Source: Octopus vulgaris (lineage: Eukaryota). From it: a stretch of DNA of 64,000 bases. Position 1 is the stretch's first letter. The number at the start of each line of letters is the position of its first letter. Position numbers and translations under genes: made by a program. The notes under the pieces are model-generated. The model made no database searches. It had not been told where the DNA came from and saw nothing but the letters and a program-made list of their open reading frames with translations. The stretch is taken from assembly GCA_951406725.2 (NCBI GenBank), contig OX597829.1:23622001-23686000 (forward strand). The letters are read 5' to 3'. Shown piece after piece: positions 1-64,000 of this stretch.

Positions 1-84
1 GATCATTCATGCTCCTACGATCACTGGTATTGTAACCGCCTTGAGATGCCACTATTATTATTATTATAATCATGTTGCCTGAGA

Positions 85-452
85 CACACCAACACATTAT
101 TGTATGCACAGTGTTCCAATAGCACCTTGAATTTTCCCATGGTTTCAATGTTGTGGACAGCCACATGTAGGCATGCATTATTGTGCAACAATGAGACTTG
201 TTTTGACAATAGACTTCAGTGTTCGGTGCAAATTGCTAGTTTCAATTTGTTGACTGTAGACCCCACTTCCTGGTAATGTTCCAGGTATAGGTTCTTTTTC
301 ATCCTCAGTAAATGGTTAGCATTACTTTTTCTGCAGAAGGTCAAGTCTTGTATATCTTTTTCACTATCAGTTCTTTGTGTTTCAACTCCATACAATTCCT
401 TTTAGATTCTGGCTCAAAGTTACGAACCCAAGTCTCATCCCCTGTAATTATT

Positions 453-487
<35 letters not shown>

Positions 488-540
488 CCTTCTTCATTGT
501 AGTTGTTGAATAAGCATTGATAGATCTCCACACAATTGTA
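85..540 (-). mobile_element. Degenerate mariner transposase relic
   Basis: Minus-strand fragments read NCVEIYQCLFNNYNEEGKF, IITGDETWVRNFEPESKR (first catalytic D motif) and LLHNNACLHVA...LEHCAY (decayed HDNARPH and HPPYSPDL). Frameshifted, with a homopolymer expansion at 457-483. Confidence 0.8.
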
Positions 541-2199
541 CTTACAAATAGCTAAGTCAGAGAAGCAATACACTTTCACACACACACATAAGATGTCAAA
601 TTTTATATCAATATCCTAAACAATAAAAAATTAGTCAAGTGTTAACAAACAATACATGGCTTGTATGGCTTTATATATCATAAAATCATTTTATTCAATA
701 TCTTAAATAAAACCAAATATAAAATATTAAATCTGTTTTTTTTTTGTGACAGTTTCTATGATAATTTTCTCTTGTGACATAATTTTTTTGTAACTTAATA
801 GGGATTATTTTATACGCCCCCCTCTTTTTAGTGTTTGAATTTTTTTTTTTTTGACATATTTCAAGACGGCCACTTTTCATATATATAGATACGTCGGTTA
901 TAGGGATTCTAGTTTTCAGTCCGAAAATTAAACTAAATCTTTTTAAATAAATAGAAAATACGCTAACCTTAAAAAAAAAGGATTTAACTCTTTTTAATTA
1001 TTATTAACGATGTCTAAGCGCGCGCGAGTCTGTGCGTGCGTGTGTGTGTTACTAGCAATCATAAATTTGTAAAGAAGTTCTAAAAAATAGTAAAAAAATA
1101 TATCAATATATGTCAAGTACTTATTTTATCGATCCCGAAAGCAAAACGTAATTTTAGTGTAAATAACCTGCGAAATTATTATCCAACCTATTTAAATATA
1201 ATGTTTCCTGTAATATTTATAATTTCCACTTGTTAAGTCTTTTTTTTTTTTTTTTGCTTGTTTCACTTCAGACTTAGGTCTTTGGGTCTTTTTTTCTTTT
1301 ACTGCTGCCAAAATTAGTAAAAAGGGAAGAGAAACCAATAAACGAACGTCTATAACATTTTGTGTATTGCCTGGTCGAAGATAAAGTTTACTAATTTTTT
1401 TCTTAAAAAAATAGGTCACACTGTATCAATTTCATTTATATTAAATGAAATACATACTGTAAATACATGACATTCGTAGTAAATAGGTGACTGGAATTAT
1501 TAGAAAGATCTTGAATATAATTGAAATCAGATAATTAAATTATTAATAATAATGACTTATTTTATTGGCTTTAAGGGCCTACGGCTTTGGAGGTGAGATA
1601 TTGCGTAAAGGAAATACAAAACAAAATACAGGGAATGATGTTAACTTGTGAGGTAGGGTGAAATTAATAAACATGAAAACCGAAAAATAAATAATGATAA
1701 ATAAATATCCACAATGGTAGAGAACAACAAAATACCACAAAATCAAGCTTAATAGGGGTGAGGCTAGCTTCATAAGGTTATTCGGATTACCAAGACACAT
1801 CAAAGGCAAGAGCCTTTCTCCCTGTCCTTGTTGTGGACTTAAGGCTTTATATTATGTTAGAATAAGCCCATCAAACCTCGCTAATCACGTCGCTCGTCCT
1901 TCTTTAATAGAATTTTAAACAGGACCGTACCCATCTGACTAGCATTACTTTCCCCTGTAATTTGACAGGGGCTTGATCGGAGAGGAATGACTGCCTTTAA
2001 TCCTCTTCATAGTACCCGTCTCAAATATTCTTTGCCATCAACACCAAATAAAGGAAGGTTGCCCTCTCCTCCTTGACGAAGGAAAGCCGTGGATCGACGG
2101 ATAACCGGTTCCTTCCCGCACATTTTATTATGTTATGTTTTATTTTATTTATTTATTTGTGTCCTGAAGGAAGGGACTGTACTCCTTGCCCTCCGAAGA

Positions 2200-2770
2200 T
2201 CAGTGAAATTAACGCAGTTAATTTTCCTTTTGAACAGTCCTGGTATGCAAGTCAACAGTGTCATGGAAAACACGAGTAAAGATGGGTAAATAGGGGATTC
2301 AAGATAGTCAACGTTCTAGGGAGGAAGTGAGTAGGGAAGAACAGGTGTTAAGGGTTAAGGTGGAGTTATGTGATTTGGAACACAACATAGGTGACAAGAA
2401 CAGACAAGGGTGTCTGAATGACACAAAATCAGACCGGTCTGAGGAGCAGAGTTCATTGTAATAACGTTAGAAAACTCAGAGGGAGGAGACAGTGTACCTT
2501 TTGGGTTGGTGCTAAGATGTCTGTATGTTTTATTGCAACACCTTCCTAGATGTAAGAACATCACTTCATTATGGGTTTCTTCTATGTACAGTGTTAGTAA
2601 GTATTGGAGAGGCTGAAGTATCTTCTGACCCAGTCTTTGGGATGCAGTCCTCGCAATGTTAAGAATGTGTTTTCACAGAAGAGATCCTCTATAATAGTGA
2701 GGTTTAACATTTGTAGATACCTTGAGGATTGTAACTGTAAGTTGGTGATGTTTAAGGAGAAGGCTACCAT
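2200..2770 (-). mobile_element. Degenerate CR1/L2-like LINE, RT C-terminal region
   Basis: Minus-strand pieces read KHILNIARTASQRLG, RRYFS, HFLPRTL and LFKRKIN, typical of CR1/L2-group ORF2 ends. Many frameshifts. Confidence 0.55.
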
Positions 2771-2789
2771 ATGTACAATTTTTTTTTTC

Positions 2790-3255
2790 TAGAGTGGCTG
2801 TGTGATAAGAAGCTTGCTTCCTAACCACATGGTCCTGGGTTCAGTCCCATTTTGTGGAACTTTGGGCAAGTGTCTTCTGTTATAGCCTCGGGCCAACCAA
2901 AGCCTTGTGAGTGGATTTGGTAGATGGAAATTGAAAGAAACCTATTGTGTTTGGGTGTGTATGTGTGTGTGTGTGTGTGTGAGTGTATGTTTGTGTGTGT
3001 GTGTGAGTGTGAGTGTATGTTTGTGTGTGTGTGTGTGCATGTGCATGTGTGTGTTTGTCCTCCACCACCACCACCACTTGACAACCAGTGTTTACATCCC
3101 CATTACTTAGCAGTTTGGCAAAAGAGAGCGATAGAATAAGTACCAGGCTTAAAAAAAAAGTTACTGGGGTTGATTCATTCAACCCCAGATACTTTGGGGC
3201 CGTGCCCCAGCATAGCCACAGTCTCATGACTGAATCAAGTAAAAGAATAAAAGAA
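2790..3255 (+). mobile_element. SINE family A (tRNA-derived head, central TA/TG microsatellite, AAAAGAG-type tail)
   Basis: Head GAGTGGCTGTGTGGTAAG (A box) ...GGTTCAGTCCC (B box), body GGCAAGTGTCTTCTACTATAGCC, 3' part GAATAAGTACTAGGC...GACTGAAACAAGTAAAAGAG. About 17 full or partial copies in the window. Confidence 0.9.
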
Positions 3256-3319
3256 TCATCATCATCATCATCATCTTTGTTGTTGTCATCATTGTCATCA
3301 TCCTCATCATCATCATCAA

Positions 3320-3550
3320 AGGTGGTGCGTGGGCAGAACTGCTAGCATTGCCAGACAAATGCTTAACAGTATTTCATTCAGTTTTACTTTTGGAGTTAAA
3401 ATTTAAAATTCTGCCGAGGTAAACTTTGCATTTCATCCTTTTGAAGACTGATGAAATTAGTACCTGTGGAGCACAGGGTGTTAAGGTAATCAACTAGCCC
3501 TCTCCCTCAAAGTTCCAGACCTTGTGCCTATAGAAAAAAAGATTATTATT
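3320..3550 (+). mobile_element. SINE family B (tRNA-like head, Meta-domain-like core), diverged copy
   Basis: Matches the window consensus GGCGGCGAGCTGGCAGAA...GAGTTCAAATTCCGCCGAGGTCGACTTTGCCTTTCATCCTTTCGGGGTCGATAAATTAAGTACCAG. The core resembles the MetaSINE domain (recalled, not searched). Confidence 0.7.
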
Positions 3551-3868
3551 ATTATTGCTGTGGGAAAAAGACATACTTGTATGTCTCCATTAGAAGATGT
3601 TTTTGGTATCAGGTCTAGATTGGTGTGAAGTGGCTAGGCTCTCTATGAAAGGTAATTGGGTGCCAGTTGTTAGGGTGGAATGAAAGGTGGTACCATTTGC
3701 ATAAGAGAAAGTGTAGTTAAAGGTTATGACAAATAAAATGCTAATATATGGAAGGAAGAACTTGTGGAACAACTCAAAATCTTAAATCACAGAACTCACA
3801 AAGAGAACTCCACTAGCCGGTGTCACAATGATGCAATCACATCACCATCATCATCATTTAATGTCTTT

Positions 3869-4185
3869 AGTGGAGGCACATGGCCTAGTGGTTAGAGCAG
3901 CAGACTCGCGGTTGAAGGATCGCGGGTTCAAATCTCAGACCAAGCGATGTGTGTGTTTATGAGCAAAATACCTAAGCTCCACGCGGCTCCAGCAGAAGGT
4001 AATGCCGAAACTTCTGCTGTCTCTTTTGCCACAGTTTTCTCTCACTCTTTCCTCCAGCAGCTCGCAGCTCACCTGCGATGGACCGGCGTCCCGTCCAGGT
4101 GGGGAACCTATATGCCAAGGAAACTGGGAAACCGGCCTTTATGAGCCAGACATGGCTCAAGAAAGAACAAACAAACAACAAACAT
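3869..4185 (+). mobile_element. SINE family C (tRNA-Arg-like head, V-domain-like CCTGCGATGGACCGGCGTCCCGTCCAGG, AAC tail)
   Basis: A box TGGCCTAGTGG and B box GGTTCAAATCT. Further copies at 10548-10852 (-) and 17265-17572 (+). Confidence 0.85.
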
Positions 4186-4705
4186 TTAATGTCTTTGGTC
4201 CAAGCTGGCATAGGTTCAAATGGTTTGACAGGAGCTGATGTCTCCAAGGACTGCTTTGTACTCCAGTATCTACTTTGGCATGGCTTCTGTGGTTGGATGC
4301 CCTTCCTAATGCCAACCACTTTACAATATGTACTGGATGTCATTTTTCGTGTCCCCAGCACTAGTGAGGTCACCATGTAACTTGCAAAATTATGAACCTT
4401 GAGTGGGGAGAATGAATTTTATGCTAGGAGAAAAGGGAGTAGAGAGGAGTAAACTGTGAGAGAAGGACTGAAACAGAACATGACCACACACGTTTTAGAA
4501 GAGAGGGTGGTGAAATTGCCACTCCATGAAATAGAAGATGGGTAGAATATGTATGGTAAATAAAGATACAGAGTACATTGTTAGGAGATAGTCATACCTG
4601 ATATTATTGCTGACATTTCAAGGAAGATGGACAGGACTAGATGTCTATAAATCAACAGTAAAGAGATAATGAGTGAACATACATTGGATGCTTTCATAAC
4701 CTAAT

Positions 4706-5138
4706 AGGCACAGGAGTGGCTGTATGGTAAGTAGCTTGCTTACCAACTACATGGTTCCGGGTTCAGTCCCACTGTGTGACACCCTGGGCAAGTGTCTTCT
4801 ACTATAGTCTCAAGCTGACCAAAGCCTTGTGAGTGGATTTGGTGGACAGAAACTGAAAGAAGCCCATCGTATATATGTATATGTATATATATATATGTAT
4901 ATGTATATATATATGTGTGTTTGTGTTTGTATGTTTGTGTTTGTCCTCCCAGCATTGCTTGACAACCAATGCTGGTGTGTTTACGTCCCTGTAACTTAGC
5001 AGTTTGGCAAAAGAGACTGATAGAATAAGTACTAGGCTTACAAAGAACAAGTCCTGGGGTCGATTTGCTCGACTAAAGGCGGTGCTCCATCATGGCCACA
5101 GTCAAATGACTGATACAAGTAAAAGAGTAAAAGAGAGT
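4706..5138 (+). mobile_element. SINE family A, full copy
   Basis: Complete head, microsatellite and GTAAAAGAG tail. Confidence 0.9.
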
Positions 5139-5596
5139 AATACATATTTTGGCTGGGTTTAGTTGCTTAGCGACTCCAACATGTCTGTAAGCTCTGTAGA
5201 GTTTAGCCTCATCAGACACAGTCCATTTGTAATTAATAAGTTTAGGAGATTGATCATCATCCTGAAAAATCATCTGAAAGAAACTACTTAAACTATCTTT
5301 GATGATGTCCAGAATTATTTCCAAAGGTGTCATTTCCTGTACCCTTCATTAGATGTCTATAGATTGTGAGGGCTAACATCCTGCAAACTGAATTGTCCAG
5401 AGTGTCCAGCTGGTAAGATGGTGTGAGTGATTATTGTTGTACTGTGCTAGGATCTGCAAAATAACAGAAGGATTGAAAAAATACTTAGAAACAAGCAAAG
5501 AGAAAAATCATAAGTATGGTAGGTAACAATGAAAACATAAAAAAACTAACTTTCTCTCAGTATATACAATAAACTACAAAGTGGAAACTAACAACA

Positions 5597-6228
5597 TTGA
5601 ACCAAGTCCTTTGTGACCCACTCTCTGGTTATCTATCTGAGGCTTTATATAGCTATGGTGTGGCCTCACCTGGAATTTGCATCACCGGTCTGGAACCCTA
5701 TCTTGCTCAGGATATTAATCATCTGGAAACCGTTCAGCGACGTGCAACCAAAAGAATACCCTCCATCTGGCATTTGCCATATCCTGGGTATGGATACATT
5801 GAAACTCCAACGTCTGGCAGCTGACTTGGCAGACACCCATAAAATTATTAACCATCTTACTAACAATAACTCTGAGCACCTTTTCAAACTCCACCCATCT
5901 AACACCCGTGGACATGTTTACAAAGTCAGAAAACAGCACAGCTCCCATGACTTTTGGAAACATTTTTTCACGCTAAGAATTGCTGAAGCATGGAACAAAC
6001 TGCCGGCATCAGTTGTTAGTTGTCAGAGCACTGCATCCTTCAAAACTTCCATGCTTCCTGAGATTCGCCAACACTACACCTGATTTTCTCCCCTCCATAC
6101 ACACACAAGCATGTATCTGACTCATACACTGTTCACTTTCCAGACATTTGTACATTACTGCATATGCTTTATACATACATTTGACAAGTTGTGGTGCACC
6201 TGAGCACTGTATACAATAATTTCATTAT
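5597..6228 (+). mobile_element. 5'-truncated CR1-clade LINE (ORF2 C-terminus plus 3' UTR)
   Basis: ORF 5613-6083: PHLEFASPVWNP, LETVQRRATK (other frame), NTRGHVYKV, FFTLRIAEAWNKLP. Tail GTGGTGCACCTGAGCACTGTATACAATAATTTCATT recurs at 9948-10020 (+) and 12190-12640 (-). Confidence 0.9.
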
Positions 6229-6299
6229 ATATAAAAGATTAAGATTAGGACAAAAGAACTGAAATGGTTGAAAAACAAAAGACAAGGTCAAAACAGAAT

Positions 6300-6745
6300 T
6301 CCAGAATAAACTAAAAATAAATAAAAACAGAAATTTGAGAGAAAAACCATTCTATGGTCAATATCCTCCAAAAGATGACAGAAGGGAAACAAACCAGAAT
6401 ATGACCCAACACTTGTTCAAGAGACCCAGACTAAAAGCAGAAGCAGAATGCTTGACACTAGATCAACATCCAACTACAAACAAATACAGATATAAAACAG
6501 TAAAAGAAGATACTAACACCAAATAGAGAATATGTCGCCAGGTCAGCGAAGTAGTCAACCATATCATCTCCAGATGCTCAGTTTCTGCCTAATTGAAGTA
6601 TATTCACAGACACAACTGAGCCAGCAGCTATCTCTTTAGGGCAAAGTAGCATCACTTAGATGTGAAAAAGCACAAGAAATGATACAAGCATGAACCTAAA
6701 ATAATACGAAAGCAACTACCTGGCCACAATCATCTAGAACATACC
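6300..6745 (+). mobile_element. Degenerate R4/Dong-like (RLE) LINE fragment, zinc-knuckle region
   Basis: REKPFYGQYP and LKAEAE, then C-x-x-x-SEVVNHIISRC and EYIHRHN in broken frames. Confidence 0.65.
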
Positions 6746-7089
6746 TCAAATGTTAACAGGTTATATATTCTGGCCTCCATCACTACTTTCATTTTTACAT
6801 CTGTTTCATCATGCATGCACAGGCAGGCAGATTTTATCCAACATTACATGCGATCAATCTTCACTGTTCTGTCATCTCTTTCATGAAATGTAACAACAGT
6901 TTCAGAACAGACTTCCCTGCTTCATCCAATGTCTTCTTAGGTTTTCCACTTTCATACATTCTTCAAAATTTGCTAAGTTTACTTTGAGACCTTTCAATTC
7001 TAGATTTTGTGTCCATGGCAAGAATTTCTTTTTCATGACAAATTTATATATGTGTGTGTGTGTGTACATACATACATATATTTTATTTA

Positions 7090-7680
7090 TATACCCAGGC
7101 CTATTCTCCATTTTTTTAGGAGGGGTTAGCCATAGCAAGATACACGCCAGGCATTCCATTCATTTCCCAGCTCAAAGAGGCAATCCGCAATCTATGCTTG
7201 GGTCAAGGCATAGGACGTAACCTCCAATATCAGTAGTGGGGCTCAACAGCATATGCTGCTTTACCTCTGCTGCATCATGCTAGTTCCATATTCATTTGAG
7301 CAACATCAAATCCACTCATCCATTCACAAACACTCTCCAAGCTTTCCTTTCGTTTATAAACTCTCTGGCCTTTCTCACTCCAACACCTCTAACTACCAAA
7401 ACTTTCCTCACTCCATCCATCCAAATAAACCAAGGTTTGCCTCTGGTTCTGCTGCCTACTACTTCTGCCTTCATCACACTCCTTACCATCCGCTCCTCAT
7501 CCATCATCTCCATGTGGCCAAACCACCTGAAGATTTGTCTATCCATTCTGGTTATGAGTTTTTCACACATTCCTGGTTGCCTTCACACCTCATCCTCTCC
7601 ATCTGTATCACACCAACCATAGCCCTAAGACATCTCATCTCAAACCCCAGTCTCTGCACCATATAACATTGTTGGCATAA
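7090..7680 (-). mobile_element. RTE-clade LINE 3' fragment
   Basis: ORF 7316-7570: FRWFGHMEMMDEERMVRSVMKAEVVGSRTRGKPWFIWMDGV (RTE RWFGH and GxRxRGRP motifs). Confidence 0.85.
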
Positions 7681-7744
7681 TCATATATATACACATACAT
7701 ACATACATACATACATACATACATACATACATACATACATACAT

Positions 7745-8197
7745 CAGCAGCAGCAAAACAGAGAATACCTATGCTGAACTATTGAGGATCTACAGTTACT
7801 CTATCCAGATTACAAGTTCAGGTTTATACCTGTAATTATTGGAGCCCTGGGATATCTAACATACTGCCTTAATATCAATCTTGAGAAATTAGGCTTCTCA
7901 AAACCAAAAAGGAGAAAGCTAATTTGAAGACTACAGATCCAATCCATCACTGGAACTGTAAAAATCTGTAAAACTTTCCAGAAGTTTATCATTTAAATAT
8001 ATATGAGCATGTCTAGATATGCAACTACATGCATGAGAATGCAGGCATAAAATAAAACATACAAATCTGCACATATACATGCATACAAACAAAAATACCC
8101 TTTTGTTGATGTTGAAATTCCAATGAAAGACCCTTGGACCTAAGTTAGAAACCAGCTTTTTCTCTATTGGTAAGAAATCGTGAAATAAAACTGAATA
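7745..8197 (+). mobile_element. RLE-type LINE 3' end embedded in (CATA)n repeats
   Basis: Reads LQLLYPDYKFRFIPVIIGALG...LQIQSITGTVKICKTFQKFII*, then a 3' UTR with AATAAA. (TACA)n on both sides. Confidence 0.75.
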
Positions 8198-8292
8198 CAT
8201 ATATACATACATACATACATACATACATATACACATACATGCATGCACATACACATACACACATACATGCATACATATATACATGCATGCAC

Positions 8293-8323
<31 letters not shown>

Positions 8324-8531
8324 CATATCGTTTTTGGATTTGGTTTGCAATATTCTTTATGTGAGTTCATGTGTTGAAGCATATTCTGTTGTGTCAAAAC
8401 TATTGAGAAGGTTGCGAAACGCAATGAAAATTTCAGAAAAATAAAAAAGAAATAAGTGGAAATTTTACCGGTGAGTGTGTTAAATTATAAGGCACCAAAA
8501 GAGAGTGAACTCTCCTCAGACACAACAGAAC

Positions 8532-8571
<40 letters not shown>

Positions 8572-8804
8572 ACATACATACATACATACACTCACTCTCA
8601 CACTCACAAGCACCAGTAAATCTCCTGCCATGGGTTCTTCCTCTTGGATCCCAAACATCTTCATTTGGGATTTTCACTTTTCTTCTGGTCTTTCTTCCCT
8701 TTTTGCAATCTGCATGTCCCCTTCTCCACTCTTCATTGACCCTTTATAATAATATGTTCCAGGGAGTGGAAGTTCCTTGACACTCTGGTTGTCAGCTTCC
8801 TCCA

Positions 8805-9030
8805 TTAACTCCTCAGCATTTAAACCAGCCATATCTGATCCAAATATTTCTACCTTTTCTATGTTCAAACTGGCCAGATCTGGCTTCTCACACCAACCAA
8901 ACAATGTCATTCTAAAAATAAACAAACACACTACTAGAATCTTGAAGCTTTGAGACAATCCATGATTAATTCAAAACAAAGTCAATAAATACGCATTACA
9001 TTAGACAGAATAATCTGATTGCTAAAGGGA
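8805..9030 (+). mobile_element. piggyBac-type MITE (TTAA|CCCTTTAGCATT...AATGCTAAAGGG|TTAA family)
   Basis: About 225 bp with CCC/GGG terminal inverted repeats at TTAA-like sites. Related copies at 9051-9220, 22954-23184, 24775-25446 (split by a SINE) and 26392-26572. Confidence 0.75.
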
Positions 9031-9404
9031 TATAAATATACATATGTATATTCCTTTAGCATTTAAACTGATCACCTCTGACCCAAATATTCTATCTGTT
9101 TTATATTCAAACTGACCTGATCAAGCCCTTCATACCTACCTTACAATGTCATTCTAAAAATAAACAATCCCATCATCAAAATCTCAAAGCTATGAGACGA
9201 TTAATTAAAATCAAAGATAAATTTTATAATAAAGAAATTTTTTTATAACACACAGGCATCAGTTTTTACAATTGTATGGCATCTCACCTGTTTGGATTTT
9301 TGATGCAGAAACTTGGTTTTTGATATTTTCTGTTGAGACATGGGTGTAGTTTGTATAAATTAAAACAAAAGCAAACAACAACAACAACAACAGCAGCAGC
9401 AGCA

Positions 9405-9597
9405 GCTGTTCAAGAATTTGGACCTGGAGATCTCCATTTCCAGCGATTTCGAGGGCCACCTCCCAGTGGTGTCGGGCGTCAACGAAGAGCATTCAATTAC
9501 AACAAGACGACCAAAGTTTTTTTTTCCAAGGTCTGGGGTTTCCCGCCTCTAAGCCCTAGACCACCACCTAACCACCCTTACCCGTCTTGTTGCTAAA
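9405..9597. repeat. ~190-bp structured interspersed element in CAA/CAG repeats, copy 1
   Basis: Clearly homologous to 25560-25752 with the same boundaries; both copies have (CAA)n/(CAG)n on both sides. Confidence 0.85.
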
Positions 9598-9621
9598 CAA
9601 CAACAACAACAACAACAACAA

Positions 9622-9658
<37 letters not shown>

Positions 9659-9982
9659 AGCAGCAGTAGAAACAACAACAGCAATTTTTATTGTTCATAC
9701 TTTGAAAAATACCTTAAAAGTTACTTTTCACTTACAGGAATTATGTGCATCTTGGAAAATAAAGCATAAAAATATTTAAGTCTTTGAATCAATGTGAGAG
9801 AATGTCTTAATAATGTATACTGACTCCAGTACTGGGATGTGCCACTGGCCATCTTCATGGGTAATCTATTAATTTTTTTTTGTACAGAAGTAGTTGTGTA
9901 TCATTTTAGTTGCATTGATAATACTTTATATTTACTAAGAAAGAACATGTTGTGGTGCACCTGAGCACTGTATACAATAATT

Positions 9983-10020
<38 letters not shown>

Positions 10021-10107
10021 ATTTACAAGAGTAAACAGTAAGACATCATAAAAGAAAAAGGTGTCAAAGAAAAATTCATTAAATAAATAATGAAGTGACT
10101 GTGTTTA

Positions 10108-10487
10108 TAGGCATAAGAGTGGCTGTGTGGTAAGTAGCTTGCATACCAACCACATGGTTCCGGGTTCAATCCCACTTGGGTAAGTATCTTCTACTATAGC
10201 CTTGAGCCGACTAAAGCCTTGTGAGTGGATTTGGTAGATGGAAACTGAAAGAAGCCTGTCGTATATATGTATATATATATGTGTGTGTGTATGTTTGTGT
10301 GTCTGTGTTTGTCCCCCCAACATCATTTGACAACTGATGCTGGTGTGTTTACGTCCCTGTAACTTAGCTGTTTGGCATAAGAGACTGAGAGAATAAGTAC
10401 TAGGCTTACAAAGAATAAGTCCTGGGGTTGATTTGCTCGACTAAAGGCGTGGCTGCAGTCAAATGACTGAAACAAGTAAAAGAGAAA
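10108..10487 (+). mobile_element. SINE family A
   Basis: Family consensus with small internal deletions. Another copy at 10885-11332. Confidence 0.85.
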
Positions 10488-10547
10488 TCATAGCAAAGTC
10501 GTTTATACTCCCTTTCTCAGTTCTACATAAAGGGAGATTCCAACATT

Positions 10548-10852
10548 GTTGTTTGTTCCTTCTCAAGCCATGCCTGGCTCATAAGGGCCAGTTTCCTGGT
10601 TTACTTGGTGTATAGATTCCCCACCTGGACGGGACACCGGTCTGTCGCAGGTGAGCTGCAAGATGCAGGAGGAAAGAGTGAGAGAAAGTTGTGGCGAAAG
10701 AGTCAGTGGAAGTTTGCCATTACCTTCTGCTGGAGCCATGTGGAGCTTAGGTGTTTCGCTCATAAACACACACATCGCCCGGTCTGAGATTCGAACCCGC
10801 GATCCCTCGACTGCGAGTCCGCTGCTCTAACCACTAGGCCATGTGCCTCCAC
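10548..10852 (-). mobile_element. SINE family C
   Basis: Reverse complement of 3869-4185. Flanked by the direct repeat GATTCCAACATT (target duplication). Confidence 0.9.
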
Positions 10853-11651
10853 TGATTCCAACATTACAATCTAGAAAAAAATTGTGGTACAGGTATGGCT
10901 GTCTGGGTAAGAAGCTTGCTTCCCAACCACATGGTTCCAAGTTCAGACCTACCAAGTGGCACCTTGGACAAGTGTTTTCTACTATAACTCTAGGCCAACC
11001 AAAGCCTTGTGAGTGGATTTGGTAGACAAAAACTGAAAGAAGCCCATTGTAAATACACACACACACACACACACACGTGTCTGTATAGATGTGTGTGTGT
11101 GTGTGTGCCTTTGTGTCTGTGTTTGTTCCCCATCACCACTTGACAACCAGTGTTGGTATGTTTATGTCCCTGTAACACAGCAATTTGGCAAAAGAGACCA
11201 CTAGAATTTGTACCAGGTTTAAAAAAATGAAAAGAAAAAAATATTTAGAAATAAGACTGCTTTAACTAAAATTCTCCATGGCAGTTCCCCACCAGAATGG
11301 CCATGGTCTGATGACTGAAACAAGTAAAATATAACCCAAATCATTCAGGCACCATTACTAAGTTTCAAATACCAAAAAGTTAAAAATGTAATTTACCAAC
11401 AAATTCCAGCTTTATAGTGTTTTATTGTTCCATCCAGCATACATGCAATAACTTCCATCACAATTTAAGTTGTGAAGATGACCAAAATCTAATCCTCGAT
11501 TAGATTTTTGCCACCTCTGCAACTCATTGACAAACTAATTTATGAGAGAATCATAAGTTTGGACAATGTTAAACTTAGCTTAGAATCCTTTGTCCAGACT
11601 GCATTGCTAAAATGAATCTATGAGGGAATATCTCAGCTAATATAAATGTTT

Positions 11652-11890
11652 CTTATTTCTTTACTACCCACAAGGGGGCTAAACACAGAGAGGGGACAAA
11701 CAAGGACAGACAAACAGATTAAGTCGATTATATCAACACTAGTGTGTAACTGGTACTTATTTAATCGACCCTGAAAGGATGAAAGGCAAAGTCGACCTCA
11801 GCAGAATTTGAACTCAGAATGTAGCGGCAGATGAAATACCACTAAGCATTTCGCCTGGTATGCTAACGTTTCTGCCAGCTCGCCGCCTTA
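11652..11890 (-). mobile_element. SINE family B with target duplication
   Basis: Full copy flanked by TAATATAAATGTTT. Confidence 0.9.
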
Positions 11891-12189
11891 TAATATAAAT
11901 GTTTTTTGCTTCCTTTCTTTGTTTCTTTTTTTAAAAAATAGCTCAGAGTTTGAGATGAATGAAGGCTCTTCAACAATGGTGGATTGTTAGTTATAAAGGA
12001 AGGTAAATTAACTCAGAATCATTAGGACAATTCACAGTCAAAACACATTTCTTACTCTTTCTAGTGAACAGTACTAAAAGCGCCACCTACTTTCCGGAGA
12101 TCAGATCAACACCTTACCTGGGGCAGATATTGATGACTTACTTAGCCAGAATGAACTCTACCCCCCCCCCCACGCCGTCACTCTCAGAA

Positions 12190-12640
12190 TTATTAATAAT
12201 AATAATGATAGTAATAAATTTTTTGTGTATAGTGCTCAGGTGCACTACAACTCATCAAATGTGCATGTACAGTACATAGAATTATGTACAAAAGCAGCGG
12301 TGAGCTGGCAGAAACGTTAGCACGCTGGGCGAAATGCTTAGCGGTATTTCTGAGTTCAAATTCCGCCAAGGTCGACTTTGCCTTTCATCCGTTTGGGGTC
12401 GATAAATTAAGTACCAGTTATGCACTGGGGTCAATGTAATCGACTTAATGTCCTTGTTTCTCCCCCTCTATGTTTAGCCCCTTGTGGGCAATAAAGAAAG
12501 AAGAATTATGTACAAAAGTTAGGAAAATGAACAGTGTATGAGTCATGATATACATGTGTGCATGCGTATGGAGGCAGGGGGGGGGGCATCAGATGTAGTG
12601 TTGGTAAATTTAAGGAAGCATGGAGGTTTTAAAGGATGGA
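12190..12640 (-). mobile_element. CR1 3' fragment interrupted by SINE B (12295-12502, +)
   Basis: SFKTSMLP and tail match the 5597-6228 element. The SINE is flanked by AGAATTATGTACAAAAG. Confidence 0.8.
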
Positions 12641-13405
12641 GGTTCTCTATTCCAGTGGTTTTCATGGATGGTCATATCAGCTGAATACGGGTTACTCTGC
12701 ATATTGTAATGAGATAAACTAATTATTAAATAAACCCTAACTAGCGTAAAAGTTAGTTTGATCCTGGAACCAGTGGGAATATCCAGAAGATGATTGAGGA
12801 ACTGATACATAAAACATTTAGAAACATGAACTCATTTTTTTTTTTGTACATGGGCTCAAGTCAGAATGGCTCATAATGGGACACTTACTCCATCACACAT
12901 CTTTCATGCCGAAATATAGGTGAGGGTTATTGCCGCCACAGCTCAATGGAATAAGACAATCAAAATATAACAATTTGTTAGTCAACCTGTTGTACAGATG
13001 GAATAATAGACGAATTCCTTTACTGTTATTACGTTTATTAGTTCAACAGTTGAGTCTGTGTATATTCTTAATTTCTCAGCTCCCGTCTATGTCTCAATAT
13101 AACCATTTGGTATTGCTATCTAAATTATCAAACATCACTCTTAATCATTTACACAAGAGAAAATTGAAATGAAATGAAATATCTCGATATACTGAATTAT
13201 TTCCCTTTATATTCCAAGTCCAAATCTTACTCGGGTCAACTGTATTTTGTAATTTCTGAGAAAAGCGTAGGAGGGCCCGATAAAATAAATATCAGTTACG
13301 TAATAGGGTCTGCTGTAATCGACTATTCCCTTTCTGGAAGTTTAATATACACAATAGAAACTACTACTACGACTACTATTACCACTACTACTTTAACTAT
13401 ATACC

Positions 13406-13551
13406 TATTTCTTTATTACCCACAAGGGGCTAAACACAGAGGGGACAAACAAGGACAGACATAGGTATTAAGTCGATTACATCGACCCCAGTGCGTAATT
13501 GGTACTTAATTTATCGACCCCGAAAGGATGAAAGGCAAAGTCGACCTCGGC
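13406..13551 (-). mobile_element. 5'-truncated SINE B with 15-bp target duplication
   Basis: CTTTAACTATATACC at 13391-13405 and 13552-13566. CpGs intact. Confidence 0.9.
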
Positions 13552-14329
13552 CTTTAACTATATACCACTTACCCTGATATTTCATTCTGCTGTGTAGTTT
13601 TCTATAATTATGTTTGGAAATAAAATGACTAAATTAAAATTCAAACAAAAATATTTTAAGAATAATTACCGTTTCATAAATTACAAAAAAAAACTGTAGA
13701 ATAACAGAAATATTTACAAACACACGCGCGCAAGAAAAAAAATCATTAAAAATGTTTTATTTTGTAAAATCAGAGAAATGGACATGTATCAACATTAATA
13801 TTTAATTTACCGAGTTACTTCCCTTATTCCATTAAAAGCAGCAAAAAACCCAGCTACAATTGATTTAAGCACACACGCAGATACACACACACTCTGTTTA
13901 TGTCTATCTGTCTCTGTCTCTCTCTCTTTGTAGTCAAGTTACTGTTCTGAGAGGAAGTAGGCAAATCAATAGTGTCCGATCTTATTTTTTATTTTTCCTA
14001 GCCTTAAGGAATTTGACGATAGGGGGGAAATATTTCAGTCTGGGATAAAGATTAAATTACACAGTTTTATATATCGATAAAGTTACTCTCCTATTTCCAT
14101 GTCTTCTATATTTATTTATCTCTGGATAATTATTGTTTTTAACTTGAGTGACCCAAAGCTGTCAAATTAACAAAATTACAAAAGACTCGGACAAAATGCT
14201 CGGCCGTGTTTTTTCTGATGTTCTGTTGTTTTTGAGTTTAGATCCTATCGAAGTCAGCTCTGTCTTTCATTCTTTTGCGGTCAATAAAATAAAGCACCAG
14301 AACAGCGATTTCAAAAGCGACCAACAAGA

Positions 14330-14565
14330 TCAGGGAATGACGTCTCCGCATATTATCAGGTAATTGCATGCTGGAACAACGAAGAAGATGCATCTGGGAT
14401 CCGCAGTATGGTTACCGGCAAGCGTGGGGACGTCTTTCTGACTTTCATTGACAACCTGAAGGATGACGCTGGATTTGAACTGAAGGTGGCGATGATGGAC
14501 CGAGATACTTGGCGAAATGGCCTTGTCTTCGAGGACGGGGCAGGAGCACGGCCAAAATTAAAGTA
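14330..14565 (+). mobile_element. RTE-like LINE 3' relic
   Basis: Reads ...TFIDNLKDDAGFELKVAMMDRDTWRNGL, resembling the RTE ORF end (AxDRxxWR). Confidence 0.55.
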
Positions 14566-15161
14566 AAATGGGTACTTTACAAAAAATACTAGGTGGAATG
14601 GGAGAATTGTTTGAACTTAGGCTAGAATTCTTTGCAGGATGAGATTCTAAAATAGCTTCCACCTCTTCATGGGAAAAGGGGGTGGAGAAGCAAGGGAATG
14701 GGGAGGGGGTTAAAAATAGTGGCGTTGTGTTGGGTGTAAGGTTGGGTGCAAATTACACAGAGTGGCCAAAATATGCGTGTTTATCGTAGTTGAAGGCAGG
14801 TTATGCTTAAGGAAGAGAACAACTAATTTGGTTACTGCAGGGTAACCAAACTCTCTACCAGGTAAAAATGTAAAACAAAATTGGAATTCTTTGAAGAAAA
14901 ATTTTTTTTTCCAGAACCGTAATTCCCATTGTAAGGAAACAACAGGAATTATTTGAAAATGAAAGTGGGGAACACCCAGTTCCTTCCCCTTTCCCACCTT
15001 CTCAAGTGATCAGGGGCATCATTGGGCATGGGCACATTGGGCAATTGTCCTGGGTCCTCAGAGGTTTAGGGACTCAACACTAATTTATGTATACTCTGCT
15101 TGCTGTCAATAAATAAGTAAACATTTGCCATTTTGTTACCATATTTCTGTTAACATATTCT

Positions 15162-15651
15162 GCAGTTCTATATTTAAGAGATGAGGACTTATGTACATTA
15201 TTTACATTCGACAGATATTTGTCCTCATCTTGTTAGTTGTTAACACGTTTTGGCTGATATATCCTCCACAGTCTTCTTCAGGGAAATTTTGAACCTGGGT
15301 TCTCATTCCTAAGGTACTTTTTTTGATGTTGTTGTTGTTATTATTATTATTGTTGTTGTTGTTCAGGTCACTGCTTGGAATCGAATTCGGCATCTTGGGG
15401 TTAGTAGCACATGCTCTTAACCACTATGCCATATGCCCATGGGGATATGGCATAGTGGTGACCTGAACAACAACAACAACAACAATAATAATAATAATAA
15501 CATCATCAAAAAAATACCTTCGGAATGAGAACCCAGGTTCGAAATTTCCCCAAGACGCCTGATGAAGGCTGGAGGGTATATCAGCCGAAACATGTTAACA
15601 ACAAACAAGATGAGGACAAATATCCGTTGAATGTAAATAGTGTAAATAACG
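15162..15651. mobile_element. Head-to-head palindromic SINE with tRNA-like head and hammerhead/Penelope-type tail
   Basis: Minus unit 15438->15162 has A box TGGCATAGTGG and a decayed B box AATTCGATTCC. Plus unit 15441->15651 is an inverted, internally deleted copy with CTGATGA-AGGCTG..TCAGCC-GAAAC. The whole structure is flanked by AACATATTCT. Confidence 0.8.
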
Positions 15652-15790
15652 AACATATTCTACCTTTGTTTTAATCAATTTTTTAAAATAATGAAATATT
15701 TAGTAAATAACTTTCTCATTATTAAACTAAAAATTCAAGACAGCACCCCAGCATGGCCACAGTCTAATAACTGAAACAAGTAAATGTAAA

Positions 15791-15841
<51 letters not shown>

Positions 15842-15852
15842 TACATATATCT

Positions 15853-16225
15853 ATTTAAAAGAAAATTAAGAAAATGGAAATATAGAATTTAATAAAAATT
15901 TATTATCTGCAAAATTCCAACATATTCTCTTACAGTTGTTTCAATCAAGCCTAAAGGTTGAAATAGCAATTAAAATAGCAATTAATCTTTATGCTTAATT
16001 GAAACAGCTGTAAGAGGATATGCTGGATTTTTGCAGATAATAAATTTTTATTAAATGCTATATCTCCATTTTCTTAATTTTCTTTTGAATGATTATAAAC
16101 CATTTTTTTATATAGACCTATTACTTTATGATTTTTTTTAATATTGACAACAAATATTAGGTAATGAACCAGTAGTTCATTGGATATTACTATTCCTTAA
16201 TGAGGCTAATTTAACCTCTAATTGA
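15853..16225. repeat. Asymmetric fold-back element beside (TA)n
   Basis: Arms ~15853-15955 and ~15985-16090 are imperfect reverse complements. Contains GAAACAGCTGTA, the 3' half of a minimal hammerhead. Confidence 0.75.
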
Positions 16226-16519
16226 AAAAAATGTATGCACACACACACACTGATACCCACAGTCATATTGGTTTCAAATTTTGGCACAAGGCCAGCAATT
16301 TTGGAGGAAGGGGTAAGTCAATTACATTAACCCCCCAGTACTCAACTGATACTTATTTTATCAATCCTGAAACGATGAAAGGCCAAGTCAACCTTAGCGC
16401 AATTTTGAACTCAGATGATAAAGACAGACGAAATGCCGTGAAGCATTTCACCTGGTATGGTTACAGTTCTGCCAGCTCACTGCCTGAAACATACAAATTC
16501 ATATTGATATTAATTGTTG

Positions 16520-16576
16520 TGATGGTAGTTGTAAGGTCCGTGATGAGGATAATGACAATGGTGGTGGTGGTAATGA

Positions 16577-16610
<34 letters not shown>

Positions 16611-16680
16611 GGTGGCATCAGCGGTGGTGGTGGTGGTGGTAATGGTGATGGTGATGATGATGGTGTTGGTGATGATGATT

Positions 16681-16713
<33 letters not shown>

Positions 16714-16810
16714 GTGGTGGTGGTGTGGTGGTGATGATGCTGATGATGCTGCTGCTGCTGATGATGGTGATGATGAAGATGATGATGATGACAATGATGA
16801 TGATGAAGCA
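16520..16810. repeat. GAT/GGT trinucleotide low-complexity tract
   Basis: Directly visible. Confidence 0.95.
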
Positions 16811-17264
16811 TCATTGTCACCAGCCTATCATTGCTCTGCTTTTCATTCTCACCACCATCACTACCACTATCCATCCATCCATCCAGACAGACAGACAGAC
16901 ACAAAATCGATCCATTCAGGATGTGAAATTGAAAATTAAAAAAAACAAAAAACATTTAAAACATCATTTCTCAGTTGTCAGACTATTATCAGGATATCAA
17001 TTCCACATGGACCTTTGCTGCTTAATGAAATAAATATTGTATACTTTATGTATGAGCCGTGTATTGTTGTCTTGTGTGGAACTAAAGAATATGGAATCTG
17101 TTCATCCACCATTTTCTGATGTCTCTTTTGCATATATAACAAGTTCCCTTTTGTTGTTTCACATTCTTATAAAGTCGCTAACACTGTGGTGTTTCTATCC
17201 CATTTCCACATACCTTTCAGGGCAGGCAGTAGGTATTGATAAAGTGGCTGTATGGTAAGTAGCT

Positions 17265-17572
17265 ATGGAGGCATAATGGCCTAGTGGTTAGGGCAGCGAA
17301 CTCGCGGTTGGAGGATTGCAGTTTCGATTCCCAGACCAGGTGTTGTGTGTGTTTATTGAGTGAAAACACTCAAAAGCTCCATGAGGCTCTGGCAGGGTGT
17401 GGTGGCAACCCCTGTTGTACTCTTTCGCCACAACTTTCTCTCACTCCCTCTTCCTGTTTTTTGAGTAACGCTGCGATGGACTGATACCCTGTCCAGCTGG
17501 AGGGAATACATACGCCACAGAAACCGGGAAACCTGGCCCATGAGCCTGGCTAGGCTTGATAAGGGCGACGTT
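17265..17572 (+). mobile_element. SINE C nested in the head of a SINE A
   Basis: The SINE A head is split, with near-duplication ATGGTAAGTAGCT / ATAGTAAGTAGCT on either side. Confidence 0.8.
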
Positions 17573-17681
17573 TATAGTAAGTAGCTTGCTTACCAACCAC
17601 ATGGTTACCAATCTTGGGCAAGTGTCTTTGGGTTGACCAAAGCCTTGTGAGTGTATTTGGTACACGGAAACGTGTGCACAT

Positions 17682-17712
<31 letters not shown>

Positions 17713-17784
17713 CGTGTGTGTGTGTCTGTGTGTGTGAGTGTGTGTCTGTGTGTTTATACATATATATATGCACATACATATATA

Positions 17785-18000
17785 CACATGCCTGACCAAA
17801 AGTCATGCACCAAAACATTTGAGATTTCATTTTATTTGTTATGTTATTATTCATTTAGTTCGCTACATACAACAACATATGTATTTATTTCAATTTTATT
17901 TATTCTATTCAATTTTAGAAAAACAAGCATATCTTCGACAATTCTGATGTTTCTAAGTGTCGAACTATAATTTCTGCATGACTTTTGGCCCACCCTGTGT
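17785..18000. mobile_element. Tc1/mariner-type MITE
   Basis: Inverted ends share CCAAAAGTCATGCA; the right end reads CAGGGTGGGCCAAAAGTCATGCA on the minus strand. Confidence 0.6.
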
Positions 18001-18029
18001 GTGTGTATATATATATATATATGCATACA

Positions 18030-18548
18030 TCTATTATAATAAAAGGGAAATTCTGTCTGTTTGGGACCTGTGTATCTACATTTGCTGTACATAGATATAT
18101 TAGAATCAGGATATCCTGGGACTGAAGGTCATTTGGTTCTTGTACATCTAGCATAGGAATCTGATTTAAAAGCATTTAGGTTGCTATTTCTAGCAAGTAA
18201 AGTTTGTCTGATTCATGCCATCTTGGTTGGTGTTTTGTCAGATGATGTCAGAGATCAAAGGAGAGATAAATGATACTTGCTTCATTAATTTTACATCAAG
18301 ATAAGAACTTTGGGACAACTTGGCCAACAGTTGGAATTCAACTCGGGACTGGAACACTAGAATGATTGCATTATAGAATTATTTCTCATCCATCCATAAC
18401 CTTTGATCAAACTCCATTGGGGAATATAACCATTACAAGTGTATTATAGTCATGCTGTTTAGCTCTCTTTAGTTTTGGGCCACAGGCCCAATTAACTCTC
18501 CATAGGAGCTTGCTTAAAAGTCCACACGGGGTGCGGGTTTTAAGCTAG
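18030..18548 (+). mobile_element. Non-autonomous Helitron
   Basis: A|TCTATTATAATAAAAG start, subterminal hairpin TCCACAC-GGG-GTGCGGG, CTAG|T end. Confidence 0.65.
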
Positions 18549-18580
<32 letters not shown>

Positions 18581-18939
18581 TATATGCATCCCTTTTCCAA
18601 CTTGTATGGGTTGGACAAATTTTTTTAACCCAGTGCCTTGTCATTTGTTTTGTTCTTTTGTTGTCTCTTTTATCAGGTTCAATGTCTTGACATTAGCTTT
18701 AACTATTTCTGCCCATGTCTACCTTAGATATCCTGGCTCTTTTTTATCTGCTACCATCCATACACATTATTTTTCTGTCTATATCAATATAATCTCTCTC
18801 TTGCACACTACATCTAATTCCTTTTATACTCAGCAGTACAAACTGACACTACACATCTAGCTTTATTCCTCTCTAGCTTTTTTACAGGTGGATGTTAATT
18901 GATAATGATGAATTACATATATGTATTTGTGTTTGTGTG

Positions 18940-19290
18940 ATGTTGCATGGTCATTGGCCTTGAATACTGAAGACTTGCAAAGACTAGAAAGAAAGGAAGT
19001 TAGCATGTTCTGGATGTGCAACATTAGTGTGCATAAATAGCAGAGTATAAATGAGCTGAAAGAAAACCTGGGTATAAGAGGAATCAGGTGCAGTATACAA
19101 GAGAGGAAGGATTTGTTAATATGGACATGTGATGTGTATGGAAGATGACTACTGTACAAAGACAGTGCTGAGCACCCTATGTTAGTGGTACTTGTGGAAG
19201 AAGGAGACCAAGGAAATTGGGATGAAGTGGGGAAGGGGCTGACAGGACTGCAGAAGACCTGACCACCTATGTACCCATGGCAAAACATAT
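18940..19290 (+). mobile_element. Old RTE LINE 3' relic
   Basis: WMCNISVH...LKENLGIRGIRC...YGHV, homologous to 20141-20458. Confidence 0.7.
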
Positions 19291-19499
19291 TGAAACAAAG
19301 GTAGTGTTTAGAAGTGGAGATATTTTGAATACTTGTAGGTAGATTTGGTCAGCAGAAACAGGAAGATGTCTGTCATATATATATATATATATATATATAT
19401 ACCGGAGTAAACACATAAATGTGAAACAAGGTGGAAAAAAGAGTACTCAAATACCAGTGGTAGAGTAATATGCTTTATTTTAAGCAGCAGAAAATTCAA

Positions 19500-19549
19500 C
19501 AAAATCTGTTACTCTGAGTTTCTCGTTGCCGTTCATCAGACAGTTTTTG
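19500..19549 (-). ncRNA. Minimal type-I hammerhead ribozyme (mirror copy)
   Basis: Reverse complement of 19601-19650. Confidence 0.8.
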
Positions 19550-19600
19550 CTAGAATGGAACATATATATTAATTGAATTAATATATATGTTCCATTCTAG

Positions 19601-19650
19601 CAAAAACTGTCTGATGAACGGCAACGAGAAACTCAGAGTAACAGATTTTG
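19601..19650 (+). ncRNA. Minimal type-I hammerhead ribozyme
   Basis: Stem I CAAAA-a-CTGT / ACAG-a-TTTTG; core CTGATGA; stem II CG-GCAA-CG; GAA; stem III ACTC-A-GAGT; cleavage triplet GTA ending at 19640. Confidence 0.8.
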
Positions 19651-19676
19651 TTGAATTTTCTGCTGCTTAAAATAAA

Positions 19677-19707
<31 letters not shown>

Positions 19708-19709
<2 letters not shown>

Positions 19710-21180
19710 CGTAGAAGTGGCTGTATGGTAAGTAGCTTGCTTATGAACCACATGGTTCCAGGTTCAGTCCCACTGTGTGGCACCTTGGGCAAGTGTCTTC
19801 TACTATAGCCTCGGGCCAGCCAAAGCCTTGTGAGTGGATTTGGGAGACGGAAACTGAAAGAAGCCCATTGTATATATGTGATAGCTTCCGTTATCTAGGT
19901 GACCAAGTCAGTAGTGGGGGTGGGTGCGCTGAAAGTGTAACTGCTAGAATAAGAATAGCCTGGGCAAAGTTTAGGGAGCTCTTACCTCTGCTGGTGACTA
20001 AAGGCCTCTCACTCAGAGTAAAAGGCAGACTGTATGATGCATGTGTACGAACAGCCATGCTACATGGCAGTGAAACACGGGCTGTGACTGCTGAGGACAT
20101 GCGTAAGCTCGCGAGGAATGAAGCCAGTATGCTCTGATGGATGTGTAATGTCAGTGTACATACTCGACAGAGTGTTAGTACCTTGAGAGAAATGTTGTAC
20201 CTAAGAAGCATCAGTTGTGGTGTGCAAGAAAGACGATTGTGCTGGTATGGTCATGTGGCGAGAATGGATGAAGATAGGTGTGTGAGAAAGTGCCAATCCC
20301 TAGCAGTTGAGGGAACCCGTGGAAGAGGTAGACCCAGGAAAACCTGGGACGAGGTGGTGAAGCACGACCTTCGAACTTTAGGCCTCACTGAGGAAATGAC
20401 CAGCGACCGAGACCTTTGGAAATATGCTGTACGTGAGAAGACCAGGCAGGACAAGTGAGCCCAGCCCACTTATGCATGCCTTTCCTCCCTTGGACACAAA
20501 GACCTGTTGAGGCAAGCGAAGTCGATATAGAACCTCATCCGATGACAGGCACCCATGCCAACCCCCTTTGCTTGTGAAGACATGTTGGGGCAAGCGAAAT
20601 CGAAATCGAAATCGAATTCAACCAGCCAGGACCCCTGGACTGGTGGTACGTAGAAAGTACTATCTGACTCGTGGCCGATGCCAGCGCCACCTCGACTGGC
20701 TTCCGTGCCGGTGGCATGTAAAATGCACCAATCCGACCGTGGCCGTTGCCAGCCTTGCCTGGCACCTGTGCAGGTGGCACGTAAAAAGCACCCACTACAC
20801 TCACGGAGTGGTTGGCGTTAGGAAGGGCATCCAGCTGTAGAAACATTGCCAGATAAAACTGGAGCCTGGTGCAGCCTTCTGGCTTCCCAGATCCCCAGTC
20901 GAACCGTCCAACCCATGCCAGCATGGAGAACGGACGTTAAACGATGATGATGATGATGATGATGATGATGTTTGTGTGTCTGTGTTTGTCCCCCCAACAT
21001 CACCTGACAACCGATGCTGGTGTGTTTATGTCCCCGTAACTTAGCGGTTCAGTAAAAGAGACCGATAGAATAAGTACTAGGCTTACAAAGAATAAGTTCT
21101 GGGATCGATTTGCTCGACTAAAGGTGGTGCTCCAGCATGGCCGCAGTCAAATGACTGAAACAAGTAAAAGAGTAAAAGAG
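19708..21180 (+). mobile_element. SINE A split by an RTE insertion
   Basis: SINE head at 19708-19878 and tail at 20969-21180. Confidence 0.9.
19879..20968 (+). mobile_element. 5'-truncated RTE LINE (RT C-terminus, 3' UTR, GAT tail)
   Basis: DSFRYLGDQ, ARIRIAWAKFREL, VRTAMLHGSET, one in-frame stop, WYGHVARM, GTRGRGRPRKTW. UTR has GTGCCGGTGGCACGTAAAA repeats and GGCGTTAGGAAGGGCATCCAGC. Tail-only copies at 4184-4400, 21445-21680, 30740-31065, 33865-34070, 35730-36020 and 39070-39277. Confidence 0.92.
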
Positions 21181-21289
21181 TATATATAGCAAGCAGAGTG
21201 GCATAATTTCAAGGCCACAACAAAGCAAAGAAGTGCATTGTGCAATGTATAACAACATCCAGTAATCTGGTCAATGAAGTTATAGTGAT

Positions 21290-21293
21290 ATAT

Positions 21294-21324
<31 letters not shown>

Positions 21325-21395
21325 CCATCACCACCACCACGACCACCACGACGACGACCACCACGACGACGACCAACACAACCACCACCACCACC

Positions 21396-21443
<48 letters not shown>

Positions 21444-21728
21444 GTTGTTTAATGTCCACTCTCCATGCTGGAATGAATTGAATGGTTTGACATGGAGCTG
21501 GCTAGCAGAGAGATGTCCAGACTCCAGTTGTCTGTTGAGGCATGATTTCTATGGCTGGATGCTCTTCCTAATGCAACCACTTAGCAGAGTGCGGTGGGTG
21601 TTTTTTTTACATGTTACTGGCACAGGGACCTTTACACAGCGCTGGCAGGTTCTTTTTAAGTGGCACCAGTACTGGAAGATACAAGCATGTATGTGTAGAA
21701 GACATACATACATACATGTATGTATGTA

Positions 21729-21793
<65 letters not shown>

Positions 21794-21830
21794 ATGTATG
21801 TATGTATGTATGTATGTATGTATGTATGTA

Positions 21831-21881
<51 letters not shown>

Positions 21882-22134
21882 ATGTATGTATGTATGTATG
21901 CATGCATGCATGTATGTGTGTATGCATGTATGTATGTATGTATATATGTATGTGAGTATGTATGTATGCATGTGTGTATGTATGTTTGTACATATGTATG
22001 TGAGTATGTATGTATGCATGTATGTATGTATGCATGTATGCATGTATGTATGCATGTATGTATGCATGTATGCATGTATGTATGTATGCATGTATGTATG
22101 TATGTATGTATGTATGTATGTATGTATGTATGTA

Positions 22135-22185
<51 letters not shown>

Positions 22186-22232
22186 ATGTATGTATGTATG
22201 TATGTATGTATGTATGTATGTATGTATGTGTG
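21290..22232. repeat. CAT/CAC and compound TATG/TG microsatellites
   Basis: Directly visible; source of many spurious ORFs. Confidence 0.95.
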
Positions 22233-22576
22233 ATCTTTTCTGTTACTGACATTTGCCTATTTTTTAGATTTTGTTCCAATTGTTTTCAAATTTGGTATAC
22301 TTATGTAGTTTCGTAAGTTAATTATGGAACTGAAATTCAGTTTTTCATAATTTAAAAAATAAGTTAATAGGTTTTAAAGTTTGCAACTTTTGGGTAATTT
22401 TAGCCAATCAAAAGCCACTGACGCATTGGTGTTTGTGTCCATAGTAACAAGCTAAACTATTGTCTGCTTAAATTTACTACAACCACTATGTGTATTTTCT
22501 CAAGCTATTTTCTTTCATGAGTACCTATATTCCAAACTTTCATTTTTGAAATTTCACTGAAAGAATATATTTGTTG

Positions 22577-22651
<75 letters not shown>

Positions 22652-22953
22652 CATACATTATTCACTGTGTAAAGACCAACGTGGATGACTGAATGGAAGG
22701 CAAGAACCATTCTGTCTTTATGGCAGTATATTTACTACTGATGTGACCTCTGCTCTGCAAAGCTAGCAGCTGCCTGGTGCTACCTCCTTCATTCAGGTCC
22801 TCTCAGCTCACTTATCTCTCATCCTCTTGTCATCCGTATCGTGCCCACCACTTCCTATCCTATCTCAGACATTTCTACTTAGTCTTGCCCCCCACCCACT
22901 AGAATATTACTCTTCTGGAATAACTTCTATGTAAGTTGATGTTTAGAGGTGCA

Positions 22954-23184
22954 CTAACCCTTTAGCATTTAAACTGGCCATAAATGACCCAAATATTCTA
23001 CCTGTCTTTCAGTTCAAACCAGTCAGATCCTGCCTGTCACACCTACCCTAAAATGTCATTTTAATTATAAACTATCACATCACTGAAATCTTGAAGCTAC
23101 AAGATAATGCATGATTAATCTAAAAAACAATGTGAATAAATAAGCATTACCTTTGACAGAGAAATCTGAATGCTAAATGGTTAA
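22954..23184 (+). mobile_element. piggyBac-type MITE
   Basis: CTAA|CCCTTTAGCATT ... AATGCTAAATGG|TTAA. Confidence 0.8.
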
Positions 23185-24338
23185 ACTATGCCAGTCAGAC
23201 GAATCTTGGAGTCTGTGAATACTATGAGCACAGACCCTTCCACCAAGCCAAAATCACACCATTAAAATAGACCACCTCTCCACATTTAACTTTATAATCG
23301 TCATCAGTCGCTAGGTCCACATGCAGTGTGTTCTACACAATATTTCTATACACGTTCCATGTTTAACTTTATGATGAGAAAGCTAAAGAGGGAGAGCCCT
23401 TTTACTGTTGCATGTCTTTCCAGAAACAGATTCAACTCCTCTCCAAATTATATCCTGCGTACAAAATGATGGAATTGTCAATGTTGGGAAGACATATATC
23501 ATAGGTCAGATAGAACTGTATCGACGTGAGGTTAAATATGAACAATAACAGGAGCTAAGCATCAACAGTGGGTGACGTTCCCTTCATTAATTTATAAAAG
23601 TAATTCAAGGGGAGTAACTCTCTGAAACATTGCTCCTTAATTTATTGAAAGAAGACGTTCAAAGTATAACAGATAATAAGAAGGGGGTTCTTAAACTTAC
23701 GGATACCCGTTTCCCCCAACCTCAAAAAATATTACTGAAATCTCCTCCTCCCCCTGTTTATGAACACGACAACATTTTCCCGTTTTTTCTATGGTGTTGG
23801 ATACTTTTAAGATCATTTTAGTTTTTATCAAGCTTCGCAATTTATCGTCCCCTTTCTTTTCGATCCTCGCAGCCCCCCCCCCTACAAGAATGAGTGGGAG
23901 CATCCTCTCCATCCTGCTATGAGAAACATTGACCCTAATTACCTGCCATATGCATTCTGGGTCAAATTTTCATTTTCATTCATTTGGAATTTACAAAAAT
24001 TTGATATCAATGAACCAAGAGGACTGTTTAAAAGGCAGTAGCCATTAACTAATTTTCTGATGTTCTCCCATACTTTCGATATTGGTACATTTTATATTCA
24101 ATTCAGGTTGGTGCTGGTGGAAAACCCTGGGGGCAGGGATTGACATTTTAAATATGGCTTTCTCCACATATATAAAAATAAAATAGGCAGCTTCAGAAAT
24201 GTCACTAAGACTACAAGAGAACAATTATGCAGATTTTTAACTGGTTAGAACTAGCAACCAAATCTCCTGCATATAATATTCTACAGTTTTAAAAACAGGT
24301 TCCATTTGATATGTTGTCCAAGATAGATAGTATGCACA

Positions 24339-24369
<31 letters not shown>

Positions 24370-24819
24370 TGAGATGGTCATAGGTGGACTACCCCTTTGA
24401 GTGTATATTGCATGCTTATTTAGATTTGACCCTGAGATAAATATTAATCTCATAAGACCCAAATACCAAACTGAGATGCACAGCTTTAATGATGAAAACA
24501 AGCAAAAACAAAAATTTATATATAATAAACCAACAAAATGTTTCACTCCTTGACTAAGTGACTAAATCCATCTTGGTCTACTATGCTTTGACAGCACTGG
24601 AACCTGGAGGCTTGCAGGAGCAAACCGGTCAGTGGATGAACTGTAATATACCTCCAGTGTCACTCCAATCCTCCTTGCTCCTATATTGTTAATCACTGAT
24701 TGCTGAAGTGTGTAGTATTGTCTTCAAATAAAAAGCTGCATGATATATGTAGAGCACAGATCTGTAGTAGTTTATCTTTTAGCATTCAGATTACTCTGTT
24801 AAGTGTAATGCTTATTAAC

Positions 24820-25270
24820 ACTTTCACTCTTGTATTTGTTTCAGTCATTTGACTGCAGCCTTGCTGGAGCACTGCCTTTAGTTGAACAAATCAACCCCAG
24901 AACATATTCTTTGTAAGCCTAATACTTATTCTATCAGACTCTTTTGCTGAACTACTAAGTTATGGGGATGTATACACATGGTTGTCAAGAGATGGTTGAA
25001 GCACAAACACAGGCATACAAACATATGCATACACACACACACATACACACACACATGCACGCACACACACACACACACACACATGCATGCACACATATAC
25101 ACACACATACGACGGGCTTCTTTCAGATTCTGTCTACTAAATCCACTCACAAGGCTTTGGTTGGCCTGAGGCTATAGTAGAAGACACCTGCAGCAGGTGC
25201 CATGCTGTGGGACTGAACCTGGAACCGTGTGGTTGGGAAACAAGCTTCTTACCACACAGCCACTCCTACT
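24820..25270 (-). mobile_element. SINE A nested in a piggyBac-type MITE
   Basis: MITE halves at 24775-24820 and 25270-25446. Confidence 0.85.
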
Positions 25271-25559
25271 TATATTGTTTTGAATTAATCTTGCATTATC
25301 TCATAGCTTTGAAATTTTGATGATATGATCGTTCATTTTTGGACTGACATTGTAGGGGAGATGTGACAGGTAGAATTTGGTGGTTTTAAACATGCAACAG
25401 ATAGAATATTTGGGCTAGATATGACCTGTTTAAGTGCTGAAGGGTTACACACATTTGGTTAACTGACAAGTTAGGTGAATCAAAGATCTGCTTGTTTGGG
25501 ACAGTCCAAAGTAAATTAACAACATTATCAACAGCAACAACAACAACAGCAGCAGCAGC

Positions 25560-25752
25560 CATTCAAGAATTTGGACCTGGAGATCTCCATTTCCAGTGAC
25601 TTCGAGGGCCACCTCCCAGGGGTGTCAGGGTGTCAACGAAGAGCCCTCGACTACAACAAGACGACCAAAGTTTTTTTTTTCCAAGGTCTGGGGTCTCCTG
25701 CCCCTAAGCCCAAGACCATCATCTAATCACCCTTACCCGTCTTGTTGCTTAA
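25560..25752. repeat. ~190-bp structured element in CAA/CAG repeats, copy 2
   Basis: Homologous to 9405-9597. Confidence 0.85.
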
Positions 25753-27029
25753 CAACAACAACAGCAGCAGCAATAGCAACAAAGCAAAACTCCGAATGAA
25801 AACGAAGTTTTGAGGGGACAATATGTTTAATGTTGAATGTGGGAAGCGGGTCACCATAGACATGAGAATATAATAAAGTTAGAAACTGAACAGACTTAAA
25901 CCAATGCCACAATAGTCTCTACATCTCTAGCTCAATGGAGTAAAGACCAATGTAATAATGGTAACATGTCTAAGACTTCTGTAGTGGCCATAGTGCAACC
26001 TTATTTGAGCTTTGTTAGTAATTAATGAGAGCTGAACCATTTCCTGGTCTTTATGAAGAATGCTAGTCTTAAGAATATAGTTTATATCAATTATATATGA
26101 GGCAGGTCAAGAAAATTTGTAAAGACCTAACAGTTTTATTTTTTAGTGTTTTATTTGTGTTGTAATTGTTGTTGTTGTTACTGCTGTTACTACTGTGGCT
26201 GGATGTTATTGTTGTCATCGTTGTTGTTGTTATTGTTGTTGTTGTTGTTGTTGTTGTGTGGTGGTGGTGGTGGTGGTGGTGATGGAGGTGGTGGTGGTTG
26301 TAGTGTAGGAATTGTGTTGGGGCAAGCCTAGTTTTCTCTGACATTGTGTAGTGATTGTGTTATTGAAGGAGACTCAGTGCTTTGCTGTTAATTAACTCTT
26401 TAGTATTTGGATTATTCTGTTAAATGCACTGCTTAATGAAATCTCAATGATGTGATTGCTTGTTTTTAGAAAGACATTGTAAGGCAGGTGTGAGAGGCTG
26501 GATCTGGTATATTGAACATAAAAATAGATAGAATATTTGGGCCTGATGCAACTGATTTAAATGCTAAAAGGAGGATATTTTTTATTTGTATTGTACCCTT
26601 TTGTAGGTGAAGAATAAGGAAGAGTTTACCGAAGGACTGCTGCAATAAGTTTGTGAATCTGAGAGAGGAATATTTTGAATAAAATCATAATTCACCGATT
26701 CTCCAGTATTTTCTTTTACCCAACGCCAGGAACTTTTCAGCACAACTTTGTAGTACACATTTTTACTTATTCTCTTATTCTCTTATTCTTTTCAGTCATT
26801 TGACTGCAGCCATGCTGGAGCACTGCTTTTAGTCGAAAATAATCGACTCCAGCACTTATTCTTTGTAAGCCTAGTACTTATTCTATCACTCTCTTTTTGC
26901 CAACCCACTAAGTTATGGGAATGTAAACACACCAACATTGGTTGTGAAGTGGGAGGCCAAACACAGACACACAAATACATACATATATCTATATCTATTT
27001 CCATCCATCCATCCATCCATATATATTTC

Positions 27030-27935
27030 ATTGGTAAGAAAGTTCTTGGACAAGTTATGGTTGCAAGTCATTGAAGCCGATCCAATTCAAACTGCACGTC
27101 AACTCGCGGTACATTTTGGCGTCTTCCATGTCACGATCATCAACCACCTGCATCATTTCGGCAAGGTCAGCAAGCTTGTAAAATGAGTGCCACATGAATT
27201 GACTGAAGCGAACAGACAAGCATGTGTCACTGTCTGCTCTGGCAAAGCCGAAGATTCGATTGGTCGGAGTCAGTAATCACTATGGATGAAAAGTGGGTAC
27301 TGTACTCCAACGTGAGGTGCAGGCGATCCTGGTGTAGCAAAGATCAACAGCCAAAACCTTTGCTAAATGACCGCTTGTGCAAAAGAAGGTTATGATCTAA
27401 CTTTGGTGGGATTGCTGTGGTGTGATTATGTTGGGTCTTCTCCCATGCAATACCTATTTCTTTATTACCCACAAGGGGCTAAACATAGAGGGGACAAACA
27501 AGAACAGACATAGGTATTAAGTCGATTATATTGACCCCAGTGCGTAACTGGTACTTAATTTATCGACCCCGAAGGGATGAAAGGCAAAGTCGACCTCGGC
27601 GGAATTTGAACTCAGAACGTAGCAGCAGACGAAATACCGCTCAGCATTTCGCCCGGCCAGCTAATGTTTCTGCCAGCTCGCCGCCTCCCATGCAATACCA
27701 CCATTGACAAGGAAGTCTACTGTGAACAAAGCAACCGTCTAAAGATCATGCTGGCCAAAAATCACTCAAATTTGAAGAATATAATTTACCACCAAGAAAA
27801 TGTGCCAGCACATCATGCAAAGAAGACGTCAGAGAAGCTGGAGGAGGTAGGCTGGGGGATTATGGTGCACCCACCGTACTCTCCTGACCTTGCCCCTTCT
27901 GACTACCTCTTATTCTCTGCCTTGCAACGTGTGAC
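27030..27935 (+). mobile_element. Degenerate mariner transposase interrupted by SINE B (27455-27684, -)
   Basis: KVSKLVK*VPHELT (WVPHEL), VITMDEKWVLYSN, YHQENVPAH and HPPYSPDLAPSDYLLF. SINE target duplication CTCCCATGCAATACC at 27440-27454 and 27685-27699. Confidence 0.92.
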
Positions 27936-27939
27936 TGGC

Positions 27940-28100
27940 TGGCACCAGTGATGTCACATCTCATTTCTACAGCTGAGTGAACTAGAGCAACTGGGAATAA
28001 AGTGTCTTGCTGAAGAACATAACACACAGCCCGGTCCAGGAACTGAACACACTACCTCATGATTGTAAGCCCGATGCTCTGACCACTGAGCCATGCACTT
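27940..28100 (-). mobile_element. SINE family D (tRNA head, CORE-like TTGAGCAAGACACTT region)
   Basis: TGGCTCAGTGG A box, then TTGCTCTAGTTCACTCAGCTGTAGAAATG. Fuller copy at 41915-42240 (-), related element at 39762-40016 (-). Confidence 0.75.
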
Positions 28101-28220
28101 TCTTTGTTTACATACAGGGGCTATAATTATATTATATTTGAGCATGATATTATACCTACTAACATCATACCAATATCATGCCAATGTTATACCAATATTA
28201 CCAATGTTACTAATACCAAA

Positions 28221-29608
28221 AAGGCGGTGAGCTGGCAGAACCATTAGCATGCTGAGCAAAATGCTCAGTGGTATTTCGCTTGTTGCTACCTTCTGAGTTC
28301 AAATTCTGCCGAGGTCAACTTTACCTTTCGTCTTTTTGGAATCAATGAAATAAGCACCAGTTATGCATTGGGGTCGATATAATCGACTATCTCCTCCCCC
28401 AAATTTCTGGCCTTGTTCCTATAATAGTAAGGATTATTATTACCATTATTATTACTATTATTATTATTATATTAAGGTGGCGAGTTGGCAGATTTATTAG
28501 CGCGCTGGATGAATGCTTAGCAGTATTTCACCCATCACTACATTCTGAGTTCAAATTCTGCCGAGGTCAACTTTGCCTATCATCCTTTTGGGGTCAATAA
28601 ATTAAGTACCGGTGAAACATTGGGGTTGATGTAATTGACTTATGCCCTCCACCAAAATTTCCGCCCTTGTGGCAAAATTTGAAACCATAATTATTATTAT
28701 TATTATTATTATTATTAATAGAGCTTCAAATGCGGTGAGGTGGCAGAATTGTTACTACACTGGGCAACATTCTGTCCATCCACTGAGATAGACTTTGCCT
28801 TCCATTCTTTTGGGGCCAATAAAATAAGTACCAGTTGAGAACTGGGGTTGATGTAATCATCTTACACTCTTCCCTGAATATGCTGGCTTTGTGCTAAAAT
28901 TTGAAAATCCATATTGATGCCAATAGGGCTGTGAATGGGCAGAATTGTTTGCATGCTGGGCAAAATGCTTAGTGGTATTTTGTCCATCTTTACATTCTGA
29001 ATTTAAATTCTGCCAAGGTTGTCTTTCCTCTTTCATTCTTTCATGGTCCATAAAATAAGTATGAGCTGAGCACTGGTGGGGCTCGACGTAATCGACTTAC
29101 CCATTACCTCGAGAATGTTGACCTTGTGCCAACTGACTGAACAAACCCAAGGGACACAGCTCGCCGTTGAGGGCAGCGAGCTGGCAGAAACATTAGCATG
29201 CCAGGCGAAATGCTTAGCAGTATTTCGTCTGCTGTTATGTTCTGAGTTCAAATTCCGCTGAAGTTGACTTTGCCTTTCATCCTTTCGGGGTCGGTAAATT
29301 AAGTACCAGTTACGCACTGAGGTGAATGTAATTAACTTAATCCCTTTGTCTATCCTTGTTTGTCCCCTCTATGTTTAGCCCCTTGTGGGCAATAAAGAAA
29401 TAAGAATCGTTAGCACACTGGGCGAAATGCTTAGCAGTATTTCGTCTGCCGTTACGTTCTGAGTTCAAATTCTGCTGAGGTCGACTTTGCCTTTCATCCT
29501 TTTGGGGTCAATAAATTAAGTACCAGTTACACACTGGGGCAATGAAATCGATTTAATCCCCTCGTTTGTCCCCTCTATGTTTAGCCCCTTGTGGGCAATA
29601 AAGAAAAA
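28221..29608 (+). mobile_element. Head-to-tail cluster of about six SINE B copies
   Basis: Units start near 28221, 28474, 28730, 28925, 29170 and 29402, several separated by (ATT)n. Confidence 0.9.
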
Positions 29609-30436
29609 AGGGACATAGACTGTGAACTGAATGACTGTCACCTGTTGATATATCATTTCAGATACGTCATATCCCATTCACCAAGATGAGTGATATCCTA
29701 CATGCTCTGACATGCACTGATTAATAATGCAGCAAGTGTGGGCAGGAAGAATGTTGCATGTGTGTGTGTGCGAGGGGTGGATGAGGAGAGTGCAGTGTAT
29801 TAGGGTAGGGAGAGTACTGCAGTATGAGTATGTGTGCGTGTGTGTGTGTGGAGGAGAGTGTAATGTGGGTGGGAAAGTGCAGTGTGATTGGAAAGAGATC
29901 TGTATGTGTGTGCGTGAGGAAGGGGGAGGGGGAAGAATGCAGTGTGGACAGGTAGAGTTTTGACTGTGGGTGTGAAGAGTGCAGCGTGGGTGGGGAGAGT
30001 ACTATGTGTGGAGGGGAGTGGGTGCAGTGTGTGTGTAGTGTATGAGTGTGGGCTGTGCAGAGAGATTGCAATGTGAAATCGTATTCAGTTGGTTCTCTTT
30101 CTTCACTGTCCATTCACTTTGACATGGATACAATTTCTCAAAACGGTTTGTCAAACTGTTTATCAGGAACACAACACAATGACTATTGATGTAAATAAGG
30201 ATCTGATCTTACCTAGATACCTAACCTAGACATACTAATATCGTGTTAAATTTCTCACCTATTGTGTCTCACAAGTCATTTTTTATACAACATTTCCCAT
30301 AGCTTTGAATAGATTAACAATCCTAAGATTATTAAGAGGAAATGTTCAAGTAGGTTGTATTTTATTGTCACTTGTTTTTCATCTAAGTGTGAATCTGTGT
30401 TTATATATATATATCTATACACACACAAATACATAA

Positions 30437-30621
<185 letters not shown>

Positions 30622-31134
30622 GGTCCCGGGTTGAGTTGGGGTTAACCACAGTAAATAAGGTACTCAATACATAGCAGAGTAAATTAAATATATATATATA
30701 CATACATACACATATACATACATACATTTATAAATATATATCATCATCATCATCATCATTGTTTAACGTCTGTTTTCCATGCTAGCATGGGTTGGACGGT
30801 TCGACCGAGGATTTGGGAAGCCAGAAGGCTGCGCCAGGCCCAGTCTGATCTGGCAGTGTTTCTACGGCTGGATGCCCTTCCTAACGCCAACCACTCCGTG
30901 AGTGTAGTAGGTGCTTTTTACGTGCCACCTGCACAGGTGCCAGACGAGGCTGGCAAACGGCCATGATTGGATGGTGCTTTTTACGTGCCACCGGCACAGA
31001 GGCCAGTCAGGGTGGCGCTGGCAATGGCCACGTTCGGATGGTTCTCTTACGTGCCATCGGCACTATGTATAAATTTAACTGAATGAGATAAAAATCCAAG
31101 GCTGTGAAAGATTTCAGAACATTTATAAAGAGAA

Positions 31135-31184
31135 TGTCTTACAACTGTTTCCATGATATTTTATATATCCCTTCATCGAAGACA
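31135..31184 (-). ncRNA. Decayed minimal hammerhead ribozyme motif
   Basis: Minus strand: TGTCT (stem I), TCGATGA (core, CT->TC), GATAT..ATATC (stem II), GAAAC-AGTT-GTA, AGACA (stem I'). Confidence 0.6.
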
Positions 31185-31997
31185 GTGTGAGAAAGTGGTT
31201 AAGCAATAGTTATTCTAGAGAAGAATGAAATAGAGATTGAAATGGTGGAATGAAAACAGATGTGAGATATGCAGGGATATTGCATATGACCTAATATATG
31301 ACCTGCGTTGGACTCCTCATTCGCATAATCACTGAACCTGGAGCTTAACTATTGTCTGTCCATAGCACTTAATCAGCATTATTACCTGACACCTTTAGGT
31401 CTTATTGACACCATTACCTCTCATATATATATATGTATATACACTCACACACACATACATGTACACATATGAACAAACACTTATATTTAAACACATCCAT
31501 CTGTTCATCTTTACATAAATGTGCACATATTATATTGCCACCACTGTCATTAACTATCAGATATGTGCCACCACCATCACCACCACCACCACCGCCACTG
31601 CTGCCACTGCCACTACTGCTGCTTCAACTGCTGCCGCTGCCACTGCTGCCCCTGCCACTGCTGCCGCTGCCACTGCTGCCACTGCCACTGCTGCTGCCAC
31701 CACCGCTGCCGCCACCACCGCCGCCACCGCCGCCACCACCACCACCACCACCATCATCATCATTATAATAAAGGTGGTGAGCTGGCAGTATTGTTCGCAC
31801 ACTGAATGAAATCCTTAGTGATATTTCGCCTATCACTATGTGCTGAGTTCAAATTCCACTGAGGGCATCTTTGCCTTTCATCCTTTTGGGGTTGATAAAA
31901 TAAGTACCAGTGAAGCACTGGGGTCAATATAATTGACTAGTCTCCTCTCCCAAAATTTCAGGCCTTGTGCCTTTAGTAGAAAAGATAATTATTATTA

Positions 31998-32082
<85 letters not shown>

Positions 32083-32569
32083 GTTCTGAGTTCATATTTT
32101 TTCTCATCCTTCTGAAATCCATACAATAACATGTCAGTCACCTCACAATTGCTGATCTTCTGCCTAACACACACACACATGTGCGTGTGTGTGTGTGTGA
32201 GTATATGTGTGTAATATTGGATTTTCAGATAAATTTGTTTATAATTTTTTTCATTTATTTTAATCCATTTCTATGAATTAAGATGAAAATATTTTTTATC
32301 ATAATGTTTTATGGATGTTCTTTCCTTCGTAGATCTATTCTTCCTCGACAACTTTTTGTTTACTGTTTTGAAATTTAAATAAATTTGACTTTTTTGCAGA
32401 CATATGAAGATGGAGTGCCAAGTAGAAAAAAAAATTTGATAATCCAATATATATTGGACTATGGTTCATAATTGTATGAAAAGAAAAAAGAAAAAAATTG
32501 AAGGCACAGGCATACTAAGGAATGACAAACAAAATGTATTAGTTTGCTGCTCATGAAAAATGGAAGAAG

Positions 32570-32608
32570 TCTTTGACATTTCGAGCCTATGCTCTTCTAC
32601 AGAAAAGA
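32570..32608 (-). ncRNA. Hammerhead-like Penelope-tail motif (variant core)
   Basis: Minus strand TCTTTT-CTGTAGA-AGAGC-ATAG-GCTC-GAAA-T-GTC-AAAGA. Core differs from CUGANGA. Confidence 0.4.
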
Positions 32609-34206
32609 ATGAGGAACGAAACCACGAAGAGAAGGAAATAAAAATGGAGAGAGGAAAAAATAAACATATCTGGATTAACAATTGCAAATGTTGAATGGAA
32701 TACTGGACTAAAAGAAAAAGTCAGTTTGAAAAGAGTGATGAAAGGAGAGAAAGGAAGAAAGGAAAGAAAGAATGAATGAAAGAGAGAGAGAGAGAAAGAA
32801 AAAAAAAAGAAAGAATGAATGAAAGGATAAAAGGAATAAAGAAAAGTTTTTTTATGTGAATTTGACTGGAGATTCTTGTGATTAAAACTGACATTTTATT
32901 TCAGTTTCTCACTTCAACCATAATTGGAAGCCATGAAAGAAAATAAAATATTAAGTTCTTTTTGTTAATCTTACATCTTATATTTATTCATCTATTCATT
33001 CATTTTTTCATTCATTCTTTCATTCATTCATTCATTCATTCATTCATTCATTCTTTCCTTTATATATCTATTCCTTAGTTTAAGATGTGGCTGTTGGTAA
33101 TGTTGATGGTGGTGATGATGGTGGTGCCAGTGGTGATGTTGTTGTTGTCAGTGGTGGCAGTAGCAGTGATGTTGATGTTGGTGAAGATAGCCGAGGAAAT
33201 ATTTCCAGTTGACTGCCTCCCCACCCGTCCCCACATGCGATTCCTTTGATGTGAAGCCACCAACAGTGGTTCTGCTTGATGTGCCTGTCATGATTTTCAT
33301 TCTCAGAGTCTGGTGTTCTTCAGTTAAATAAATCAATCAACCTCTATGGAAACCCACATCATCATCATCACAATTATTTACAAATGTAATTCAATTGTGA
33401 CACCGACATGGGACATGTTACTGTGAACTTGGAATGGTGGCAGCCAATACCGTAGACCACATAAACTTACTATAGACATCAATGACACAAATTAACACTT
33501 CAATATTTGGTAAAATTCTAAAAACAGAGGAATGATACAATCATAATTCTTCCAACACACTGACTTTACTGGATTATAGCAAAAAAAAAACCCAAAAAAA
33601 CCCCAAGAATTTCATTCAGCTAATTCATGTTGACATACAATACCATCACTGATCTTATTTGGGTCTAACCCTGACAGTTCGGAGATTTTGTTATGGTTCA
33701 TTTTGGCTGTAATTATTGTTGTTTTGCTTTTGCTATCATTTGTATGTTCATTGTTATTGTTTTTATGTTTGCCTCTGTGACTCTGTGTGTGTGTGTGTGT
33801 GTAGCCTGCCAAAATTCTTTGCCCTTTCTCTCATGTTTTTCTTTCATCTATGATGATTCTTTACTCTTGCCAATTACATGGTGACATCACTAATACTAGA
33901 GCCACAGATAGCACCCAGTATATTCTATAAAATGGTTGGTGTAATAAGAAAAGGCATTCAGCTTTAGAAACCTTGCCAACACTGAGACATTGGAATATGG
34001 CGTAGCAGTCATGTTGGAACATGTCAAAGCGTCCAACCAATGCAAAACATGGAAGGCGGATATAAAAATGATGTTGATGATGATGATGATAATGATATTG
34101 ACAATGATGACAACGACAAAGATGATGATGACAATGATGATGACAAGGATGATGATGATGATGATGATGATGGTAGAACACAACTTTATATGTGTGTTTA
34201 CCAATT

Positions 34207-34443
34207 CTTATTTCTTTATTGCCCACAAGGGGCTAAACATAGAGAGGACAAACAAGGACAGACAAAGGTATTAAGTCGATTGCATCGACCCCAGTGCATA
34301 ACTGGTACTTAATTTATCAACCCCGAAAGGATGAAAGGCAAAGTCTACCTTGGCGGAATTTGAACTCAGAACATAATGGCAGATGAAATACTGCTAAGCA
34401 TTTCGCCCGGTGTGCTAACATTTCTGCCAGCTCGCTGCCTTAA
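34207..34443 (-). mobile_element. SINE B with 17-bp target duplication
   Basis: GTGTGTTTACCAATTCT on both sides. Older copies follow at 34500-34730 and 34955-35172. Confidence 0.9.
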
Positions 34444-35190
34444 AGTGTGTTTACCAATTCTACCAATCAATACCCACCAATTTGTTACAATATTCTTAAT
34501 TCTTTCTAAGTTTTGATTCAAGGCCTGAAATTTTGGTTGGGAGAGGGGCTATGGTTGGGAGAGGGGCTAGTCGATTACATCACCCCCACCCCTGCAATAT
34601 CATCATTTCTGATACGATAAACAGTGAAGTCAACACTCAGCAACATTTAAACACAGAATGTGAAGCCAAAAGAAGTGTGACTAAGCATTTTTGTCCAAAA
34701 TGCTAATGATTCCACCAACTTTCCACCTTTAAATAATCATTTCTAAGATTGGTACAAGGTCGAAGTTTCAGAGGAGGAAATTATTCCATTTTTGACATTG
34801 TACATATTTTATTTTATCAACTCCAGAGAGAGAAAAGGCCAAGCTAACTTTTGTAGGGTTTGTACTATACAATTTAAAGAATCTTAACCAATACTGTACA
34901 TCATTTTTTTCTGATGCCCAAGCAAATTTACTTTAATAATAATAATGATGATGATGATCCTTTCTGCTATAGGAACAAGGACTGAAATTTGGTGGGAGGG
35001 GGCAGTTGATTAGATCGATTCCAGTACACAACTGGTACTTAATTTATTGATCCCGAAAGGATGAAAGGTAAAGTTGACCTCAGCAAAGTTTGAACTCAGA
35101 ATGTAAGGATGGATGAAATACCATTAAGCATTTTGTTTGGCATGCTAATGATTCTGCCAGCTCACTGCCTGATAAGAACAATAATAATAA

Positions 35191-35706
35191 ATGCCCTGAT
35201 GTGGTACCAGGCAGTGCCTCTCGTGGATTTTGATCTTAACTGACTGGAAGTGTTATCATGTACATTGTTTTGTCTTGGTATAAAAGATGGGCTACAGCAA
35301 ATATTTTGCTCAATACCACAGATTTGCTTGTCCAATGTTTGACCTTAACCAGTTGAGCATGTCCCTTAGTGGCTGACGATATGTGCATCTCTGATCACGA
35401 GCAGAAGTAGTGGGGGAGCATCATAGCCATGTGTTGAGAGGAATTCTTTGGGGTTTGGTTAATTCACCTTTGGAAACATGGGTGTTTCATTCAACATCCT
35501 TAAACAACCCTTATTCAGAGACCTTTTGAACAGGATGGGTTACTCGACCAGAAGAAAATTCTAACTGGTCCTCACCTGCAAGGTCATGTGCTGTTTACCT
35601 TGATATGAAATCACCACATCGCCAGACGTAGTCATGATGAGTATACTGGACAGTGTGTATATTTTACCCCAGTGTCACTTTGATGGTATGCACTGCTCTC
35701 TCACTC
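35191..35706. repeat. ~515-bp non-coding block inserted in (AAT)n
   Basis: Complex sequence with sharp (AAT)n borders on both sides and no meaningful ORF. Repeat status is inferred. Confidence 0.45.
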
Positions 35707-36023
35707 AATAATAATAACAATAATAATAATCATCATCATCATCATCATCATCGTTTAACGTCCGCTTTCCATGCTAGCATGGGTTGGATGGTTCAACTGG
35801 GGTCTGTGAAGCCAGAAGGCTGCACCAGACCCTGTTTGATCTGGCAGTGTTTCTACAGCTGGATGCCCTTCCTAACGCCAACCACTCCGGCCATGATCGG
35901 ATGGTGCTTTTTACGTGCCACCAGCACGGAAACCAGATGAAGCTGGCAACGGCCATGATCGGATGGTGCTTTTTATGTGTCACCGGTATGGAGGCCAGTC
36001 AGGGCAGCGCTGTGTACGGCTAC

Positions 36024-36079
<56 letters not shown>

Positions 36080-36609
36080 TATAATAATAATAATAATAAT
36101 AATTATAATTATAATAATAATAATAATAATAATGATAATAATAATAATAATAACAATAATAGGGGTTTCATATTTTGGCACAAGGCCAGCAACTTCAAGG
36201 GAGGGAGTAAGTTAAATACATTGACCCCAGTGCTCAACTGCTATTTATTTTATTGACTTTGAATGGATAAAAGGCAAGCACAACTTCAGCGGAATTTGAT
36301 CTCAGAACATAAAGATGGATGAAATGCTGTTAAGCATTTTGCATGGCATTCTAATAATTCTGCCAGCTCACCATCTTCACCACAACAATAATAATTATCT
36401 TTAATTTAAACACAAAACCAATAATTTTGAGGATTGGGGAAGACTAGACAATTACATTGACCCCCCCCCCCCCAGTACATGACTGGTACTTTATTCTATC
36501 AACTTCTGGAAAAGTGACAGGCAAAGTTGAGCTTTTAACCAGATTGGAATTCATAAGCTGATTCAGTCACAGAATAATAGTTATTTGGTGATTTCTTACA
36601 TTGTTACTA

Positions 36610-36812
36610 GGTGTAGGAGTGGCTGTATAGGCATAGGCATAGCTGTGTGGTAAGAAGTTTGCTTCCAAACCATGTGGCTTCAGGTTCAGTCCCACTGCGT
36701 GGCACCTTGGGTAAGAGTCTTCTACGATAGCCTCATGCCGACCAAAGCCTTGTAAGGGGATTTGGTAGATGGAAACTGAAAGAAGCCCATCATATATATA
36801 TGTAGCACATCG

Positions 36813-36847
<35 letters not shown>

Positions 36848-37295
36848 GTGTATGTGTTTGTGCGTCTGTGTTTGTACCCCCAACATTGCTTGATAACCAA
36901 TGCTGGTGTCTTTATGTCCCTGTAACTTAACAGTTCAGCAAAAGAGACCAATAGAATAAGTACTAGGCTTACAAAGAATAAGTCCTGGGGTCGATTTGCT
37001 CAACTAAAAAAGGCGGTGCTCCAGCATGGCCACAGTCAAATGACTGAAACAAGTAAAAGAGTAAAAATAGTCTGTATATATTTGTGTATGTGTGTGTGTC
37101 CCCCACTAATGCTTGACAACCGATGCTGGCATGTTTATGCCCCACTAACTTATCAGTTTGGCAAAAGAGGCCGATAGAATAAGTACTAGGCTTACAAAGA
37201 ATAAGTCCTGGGGGTTGATTTGTTCAACAAAAAGGCTGTGCTCCAGCATGGCTACGGTCAAATGACTGAAACAAGAAAAAGAATAAAAGAATAAA
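36610..37295 (+). mobile_element. SINE A plus a second 3' half in tandem
   Basis: Family consensus; the 3' module is repeated at 37080-37295. Confidence 0.85.
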
Positions 37296-37619
37296 CTAAA
37301 ATAAGAAATAGCAAGGACGACAACCAATTCTACAGACCGCAATACATAACTGGTACATCTTTGTTTATCTATGAATAATGATAAGTAAAATTGATCTCTA
37401 TGTGATGTGAACTCTGACCTTGACAAGTTAGTCTTTGCCTAGTCATTGTTAATTTGCAGACATTTCCTAAATCAATGGACAGTCTGAAGAATAAAAAAAC
37501 AAAAGTCAGTCTAGGTATTAGAGATTTAATCTCTGTTGAGGATTTTTGCTGACTAATACAACATAATCTCTTGTTGATGGATTAGTTTGTTAATCCGACT
37601 ACTGGCTTGTTATAGTGTT

Positions 37620-38860
37620 GGATGTAGTAGAGGTAGTGGTCTGGTGTTGATGATGGTTGTGTTGATTGTATTAGTAGTGGTAAGAGTGGTGGTGGTGATG
37701 CTGGTGGGTGTATTGTTAATGGTTGATGTAGTGGTAGTGATGTTGGTGGTGGTACTGGTGGCTGTGTTGGTAGTTGTGGTATTCATGGTTGTGATGTTGA
37801 TGGTGGTAGTTGTATCTGGGTTATTGTTGGGATGGTGGTGGTAGTAGTAGTGGTGTTGGTTATTGCAACAGTAGTGATGCTGAAGATGGCAGTGTAGGCA
37901 GTTGTAATGGTGGTGGTGGTGGTGGTGGTGTTAATGGCAATAATGTTGGGGTTGATGTTGGTAATAGGGTGGCAGTGATGATGATGGTAGTGGTGGTGGC
38001 AGTGGTGAGGTGGTGGTAATGATAGTGATTATGATAATGATGATGATAATGATGGTGGTAGTAGTGGTGGTGGTGGTGGTAGTTTCATTGGTGGTGATGG
38101 TGGTGATGGTGGTGTTGGTAATGTTGATCTTAGTGTTGGTGGTGGTGGTGATGGTGGTGGTAATAATGATGATGATGACAGTGATAGTAGTAATAGTAAT
38201 GGTAGTAGTGGTGGTGTTGGTCATATTACTGATGGTGTTGGTATTGGTGGTGGTGGTGGTAGTTGTAGTGCAAACATTGAGTTGGTTTCAGAGTCCGTGA
38301 CATGGAAATGTATTTTCTTTTAAAGTCTGAAACTGGGACATTAATAAAAAACAAAAAGCATCATCATCATCATAGCCATCATTACAGTTATCATCATCAT
38401 TATCAGCATCTCATCACCACAACCACTACCACTACCACCAGCACTACCACCAGCACTACCATAAGAATCATCCTCTCCCCAACCACTTCCAACATCACCA
38501 AACCATTGTCATCATTGTTGTTATCACCATTGTTGTCATATAGTTGTCCTCCTCCTCCTCCTCCTCCTCACTACCACCACCATTATCATCATCATCATTG
38601 CCATCATCATCAGCAATAGCAGCAGCAACAAGCTACTCCTCCTCCTCCTCCTCCTCCTCATCATCATCATCCTCCTCACTGCCAGACTCCACCACAACCA
38701 CCAACCACCACCACCAACCACCACTATCACCATCAGCAGCAGCAACTGCAGGAGCCACAGCAACAACAGCACAGTAGCAGCATCAGTTGTTTTATCGATA
38801 GTATAGCTGCAGCAGATGCAGCAGCCACAACAGCAGCAGCAGCAAGAACAGTAGCAATAT
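37620..38860. repeat. GGT/GAT tract followed by complementary CAC/CAT/CAG tract
   Basis: Strand polarity switches at a unique island, 38272-38358. Confidence 0.9.
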
Positions 38861-38924
38861 CAACAGTAGGATCCACAGTTATCCCTGGTTCTCTCCCTGT
38901 CCTCTCCTGAGTGTATACTGATCA

Positions 38925-39021
38925 AAATTCTATCGTTCTTTTTTGCTGAACTGCATAGTTATGGGGACATAAACACATCCGTATCGGTTGTCAAGTGATG
39001 TTGGGGAACAAACACAGACAC

Positions 39022-39070
<49 letters not shown>

Positions 39071-39437
39071 TCATCATCATCATCATCGTTTAGCATCCGC
39101 TTTCCATGCTAGCATGAGTTGGACAGTTCAACTGGAGTCTGGGAAGCCAGAAGGCTGCACCAGGCCCAGTCTGATCTGGCAATGTTTCTACGGCTGGATG
39201 CCCTTCCTAACGCCAACCACTCCATGAGTGTAGTGGGTGGTTTTTACGTGCCAGACGAGTCTGGCAAATGGCCATGATGAGCTTCTTTCAGTTTCCGTCT
39301 ACCAAATCCATTCACAAGGCTTTGGTCAGTCTGAGGCTATAGTAGCAGACACTTGCTGAAGGTGCCATGCAGTGGGACAGAACTCGGAACCATGTGGTTG
39401 GTAAGCAAGCTACTTACCACACTGCCACTCCTATACC
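38925..39437 (-). mobile_element. SINE A with an RTE tail nested in its microsatellite
   Basis: RTE 3' end at 39070-39277, same orientation as the host SINE. Confidence 0.85.
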
Positions 39438-39761
39438 TAAATTCACAGTATAAATACAGTGGATATATAGTGTGTGGTAATGATATTGTACAAAAATTCC
39501 ATGTTTTCTTTCTGCATATTGTGTCCTGTCTCTGACTCTGAAGTCACTAATCACTAATCTATGTTGGAAAGTGTATTCTAAGTGCATTCTTCACAAGAAA
39601 TGTTTTTTTTTTGTAATCTCCCTGTTCTGATTTCTGGTATGAATGAAATTTATCTGACTTGCATGTCCACCAGATTGGTAGGTGATGAGGTAATTAGCTG
39701 TTTCATGAAGCGCATGTTACAAATTGTTAAATCAGTTATATCACAAAACTCTAAGAATCTT

Positions 39762-40016
39762 CTTCTTTGCGCCCTTTTAAAGCCTAGCCAGGCTCATGGG
39801 CCCGGTTTCCCGGTTTCTATGGCGTATGTGTTCCCCAGCTGGACGAGACGCCAGTCCATTGCTGCATTACTCCTTTTTGCCAGCTGAGTGGACTGGAGCA
39901 ACGTGAAATGAAGTGTTTTGCTCCAGAACACAATGCGTCACCTGGGTCCAGGAATTGAAACCGCAATCTTACGATCATGATGCTGACACCCTAACCACTA
40001 AGCCATGCACCTCCAC
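39762..40016 (-). mobile_element. SINE (D-like head, C-like tail) with 11-bp target duplication
   Basis: CTAAGAATCTT at 39751-39761 and 40017-40027. Confidence 0.85.
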
Positions 40017-41197
40017 CTAAGAATCTTACTCCCTCTTTATTTCTTGAACCATATCTGTAGTCTCTGAAATGATACACAAACCATCATGTCCATGTAAATT
40101 GTCAGCCATGTTAAGGAAGCTCATTGTCAACTGTCATTATGTTAAGCTGCAGCAAGTTATCATAATGGCAGTCCTTCTAGTCATTTACTTATCTTGTTTG
40201 TGGACCACATCTGGAAATAATTTGCTGATGAGTTACCTGTAACTAGTCTCATCTCAATTATCCTGTCATGCACTTCACCTAATTTATCCATTTCTTGGTT
40301 AACAATATGTCTACACTGTCCCAATTCTCACTTTTACTCACTCAGAAGAATCTGAATTGTCTTTTCTTGTATGTGAAGAGTTGGGCTGAAGATCCTTTCC
40401 ATCTTATCTTCTGCACACAGCACACAACACATATCCACATGTCTCTGCTCCAGCATCTCCTCAATTTCACCAGACTTACTTTTGATTGTACCTACTTTTA
40501 TAGTTGCAACCCTGAAGTTTTTGGAACTGAAAGGAACATAAGCTTGAGAACAAGAGGTGCAAGGGGTACAAGTACAACTCCCTAAAAATTTTGTGGGGCA
40601 TTGAAAACATTTTGAAGATCCTCCTATTGTTTGCATCCTCTAAGAAAATTTTGCTCCTGCACTTATGGACAGGAAGAGGAAGATGAGGAGGAGAATTTTC
40701 TGTGGTGAATTTGTTTGTTTGTTGGTTGTTTGATGACTTCTTTACTTGTGAGGAATAAGAAAATTTCTGAGTGAGAATTGGGACAGTGTAGACATATTGT
40801 TAACCAAGAAATGGATAAATTAGGTGAAGTGCATGACAGGATAATTGAGATGAGACTAGTTACAGGTAACTCATCAGCAAATTATTTCCAGATGTGGTCC
40901 ACAAACAAGATAAATAAATGACTAGAAGGACTGCCATTATGATAACTTGCTGCAGCTTAACATAATGACAGTTGACAATGAGCTTCCTTAACATGGCTGA
41001 CAATTTACATGGACATGATGGTTTGTGTATCATTTCAGAGACTACAGATATGGTTCAAGAAATAAAGAGAGAGTAAGATTCTTAGGTGGAGGTGCATGGC
41101 TTAGTGGTTAGGGTGTCAGCATCATGATCGTAAGATTGCGGTTTCAATTCCTGGACCCAGGTGATGCATTGTGTTCTGGAGCAAAACACTTAATTTC
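39905..41197. repeat. Long inverted duplication
   Basis: Arms 39905-40347 and 40765-41197. By eye, about 4 substitutions and one 10-bp indel. Confidence 0.95.
40380..40530 (-). mobile_element. RTE APE-endonuclease N-terminal relic
   Basis: FRVATIKVGTIKSKSGEIEEMLEQRHVDMCCV resembles RTE 'RVGTLNVGT...LERRRVDICCVQE'. Confidence 0.7.
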
Positions 41198-41236
41198 CTA
41201 GGATTCACACAATTTATACACACATTTATGTTTGTC

Positions 41237-41845
41237 CCGGCAGGACAAGTGAATGCCTGGCAAGACAAGTGACCTGGCAGGACAAGTGACCCGGCAGGAC
41301 AAGTGAGACCATAACCCATGGTCTCTACCTGGGATGTAGCCAGTCCACTTATGCATATCTTTCCTTCTTGGGACACAAAACTCTACTTGTGAAGACCTGT
41401 TGAGGCAAGTGAAAATCAAAATCAAAATCAATCAACATCAAATGGAAATTGCAACTGTGATACCAATGCTGGTGGCACGTAAGAGAACCATCCGAACATG
41501 GCCGTTGCCAGTGCCACCCCGACTGGCTTCCATGTCGGTGGCACATAAAATGCACCATACGATCGTGGCCATTGCCAGCCTCGCCTGGCCTCCGTGCCGG
41601 TGGCACGTAAAAAGCACCATCCGATCGTGGCCGTTTGCCAGCCTCGTCTGGCACCTGTGCCGGTGGCACGTAAAAGCACCTACTACACTCACGGAGTGGT
41701 TGGCATTAGGAAGGGCGTCCAGCTGTAGAAACATTGCCAGATCAGACTGGGCCTGGTGCAACCTTCTGGCTTCCCAGACCCCAGTTGAACCGTCCGACCC
41801 ATGCTAGCATGGAAAGCAGATGCTAAACGATGATGATGATGATTA
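41237..41845 (+). mobile_element. RTE 3' end with a four-fold stuttered ORF terminus
   Basis: GGCAGGACAAGTGA (the RQDK* end of the 19879-20968 ORF) occurs four times, one copy with a mismatch, followed by the 3' UTR and (GAT)n. Confidence 0.88.
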
Positions 41846-41914
41846 CATTTAATTTGCCATCATTTCTTCATTTTCCAACACTCTGTCACATATACTACCT
41901 ATTGAGACCCCACC

Positions 41915-42240
41915 CCACCCTTCGGTCATGACTGACCTTGGGATTGCACCTAGAGAGTTACCCTCCAGACACAAGTCCAGGCAAGGTTGTTTCTGGAAGA
42001 CCAGCAGTCACCCCTGCATACCAGCCTCTCCTCTCCCTTGTTATCCAAGGGAAAGGCAAAACCCGATATAGCTTGGCACCTGTGACATCGCAACTCATTT
42101 CTACAGCTGAGTGAACTGGAGCAATGTGAAATAAATTGTCTTGCTCAAGAACACAACACACAGCCCTATCTAGGATTTGAACTCACAACCTCACGATCGG
42201 AAGCTCGATGCTCTAACCACTGAGCCATGCGCCTTCACAC
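41915..42240 (-). mobile_element. SINE family D
   Basis: Head GGCGCATGGCTCAGTGGTTAGAGC...GAGTTCAAATCC. Confidence 0.8.
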
Positions 42241-42598
42241 CATATACTACGAAAGTGCTGTATATTACTGCTACCAATTAGAATTGCTAATGTTATGATT
42301 GTTGTTATTGCTGTTACAAGTGTTATCATTGTTAAGTGAGTCACCTCAGGATCCTGATCTGAGAGAGAGAGACTGGCAGAGAGGTGGAGGGTTGGGCTAT
42401 CAGGTGCATGATGTGTGTGTGTGTGTGTATTATGGGATGCAGATAAGACAATGGTAGTCCCAGGGGGTGGAAAACTGAGGCTGTTACTTATCAAAACAGT
42501 GAATAAGAATAGAATTCTGGTATTTACTGGTGGGAGTAATCAGTGTGGGTACATTGAGGCTGTGCAGCAGTCAAGAATTTCAAATGCATGAGGAAAAA

Positions 42599-42673
<75 letters not shown>

Positions 42674-43460
42674 CGAGAGACACACACTCACATGCACACA
42701 CCCACGCATGTACACATGCACACACATGCACACACATACACACGCACACACACATGCACACTCACACATGCACACACACACACACGCACACACGCACACA
42801 TACACACACACACACACACACATAGAAGGTGGGGTAGAATATATAAAACAAACATCACAGAAAAAGGAGTGAATTCTAGAAATGGAAACAAAAAACAAAA
42901 CTAAAAACAAACGAAAAATGTGAAACGATCAGTTTGATAATCTTAGTTGATTGGGATTGTTCAACTCCCTCCATTATGTGTGGGTGAGGATCTATAACAT
43001 ATTTGTACTTTGAATACAGAATGCTCCCAACCAGCCATATTGTTGGTATGGTTTTAAGATATTTTCTACTTTATATATGTCAAAGACCTCTTTCACTAGA
43101 ATTGAACAAATCCAGTTCTTTTGTTCATGTAATGCCATCACCCATCATTAGATTGATTCTTCATCGTTATTGGTGTAAATTGCCATTCAATACTGCTGGG
43201 AGATAGTGCCATGGAATAAGCAAATGGTTGGTTGGTTGGTTAGTTGATTATATACGTATGCATCGTACATATAGATCTGTGTTTGTGCGTCTGTATCAGT
43301 GTATGTTTGCATGTGTGTGTGTGTGTGTGTGTAAACATTTTCAGTCTGCACTTCACATGAAAATGCTATGGGCAGTGATATTTCTTGTCATTTCTCTGTT
43401 AGCAAATCATCCAGAAATGCTGTGTTTTCAAAGGACAAGAACGGAAGGAAAACTCTTTTA

Positions 43461-43982
43461 CCGTAAATCCTCGAGTATAACCCGCATTTTCCCCCCAAAA
43501 TTTAAAGGTCAAAATCCCTAGTGCGTACTATATACAAGGTTAAAAATGAAAAATATTTTTTAAGCAATGTCCGAGTCTCTATTCGCTGTCCGGTAGTGTT
43601 TATTCAGATGCATTTTCTGATGTCGGGCATGAAAATACTTTAAGCTAAGCCTGAAAGCAATGAAGTCATAAAAGAATCATCCATAACTTGCAGTAAGCAA
43701 CATTTATTAAAATAAAATTATACAGAACACAGAATAACGTGTAACAAAAACAATTTGCAAACATATTTACATTCCCATATAACAGTTAAGAACATCACCA
43801 TTATTGTATTACGCATGCGTGGAAGTGTTTGTTCGACTAGGTGCTGCTGGCTTAATTATGCACAAGTCAAGTTAGAGAAGAAGTGTGTATTATACACAAG
43901 GTTTAGGTTTTTCAGAGGTACAGCTCCCTAAAAATCCCCTGCATATTATACTCAAGGGAAGACTAAACTTGAAGATTTATGG
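43461..43982. mobile_element. pogo/Tc2-like MITE
   Basis: TA|CCGTAAATCCTCGAGTATA ... TAAACTTGAAGATTTATGG|TA (CpG-decayed inverted repeat, TA target). Confidence 0.75.
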
Positions 43983-44322
43983 TACTTGAAAAATAGATAA
44001 GGGTTATCAGCATCTGGCAGTAAAATAATACTTTCTATTATAGACACAAGGCCCGAAATTATGGGGGAGGGGAGCAATCAATTGCATTAACTCCAGTGTG
44101 TAACTGGTACTTACTTTATTGGCTCCAAAAGGATGAAAAGTAAAGTTGACCTCGGTGGAATTTAAACTAGGAATATAAGGATGAATGAAATGCTGCTAAG
44201 CATTTTGCCCAGCATGCTAATGCTTTGGCCAGCTCACCGTCTTATCTGTCTGTAAAATAATGCCTCAATAAAATGTATTTGTCAAACCCTTGTTAGCATG
44301 GAAAAATGGAACACCAATAATA

Positions 44323-44360
<38 letters not shown>

Positions 44361-44370
44361 ACTACTGCTG

Positions 44371-45140
<770 letters not shown>

Positions 45141-45151
45141 AATAATAATAA

Positions 45152-45509
45152 TAACAAGAGCATTCAGAGAGTACAAACCTCTGCCAAGGCAACACCAACG
45201 TCCACTCAACGATTAACCAGAGATGATTTTTAAAATGAGAATATCTGAAATAAACTTGACTGCTCTCACAAATGAGAATGCTAAAAATGAACCCAACTGC
45301 TCTTAAAAATTAAGTAAAATAAAAACTGGAAAAATAATCCAGAATCCTTGTCTGTTGCTGGATTGATCCCAAAATCTAATCAGTTTGTGCCAGTCATGAG
45401 GCCAAACATCCTTGAAAGTTTCATCCGAAATCCATTCTTGAGATATCTTGTCCACAGACAAACAAACAAACACAACTGAAAACAATACCTCTGCCTTCAC
45501 TAAGGCAGA

Positions 45510-45513
<4 letters not shown>
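45152..45513 (+). mobile_element. Helentron-associated (HINE/DINE-like) non-autonomous element
   Basis: 5' AACAAGAGC, subterminal ACCTCTGCCAAGG, ACAG/ACAA microsatellite, 3' hairpin ACCTCTGCCTT-CACT-AAGGCAGAGGT. Confidence 0.65.
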
Positions 45514-45595
<82 letters not shown>

Positions 45596-46064
45596 TCATA
45601 ATAATAATAATTATTTCTACTATAGACACAAGGCCTGAAATTCGTGGGGAGGGGACTAGTTAATTGCATCAACCTTTGTGTCTCACTGGTACTTAATTCA
45701 TCAACCCTGAAAGGATGAAGGGCAAAGTTGACCCCAGCAAAGTTTGAGCTCAGAATGGAGTGGTGGGTGAAATACTGCTAAGCATTTTGTCCAGCATGCT
45801 AATGATTCTGCCAGCTCGCCACAGAACAACAACAACAATGATTGCTTATAATGATTGCTTCAAATTTTGGCACAAGGGCAGCAGTTTTAGGAAATGAGGA
45901 CAGTCAATTACATTGACCCCCCCCCCATATTCATTTAGTTGACCTTGGACAGATGAAAGACAGAGTTGACTTTGGTGAAATTTGAACTTAGCAAGTAATG
46001 GTATTGGAAGAATTGCCATTAAGCATTTTATGTAACTTATTCTGCCAGCTCACTGCTTTAATAA

Positions 46065-46146
<82 letters not shown>

Positions 46147-46498
46147 AACAACGACAACAACAACAACAACAACAGCAGCAGCAGCAGCAGCAGCAATAAA
46201 TGTAGAAAGACTTTAAAATAAAGTGTAAAATATCAAAGGTGAAATGAAGACAGCAATATGTCGTGGTTTCAGTTTGACCAAAATACCAACAGAGGAACTT
46301 AAGAAGTATAGATTTCTTCTTTTGGCAAAAATCCATGATTTGTCCGGGTAATTAATGGCATCCAATTGGAGGGAAACCATCACACGACTGTTACATAAGT
46401 GTATGTGTGTGTGTGTGTATGTGTGTGAGGGAGATAAAAGGTTAATTCATTTCCATATTACTTAAAGTTTCATAGAAACAGTACACACATGCACACAT

Positions 46499-46533
<35 letters not shown>

Positions 46534-46914
46534 CACAGACTCATACACACACACATCCTCAGGTATACAGATTCAAGATAAAGAGAACTTAAATGGAATT
46601 ATTTAGAATGACTTCTCAAGTGATAATATCTAGACTGTCATTGGTCACTTCAAGTGTAGTGAATATTTTGGGCTAAGCATTGATGGCTGTTCATTCCTTA
46701 TATGCTTCAAATGGCAGAGTAGGCTGTATATTAGTGTTAGGTAGTTAAGAATCTGTATAATTTGACAATTCAGTGATGACAGTTACTGACATGCTATGTA
46801 CTGACTGACATATGAGGTAACTGGTTTAGCAGAGCCAGGTGTGTTATGAGTTTGAATGTCAAGCATGGCTGCATGGTGTAATTATAGCCAGATAGTAGCA
46901 GGTAGGCCACTATC

Positions 46915-47790
46915 TTTTATCTTTTATCTTTTTCTCTTCTACTTATTTCAGTCATTTGACTGTGGCCATGTTTGAGCACTGCCCTGAAGTATTTTAGTCG
47001 AACTTATTGACCCCCACACCTGGTATTTATTATTTTTTTTTTGTAAAGCCTAGTACTTATTCTATTGGTCACTTCTGCCAAACCACTAAGTTACAGCAAT
47101 GTGAACACACCAATACCTGTTGTCAGGTGGTAGTGGGGGAGTCAAATGCATACACAGACACATAAACAGACACACAGGCACACACACATATTACACACAT
47201 GTGCATGCACACACAGACACAAACACATAGACACACACACACACAAACACAGACACACACACACACACACACAAACACAGACACACACACACGCACACAC
47301 GCACACACGCACACACACACGCACACACATACACATGTAATGGGCATCTTTCAGTTTCTATCTACCTAATCCATTCACAAGGCTTTGGTCAGCCTGAGGC
47401 TATAGTAGAAGACACTTGCCTAAGGTGCCATGCAGTGGGACTGAACCTGGAACCAAGTGCAAGCTTATTACCAAACAGCCATTTTGATAGTATACAGAAA
47501 GGAAGTCACTTTTACTATCAATTATATTGTCCAATTAGGGTTACAGTGGTTTATTCTAATTATCAGTAGAAGTTCATTAACAAGTTAGAAGTTCATTAAC
47601 AGGGCTGTGTGGTAAGTATAGGCATAGGAGTGGCTGTGTGGTAAGTAGCTTGCTTATAAACCACATGGTTCCGGGTTCAATCCCACTGCATGGCATCTTG
47701 GGCAAGTGTCCTTTACTATAGCCTTGGGCTGACCAAAGCCTTGTGAGTGGATTTTGTAGGCGGAAGCTGAGAGAAACCTGTCGCATATAT

Positions 47791-47826
<36 letters not shown>

Positions 47827-49285
47827 ATATGTTTGTGTTTGTCCTCCCAACATCGCTTGACAACCGATGCTGGTATGTTTACGTCCCTGTAACTTAGTGG
47901 TTCAGCAAAAGAGACTGATAGAATAAGTACTAGGCTTACAAAAAAACAAAGTCCTGGGTCGATTTCTTCAACTAAAACCCTTTAAGGCTGCAGTCAAATG
48001 ACTGAAATGTGAAAAAGACTAAAATAATTTGAAACAAGACAGTTTAAAAAAAAAGAGAAAAGAGCAGCTATTTAAATATAATCAGGGTTTCCCTCTTTCT
48101 AGTAGAAGTTGGACACAGAGGTTTATTGGATCCAGACTGTGGTGGTAACTGCTGTTAATTGAGGCCAATCATTGTCAAGCAAAAGCCATCCTGAAAGAAA
48201 TCTCAGCAAGTCGAGAGAACCAGCAATTGGATATAGCTGGAAAAGGATGATGAAACCAGACTGGCAAGGTGTTGTGTGGGTGTGATGCTGGTACATGTTT
48301 GCCTATATGTCAAGTAAGACCTGCATGACTCAGTGGTGATGATCAGTGGTGATGATACCAGAATGGACTTAAAATGGAATATTAGTCAGTCAATCCAGTA
48401 GGAGGGGCATTGCATAACATTAGTGAAAGAGCAAAAGTGCAATGTAAAGCTGCCGAGAAGAAGCCCTAAAACAGTGCACATTCTCTGTTCATGATTCCTG
48501 AAATTTATTGGTATTTGGTATGCAGAGTATTTGATTGACTGCACTTACACAAGCAAGCCAATTCTAAGTTTCTTCTTTCTCCTTGTATTGTTCATTGCTG
48601 GAGAAACTAGAATCTTCCATGAGGACCTCTTGGGTTGCAGTGGACAAATGACAATCTGATGTCCTGTGGTTTGTTGATACTCTTTTATTCTTTTACTTCT
48701 TTCAGTCATGTGACGGTGGCCATGCTGGAGCACCGCCTTCAGTTGAGCAAATTAACCCCAGGACTCATTCTTTGTAAGCCTAGTACTTATTCTATCAGTC
48801 TCTTTTGCTGAACCACTAAGTTACAGGAACGTAAACACACCAGCATCGGTTGTCAAGCGATGTTGGGGGGACAAACACAGACACACAAACACACACACTT
48901 ATATATATACATATACATATGTACGACAGGCTTCTTTCAGTTACTGTCTACCAAATCCACTCATAAGGCTTTGGTCAGCCTGAGGCTATAGAAGAAGACA
49001 CTTGCCCAAGGTGCCATGCAGTGGGACTGAACCCAGAACTATGTGGTTTGTAAGCAAGCTAATTACCACACAGCCACTCCTGCGCCAGATATGTAATAGT
49101 TTGTATGTCTGTGGCAATTTGTACTAATATTCTAGCATGGCTATGTTGTAAGAAGTTTGCTTTCTAACCACATGCTTTTTGGTTCAATCCTGCTACGTGA
49201 TACCTTGGGCAAGTGTCTTGTACTATAGCCCTGGGTTCATCAAAACCTCGGGAGTAGATTTGGTAGATGGAAACTGAAGAAGCCT
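46915..49285. mobile_element. Cluster of SINE A copies in both orientations
   Basis: 46915-47480 (-), 47620-48025 (+), 48678-49086 (-), 49135-49285 (+, partial). Confidence 0.88.
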
Positions 49286-49289
49286 TTCT

Positions 49290-52246
49290 AGTACTTTACT
49301 AGGTTCATGTTCATACTATTTATCTGTATATTCAAATCCTAGCTTTCCACATAACTCCCACTGGATTACTCTCCTAGGTTGTCATGTCTTTTCTTGTATT
49401 CTTTCTGTGCCAGCATGCTACATTCACTTACTATATGAGTAACACTTTCCTCTTTTGATTTGCATAATCTACATTGGAAATCTACTTGATTTTTATCTAT
49501 CTTGGCTTTTATCCAATTAATCCTTAATGCTTGATCATGTGCTACAAGCAAACTTTCTGTCTCCCTTTTCAGCTTTCCTTCCTGCAAACATAACCATATC
49601 TCACTACTACCATTTGCTGCAACTATCTTGGGAATCTACTTTCTCCTGCCAGTTAGATAATTTCTGTTCTTTTTACTGGTTTTTAACTTTGTTTGGGTTT
49701 TTGGTTTCCCTATGTCTTGCTGTAACTCTAGCAGCTTTTAACAAACGTTCTTCCCTATTACTTACATAGGAGTCTGTATCTACTCTAGCTAATTCCACTT
49801 TATAGGTAAATACAATCTTGCTAATCCTGATCTTGGGTGGAGTCTTCAATTCATATTGAATTCCTTCCTTGTTCTTCTGTCTAGATTTGCTAATTTAGTT
49901 TTTGTCCATTTTACAAAAGCTGCTGAGTATCTAAGTAATGATACCACCCAAGTATTTTCAGCCTTCATTAGATTCAAACCATTTAGCTTTGACTTCATTA
50001 GCTTCCTTACCCTTCTGATGTACTCCTTCTCAATTTTCTTCAGTTTCATTTCTATAGTTAGTACCCTGTCAGATTCTACTACTCCTAAATACTTATAACT
50101 CTCTCCTTCTTTCAGTGATTTTAATGTCTGACCATCTGGTAATTGGATGCCTTCGCTGTTGACTACCTGTCCCCTTCTCATGACTAATATAGCACGCTTA
50201 TCTATGTCAAACGCTGTGCTTATAACTTTGCTGAATAGTCTTACAGACTGTATTAAAGAATCTATCTCTTTTCCATTCTCACTAAAAAACTTCAGATTAT
50301 ACATGTAGAGCAATGGTTATTTTTCCTTTACTATTTCTGAACTGATACCTTGCTTTTGCCTTCTTTAGTACTAAACTGAGAGGGATCAAATGTAAGACAA
50401 CTATCAAAGGGGACAATGAGCCAACTTGGAAAATTCCTCTTTTGATATTAGCTTTCCCTAAGAGTGTGTCACCTGAGTTGAGATCTACTTTCCATTTCTT
50501 CATGCTAAAGCTAATTAATTCTCTTATGTTGTCTGCTATACTGAACATTCTCAAATATTCACTTATCCATGAGCGTGGGATCATGTCATAGGCTGTTCTT
50601 ATAATCTATCCATGCTATTGTTAGATTTTTCTTTCTAGCTTTTGCTTTATTTAGATCTACTTCGTTTATATATAATAGATCATGCATTCCTCTAGCCTTC
50701 TTCCTGCAACCTTTCTGTTCTTTTGGCAGTAAATTCTGGTTGTCAAGGTGCTCGTAAAAGCTTTCTGAAAGCATTCCTGTTAACAGCTTCCACACTGATG
50801 TAAGCAAGTGATTGGTCTATAGTTGCTAGTTGTATTACCCTTGCTCTTATCTTTCTTAATGAACACTGTCCTACCTCTAGTCATCCAGTTTGGTATTATT
50901 CCACCATTAAGGGTATTATTCCACCATTAAGGCAACCCTTAAGTTGTTTCCTCAGCCTCCCATGTAAACTACTAAATTTCTTTAGCCACTACCCTTGAAC
51001 TAAATCTGGTCCTGGGCCCTTCCAATTCAGCATTTTCCCTAACACTTTACTCATTAATGCACTAGTTAGTCTTGGATCTGGCTGCTTCTTACCACACTTT
51101 CTTCAACTGCATCTCCATTATGATTGACTGGCTTATCCCAAATATTACTCCAGAACTTTCTAGCATCTTCTACATTAGATTTCTCATCTTCAGTACTTCA
51201 TTCTCCACTATTTATTTGGTTACAAAATCTCCTCTGGTCTGTCTCAAATAATCTATTCTGTTGGTACTGATCTATTCTTTTCTTATATCTGGAGAGCTTG
51301 CTTGCTACTGCTATGATAAGCTGCTTCAACTCTTCTATTACTGTCCCAAATCCTTTCTCTTTGACTAAGTATCCTTTCTCAAGCGAAGATTTGCACCTTG
51401 TGCTTCCTAACTTATTGAGTTTCCAGGCTTCTATTCTATTCAGATCTTATCTTAAAATCTTCACGCTATTTTGTAGTCTCCTTTTCCACATTTACTCTTT
51501 TTTAATCTTTACCTGTGAGATATCTAATCTTCTGGTGACTACTGTCCCTCCTGCATAAATCAATAAGTTAGTGTCTTCTATATTTTTAGAATCTATTCCA
51601 CTGATAACAGAATCTACTTTCCTTGTCATTTCTAGCAGCTTCTTTCTGTTGGTGCCTTTTCATGCTGGCAATCTTTTCTTACTTCTTTACTCATTACTTC
51701 CTACAACTTATCTAAAATATTCTGATCTTCCTTACTTAAATCACTAAGTCATTGGTGCCAGTTGTCCCTTCCTTATTGGTAGCACTATCATTATTTTTTC
51801 CTTTAGGTTCTTTGGTTTGAGCTGTATCTCTTTCCCACTGCCTGGTCTTTCTTTTCCAGTTCTCCTGTGATCTCTTCCATCTCCAATTCTGTCGTCCATT
51901 TTCTTCTCCTAATAGCATTAGCTTCATCAACTAATCTCTGCTCAGTCACTTTAAAGATACCTCTCTCAACCCAAAGTGTTAACATCCATTTTCTATAGCC
52001 CCTTCTTTTAGGTTCACTTTCTAAGTAGCACTGCATCACAACTCTGCTTTCTTTGCTGGTCCACTTCCTCCTCCTTGCTCTATTACCTGCTGATGCTGTA
52101 TTAGGATAACAGCTGTGGTCAGTCAGTATCTTTACTGAACCACTGCTGAGCAAGAGACCTTCCCTTAAAGGTCCAGCTTCATTTTCACTGTTACAACCAG
52201 AGTTTCTTTGGAAACTCCTGTTTCTCATAAACTGAGATAAGGTAAC
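49290..52246 (-). mobile_element. Near full-length degenerate R4/Dong-clade retrotransposon (Myb-like N-terminus, RT, CCHC)
   Basis: RRRKWTSKE...TEQRLVD; EQKGCRK...IAWIDYK; RGIFQVGSLSPL; LYMYN (decayed YMDD); YKYLG; CRLC..ESVTHIVSEC...RHD. Multiple stops and frameshifts. Starts directly after (AAT)n. Confidence 0.93.
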
Positions 52247-52299
52247 ATTATTGTTATTATTATTATTGTTATTATTAATTATTATTATCATTATTATTT

Positions 52300-52712
52300 T
52301 GGTTTGGCTCAAGTTCGGTTTTATTCTTGGTAGAAATTAGGAGGGTAACGGGTTATTCCTGTAACCTTAGGCATCCACAAGTTTTCAGCAATCTTTCAAG
52401 TGCTTAGAACCTTCCTGATAATCCTTGCTGTCCCTAAGAGACAGACTTTCTATAGGTACTCTGCAGGGCACTCTATTTCAATTTCCTTCAGCCATTTGTC
52501 TATATATTTTGGCTTACTGTTCCCAACGCATCAGTTATTATAGGCCCAACCTTTACTGTTCGCGTGTACCAAATTCTTCTTATTTCAAACTTTAATGAAT
52601 TGTATTTTTTTCTTCTTTACCTCCCTGGAATCAAACGGGCATGATGGGTCAATAAGTAAGCAACTTCACTTTTCCTTATATACAATCATTATATCTGGTC
52701 TATTATTTTATA
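52300..52712 (-). mobile_element. R4/Dong RLE domain plus 3' UTR, upstream of the previous element
   Basis: NRPDIMIV...CLLIDPSCPFD...KYNSLKFEIRRIW...DALGTV...CLLGTARIIRKVL*. (AAT)n on both sides. Confidence 0.88.
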
Positions 52713-52721
52713 ATTATCATG

Positions 52722-52754
<33 letters not shown>

Positions 52755-53031
52755 GAAGGTGGTAAACTGGCAGAACTGTTACCATGTCAAGCAAAATGCT
52801 TAGTGGTATTTCATCTATTTATTTATTTATTTTTTTTATTTATTTAGTTTCAGCTCACAAGCTGTGGCCATGCTGGGGCACTGTACATTCTGAGTTCAAA
52901 TTCCGTTGAGGGTGACTTTGACTTTCATCCTTTTGGAGTTGATAAAATAAGTATTTGTAGAGCTTTGGGGTCAATGCAATTGACTAGTCTCCTCCCACCT
53001 AATTTCAGGCCTTGTGCCTTTAGTAGAAAGG

Positions 53032-53034
<3 letters not shown>

Positions 53035-53082
<48 letters not shown>

Positions 53083-53167
53083 AAAATACCTGTAATAGAT
53101 TATAGATCAATTCAATCAACATTATATCTATAATGATACTGACGATGATGATGATGATGATGATGAT

Positions 53168-53203
<36 letters not shown>

Positions 53204-53896
53204 CAATGATAGTGGTGGTGGTAGTGGTGACGTGGTAATGCTAATCCTGATACTGATGGCAATTATGATGTGGATAAAGTGGAAGAGGAGGAGGAAAAGG
53301 AGGAGGTAAAGGAGGAGGAAAAGGAGGAGGAGAGGAGGAGGAGGGGGAGAAGAAGAAGAAAAAGAAGAAGAAGAAGAAGAAGAAGAAGAAGAAGAAAAAG
53401 AGGAAGAAGAGGAAGAAGAAGGAAAAGAGGAAGAAGAAGGAAAAGAGGAAGAAGAAGGAGAAGAGGAAGAAGAAGGAGGAGGAGAAGAAGATGAAGAAGA
53501 AGAGAAAAAGAAGGATGACGACAATGACAATGATGATGATGAGGAGGACGAGGAGAAGCAGTAGTAGCAACAGCAGCAGCTACCTATGAAGAAAGCAGTC
53601 TAGGAATTTGGAAGGATTTCAAAAATATTTCAATAGTAAGATAATCTCATTGGATATGTTTTTTCTTCAGAATTTATTTCGAGAAAAGGAAGCAAAAAAG
53701 AAGAAAATGATTAACACAAAAAAATTATAAATTATCTGGGTGTGTTGAGGAGGAGGAGGAAGAAGAGGAGGAAGAAGAGGAGGAAGAAGAGGAGGAAGAA
53801 GAGGAGGAAGAAGAGGAGGAAGAAGAGGAAGAAGAAGAGGAGGAAGAAGAGGAGGAAGAAGAGGAGGAAGAAGAGGAGGAAGAAGAGGAGGAAGAG

Positions 53897-53928
<32 letters not shown>

Positions 53929-53985
53929 GGAGGAGAAGAAGAAGAGAAGAAGAGGAGGAGAGGAGGAAGAAGAGGAGGAAAGTGT
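53035..53985. repeat. ATT, GAT and polypurine GAA/GAG tracts, including a 12-bp GAGGAGGAAGAA minisatellite
   Basis: Directly visible. Confidence 0.95.
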
Positions 53986-54214
53986 GAAGTTGTATTAGAG
54001 AGGATGAGGAGCTGTATGGAAAGGAAGAAAGAAAAAAGTATATGAGAATTTGGAAGAAAGAAGGCAAGAAGATAGTGGGCAGTGGGGTGAAGGGCAGTGA
54101 CAAGAAGGGAAATGGAAAGAAGATAGATGAAAGTAAAAAGAGAGGGTGACTCAGTGGGTGGGGAAAAGGTGAGAGAGAAAATATAAATGACAGTTGCAGA
54201 AGTACTGACAAGGT

Positions 54215-55000
54215 ACTGGCAGAAACGTTAGTACGCCAGGCGAAATGCTTAGCGGTATTTCATCTGCCACTATGTTCTGAGTTCAAATTCCGCCTAGGTC
54301 GACTTTGCCTTTCATCCTTTCGGGGTCGATTAAATGAGTACCAGTTACGCCCTGGGGTCGATGTAATTGACTTAATCCGTTTGTCTGTCCTTGTTTGTCC
54401 TCTCTGCGTTTAGCCCCTTGTGGGTAGTAAAGAAATAGGTATTTCTTCTGCCGTTACGTTGTGAGTTCAAATTCCGCCGAGATCAACTTTGCCTTTCATC
54501 CTTTCGGGGTCGATTAAATGAGTACCAGTTACGCACTGGAGTCGATGTAATTGACTTAATCCGTTTGTCCTCTCTATGTTTAGCCCATTGTGGGTAGTAA
54601 AGAAATAGGTATTTCTTCTGCTGTTACGTTCTGAGTTCAAATTCTGCCTAGGTCGACTTTGCCTTTCATCCTTTTGGGGTTGATAAATTAAATACCAGTT
54701 ACGCATTACTCCAAATTTCTGGTCTTATGCCTTTAATACAGAGGATTATTATTATTATTATTATTATCATTATTATTAAGGTGGTTAGCATGCTGGGCAA
54801 AATGATTAGCTGCATTTTGTCTGTCTTCACATTCTGAGTTCAAATTCTGTTGAGGTCAACTTTAGCTTTCATCCTTTTTTGGGGTGGGGTGGGGGATTGA
54901 TAAATTACGTACTAGTGAACCACTGGGGTCGATGTAACTGACTTAGCCCTCTCCCCCGAAAATTCAGGCCTTGTGCCTTTAGTAGACAGGATTATTATCA
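54215..55000 (+). mobile_element. SINE B concatemer
   Basis: Three units joined at AAGAAATA|GGTATTTC, plus an older fourth copy. Confidence 0.9.
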
Positions 55001-55025
55001 TTATTATTTATTTTATTCATTATGT

Positions 55026-55254
55026 TCAGGAGTGGCTATGTGGTAAGTAGGCTGTGTGGTGCAGGAGTGGCTGTGTGGTAACTAGCTTGCTTACAAACCA
55101 CATGGTTCCGGGTTCAGTCCCACTGCATGGCACATTGGGCAAGTGTCTTCTACTATAGCCTTGGGCCGACCAAAGCCTTGTGGTTGGATTTGGTAGATGG
55201 AAACTGAAAGAAGCCCATCGTATATATATATATATATATATATATATGTGCATA

Positions 55255-55287
<33 letters not shown>

Positions 55288-55502
55288 GTGAGTATATGTT
55301 TGTGTGTCTGTGTGTGTCCCCCAATATCGCTTGACAACCGATGGTGGTGTGATTACATCTTCGTAACTTAGCGGTTTGGCAAAAGAGACCAATAGAATGA
55401 GTACTAGGCTTCCAAAGAATAAGTCACGTGGTCGATTTGCTCGACTAAAGGTGGTGCTCCAGCATGGCTGCAGTCAAATGACTGAAACAAATAAAAGAGT
55501 AA
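55026..55502 (+). mobile_element. SINE A with a stuttered 5' end
   Basis: GGCT(A/G)TGTGGT head motif occurs three times before the full copy. Confidence 0.88.
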
Positions 55503-56224
55503 GTACATATGTATTCATCATTATTTATTTATTTTATTCATATTGCCAGGGGTCATTTAGCTCAATAATATAGAGTACTCAGCTGCAATTGAAAGGTCCT
55601 GAGTTCGTTTGTCTGTAGCAGCTTCTGGCTACTTTTAAAACGACGGTGCTTCAGCGTGGCCGCAGCTCTGAGCTAAAACTAAAAAAAAAACAAAAAAAAA
55701 TTTTTAGATAAATTGAAGCATGTCTTTGACAAATACATTGAGGTTTAAGCTTGATGCAGGAATTTTACCCGACCCTGTATTTTTTGAAGAGGATTTCTAT
55801 TGAATAAGACTTCAGACAAGAATCAAATCATCTTCAAATAGTGTTAAAATGTTCAGAACACAACTAAAAATGAAAATATTACTTTCGTATACATGACACA
55901 AAAATATGAGCTGATCAAGCACATGGATTGAAGACATTAATATTTGTGTGTATATACAAAACAAACACTTAGTCAGTGAAAAGTGTGTGTATACATTTAA
56001 GAACGTTTATACTACAATGTAATCAAAACATTAGATGACATGTAGCTGTTTTGATGCAATAAGAGAATTCAATAAGGAAACCATGAAATACTGCCAGGGT
56101 CAAATAGCAGTTTGGATGTAGAGCAAGAATGAGATGAATAACAATTGAAATGTCTTTAATTAAAGTGCAGGAAATACCTATTTTGTATTTCTTTGGTGAA
56201 ATATTCCTTGTACTTGTGATACAA

Positions 56225-56720
56225 GACTGACAAATATCAAGGAGTGATGTTTGTTGAGGTCACAGCCCATAGATTTAGGAAAGCTCTGAAGGAGGCTAAA
56301 CTCAACATTAAGATTGTTGAAAAGCCAGGGAGCTCCATCAGATCACAACTATGTAAGGCGTACCTTTTTGAGAATATCACATGCACCAACAATAACTGCA
56401 TAGTATGTAGGATTAACCCTGGCATTAACTGTAGAACTAGAAATGTAGTCTACAGCATAAGGTGCTTGTAAAGACAAGAACATGATATACATAGGTAAGG
56501 CATCTAGGAGCATTGTGGAAAGACTAAATGAACATTTGAGACAATATGACAAAAAAAAAATAAAAACAATCCTCCATACTCTACTAACATGGAGGCAACC
56601 TGGATCAACTTGACATCTGCATTTTATCCAAGCATCCGAAGGACCCAACACTCAGACAAATACAGGAGTACCTCCTCATAAATGAAACATCCCCTGTACT
56701 AAATAGAAAATATACATAGT
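56225..56720 (+). mobile_element. Penelope-like element, GIY-YIG endonuclease relic
   Basis: CTNNNCIVC...NCRTRNVVYSIRC / CKDKNMIYIGKASRSIVERLNEH. The Cys-rich linker suggests the Neptune type. Confidence 0.85.
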
Positions 56721-56841
56721 AGTAAGTCATACCCTTATACCCACAGTTTATATATATACACAGGTAGAATAGTTAGTGGGTTGTTATGTAGATGTTTGTA
56801 TGTGTGTGTGTGAGTGTGAGTGTGTGTGTGTGTATGTATAC

Positions 56842-56873
<32 letters not shown>

Positions 56874-57650
56874 TTATGCATATGTATGTAGGTAAATGGG
56901 TATGAATGTAACCAGATAGACATACAGATAGATAATATGAACAAGCACACATACACACATACATACGCAAATGAAGACTGAAACATATGACTATATACAC
57001 ACACCCACATACAAACACACACACAGACACATGAACATGCAGAATACATATATACAAACATATGCACATACATGCATATATGCATACACACACGCACACA
57101 AACATGCATCACACTGACACACACACACACACAAGCGCCACTGGGCAACGTGCTTTCACTTTCTATATCCACTCCATATATGTGTGTATGTATATAAATA
57201 TATAAAAAATTTTTTCTGGTGAACACCGGTTTATGGAGCTACCCTGGGTTCACATATGAAATAAAAGCAGCTATATTCTAATAAATATTAATAACCACGT
57301 CTACTCCACCATGCTATTGTAGCCACCAGAAAATACATGAAGCGTATAAGTTAAGTATATGTGGTTATTGATATAATGTGTATGTGTGTTTGTGTACACA
57401 TACATACGTATGTATGTATATATGTAATTATGTATGTATGTATGTATGTATGTATGTATGTGAGTGGGATTGACTCAGTGCACAGCCTTTCCTCACTTAA
57501 AAAAAAATCTTCTTGCACAGGCATTGCATGATAACATTGATTAAGCTTCGTGCAATGGCCATACTTGATAACAAGAGGGCAGCCACCATGTATGTATGTA
57601 TGTATGTATGTATGTATGTATGTATGTATGTATGTATGTATGTATGTATG

Positions 57651-57705
<55 letters not shown>

Positions 57706-57709
57706 ATAA

Positions 57710-57973
57710 TATATTAGGGAATAAATCCAAATTTACAAGGAAAAATCAGATTTAAGATTGAATCCAATTTTATAATAAAATATTATATTATTATAAATTA
57801 GAGACAAAACCACTATTATGCAAATCAAACAAAGAAAGACTTAAGCCAATACATAAAAAATTATATAATTAAAATTTAAAATTTTAATTATATAAATTTT
57901 TTATGTATTGGCTTAAGTCTTTCTTTGTTTGATTTGCATAATAGTGGTTTTGTCTCTAATTTATAATAATATA
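57710..57973. repeat. Asymmetric fold-back insertion in (TA)n
   Basis: Near-perfect arms 57784-57877 and 57879-57973. The left unit extends to ~57710. Confidence 0.9.
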
Positions 57974-58407
57974 TATATATATATATAGTCAATCCATACA
58001 TGAACAAGCAAGAAAAAGCAACAACGCGAGGACGTGGACTAAGTACAGTGTTATTGGACGCTCAGGAAAGGAAAGAAAAGAAAGAGGATTTCACGTTTCG
58101 AGTCCAAAGAAGGGATGATGGAGAAAGAAAATCACCAACAATACACAGACACACACTCTTTTACTCTTTTATTTGCTTCAATCATTTAACTGAGTCCATG
58201 TGCTGGAGCACCGCCTTAAAGGGTGTTAGTCGAAGAAATTGACCTCCAGGAGTTATTCTTTGTAAGCCTAGTACTTATTGTATCGATCTCTTTTGCCTAA
58301 CTACTAAGTCCGGGGGACATAAACATGGCAGCATCAGTTGTCAAGCGATGATGGGGGAACACACACACACACATAAATATATACATATATATATATATAT
58401 ATATACA

Positions 58408-59215
58408 CAGGGGTTGGACAAAATAATGGAGACACCTAGCATCATAATTTTGAAATATCTATAAAACCGTCAAAAGCTTGTTTATTTTTATGCTTTTTTT
58501 ATTTATTTATCATTAGTGTCGCTTAACATGTTTTGCTAAAATTGCTGTTTCTTTTCAGATATCATCAGAAAAAGATAATTAAAATGACAGATCTATCGAA
58601 CTTTCAAAGAGGTCAAATTGTTGGTACTCGCATGGCAGGCGCTAGCGTAAAGAAAACAGCCGAAATTTTTGGTGTATCAAGAAGTACTGACTCAAAAGTA
58701 ATGACAGCCTTTGAGAAAAAGGGAAAAACCTCCTCATCGAAACAAAACTCTGGAAGAAAACCAAAACTTTCAGATAGGGACTGTCGGTCTCTTACGCGAA
58801 TTGTTAGAAAGGATCACAAAAGTACAGCTCCCAAAATTACTGCGAGCTTAATAACCACGCTGAGAACCCAGTTTCCACAAAAACTGCTCACTGGGAGCTG
58901 TACAAAGCCTGATTTCACGGGAGGGCTGCAATCAGAAAACAATCAGAGGACTGCAATCAGAAAACAAACGTTGCAAAGCGTTTAGAGTGGGGTAAAAACC
59001 TACAGAATTGGTCCCTAGAGCAGTTGAAGAATATTATTTTCTCAGACGAGTCATCCTTTACCTTATTTCCGACCACCGACCGAATATATGTATGGAGACA
59101 GCCAAAAGAAGCATTTGACATATACTACCTTCTTCCAGCTCTTAAACATGGAAGAGGTTCTGTGATGATCTGGTGGAGGGGGGAGGGTCTATATCTTGGA
59201 AATCCGCTGGCATTG
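58408..59215 (+). mobile_element. 3'-truncated Tc1 transposon
   Basis: TIR CAGGGGTTGGACAAAATAATGG; MTDLSNFQRGQIVG...GVSRST...SGRKPKLS (paired-like HTH); IIFSDESSF; KHGRGSVMIW. Frameshifted. Confidence 0.92.
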
Positions 59216-59589
59216 GAAGAATGTAATTTGTTTTCACGGACCATACTTTCAAACCCACCACTGTAAACACAAACATAACGTGTATTTATATGTAAACAAA
59301 ATAAGAACTACTGCCTACATTTACCCTTCCTAAAAAAAGTCGTCCTTAGAACGAATATACCTACCTTTCCACCACTTGACAAAATAACATGAATCTTAGA
59401 AGGCAATACTTGAAGTCTGTGACTTATTTCTTTTTCCCATACCTAATCGTATTAGTAACTGACTCTTGTATGTATCGGCTATCCTAACCATTTAGACCCT
59501 CTGATGAAGCCTAGAGGCACACTCAACATCCAAACTCTATCTACCTATCCCTACAGAACACTGAAGAGATGGAGCTAGCATGGATAATG

Positions 59590-60570
59590 TGTGATGGTAG
59601 TGGTGGTGGTGTGTGGGAGTAGTGGCAGTAGTGGTGGTAGTATTGGTGGCAGTGGAAGTAGTAATAGTGATAGTGGCAGTAGTGGTGTGCAGGCATGGTC
59701 CCAGGAATTGTTCGAAAGGAGGGTACTAGGTTAGAAGGGAATACAATTTCAGGAGAAAAGGGCGTAGTAACATTATTTAGAAGGGTGTACTTCCTTTCTT
59801 AAGGTGGGGAGAGGGAAATGCCCCTCTCCCCTCGGGTGGTATTAAGATGTATTAGTGGTCGTGGTAGTGATGGTCTGTGGGAGTAGTGATGGTAATGGTG
59901 TGGTAGTAGCAGTAGTGGAGTGGACGCAGTAGTGGTGGCAGCAGCAGTGATGACGGTGGTTGATACAGTGGTGGTGGCATTGATATATGGGAGTGGATGT
60001 GGTAGCAGTAATGATGACGGTGGTGATGGTGGTGGTGGTGGTTGACGCAGTGGTGGCGTATGGAAGTGGATGTGGTAGTGGTGGTAGCAGCATAGGCAGC
60101 TGTGGTGGTGGTGGTGATGCTGGTTGACATAGTGGTGGTAGTGGCGGTAGTGGTGGTTGTGGTAGTGTTGGTTGACGTAGTGGTGGTTTTGGTGGCGGTA
60201 GTGGTTGTTGTGGTGGTGGTGGTGATGTTGGCTGACATAGTGATGGCAGTGGTGGCAGTAGTGTTGGTTGTAGTAGTGGTGGTGTTGGTTGATGTAGTGG
60301 TGTGTGGTGGTAGTGGTGGTTGTAGTGTTGGTGGTAGTGGTGGTGGTGGTAGTGGTGGTGGTGGTGATGTTGGTTGACATAGTGATGGCAGTGGTGGCAG
60401 TAGTGTTGGTTGTGGTAGTGGTGGTGTTGGTTGATGTAGTGGTGGTGGTAGTGGTGGTTGTAGTGTTGGTAGTAGTGGTTGTGGTGGTGGTGATGTTGGT
60501 TGACATCGTGATGGTAGTAGCGGCGGTAGTGATGGTTGTGGTGCTTCTGGTGGTGTAGTGGTCGGTGGTG
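59590..60570. repeat. GGT/AGT low-complexity tract with internal longer-period duplications
   Basis: TTGACATAGTGATGGCAGTGGTGGCAGTAGTG-type units recur at ~60120-60510. Confidence 0.9.
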
Positions 60571-61313
60571 ATATGACTTTTATGACAAAAAAAAAAAGGA
60601 AAAAAAAAAAGAAGTAGAGATAAGAACAAATCGATTAATGTATTCAGAATATCCGTTTGATTTTATCGATTTTCGTCCAGTGATGTGAGTTAAGTGCTGA
60701 ATTCTTCATCCCGGGGAATATCCCCCAAATCACTCTTGAAGACAACATATGTATGTCTGCGAGTGATAAACAAATTGTGTATGTGCGTGTGTGTGCGTGC
60801 GTGTATGTATGCGTATGCATGTATATTGCATGGATGTTTATATGTATATATATGTGCATTTCTGCATGTGTGTATGTATATATGTACGTATGTCTGTATA
60901 TATGTATGTGTATGTATATGTGTGCATATATGAGTGCATGCCTGCCTGTATGTATATGTGTGTCAACATATGCATACATCTCTGAATGATGTCTGCATGT
61001 GTGTATCCGTGTATGTTTATTTGTATACACACACATGTATGCATGCTTGTGTGAGTGTTGTGTGTGTATGTATGTTTACATATATCTTTATATGTATGTA
61101 TGTGTGTATGTATTTATGTATGATTTTATAACTATGTGTATCCGTACACGTATGAAAACATGAATACGTTTGAATCTCTGATAATGTATATATGTTCTCT
61201 TCCGCTTTTAATTATTTGAAATCTTCCTCTGAGGGAAGGAGTTGGTTTCTAACAAAGATACAAGGCTCCATTGTTGGAATGTAGATAACAAAATCAACAT
61301 CACATATTGTATA

Positions 61314-61819
61314 TCTATATATATAAAACTGTAGTTGTGTGAGTGTCTGTCCCCTTCGATTTAGATTCCTAACTACTCCCACATTTTGCGGTGCAGTTTG
61401 ACCAAATTCGGGTATCTTATAGTCGTGATTCATATCGAGCCCGTCTGACTATTAGCGCGCGTCTACGATGAGTCTACGATTTTAAAAATAATTTAACATA
61501 ATTTTTTATTCCATTTTAATGCATAAAATGCATCGTGTGTCGATGGCGGCGGAGTTGGCGTCCATGGTCACAGCTGCACCTGTTTGCTTCTCCCCCTTCC
61601 CTCCCTCGTGAAACTGTGGGGAAGGGAGTGTAAAGAAATCAACGTCGTAATGCGTTGTGAAGGAAACCAGCGTTCTTTTAGAACAACGACTTCATGGCTT
61701 GAAGACACCAGAACAAAAATGGCTAAGAAAGCCCGAATTTATAAGGGAAGTAACTCTCTAAAAATGCTTATATAGTTATTTCCCTTACAAACCCGAGCAA
61801 CGCCGGGCGATACTGCTAG
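61314..61819 (+). mobile_element. Non-autonomous Helitron, copy 1
   Basis: A|TCTATATATATAAAACTG start, hairpin CCCG-AGCAACGC-CGGG, CTAG end. Confidence 0.92.
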
Positions 61820-62332
61820 TCTATATATATAAAACTGTAGTTGTGTGAGTGTCTGTCCCCTTCGATTTAGATTCCTAACTACTCCCACATTTTGCGGTGC
61901 AGTTTAACCAAATTCGGGTATCTTATAGTCGTGATTCATATCGAGCCCGTCTGGGTATTAGCGCGCGTCAACGATGAGTCTACGATTTTAAAAATAATTT
62001 AACATCATTTTTTATTCCATTTTAATGCATAATTTTTCGTGTGTCGATGGCGGCGGAGTTGGCGTCCATGGTCACACCTGCACCTGTTTGCTTCTCCCCC
62101 TTCTTCCCTCCCTCGTGAAGCTGTGGGGAAGGGAGTGTAAGGAAATCAACGTCGTAAAGCGTTGTCAAGGAGACCAGCGTTCTTTTAGAACAACGACTTC
62201 ATGGCTTGAAGACACCAAAACAGAAATGGCTAAGAAAGCCCGAATTGGCATCTATAAGGGAAGTAACTCTCTAAAAATGCTTATATAGTTATTTCCCTTA
62301 CAAACCCGAGCAACGCCGGGCGATACTGCTAG
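61820..62332 (+). mobile_element. Non-autonomous Helitron, copy 2 (head-to-tail)
   Basis: Exact CTAG|TC junction at 61819/61820; ends CTAG|T. Confidence 0.92.
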
Positions 62333-62384
62333 TTTTTAATATTCCACTTACAGATTGTATGTATTTGTAAAGTGTTTGTTAGCT

Positions 62385-62776
62385 ACTCTTTTTTTACTCT
62401 TTTACTTGTTTCAGTCATTTGACTGCGGCCATGCTGGAGCACCACCTTTAGTCGAGCAAATCGACCCCAGGACGTATTCTTTGTAAGCCTAGTACTTATG
62501 TTATCGGTTCTCTTTTGCCGAACCGCTAAGTGACGGGGACGTAAACACACCAGCATTGATTGTCAAGCGATGTTGGGGGGACAAACACATACATATATAT
62601 ATATACATATACACGACGGGCTTCTTTCAGTTTCCGTCTATCAAATCCAATCACAAGGCTTTGGTCGGCCCGAGGCTATAGTAGAAGACACACCCAAGGT
62701 GCTACGCAGTGGGAATGAATCCGGAACCATGAGGTTGGTAAGCAAGCTACTTACCACACAGCCACTCGTGCGCCTA
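62385..62776 (-). mobile_element. SINE A with well-preserved CpGs
   Basis: Full copy flanked by a short AGCTA repeat. Confidence 0.9.
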
Positions 62777-64000
62777 TAAGCTAGTTTATATTTTTCTAAA
62801 AACCTTAATTTTCTAGATTGTCATCTAGGCATGTACTAAGTGCACCAATTATTTTCTATAATCTGGATATAGAAACTGAAGGAATCGAAGTAGTTGTCTG
62901 CAGTTATCCTCTTTCTCTTTGATTTTCAGAGACATTCACCTCAGCAGGGCAGCTGATCACTATGATGGTACATACTTTTCTTGTTTATTTGTAAGTTGTA
63001 GAAATTTGCAGTTTGTAGAAATTTTGACGGAAATTTCCACCAATATTCTTTGTGTTGATATTTCTTTGTGTATTCAGTAACAGGAGGATTCCTTATATTT
63101 ATTCCAGGTCAATCTTTTCCCCGATGACATTGTATACTCTTTTAGCAACATCATCATATTGCATTGGGAAGTTGTACCATGGTGATATTTTTCGGCAGAT
63201 GTTGATAACTGATGTAGCCAACATTTTCGGCTACATTTTGGGGTTCTAAAAGCTTCGTTGTCTTTTTATCTATTAGATATTCTGTAACGGCCTCCTCCTG
63301 GAAAAGCATAATCACTGAAATGTGATGTGATGTAGCAGTCACGTGTCTAAGAAAGGTTGCACTTCATGACGATATTAATGTCATGTTTTGTCTTTATGAA
63401 ACATATCCATGTATAACCTTTTTCCATATGTTGAGCATTTTACAGCTTTGAAGTATGTTAGAGGTATGTATGGGTGGTTATGTAAATCTTGTACATAATA
63501 TTTAGGCCAGCAATATTCTTTCTGCCAACTCTGTTGGTGCTGTAGCAAACCAATTGGGTATGTCAATGTGGCCTCCCATAGTTCTTTTAAATATACATAT
63601 TAATGAATTTCAGTAGAAACTCAACCTTTTGTACCAGTATCCAACTACTCAGCCTGTTCCAAATTCCTCCCCATTAAGTAGTTTGCTTACAGCTACGGAG
63701 AAGTTTCGGGCGAGGGGATGAGTGCGTGTATTTTACTATCGATGTTTGTACGCTATTCTTTCGTAACTGTATTTAGCCACTTTCTTTTCATTCCAGATTT
63801 TAGACCAAAATGATTTAAGATTTTTAGAAGAGCTTTCTTAACAATAATATTTTCTTCCTCACCTTGCGATGTAATGCTTGTGATTTAGAAGCAAACTTGT
63901 GATTTATACTGTCTCTCAGTTATTATTTTACGATAACGAAGTTTTTCGCTCTGCGTCAACGATAATGAAGTTTTTCGCTTAGCATCTACGATAATAAAGT

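Follow-up and report, generated by a model that had tools for sequence, protein, structure and literature searches.

Inverted truncated copies, tails and a bias towards microsatellites are established traits of Penelope-like elements (PLEs; PMC8557442, PMC3846280, PMC11167929; here and below, as far as the consulted parts of each source go), and nearly all families of the Hydra clade target (TA)n (PMC8557442). The Hydra-clade elements nearest to the locus described here (Hydra-2_Amil, Hydra-2_Ajap and Penelope-3_HM; PMC8557442) share with it this target, a type-I hammerhead near the 3' end with an ACUC-N-GAGU stem III, a stem II that is often closed by a non-standard pair and, in consensus ends, a hairpin after the hammerhead. 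Penelope-13_HM is listed with an inverted, 5'-truncated copy and, like the locus, has a hammerhead on either strand (PMC8557442, Files S1/S2). EN+ PLE insertion units such as Pen2a_Av (PMC3846280) and PAc (PMC11167929) likewise stand head-to-head, with a junction palindrome and a tail at one end. In vitro, the protein of the Poseidon element PAc cleaves AT-rich DNA on both strands and extends each of them, and reverse transcription starts at two internal RNA sites bounding the tail, with a stem loop involved in initiation; ribozyme cleavage depends on the protein and is not needed for in vitro insertion, and the later steps of insertion were left unvalidated in that study (PMC11167929). The minimal PLE hammerheads of Cervera and de la Pena (2014, PMC4209133) are also of type I, with a palindromic, weak stem III suited to dimers, and the same paper notes solo truncated copies and opposite-strand pairs, the latter 100-700 bp apart in Schistosoma. 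Non-LTR retrozymes, which are short, non-coding and PLE-derived and carry type-I hammerheads, are head-to-tail tandems with one hammerhead per unit (bioRxiv 10.64898/2026.07.22.740005).

The locus lies in a 64-kb stretch of DNA that was analysed as a whole (the window), an animal-type genome sequence rich in microsatellites and dispersed repeats. A left arm (19473-19574, minus strand) and a right arm (19576-19677, plus strand) are complementary at 102/102 pairs around a central G19575, exactly as a sequence-only reading had described them by eye; the first mismatch is pair 103 (19472 G / 19678 T), and an alternative repeat call gives arms of 107 nt at 99%. Tracts of (TA)n called by TRF border the palindrome on both sides (19375-19401, part of the target site, and 19678-19707). 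The earlier reading had treated the 277-bp span 19401-19677 as one fold-back, which holds for the arms but not for the whole, because 72 bp (19401-19472) prolong the minus-strand arm alone. The order of parts inside (TA)n is a tail at a single end, an inverted 5'-truncated pLTR copy and a directly adjoining, tail-less 5'-truncated pLTR copy. This palindrome is a known insertion form of PLEs, two head-to-head 5'-truncated copies of which one is tailed, and both of its hammerheads are just copies of the one pLTR motif. The insertion is very probably a dead, doubly 5'-truncated copy of a high-copy PLE, most likely of the Hydra clade, and the locus is most likely without function.

The Penelope-like origin with an inverted pLTR copy that had been proposed is borne out and can be narrowed, in its ORF-bearing relatives, to the Hydra clade, with the 72 bp as the PLE tail. 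The accompanying idea of a retrozyme, in the strict sense of the term, fails, since the copies are partial and head-to-head, without a head-to-tail tandem, and so cannot yield unit-length RNA; nor is there support for an element distinct or surprising in kind, given that Penelope-13_HM (PMC8557442) and opposite-strand hammerhead pairs (PMC4209133) are already in print. The locus differs from described insertions in its proportions. The two copies overlap by 7 nt rather than the 15 bp of Pen2a_Av (PMC3846280), both are cut to ~105 nt, unlike the units of Pen2a_Av and PAc, and the tail measures 67-72 bp compared with 30-40 bp in the literature (PMC3846280, PMC11167929) and is made of non-coding 5' sequence that includes a conserved hairpin, the tails of PAc and Pen2a_Av lying instead within the start of the ORF. 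In contrast to the Hydra-clade elements, no ORF is present. No further copies of the insertion were found in the window by blastn. The two arms show 0 changes in 204 arm sites, an upper bound of ~1.5% divergence per site that presumes no conversion keeping them alike, and the insertion is probably young, as had been suggested.

All parts of a type-I hammerhead were located where the sequence-only reading had placed them. In the plus-strand motif (19602-19649), stem I pairs 19602-19610 with 19641-19649 (8/9 pairs), the core comprises CUGAUGA (19611-19617), a GCAA loop (19621-19624) and GAAA (19628-19631), stem III is a quasi-palindrome (19631-19639) and cleavage is predicted after 19640 (19640/19641); everything is mirrored in the minus-strand motif (19501-19548, predicted site between 19510 and 19509). 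The ribozyme had been called intact, and the type-I core (CUGANGA / GAAA / UH with three stems) is indeed complete, but stem II, just 2 bp long, has A.A in place of G10.1-C11.1 or the usual closing pair, whereas the hammerheads in PMC4209133 have a long stem II with a conserved G10.1-C11.1. We therefore use 'intact' of the motif, and self-cleavage is a putative activity. Across 25 motifs the closing pair of stem II was U.U in 14, G-C in 6, G.U in 3, U.G in 1 and A.A in 1, the window's own, and A.A occurred in none of the 26 published Hydra rows of File S2 as read by eye in the consulted part of PMC8557442; Hydra-clade motifs tolerate a mismatch at this pair. Position 19627 varies within the host family between A, U (12-27% of depth) and G (23-35%). 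An AATAAA said to follow each hammerhead is present at 19671-19676 and, mirrored, in the other arm, but it is not a family feature; it was rejected as a conserved poly(A) signal, occurring in 2/39 hammerhead instances, both in the window.

A loose hammerhead pattern matched twice in 64 kb, both times in the arms, against 0.12 expected, the two matches being one sequence and hence not independent. Scored with a covariance model of 15 relatives from outside the window, both arms reached 41.7 bits and the next best site 13.9, a result that is partly circular in that the relatives were found using the window's stem III letters. The Rfam scan did not recover the motif: 0 matches reached the gathering score, and none of 44 weak ones was to a hammerhead family. 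The stems covary among relatives: in the 25 motifs, 64/75 cells of stem II and 88/100 of stem I were paired, above all 5000 shuffles, and in the 15 aligned relatives, whose kinship inflates covariation, 93.3% of cells were paired with 15 changed on both sides and 0/500 shuffles as high. A TA-rich run (19563-19587) flanks the centre and is a candidate two-way TATA-like site, of the sort suggested for a rotifer pLTR (PMC3846280).

Computed folding gave the hammerhead as a monomer -0.3 kcal/mol and an ensemble probability of 2.5e-5, self-pairing of stem III between molecules -7.4 kcal/mol, and the entire insertion -178 kcal/mol on either strand, with every growing transcript prefix already paired. 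Because the antisense arm would be transcribed first on both strands, read-through RNA would bury the ribozyme, and the earlier suggestion that a read-through hairpin could inhibit cleavage holds on paper: the ribozyme is predicted to be sequestered in any such RNA, from either side (-178 versus -0.3 kcal/mol). This fold, and core letters that show no variant at >=4% among contigs, would suit a selected regulatory cassette in which the ribozyme is silenced by its own antisense or serves as a source of edited or diced RNA. We consider this very improbable, because the locus is one of very many copies with repeats on both flanks, its geometry is the usual PLE insertion product, its closing pair is the rare A.A, its monomer hammerhead hardly forms, most non-core letters are equally invariant and so give no sign of selection, and transposition of PAc is independent of cleavage (PMC11167929).

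Relatives were gathered with a core plus stem III pattern, which returned 33 metagenome loci; L005, L013, L024, L026, L030 and L033 were dropped as chance matches without stems I and II, and with duplicates and L027 (contig end) also left out, 25 distinct motifs including the window's were retained. At L027:1-106, the join between an inverted hammerhead and the direct copy falls right on the stem I letters, and a full tail and (TA)n come next. The whole anatomy of the window's insertion recurs in L006 and L037, with an inverted copy bearing the tail hairpin and a direct copy without it, and L034 is a 1.4-kb fold-back. L034-L039 are animal-type Hydra PLE sequence within bacterial MAG records and most likely represent host contamination.

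The link to an ORF was established through L001, in which the motif lies 109 nt behind a GIY-YIG-type ORF. Among loci fetched by the L001 protein alone, 5/6 carry the motif 116-217 nt downstream on the same strand, and the sixth has the same hammerhead type behind an inverted piece; the canonical hammerhead thereby stands 109-217 nt behind EN, on the same strand, in 6 loci, which the window joins by homology only. Full-length homologues of the L001 protein carry RWK, DKT, CxCx4Cx5C, CxxC and CxH and lack DKG in 4/4 inspected, and since RWK, DKT, a CxCX5C linker, CxxC, CxH and a C-terminal EN are Hydra diagnostics (PMC8557442), the ORF-bearing relatives are Hydra-clade PLEs. Pfam named none of 6 Hydra proteins as RT or GIY-YIG, and a PDB search gave 0 matches. 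The ACUC-N-GAGU stem III recurs in 5/26 Hydra rows of File S2, read by eye, and at the end of Hydra-2_Amil stand this hammerhead type and the hairpin (PMC8557442). That the insertion itself belongs to the Hydra clade is a call we make with good, if not complete, confidence from sequence comparison; it draws on ~45 nt of hammerhead and a 20-bit hairpin, with a search restricted to ACUC-N-GAGU stem III, so that another PLE clade sharing this stem is a less probable alternative.

The parent ORF that the earlier reading had envisaged did not come to light: tblastn with 8 homologues found no parent ORF in the window, and exact-family patterns had 0 matches in the genome and viral contig collections. 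Two viral protein matches were disregarded as 19-residue matches. Hydra-1_Obim, the sole octopus Hydra consensus in print (PMC8557442), was rejected as parent, having another hammerhead and 3' end and no listed tail. Neither the six novel Hydra consensi nor the motifs of File S2 include the sequence of this insertion, and the family's letters were not found in the consulted supplement of PMC8557442, in which line breaks may hide a match; we regard the family as a new, uncatalogued member of a known PLE insertion kind.

In the host this family is very abundant. Four sequencing runs were mapped on 19200-19620 of the window with 19365-19408 masked, and all contig counts refer to the best-supported matches listed, beyond which lie 243 loose ends and 5518 pieces. 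Summed contig depth over 19410-19514 was 1e5-2.7e5 in runs X1 and X3, with family depth in X1 at 1.4e5-2.7e5 and unique-flank depth at 12 in X1 and 8 in X3, and family depth in X5 reached 1.7e6; the depth ratio gives an abundance of the order of 10^4, which is not a copy number. Depth was 1.7- and 1.3-fold higher over the tail than over the body and dropped ~100-fold 5' of 19553. At the tail-less end, at least 13 contigs of X3 and at least 34 of X5 among the matches listed stop at 19468 in (TA)n. In run X22, 8 of 12.9 million raw reads matched, all on the tail (19410-19465), with 5 entering (TA)n at 19465, a scarcity at odds with the presence of a 10^4-copy family there. Runs with X22's organism label hold the family at great depth, and a different organism under the label is a guess.

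Contig ends also bear on the junction (19572-19578). Among the matches listed, loose ends with the element's upstream letters occur before 19572 in 1 contig of X1 and 2 of X3, and behind 19578 in 1 contig of X3, so that other letters beyond these positions indicate that the central G belongs to the element and that the copies overlap in the 7-nt quasi-palindrome; the element's upstream sequence is represented here by 4 contigs and 30 letters only. Among the matches listed, no contig or read spans the centre with 31 letters to its left and right, and with the TA tract masked the mapping confirmed neither junction of this locus and showed no empty site.

The tail of the minus-strand copy contains a predicted hairpin (19437-19470) with a 4-5-bp lower stem, a U-rich bulge and a 4-bp upper stem, whose letters were absent from every search pattern. 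Nine MAFFT-aligned copies showed 94.4% of cells paired and 10 two-sided changes, with 0/500 shuffles as high; 19 copies fitted to the hairpin model showed 98.6% and 25 two-sided changes, a fit that leans to structure. In the window's own hairpin the basal G-C has become A-U, with both partners changed. Model R1, built without the window, placed 19437-19470 top in 64 kb (20 bits, rough E 0.012), followed by 30654-30684 (17.4 bits, E 0.056), and a plain hairpin pattern found the same two matches against 0.24 expected. Judged by eye, Hydra-2_Amil, Hydra-2_Ajap and Hydra-1_Crog end with one such hairpin, Hydra-1_Ajap starts with two, and Hydra-1_Obim has no clear hairpin in the consulted part of PMC8557442. 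By these alignments, the covarying tail hairpin is shared by elements across animals. No account of a conserved tail hairpin or of tail-only inserts came up in the literature searched, which did not extend to Repbase, Dfam, subscription papers and figures.

The hairpin follows the hammerhead in 10/39 instances. Nine of the 29 hairpin-less instances could be aligned to a tailed relative, and 9/9 end 1-8 nt before the hairpin; tail-less copies end before it by definition, so that the narrow range and not the order is informative, and ends within ~15 nt of the cleavage site would escape this mapping. The right arm of the window stops 6 nt short of the hairpin's first conserved base (1 nt counting chance TA matches). 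One family (L002, L032) has two hairpins, the second following 49 nt behind the first in L002, and its mappable tailed ends (2/2) lie 5 and 3 nt short of that second hairpin; in the window's family only one is visible, and tail length after the hairpin varies from 21 to 45 nt. That the hairpin positions the initiation sites of reverse transcription is a proposition to which we give somewhat less than an even chance. More tentatively still, Hydra PLEs may begin with two bulged hairpins, reverse transcription starting just 5' of each and setting the termini and the tail; a fold-back would then record both starts, and a tail-only insert one start or the remnant after loss of the unstable arms, in a host family of the order of 10^4 copies.

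Tail-only inserts are present in the window and elsewhere. At 30619-30687 (minus strand), 69 bp between (TA)n tracts, from a related second family, carry the same tail hairpin without a hammerhead, and L039 also holds a tail-only insert. Tail-type hairpins without a hammerhead within 110 nt upstream were seen at L039:3486-3518, L006:491-526 and L037:2557-2587, and L039 has an unrelated hammerhead at 3668 (minus strand), ending in (TA)n. L002:2954-3181 and L032:2084-2337 are ORF-less units of ~300 nt with one or two hairpins and a hammerhead, possibly a non-autonomous Hydra derivative.

For the origin of the fold-back we favour, with moderate confidence, two joined cDNAs. An endonuclease would cut the TA tract, one cDNA would start at the distal site (19401, with the tail) and the other at the proximal site (19677, without it), both would break off after ~105 nt of pLTR, and annealing of the two 3' ends via the 7-nt quasi-palindrome would give the head-to-head repeat. 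An alternative interpretation is that a single cDNA from the tail end snapped back on this quasi-palindrome and copied itself. Such self-priming would account for arms that are alike even where they depart from the family majority, at 19669/19481 and 19645/19505; being carried by both arms, these two departures were present in the template. A second natural palindrome, near 19552, is the fold point of other copies (2 contigs of X3 and 3 mixed contigs of X1 among the matches listed). We nonetheless consider it unlikely, because it requires a 1-nt loop, which is strained in a hairpin, and because self-copying has no clear cause to stop at the tail-less terminus. It is at that terminus, identified in PMC11167929 with a site of RNA initiation, that the right arm ends, whereas junction palindromes have been read as self-priming in PMC3846280. 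A further reading, possible but doubtful, concerns the parent and is compatible with joined cDNAs as to mechanism: a short ORF-less unit, a retrozyme-like non-autonomous Hydra derivative, would have been mobilized in trans and left a truncated copy. The L002 and L032 units, with hairpin(s) and hammerhead within ~300 nt and no ORF between, the fall in depth 5' of 19553 and the derivation of retrozymes from PLEs (bioRxiv 10.64898/2026.07.22.740005) argue for such a parent, but the locus has no head-to-tail tandem, and the depth drop fits ordinary 5' truncation equally well, with an upstream sequence of 30 letters only.

Two readings that deny an insertion of this kind altogether fare worse. Perfect arms and a centre that no read among the matches listed spans could betray an assembly fold-back, to which we give very little credence because the two flanks are unlike, only one end bears a tail, natural features of the family mark both ends and the centre, and independent assemblies (L006, L037) show the same form. 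A miRNA precursor or MITE-like fold-back DNA element is scarcely credible: Rfam miRNA models do match at up to 102 bits, but all Rfam matches lie below gathering scores and, as their alignments indicate, are driven by pairing alone, and the one-sided tail, variable fold centre and retroelement link contrast with fixed terminal repeats. Two joined cDNAs of a PLE remain our preferred account.

The surroundings are repetitive. An unrelated dispersed repeat outside the insertion (19708-19880, plus strand), which we take to be SINE-like, has 12 further long matches (77-90%) in the window, and a literature search gave no identity for it. To either side of the site lie LINE-type ORFs reduced to broken 3' ends (19878-20457 and 18985-19275, both plus strand), for which Pfam named no family and which are presumably RTE-like. 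Tandem arrays lie at 41466-41680 (period 62 nt), 54393-54705 (170 nt) and 63930-64000 (29 nt). A tRNA scan and a bacterial promoter scan of the window found nothing, the promoter models being bacterial and unsuited to an animal.

The mirror-image feature is itself very probably an ordinary PLE leftover, and the tail hairpin offers a testable lead on PLE initiation. How a PLE chooses its two internal initiation sites and how inverted ends form are questions that the hairpin could address, and a covarying hairpin 1-8 nt from mapped termini offers a precise mutational target for initiation. It also serves as a marker for Hydra-type tails and for tail-only inserts missed by repeat annotators, and with a cephalopod host the family would provide a large pool of perfect hairpins for an RNA-editing survey. 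If true, hairpin-set termini would allow PLE initiation and joining to be mapped genome-wide.
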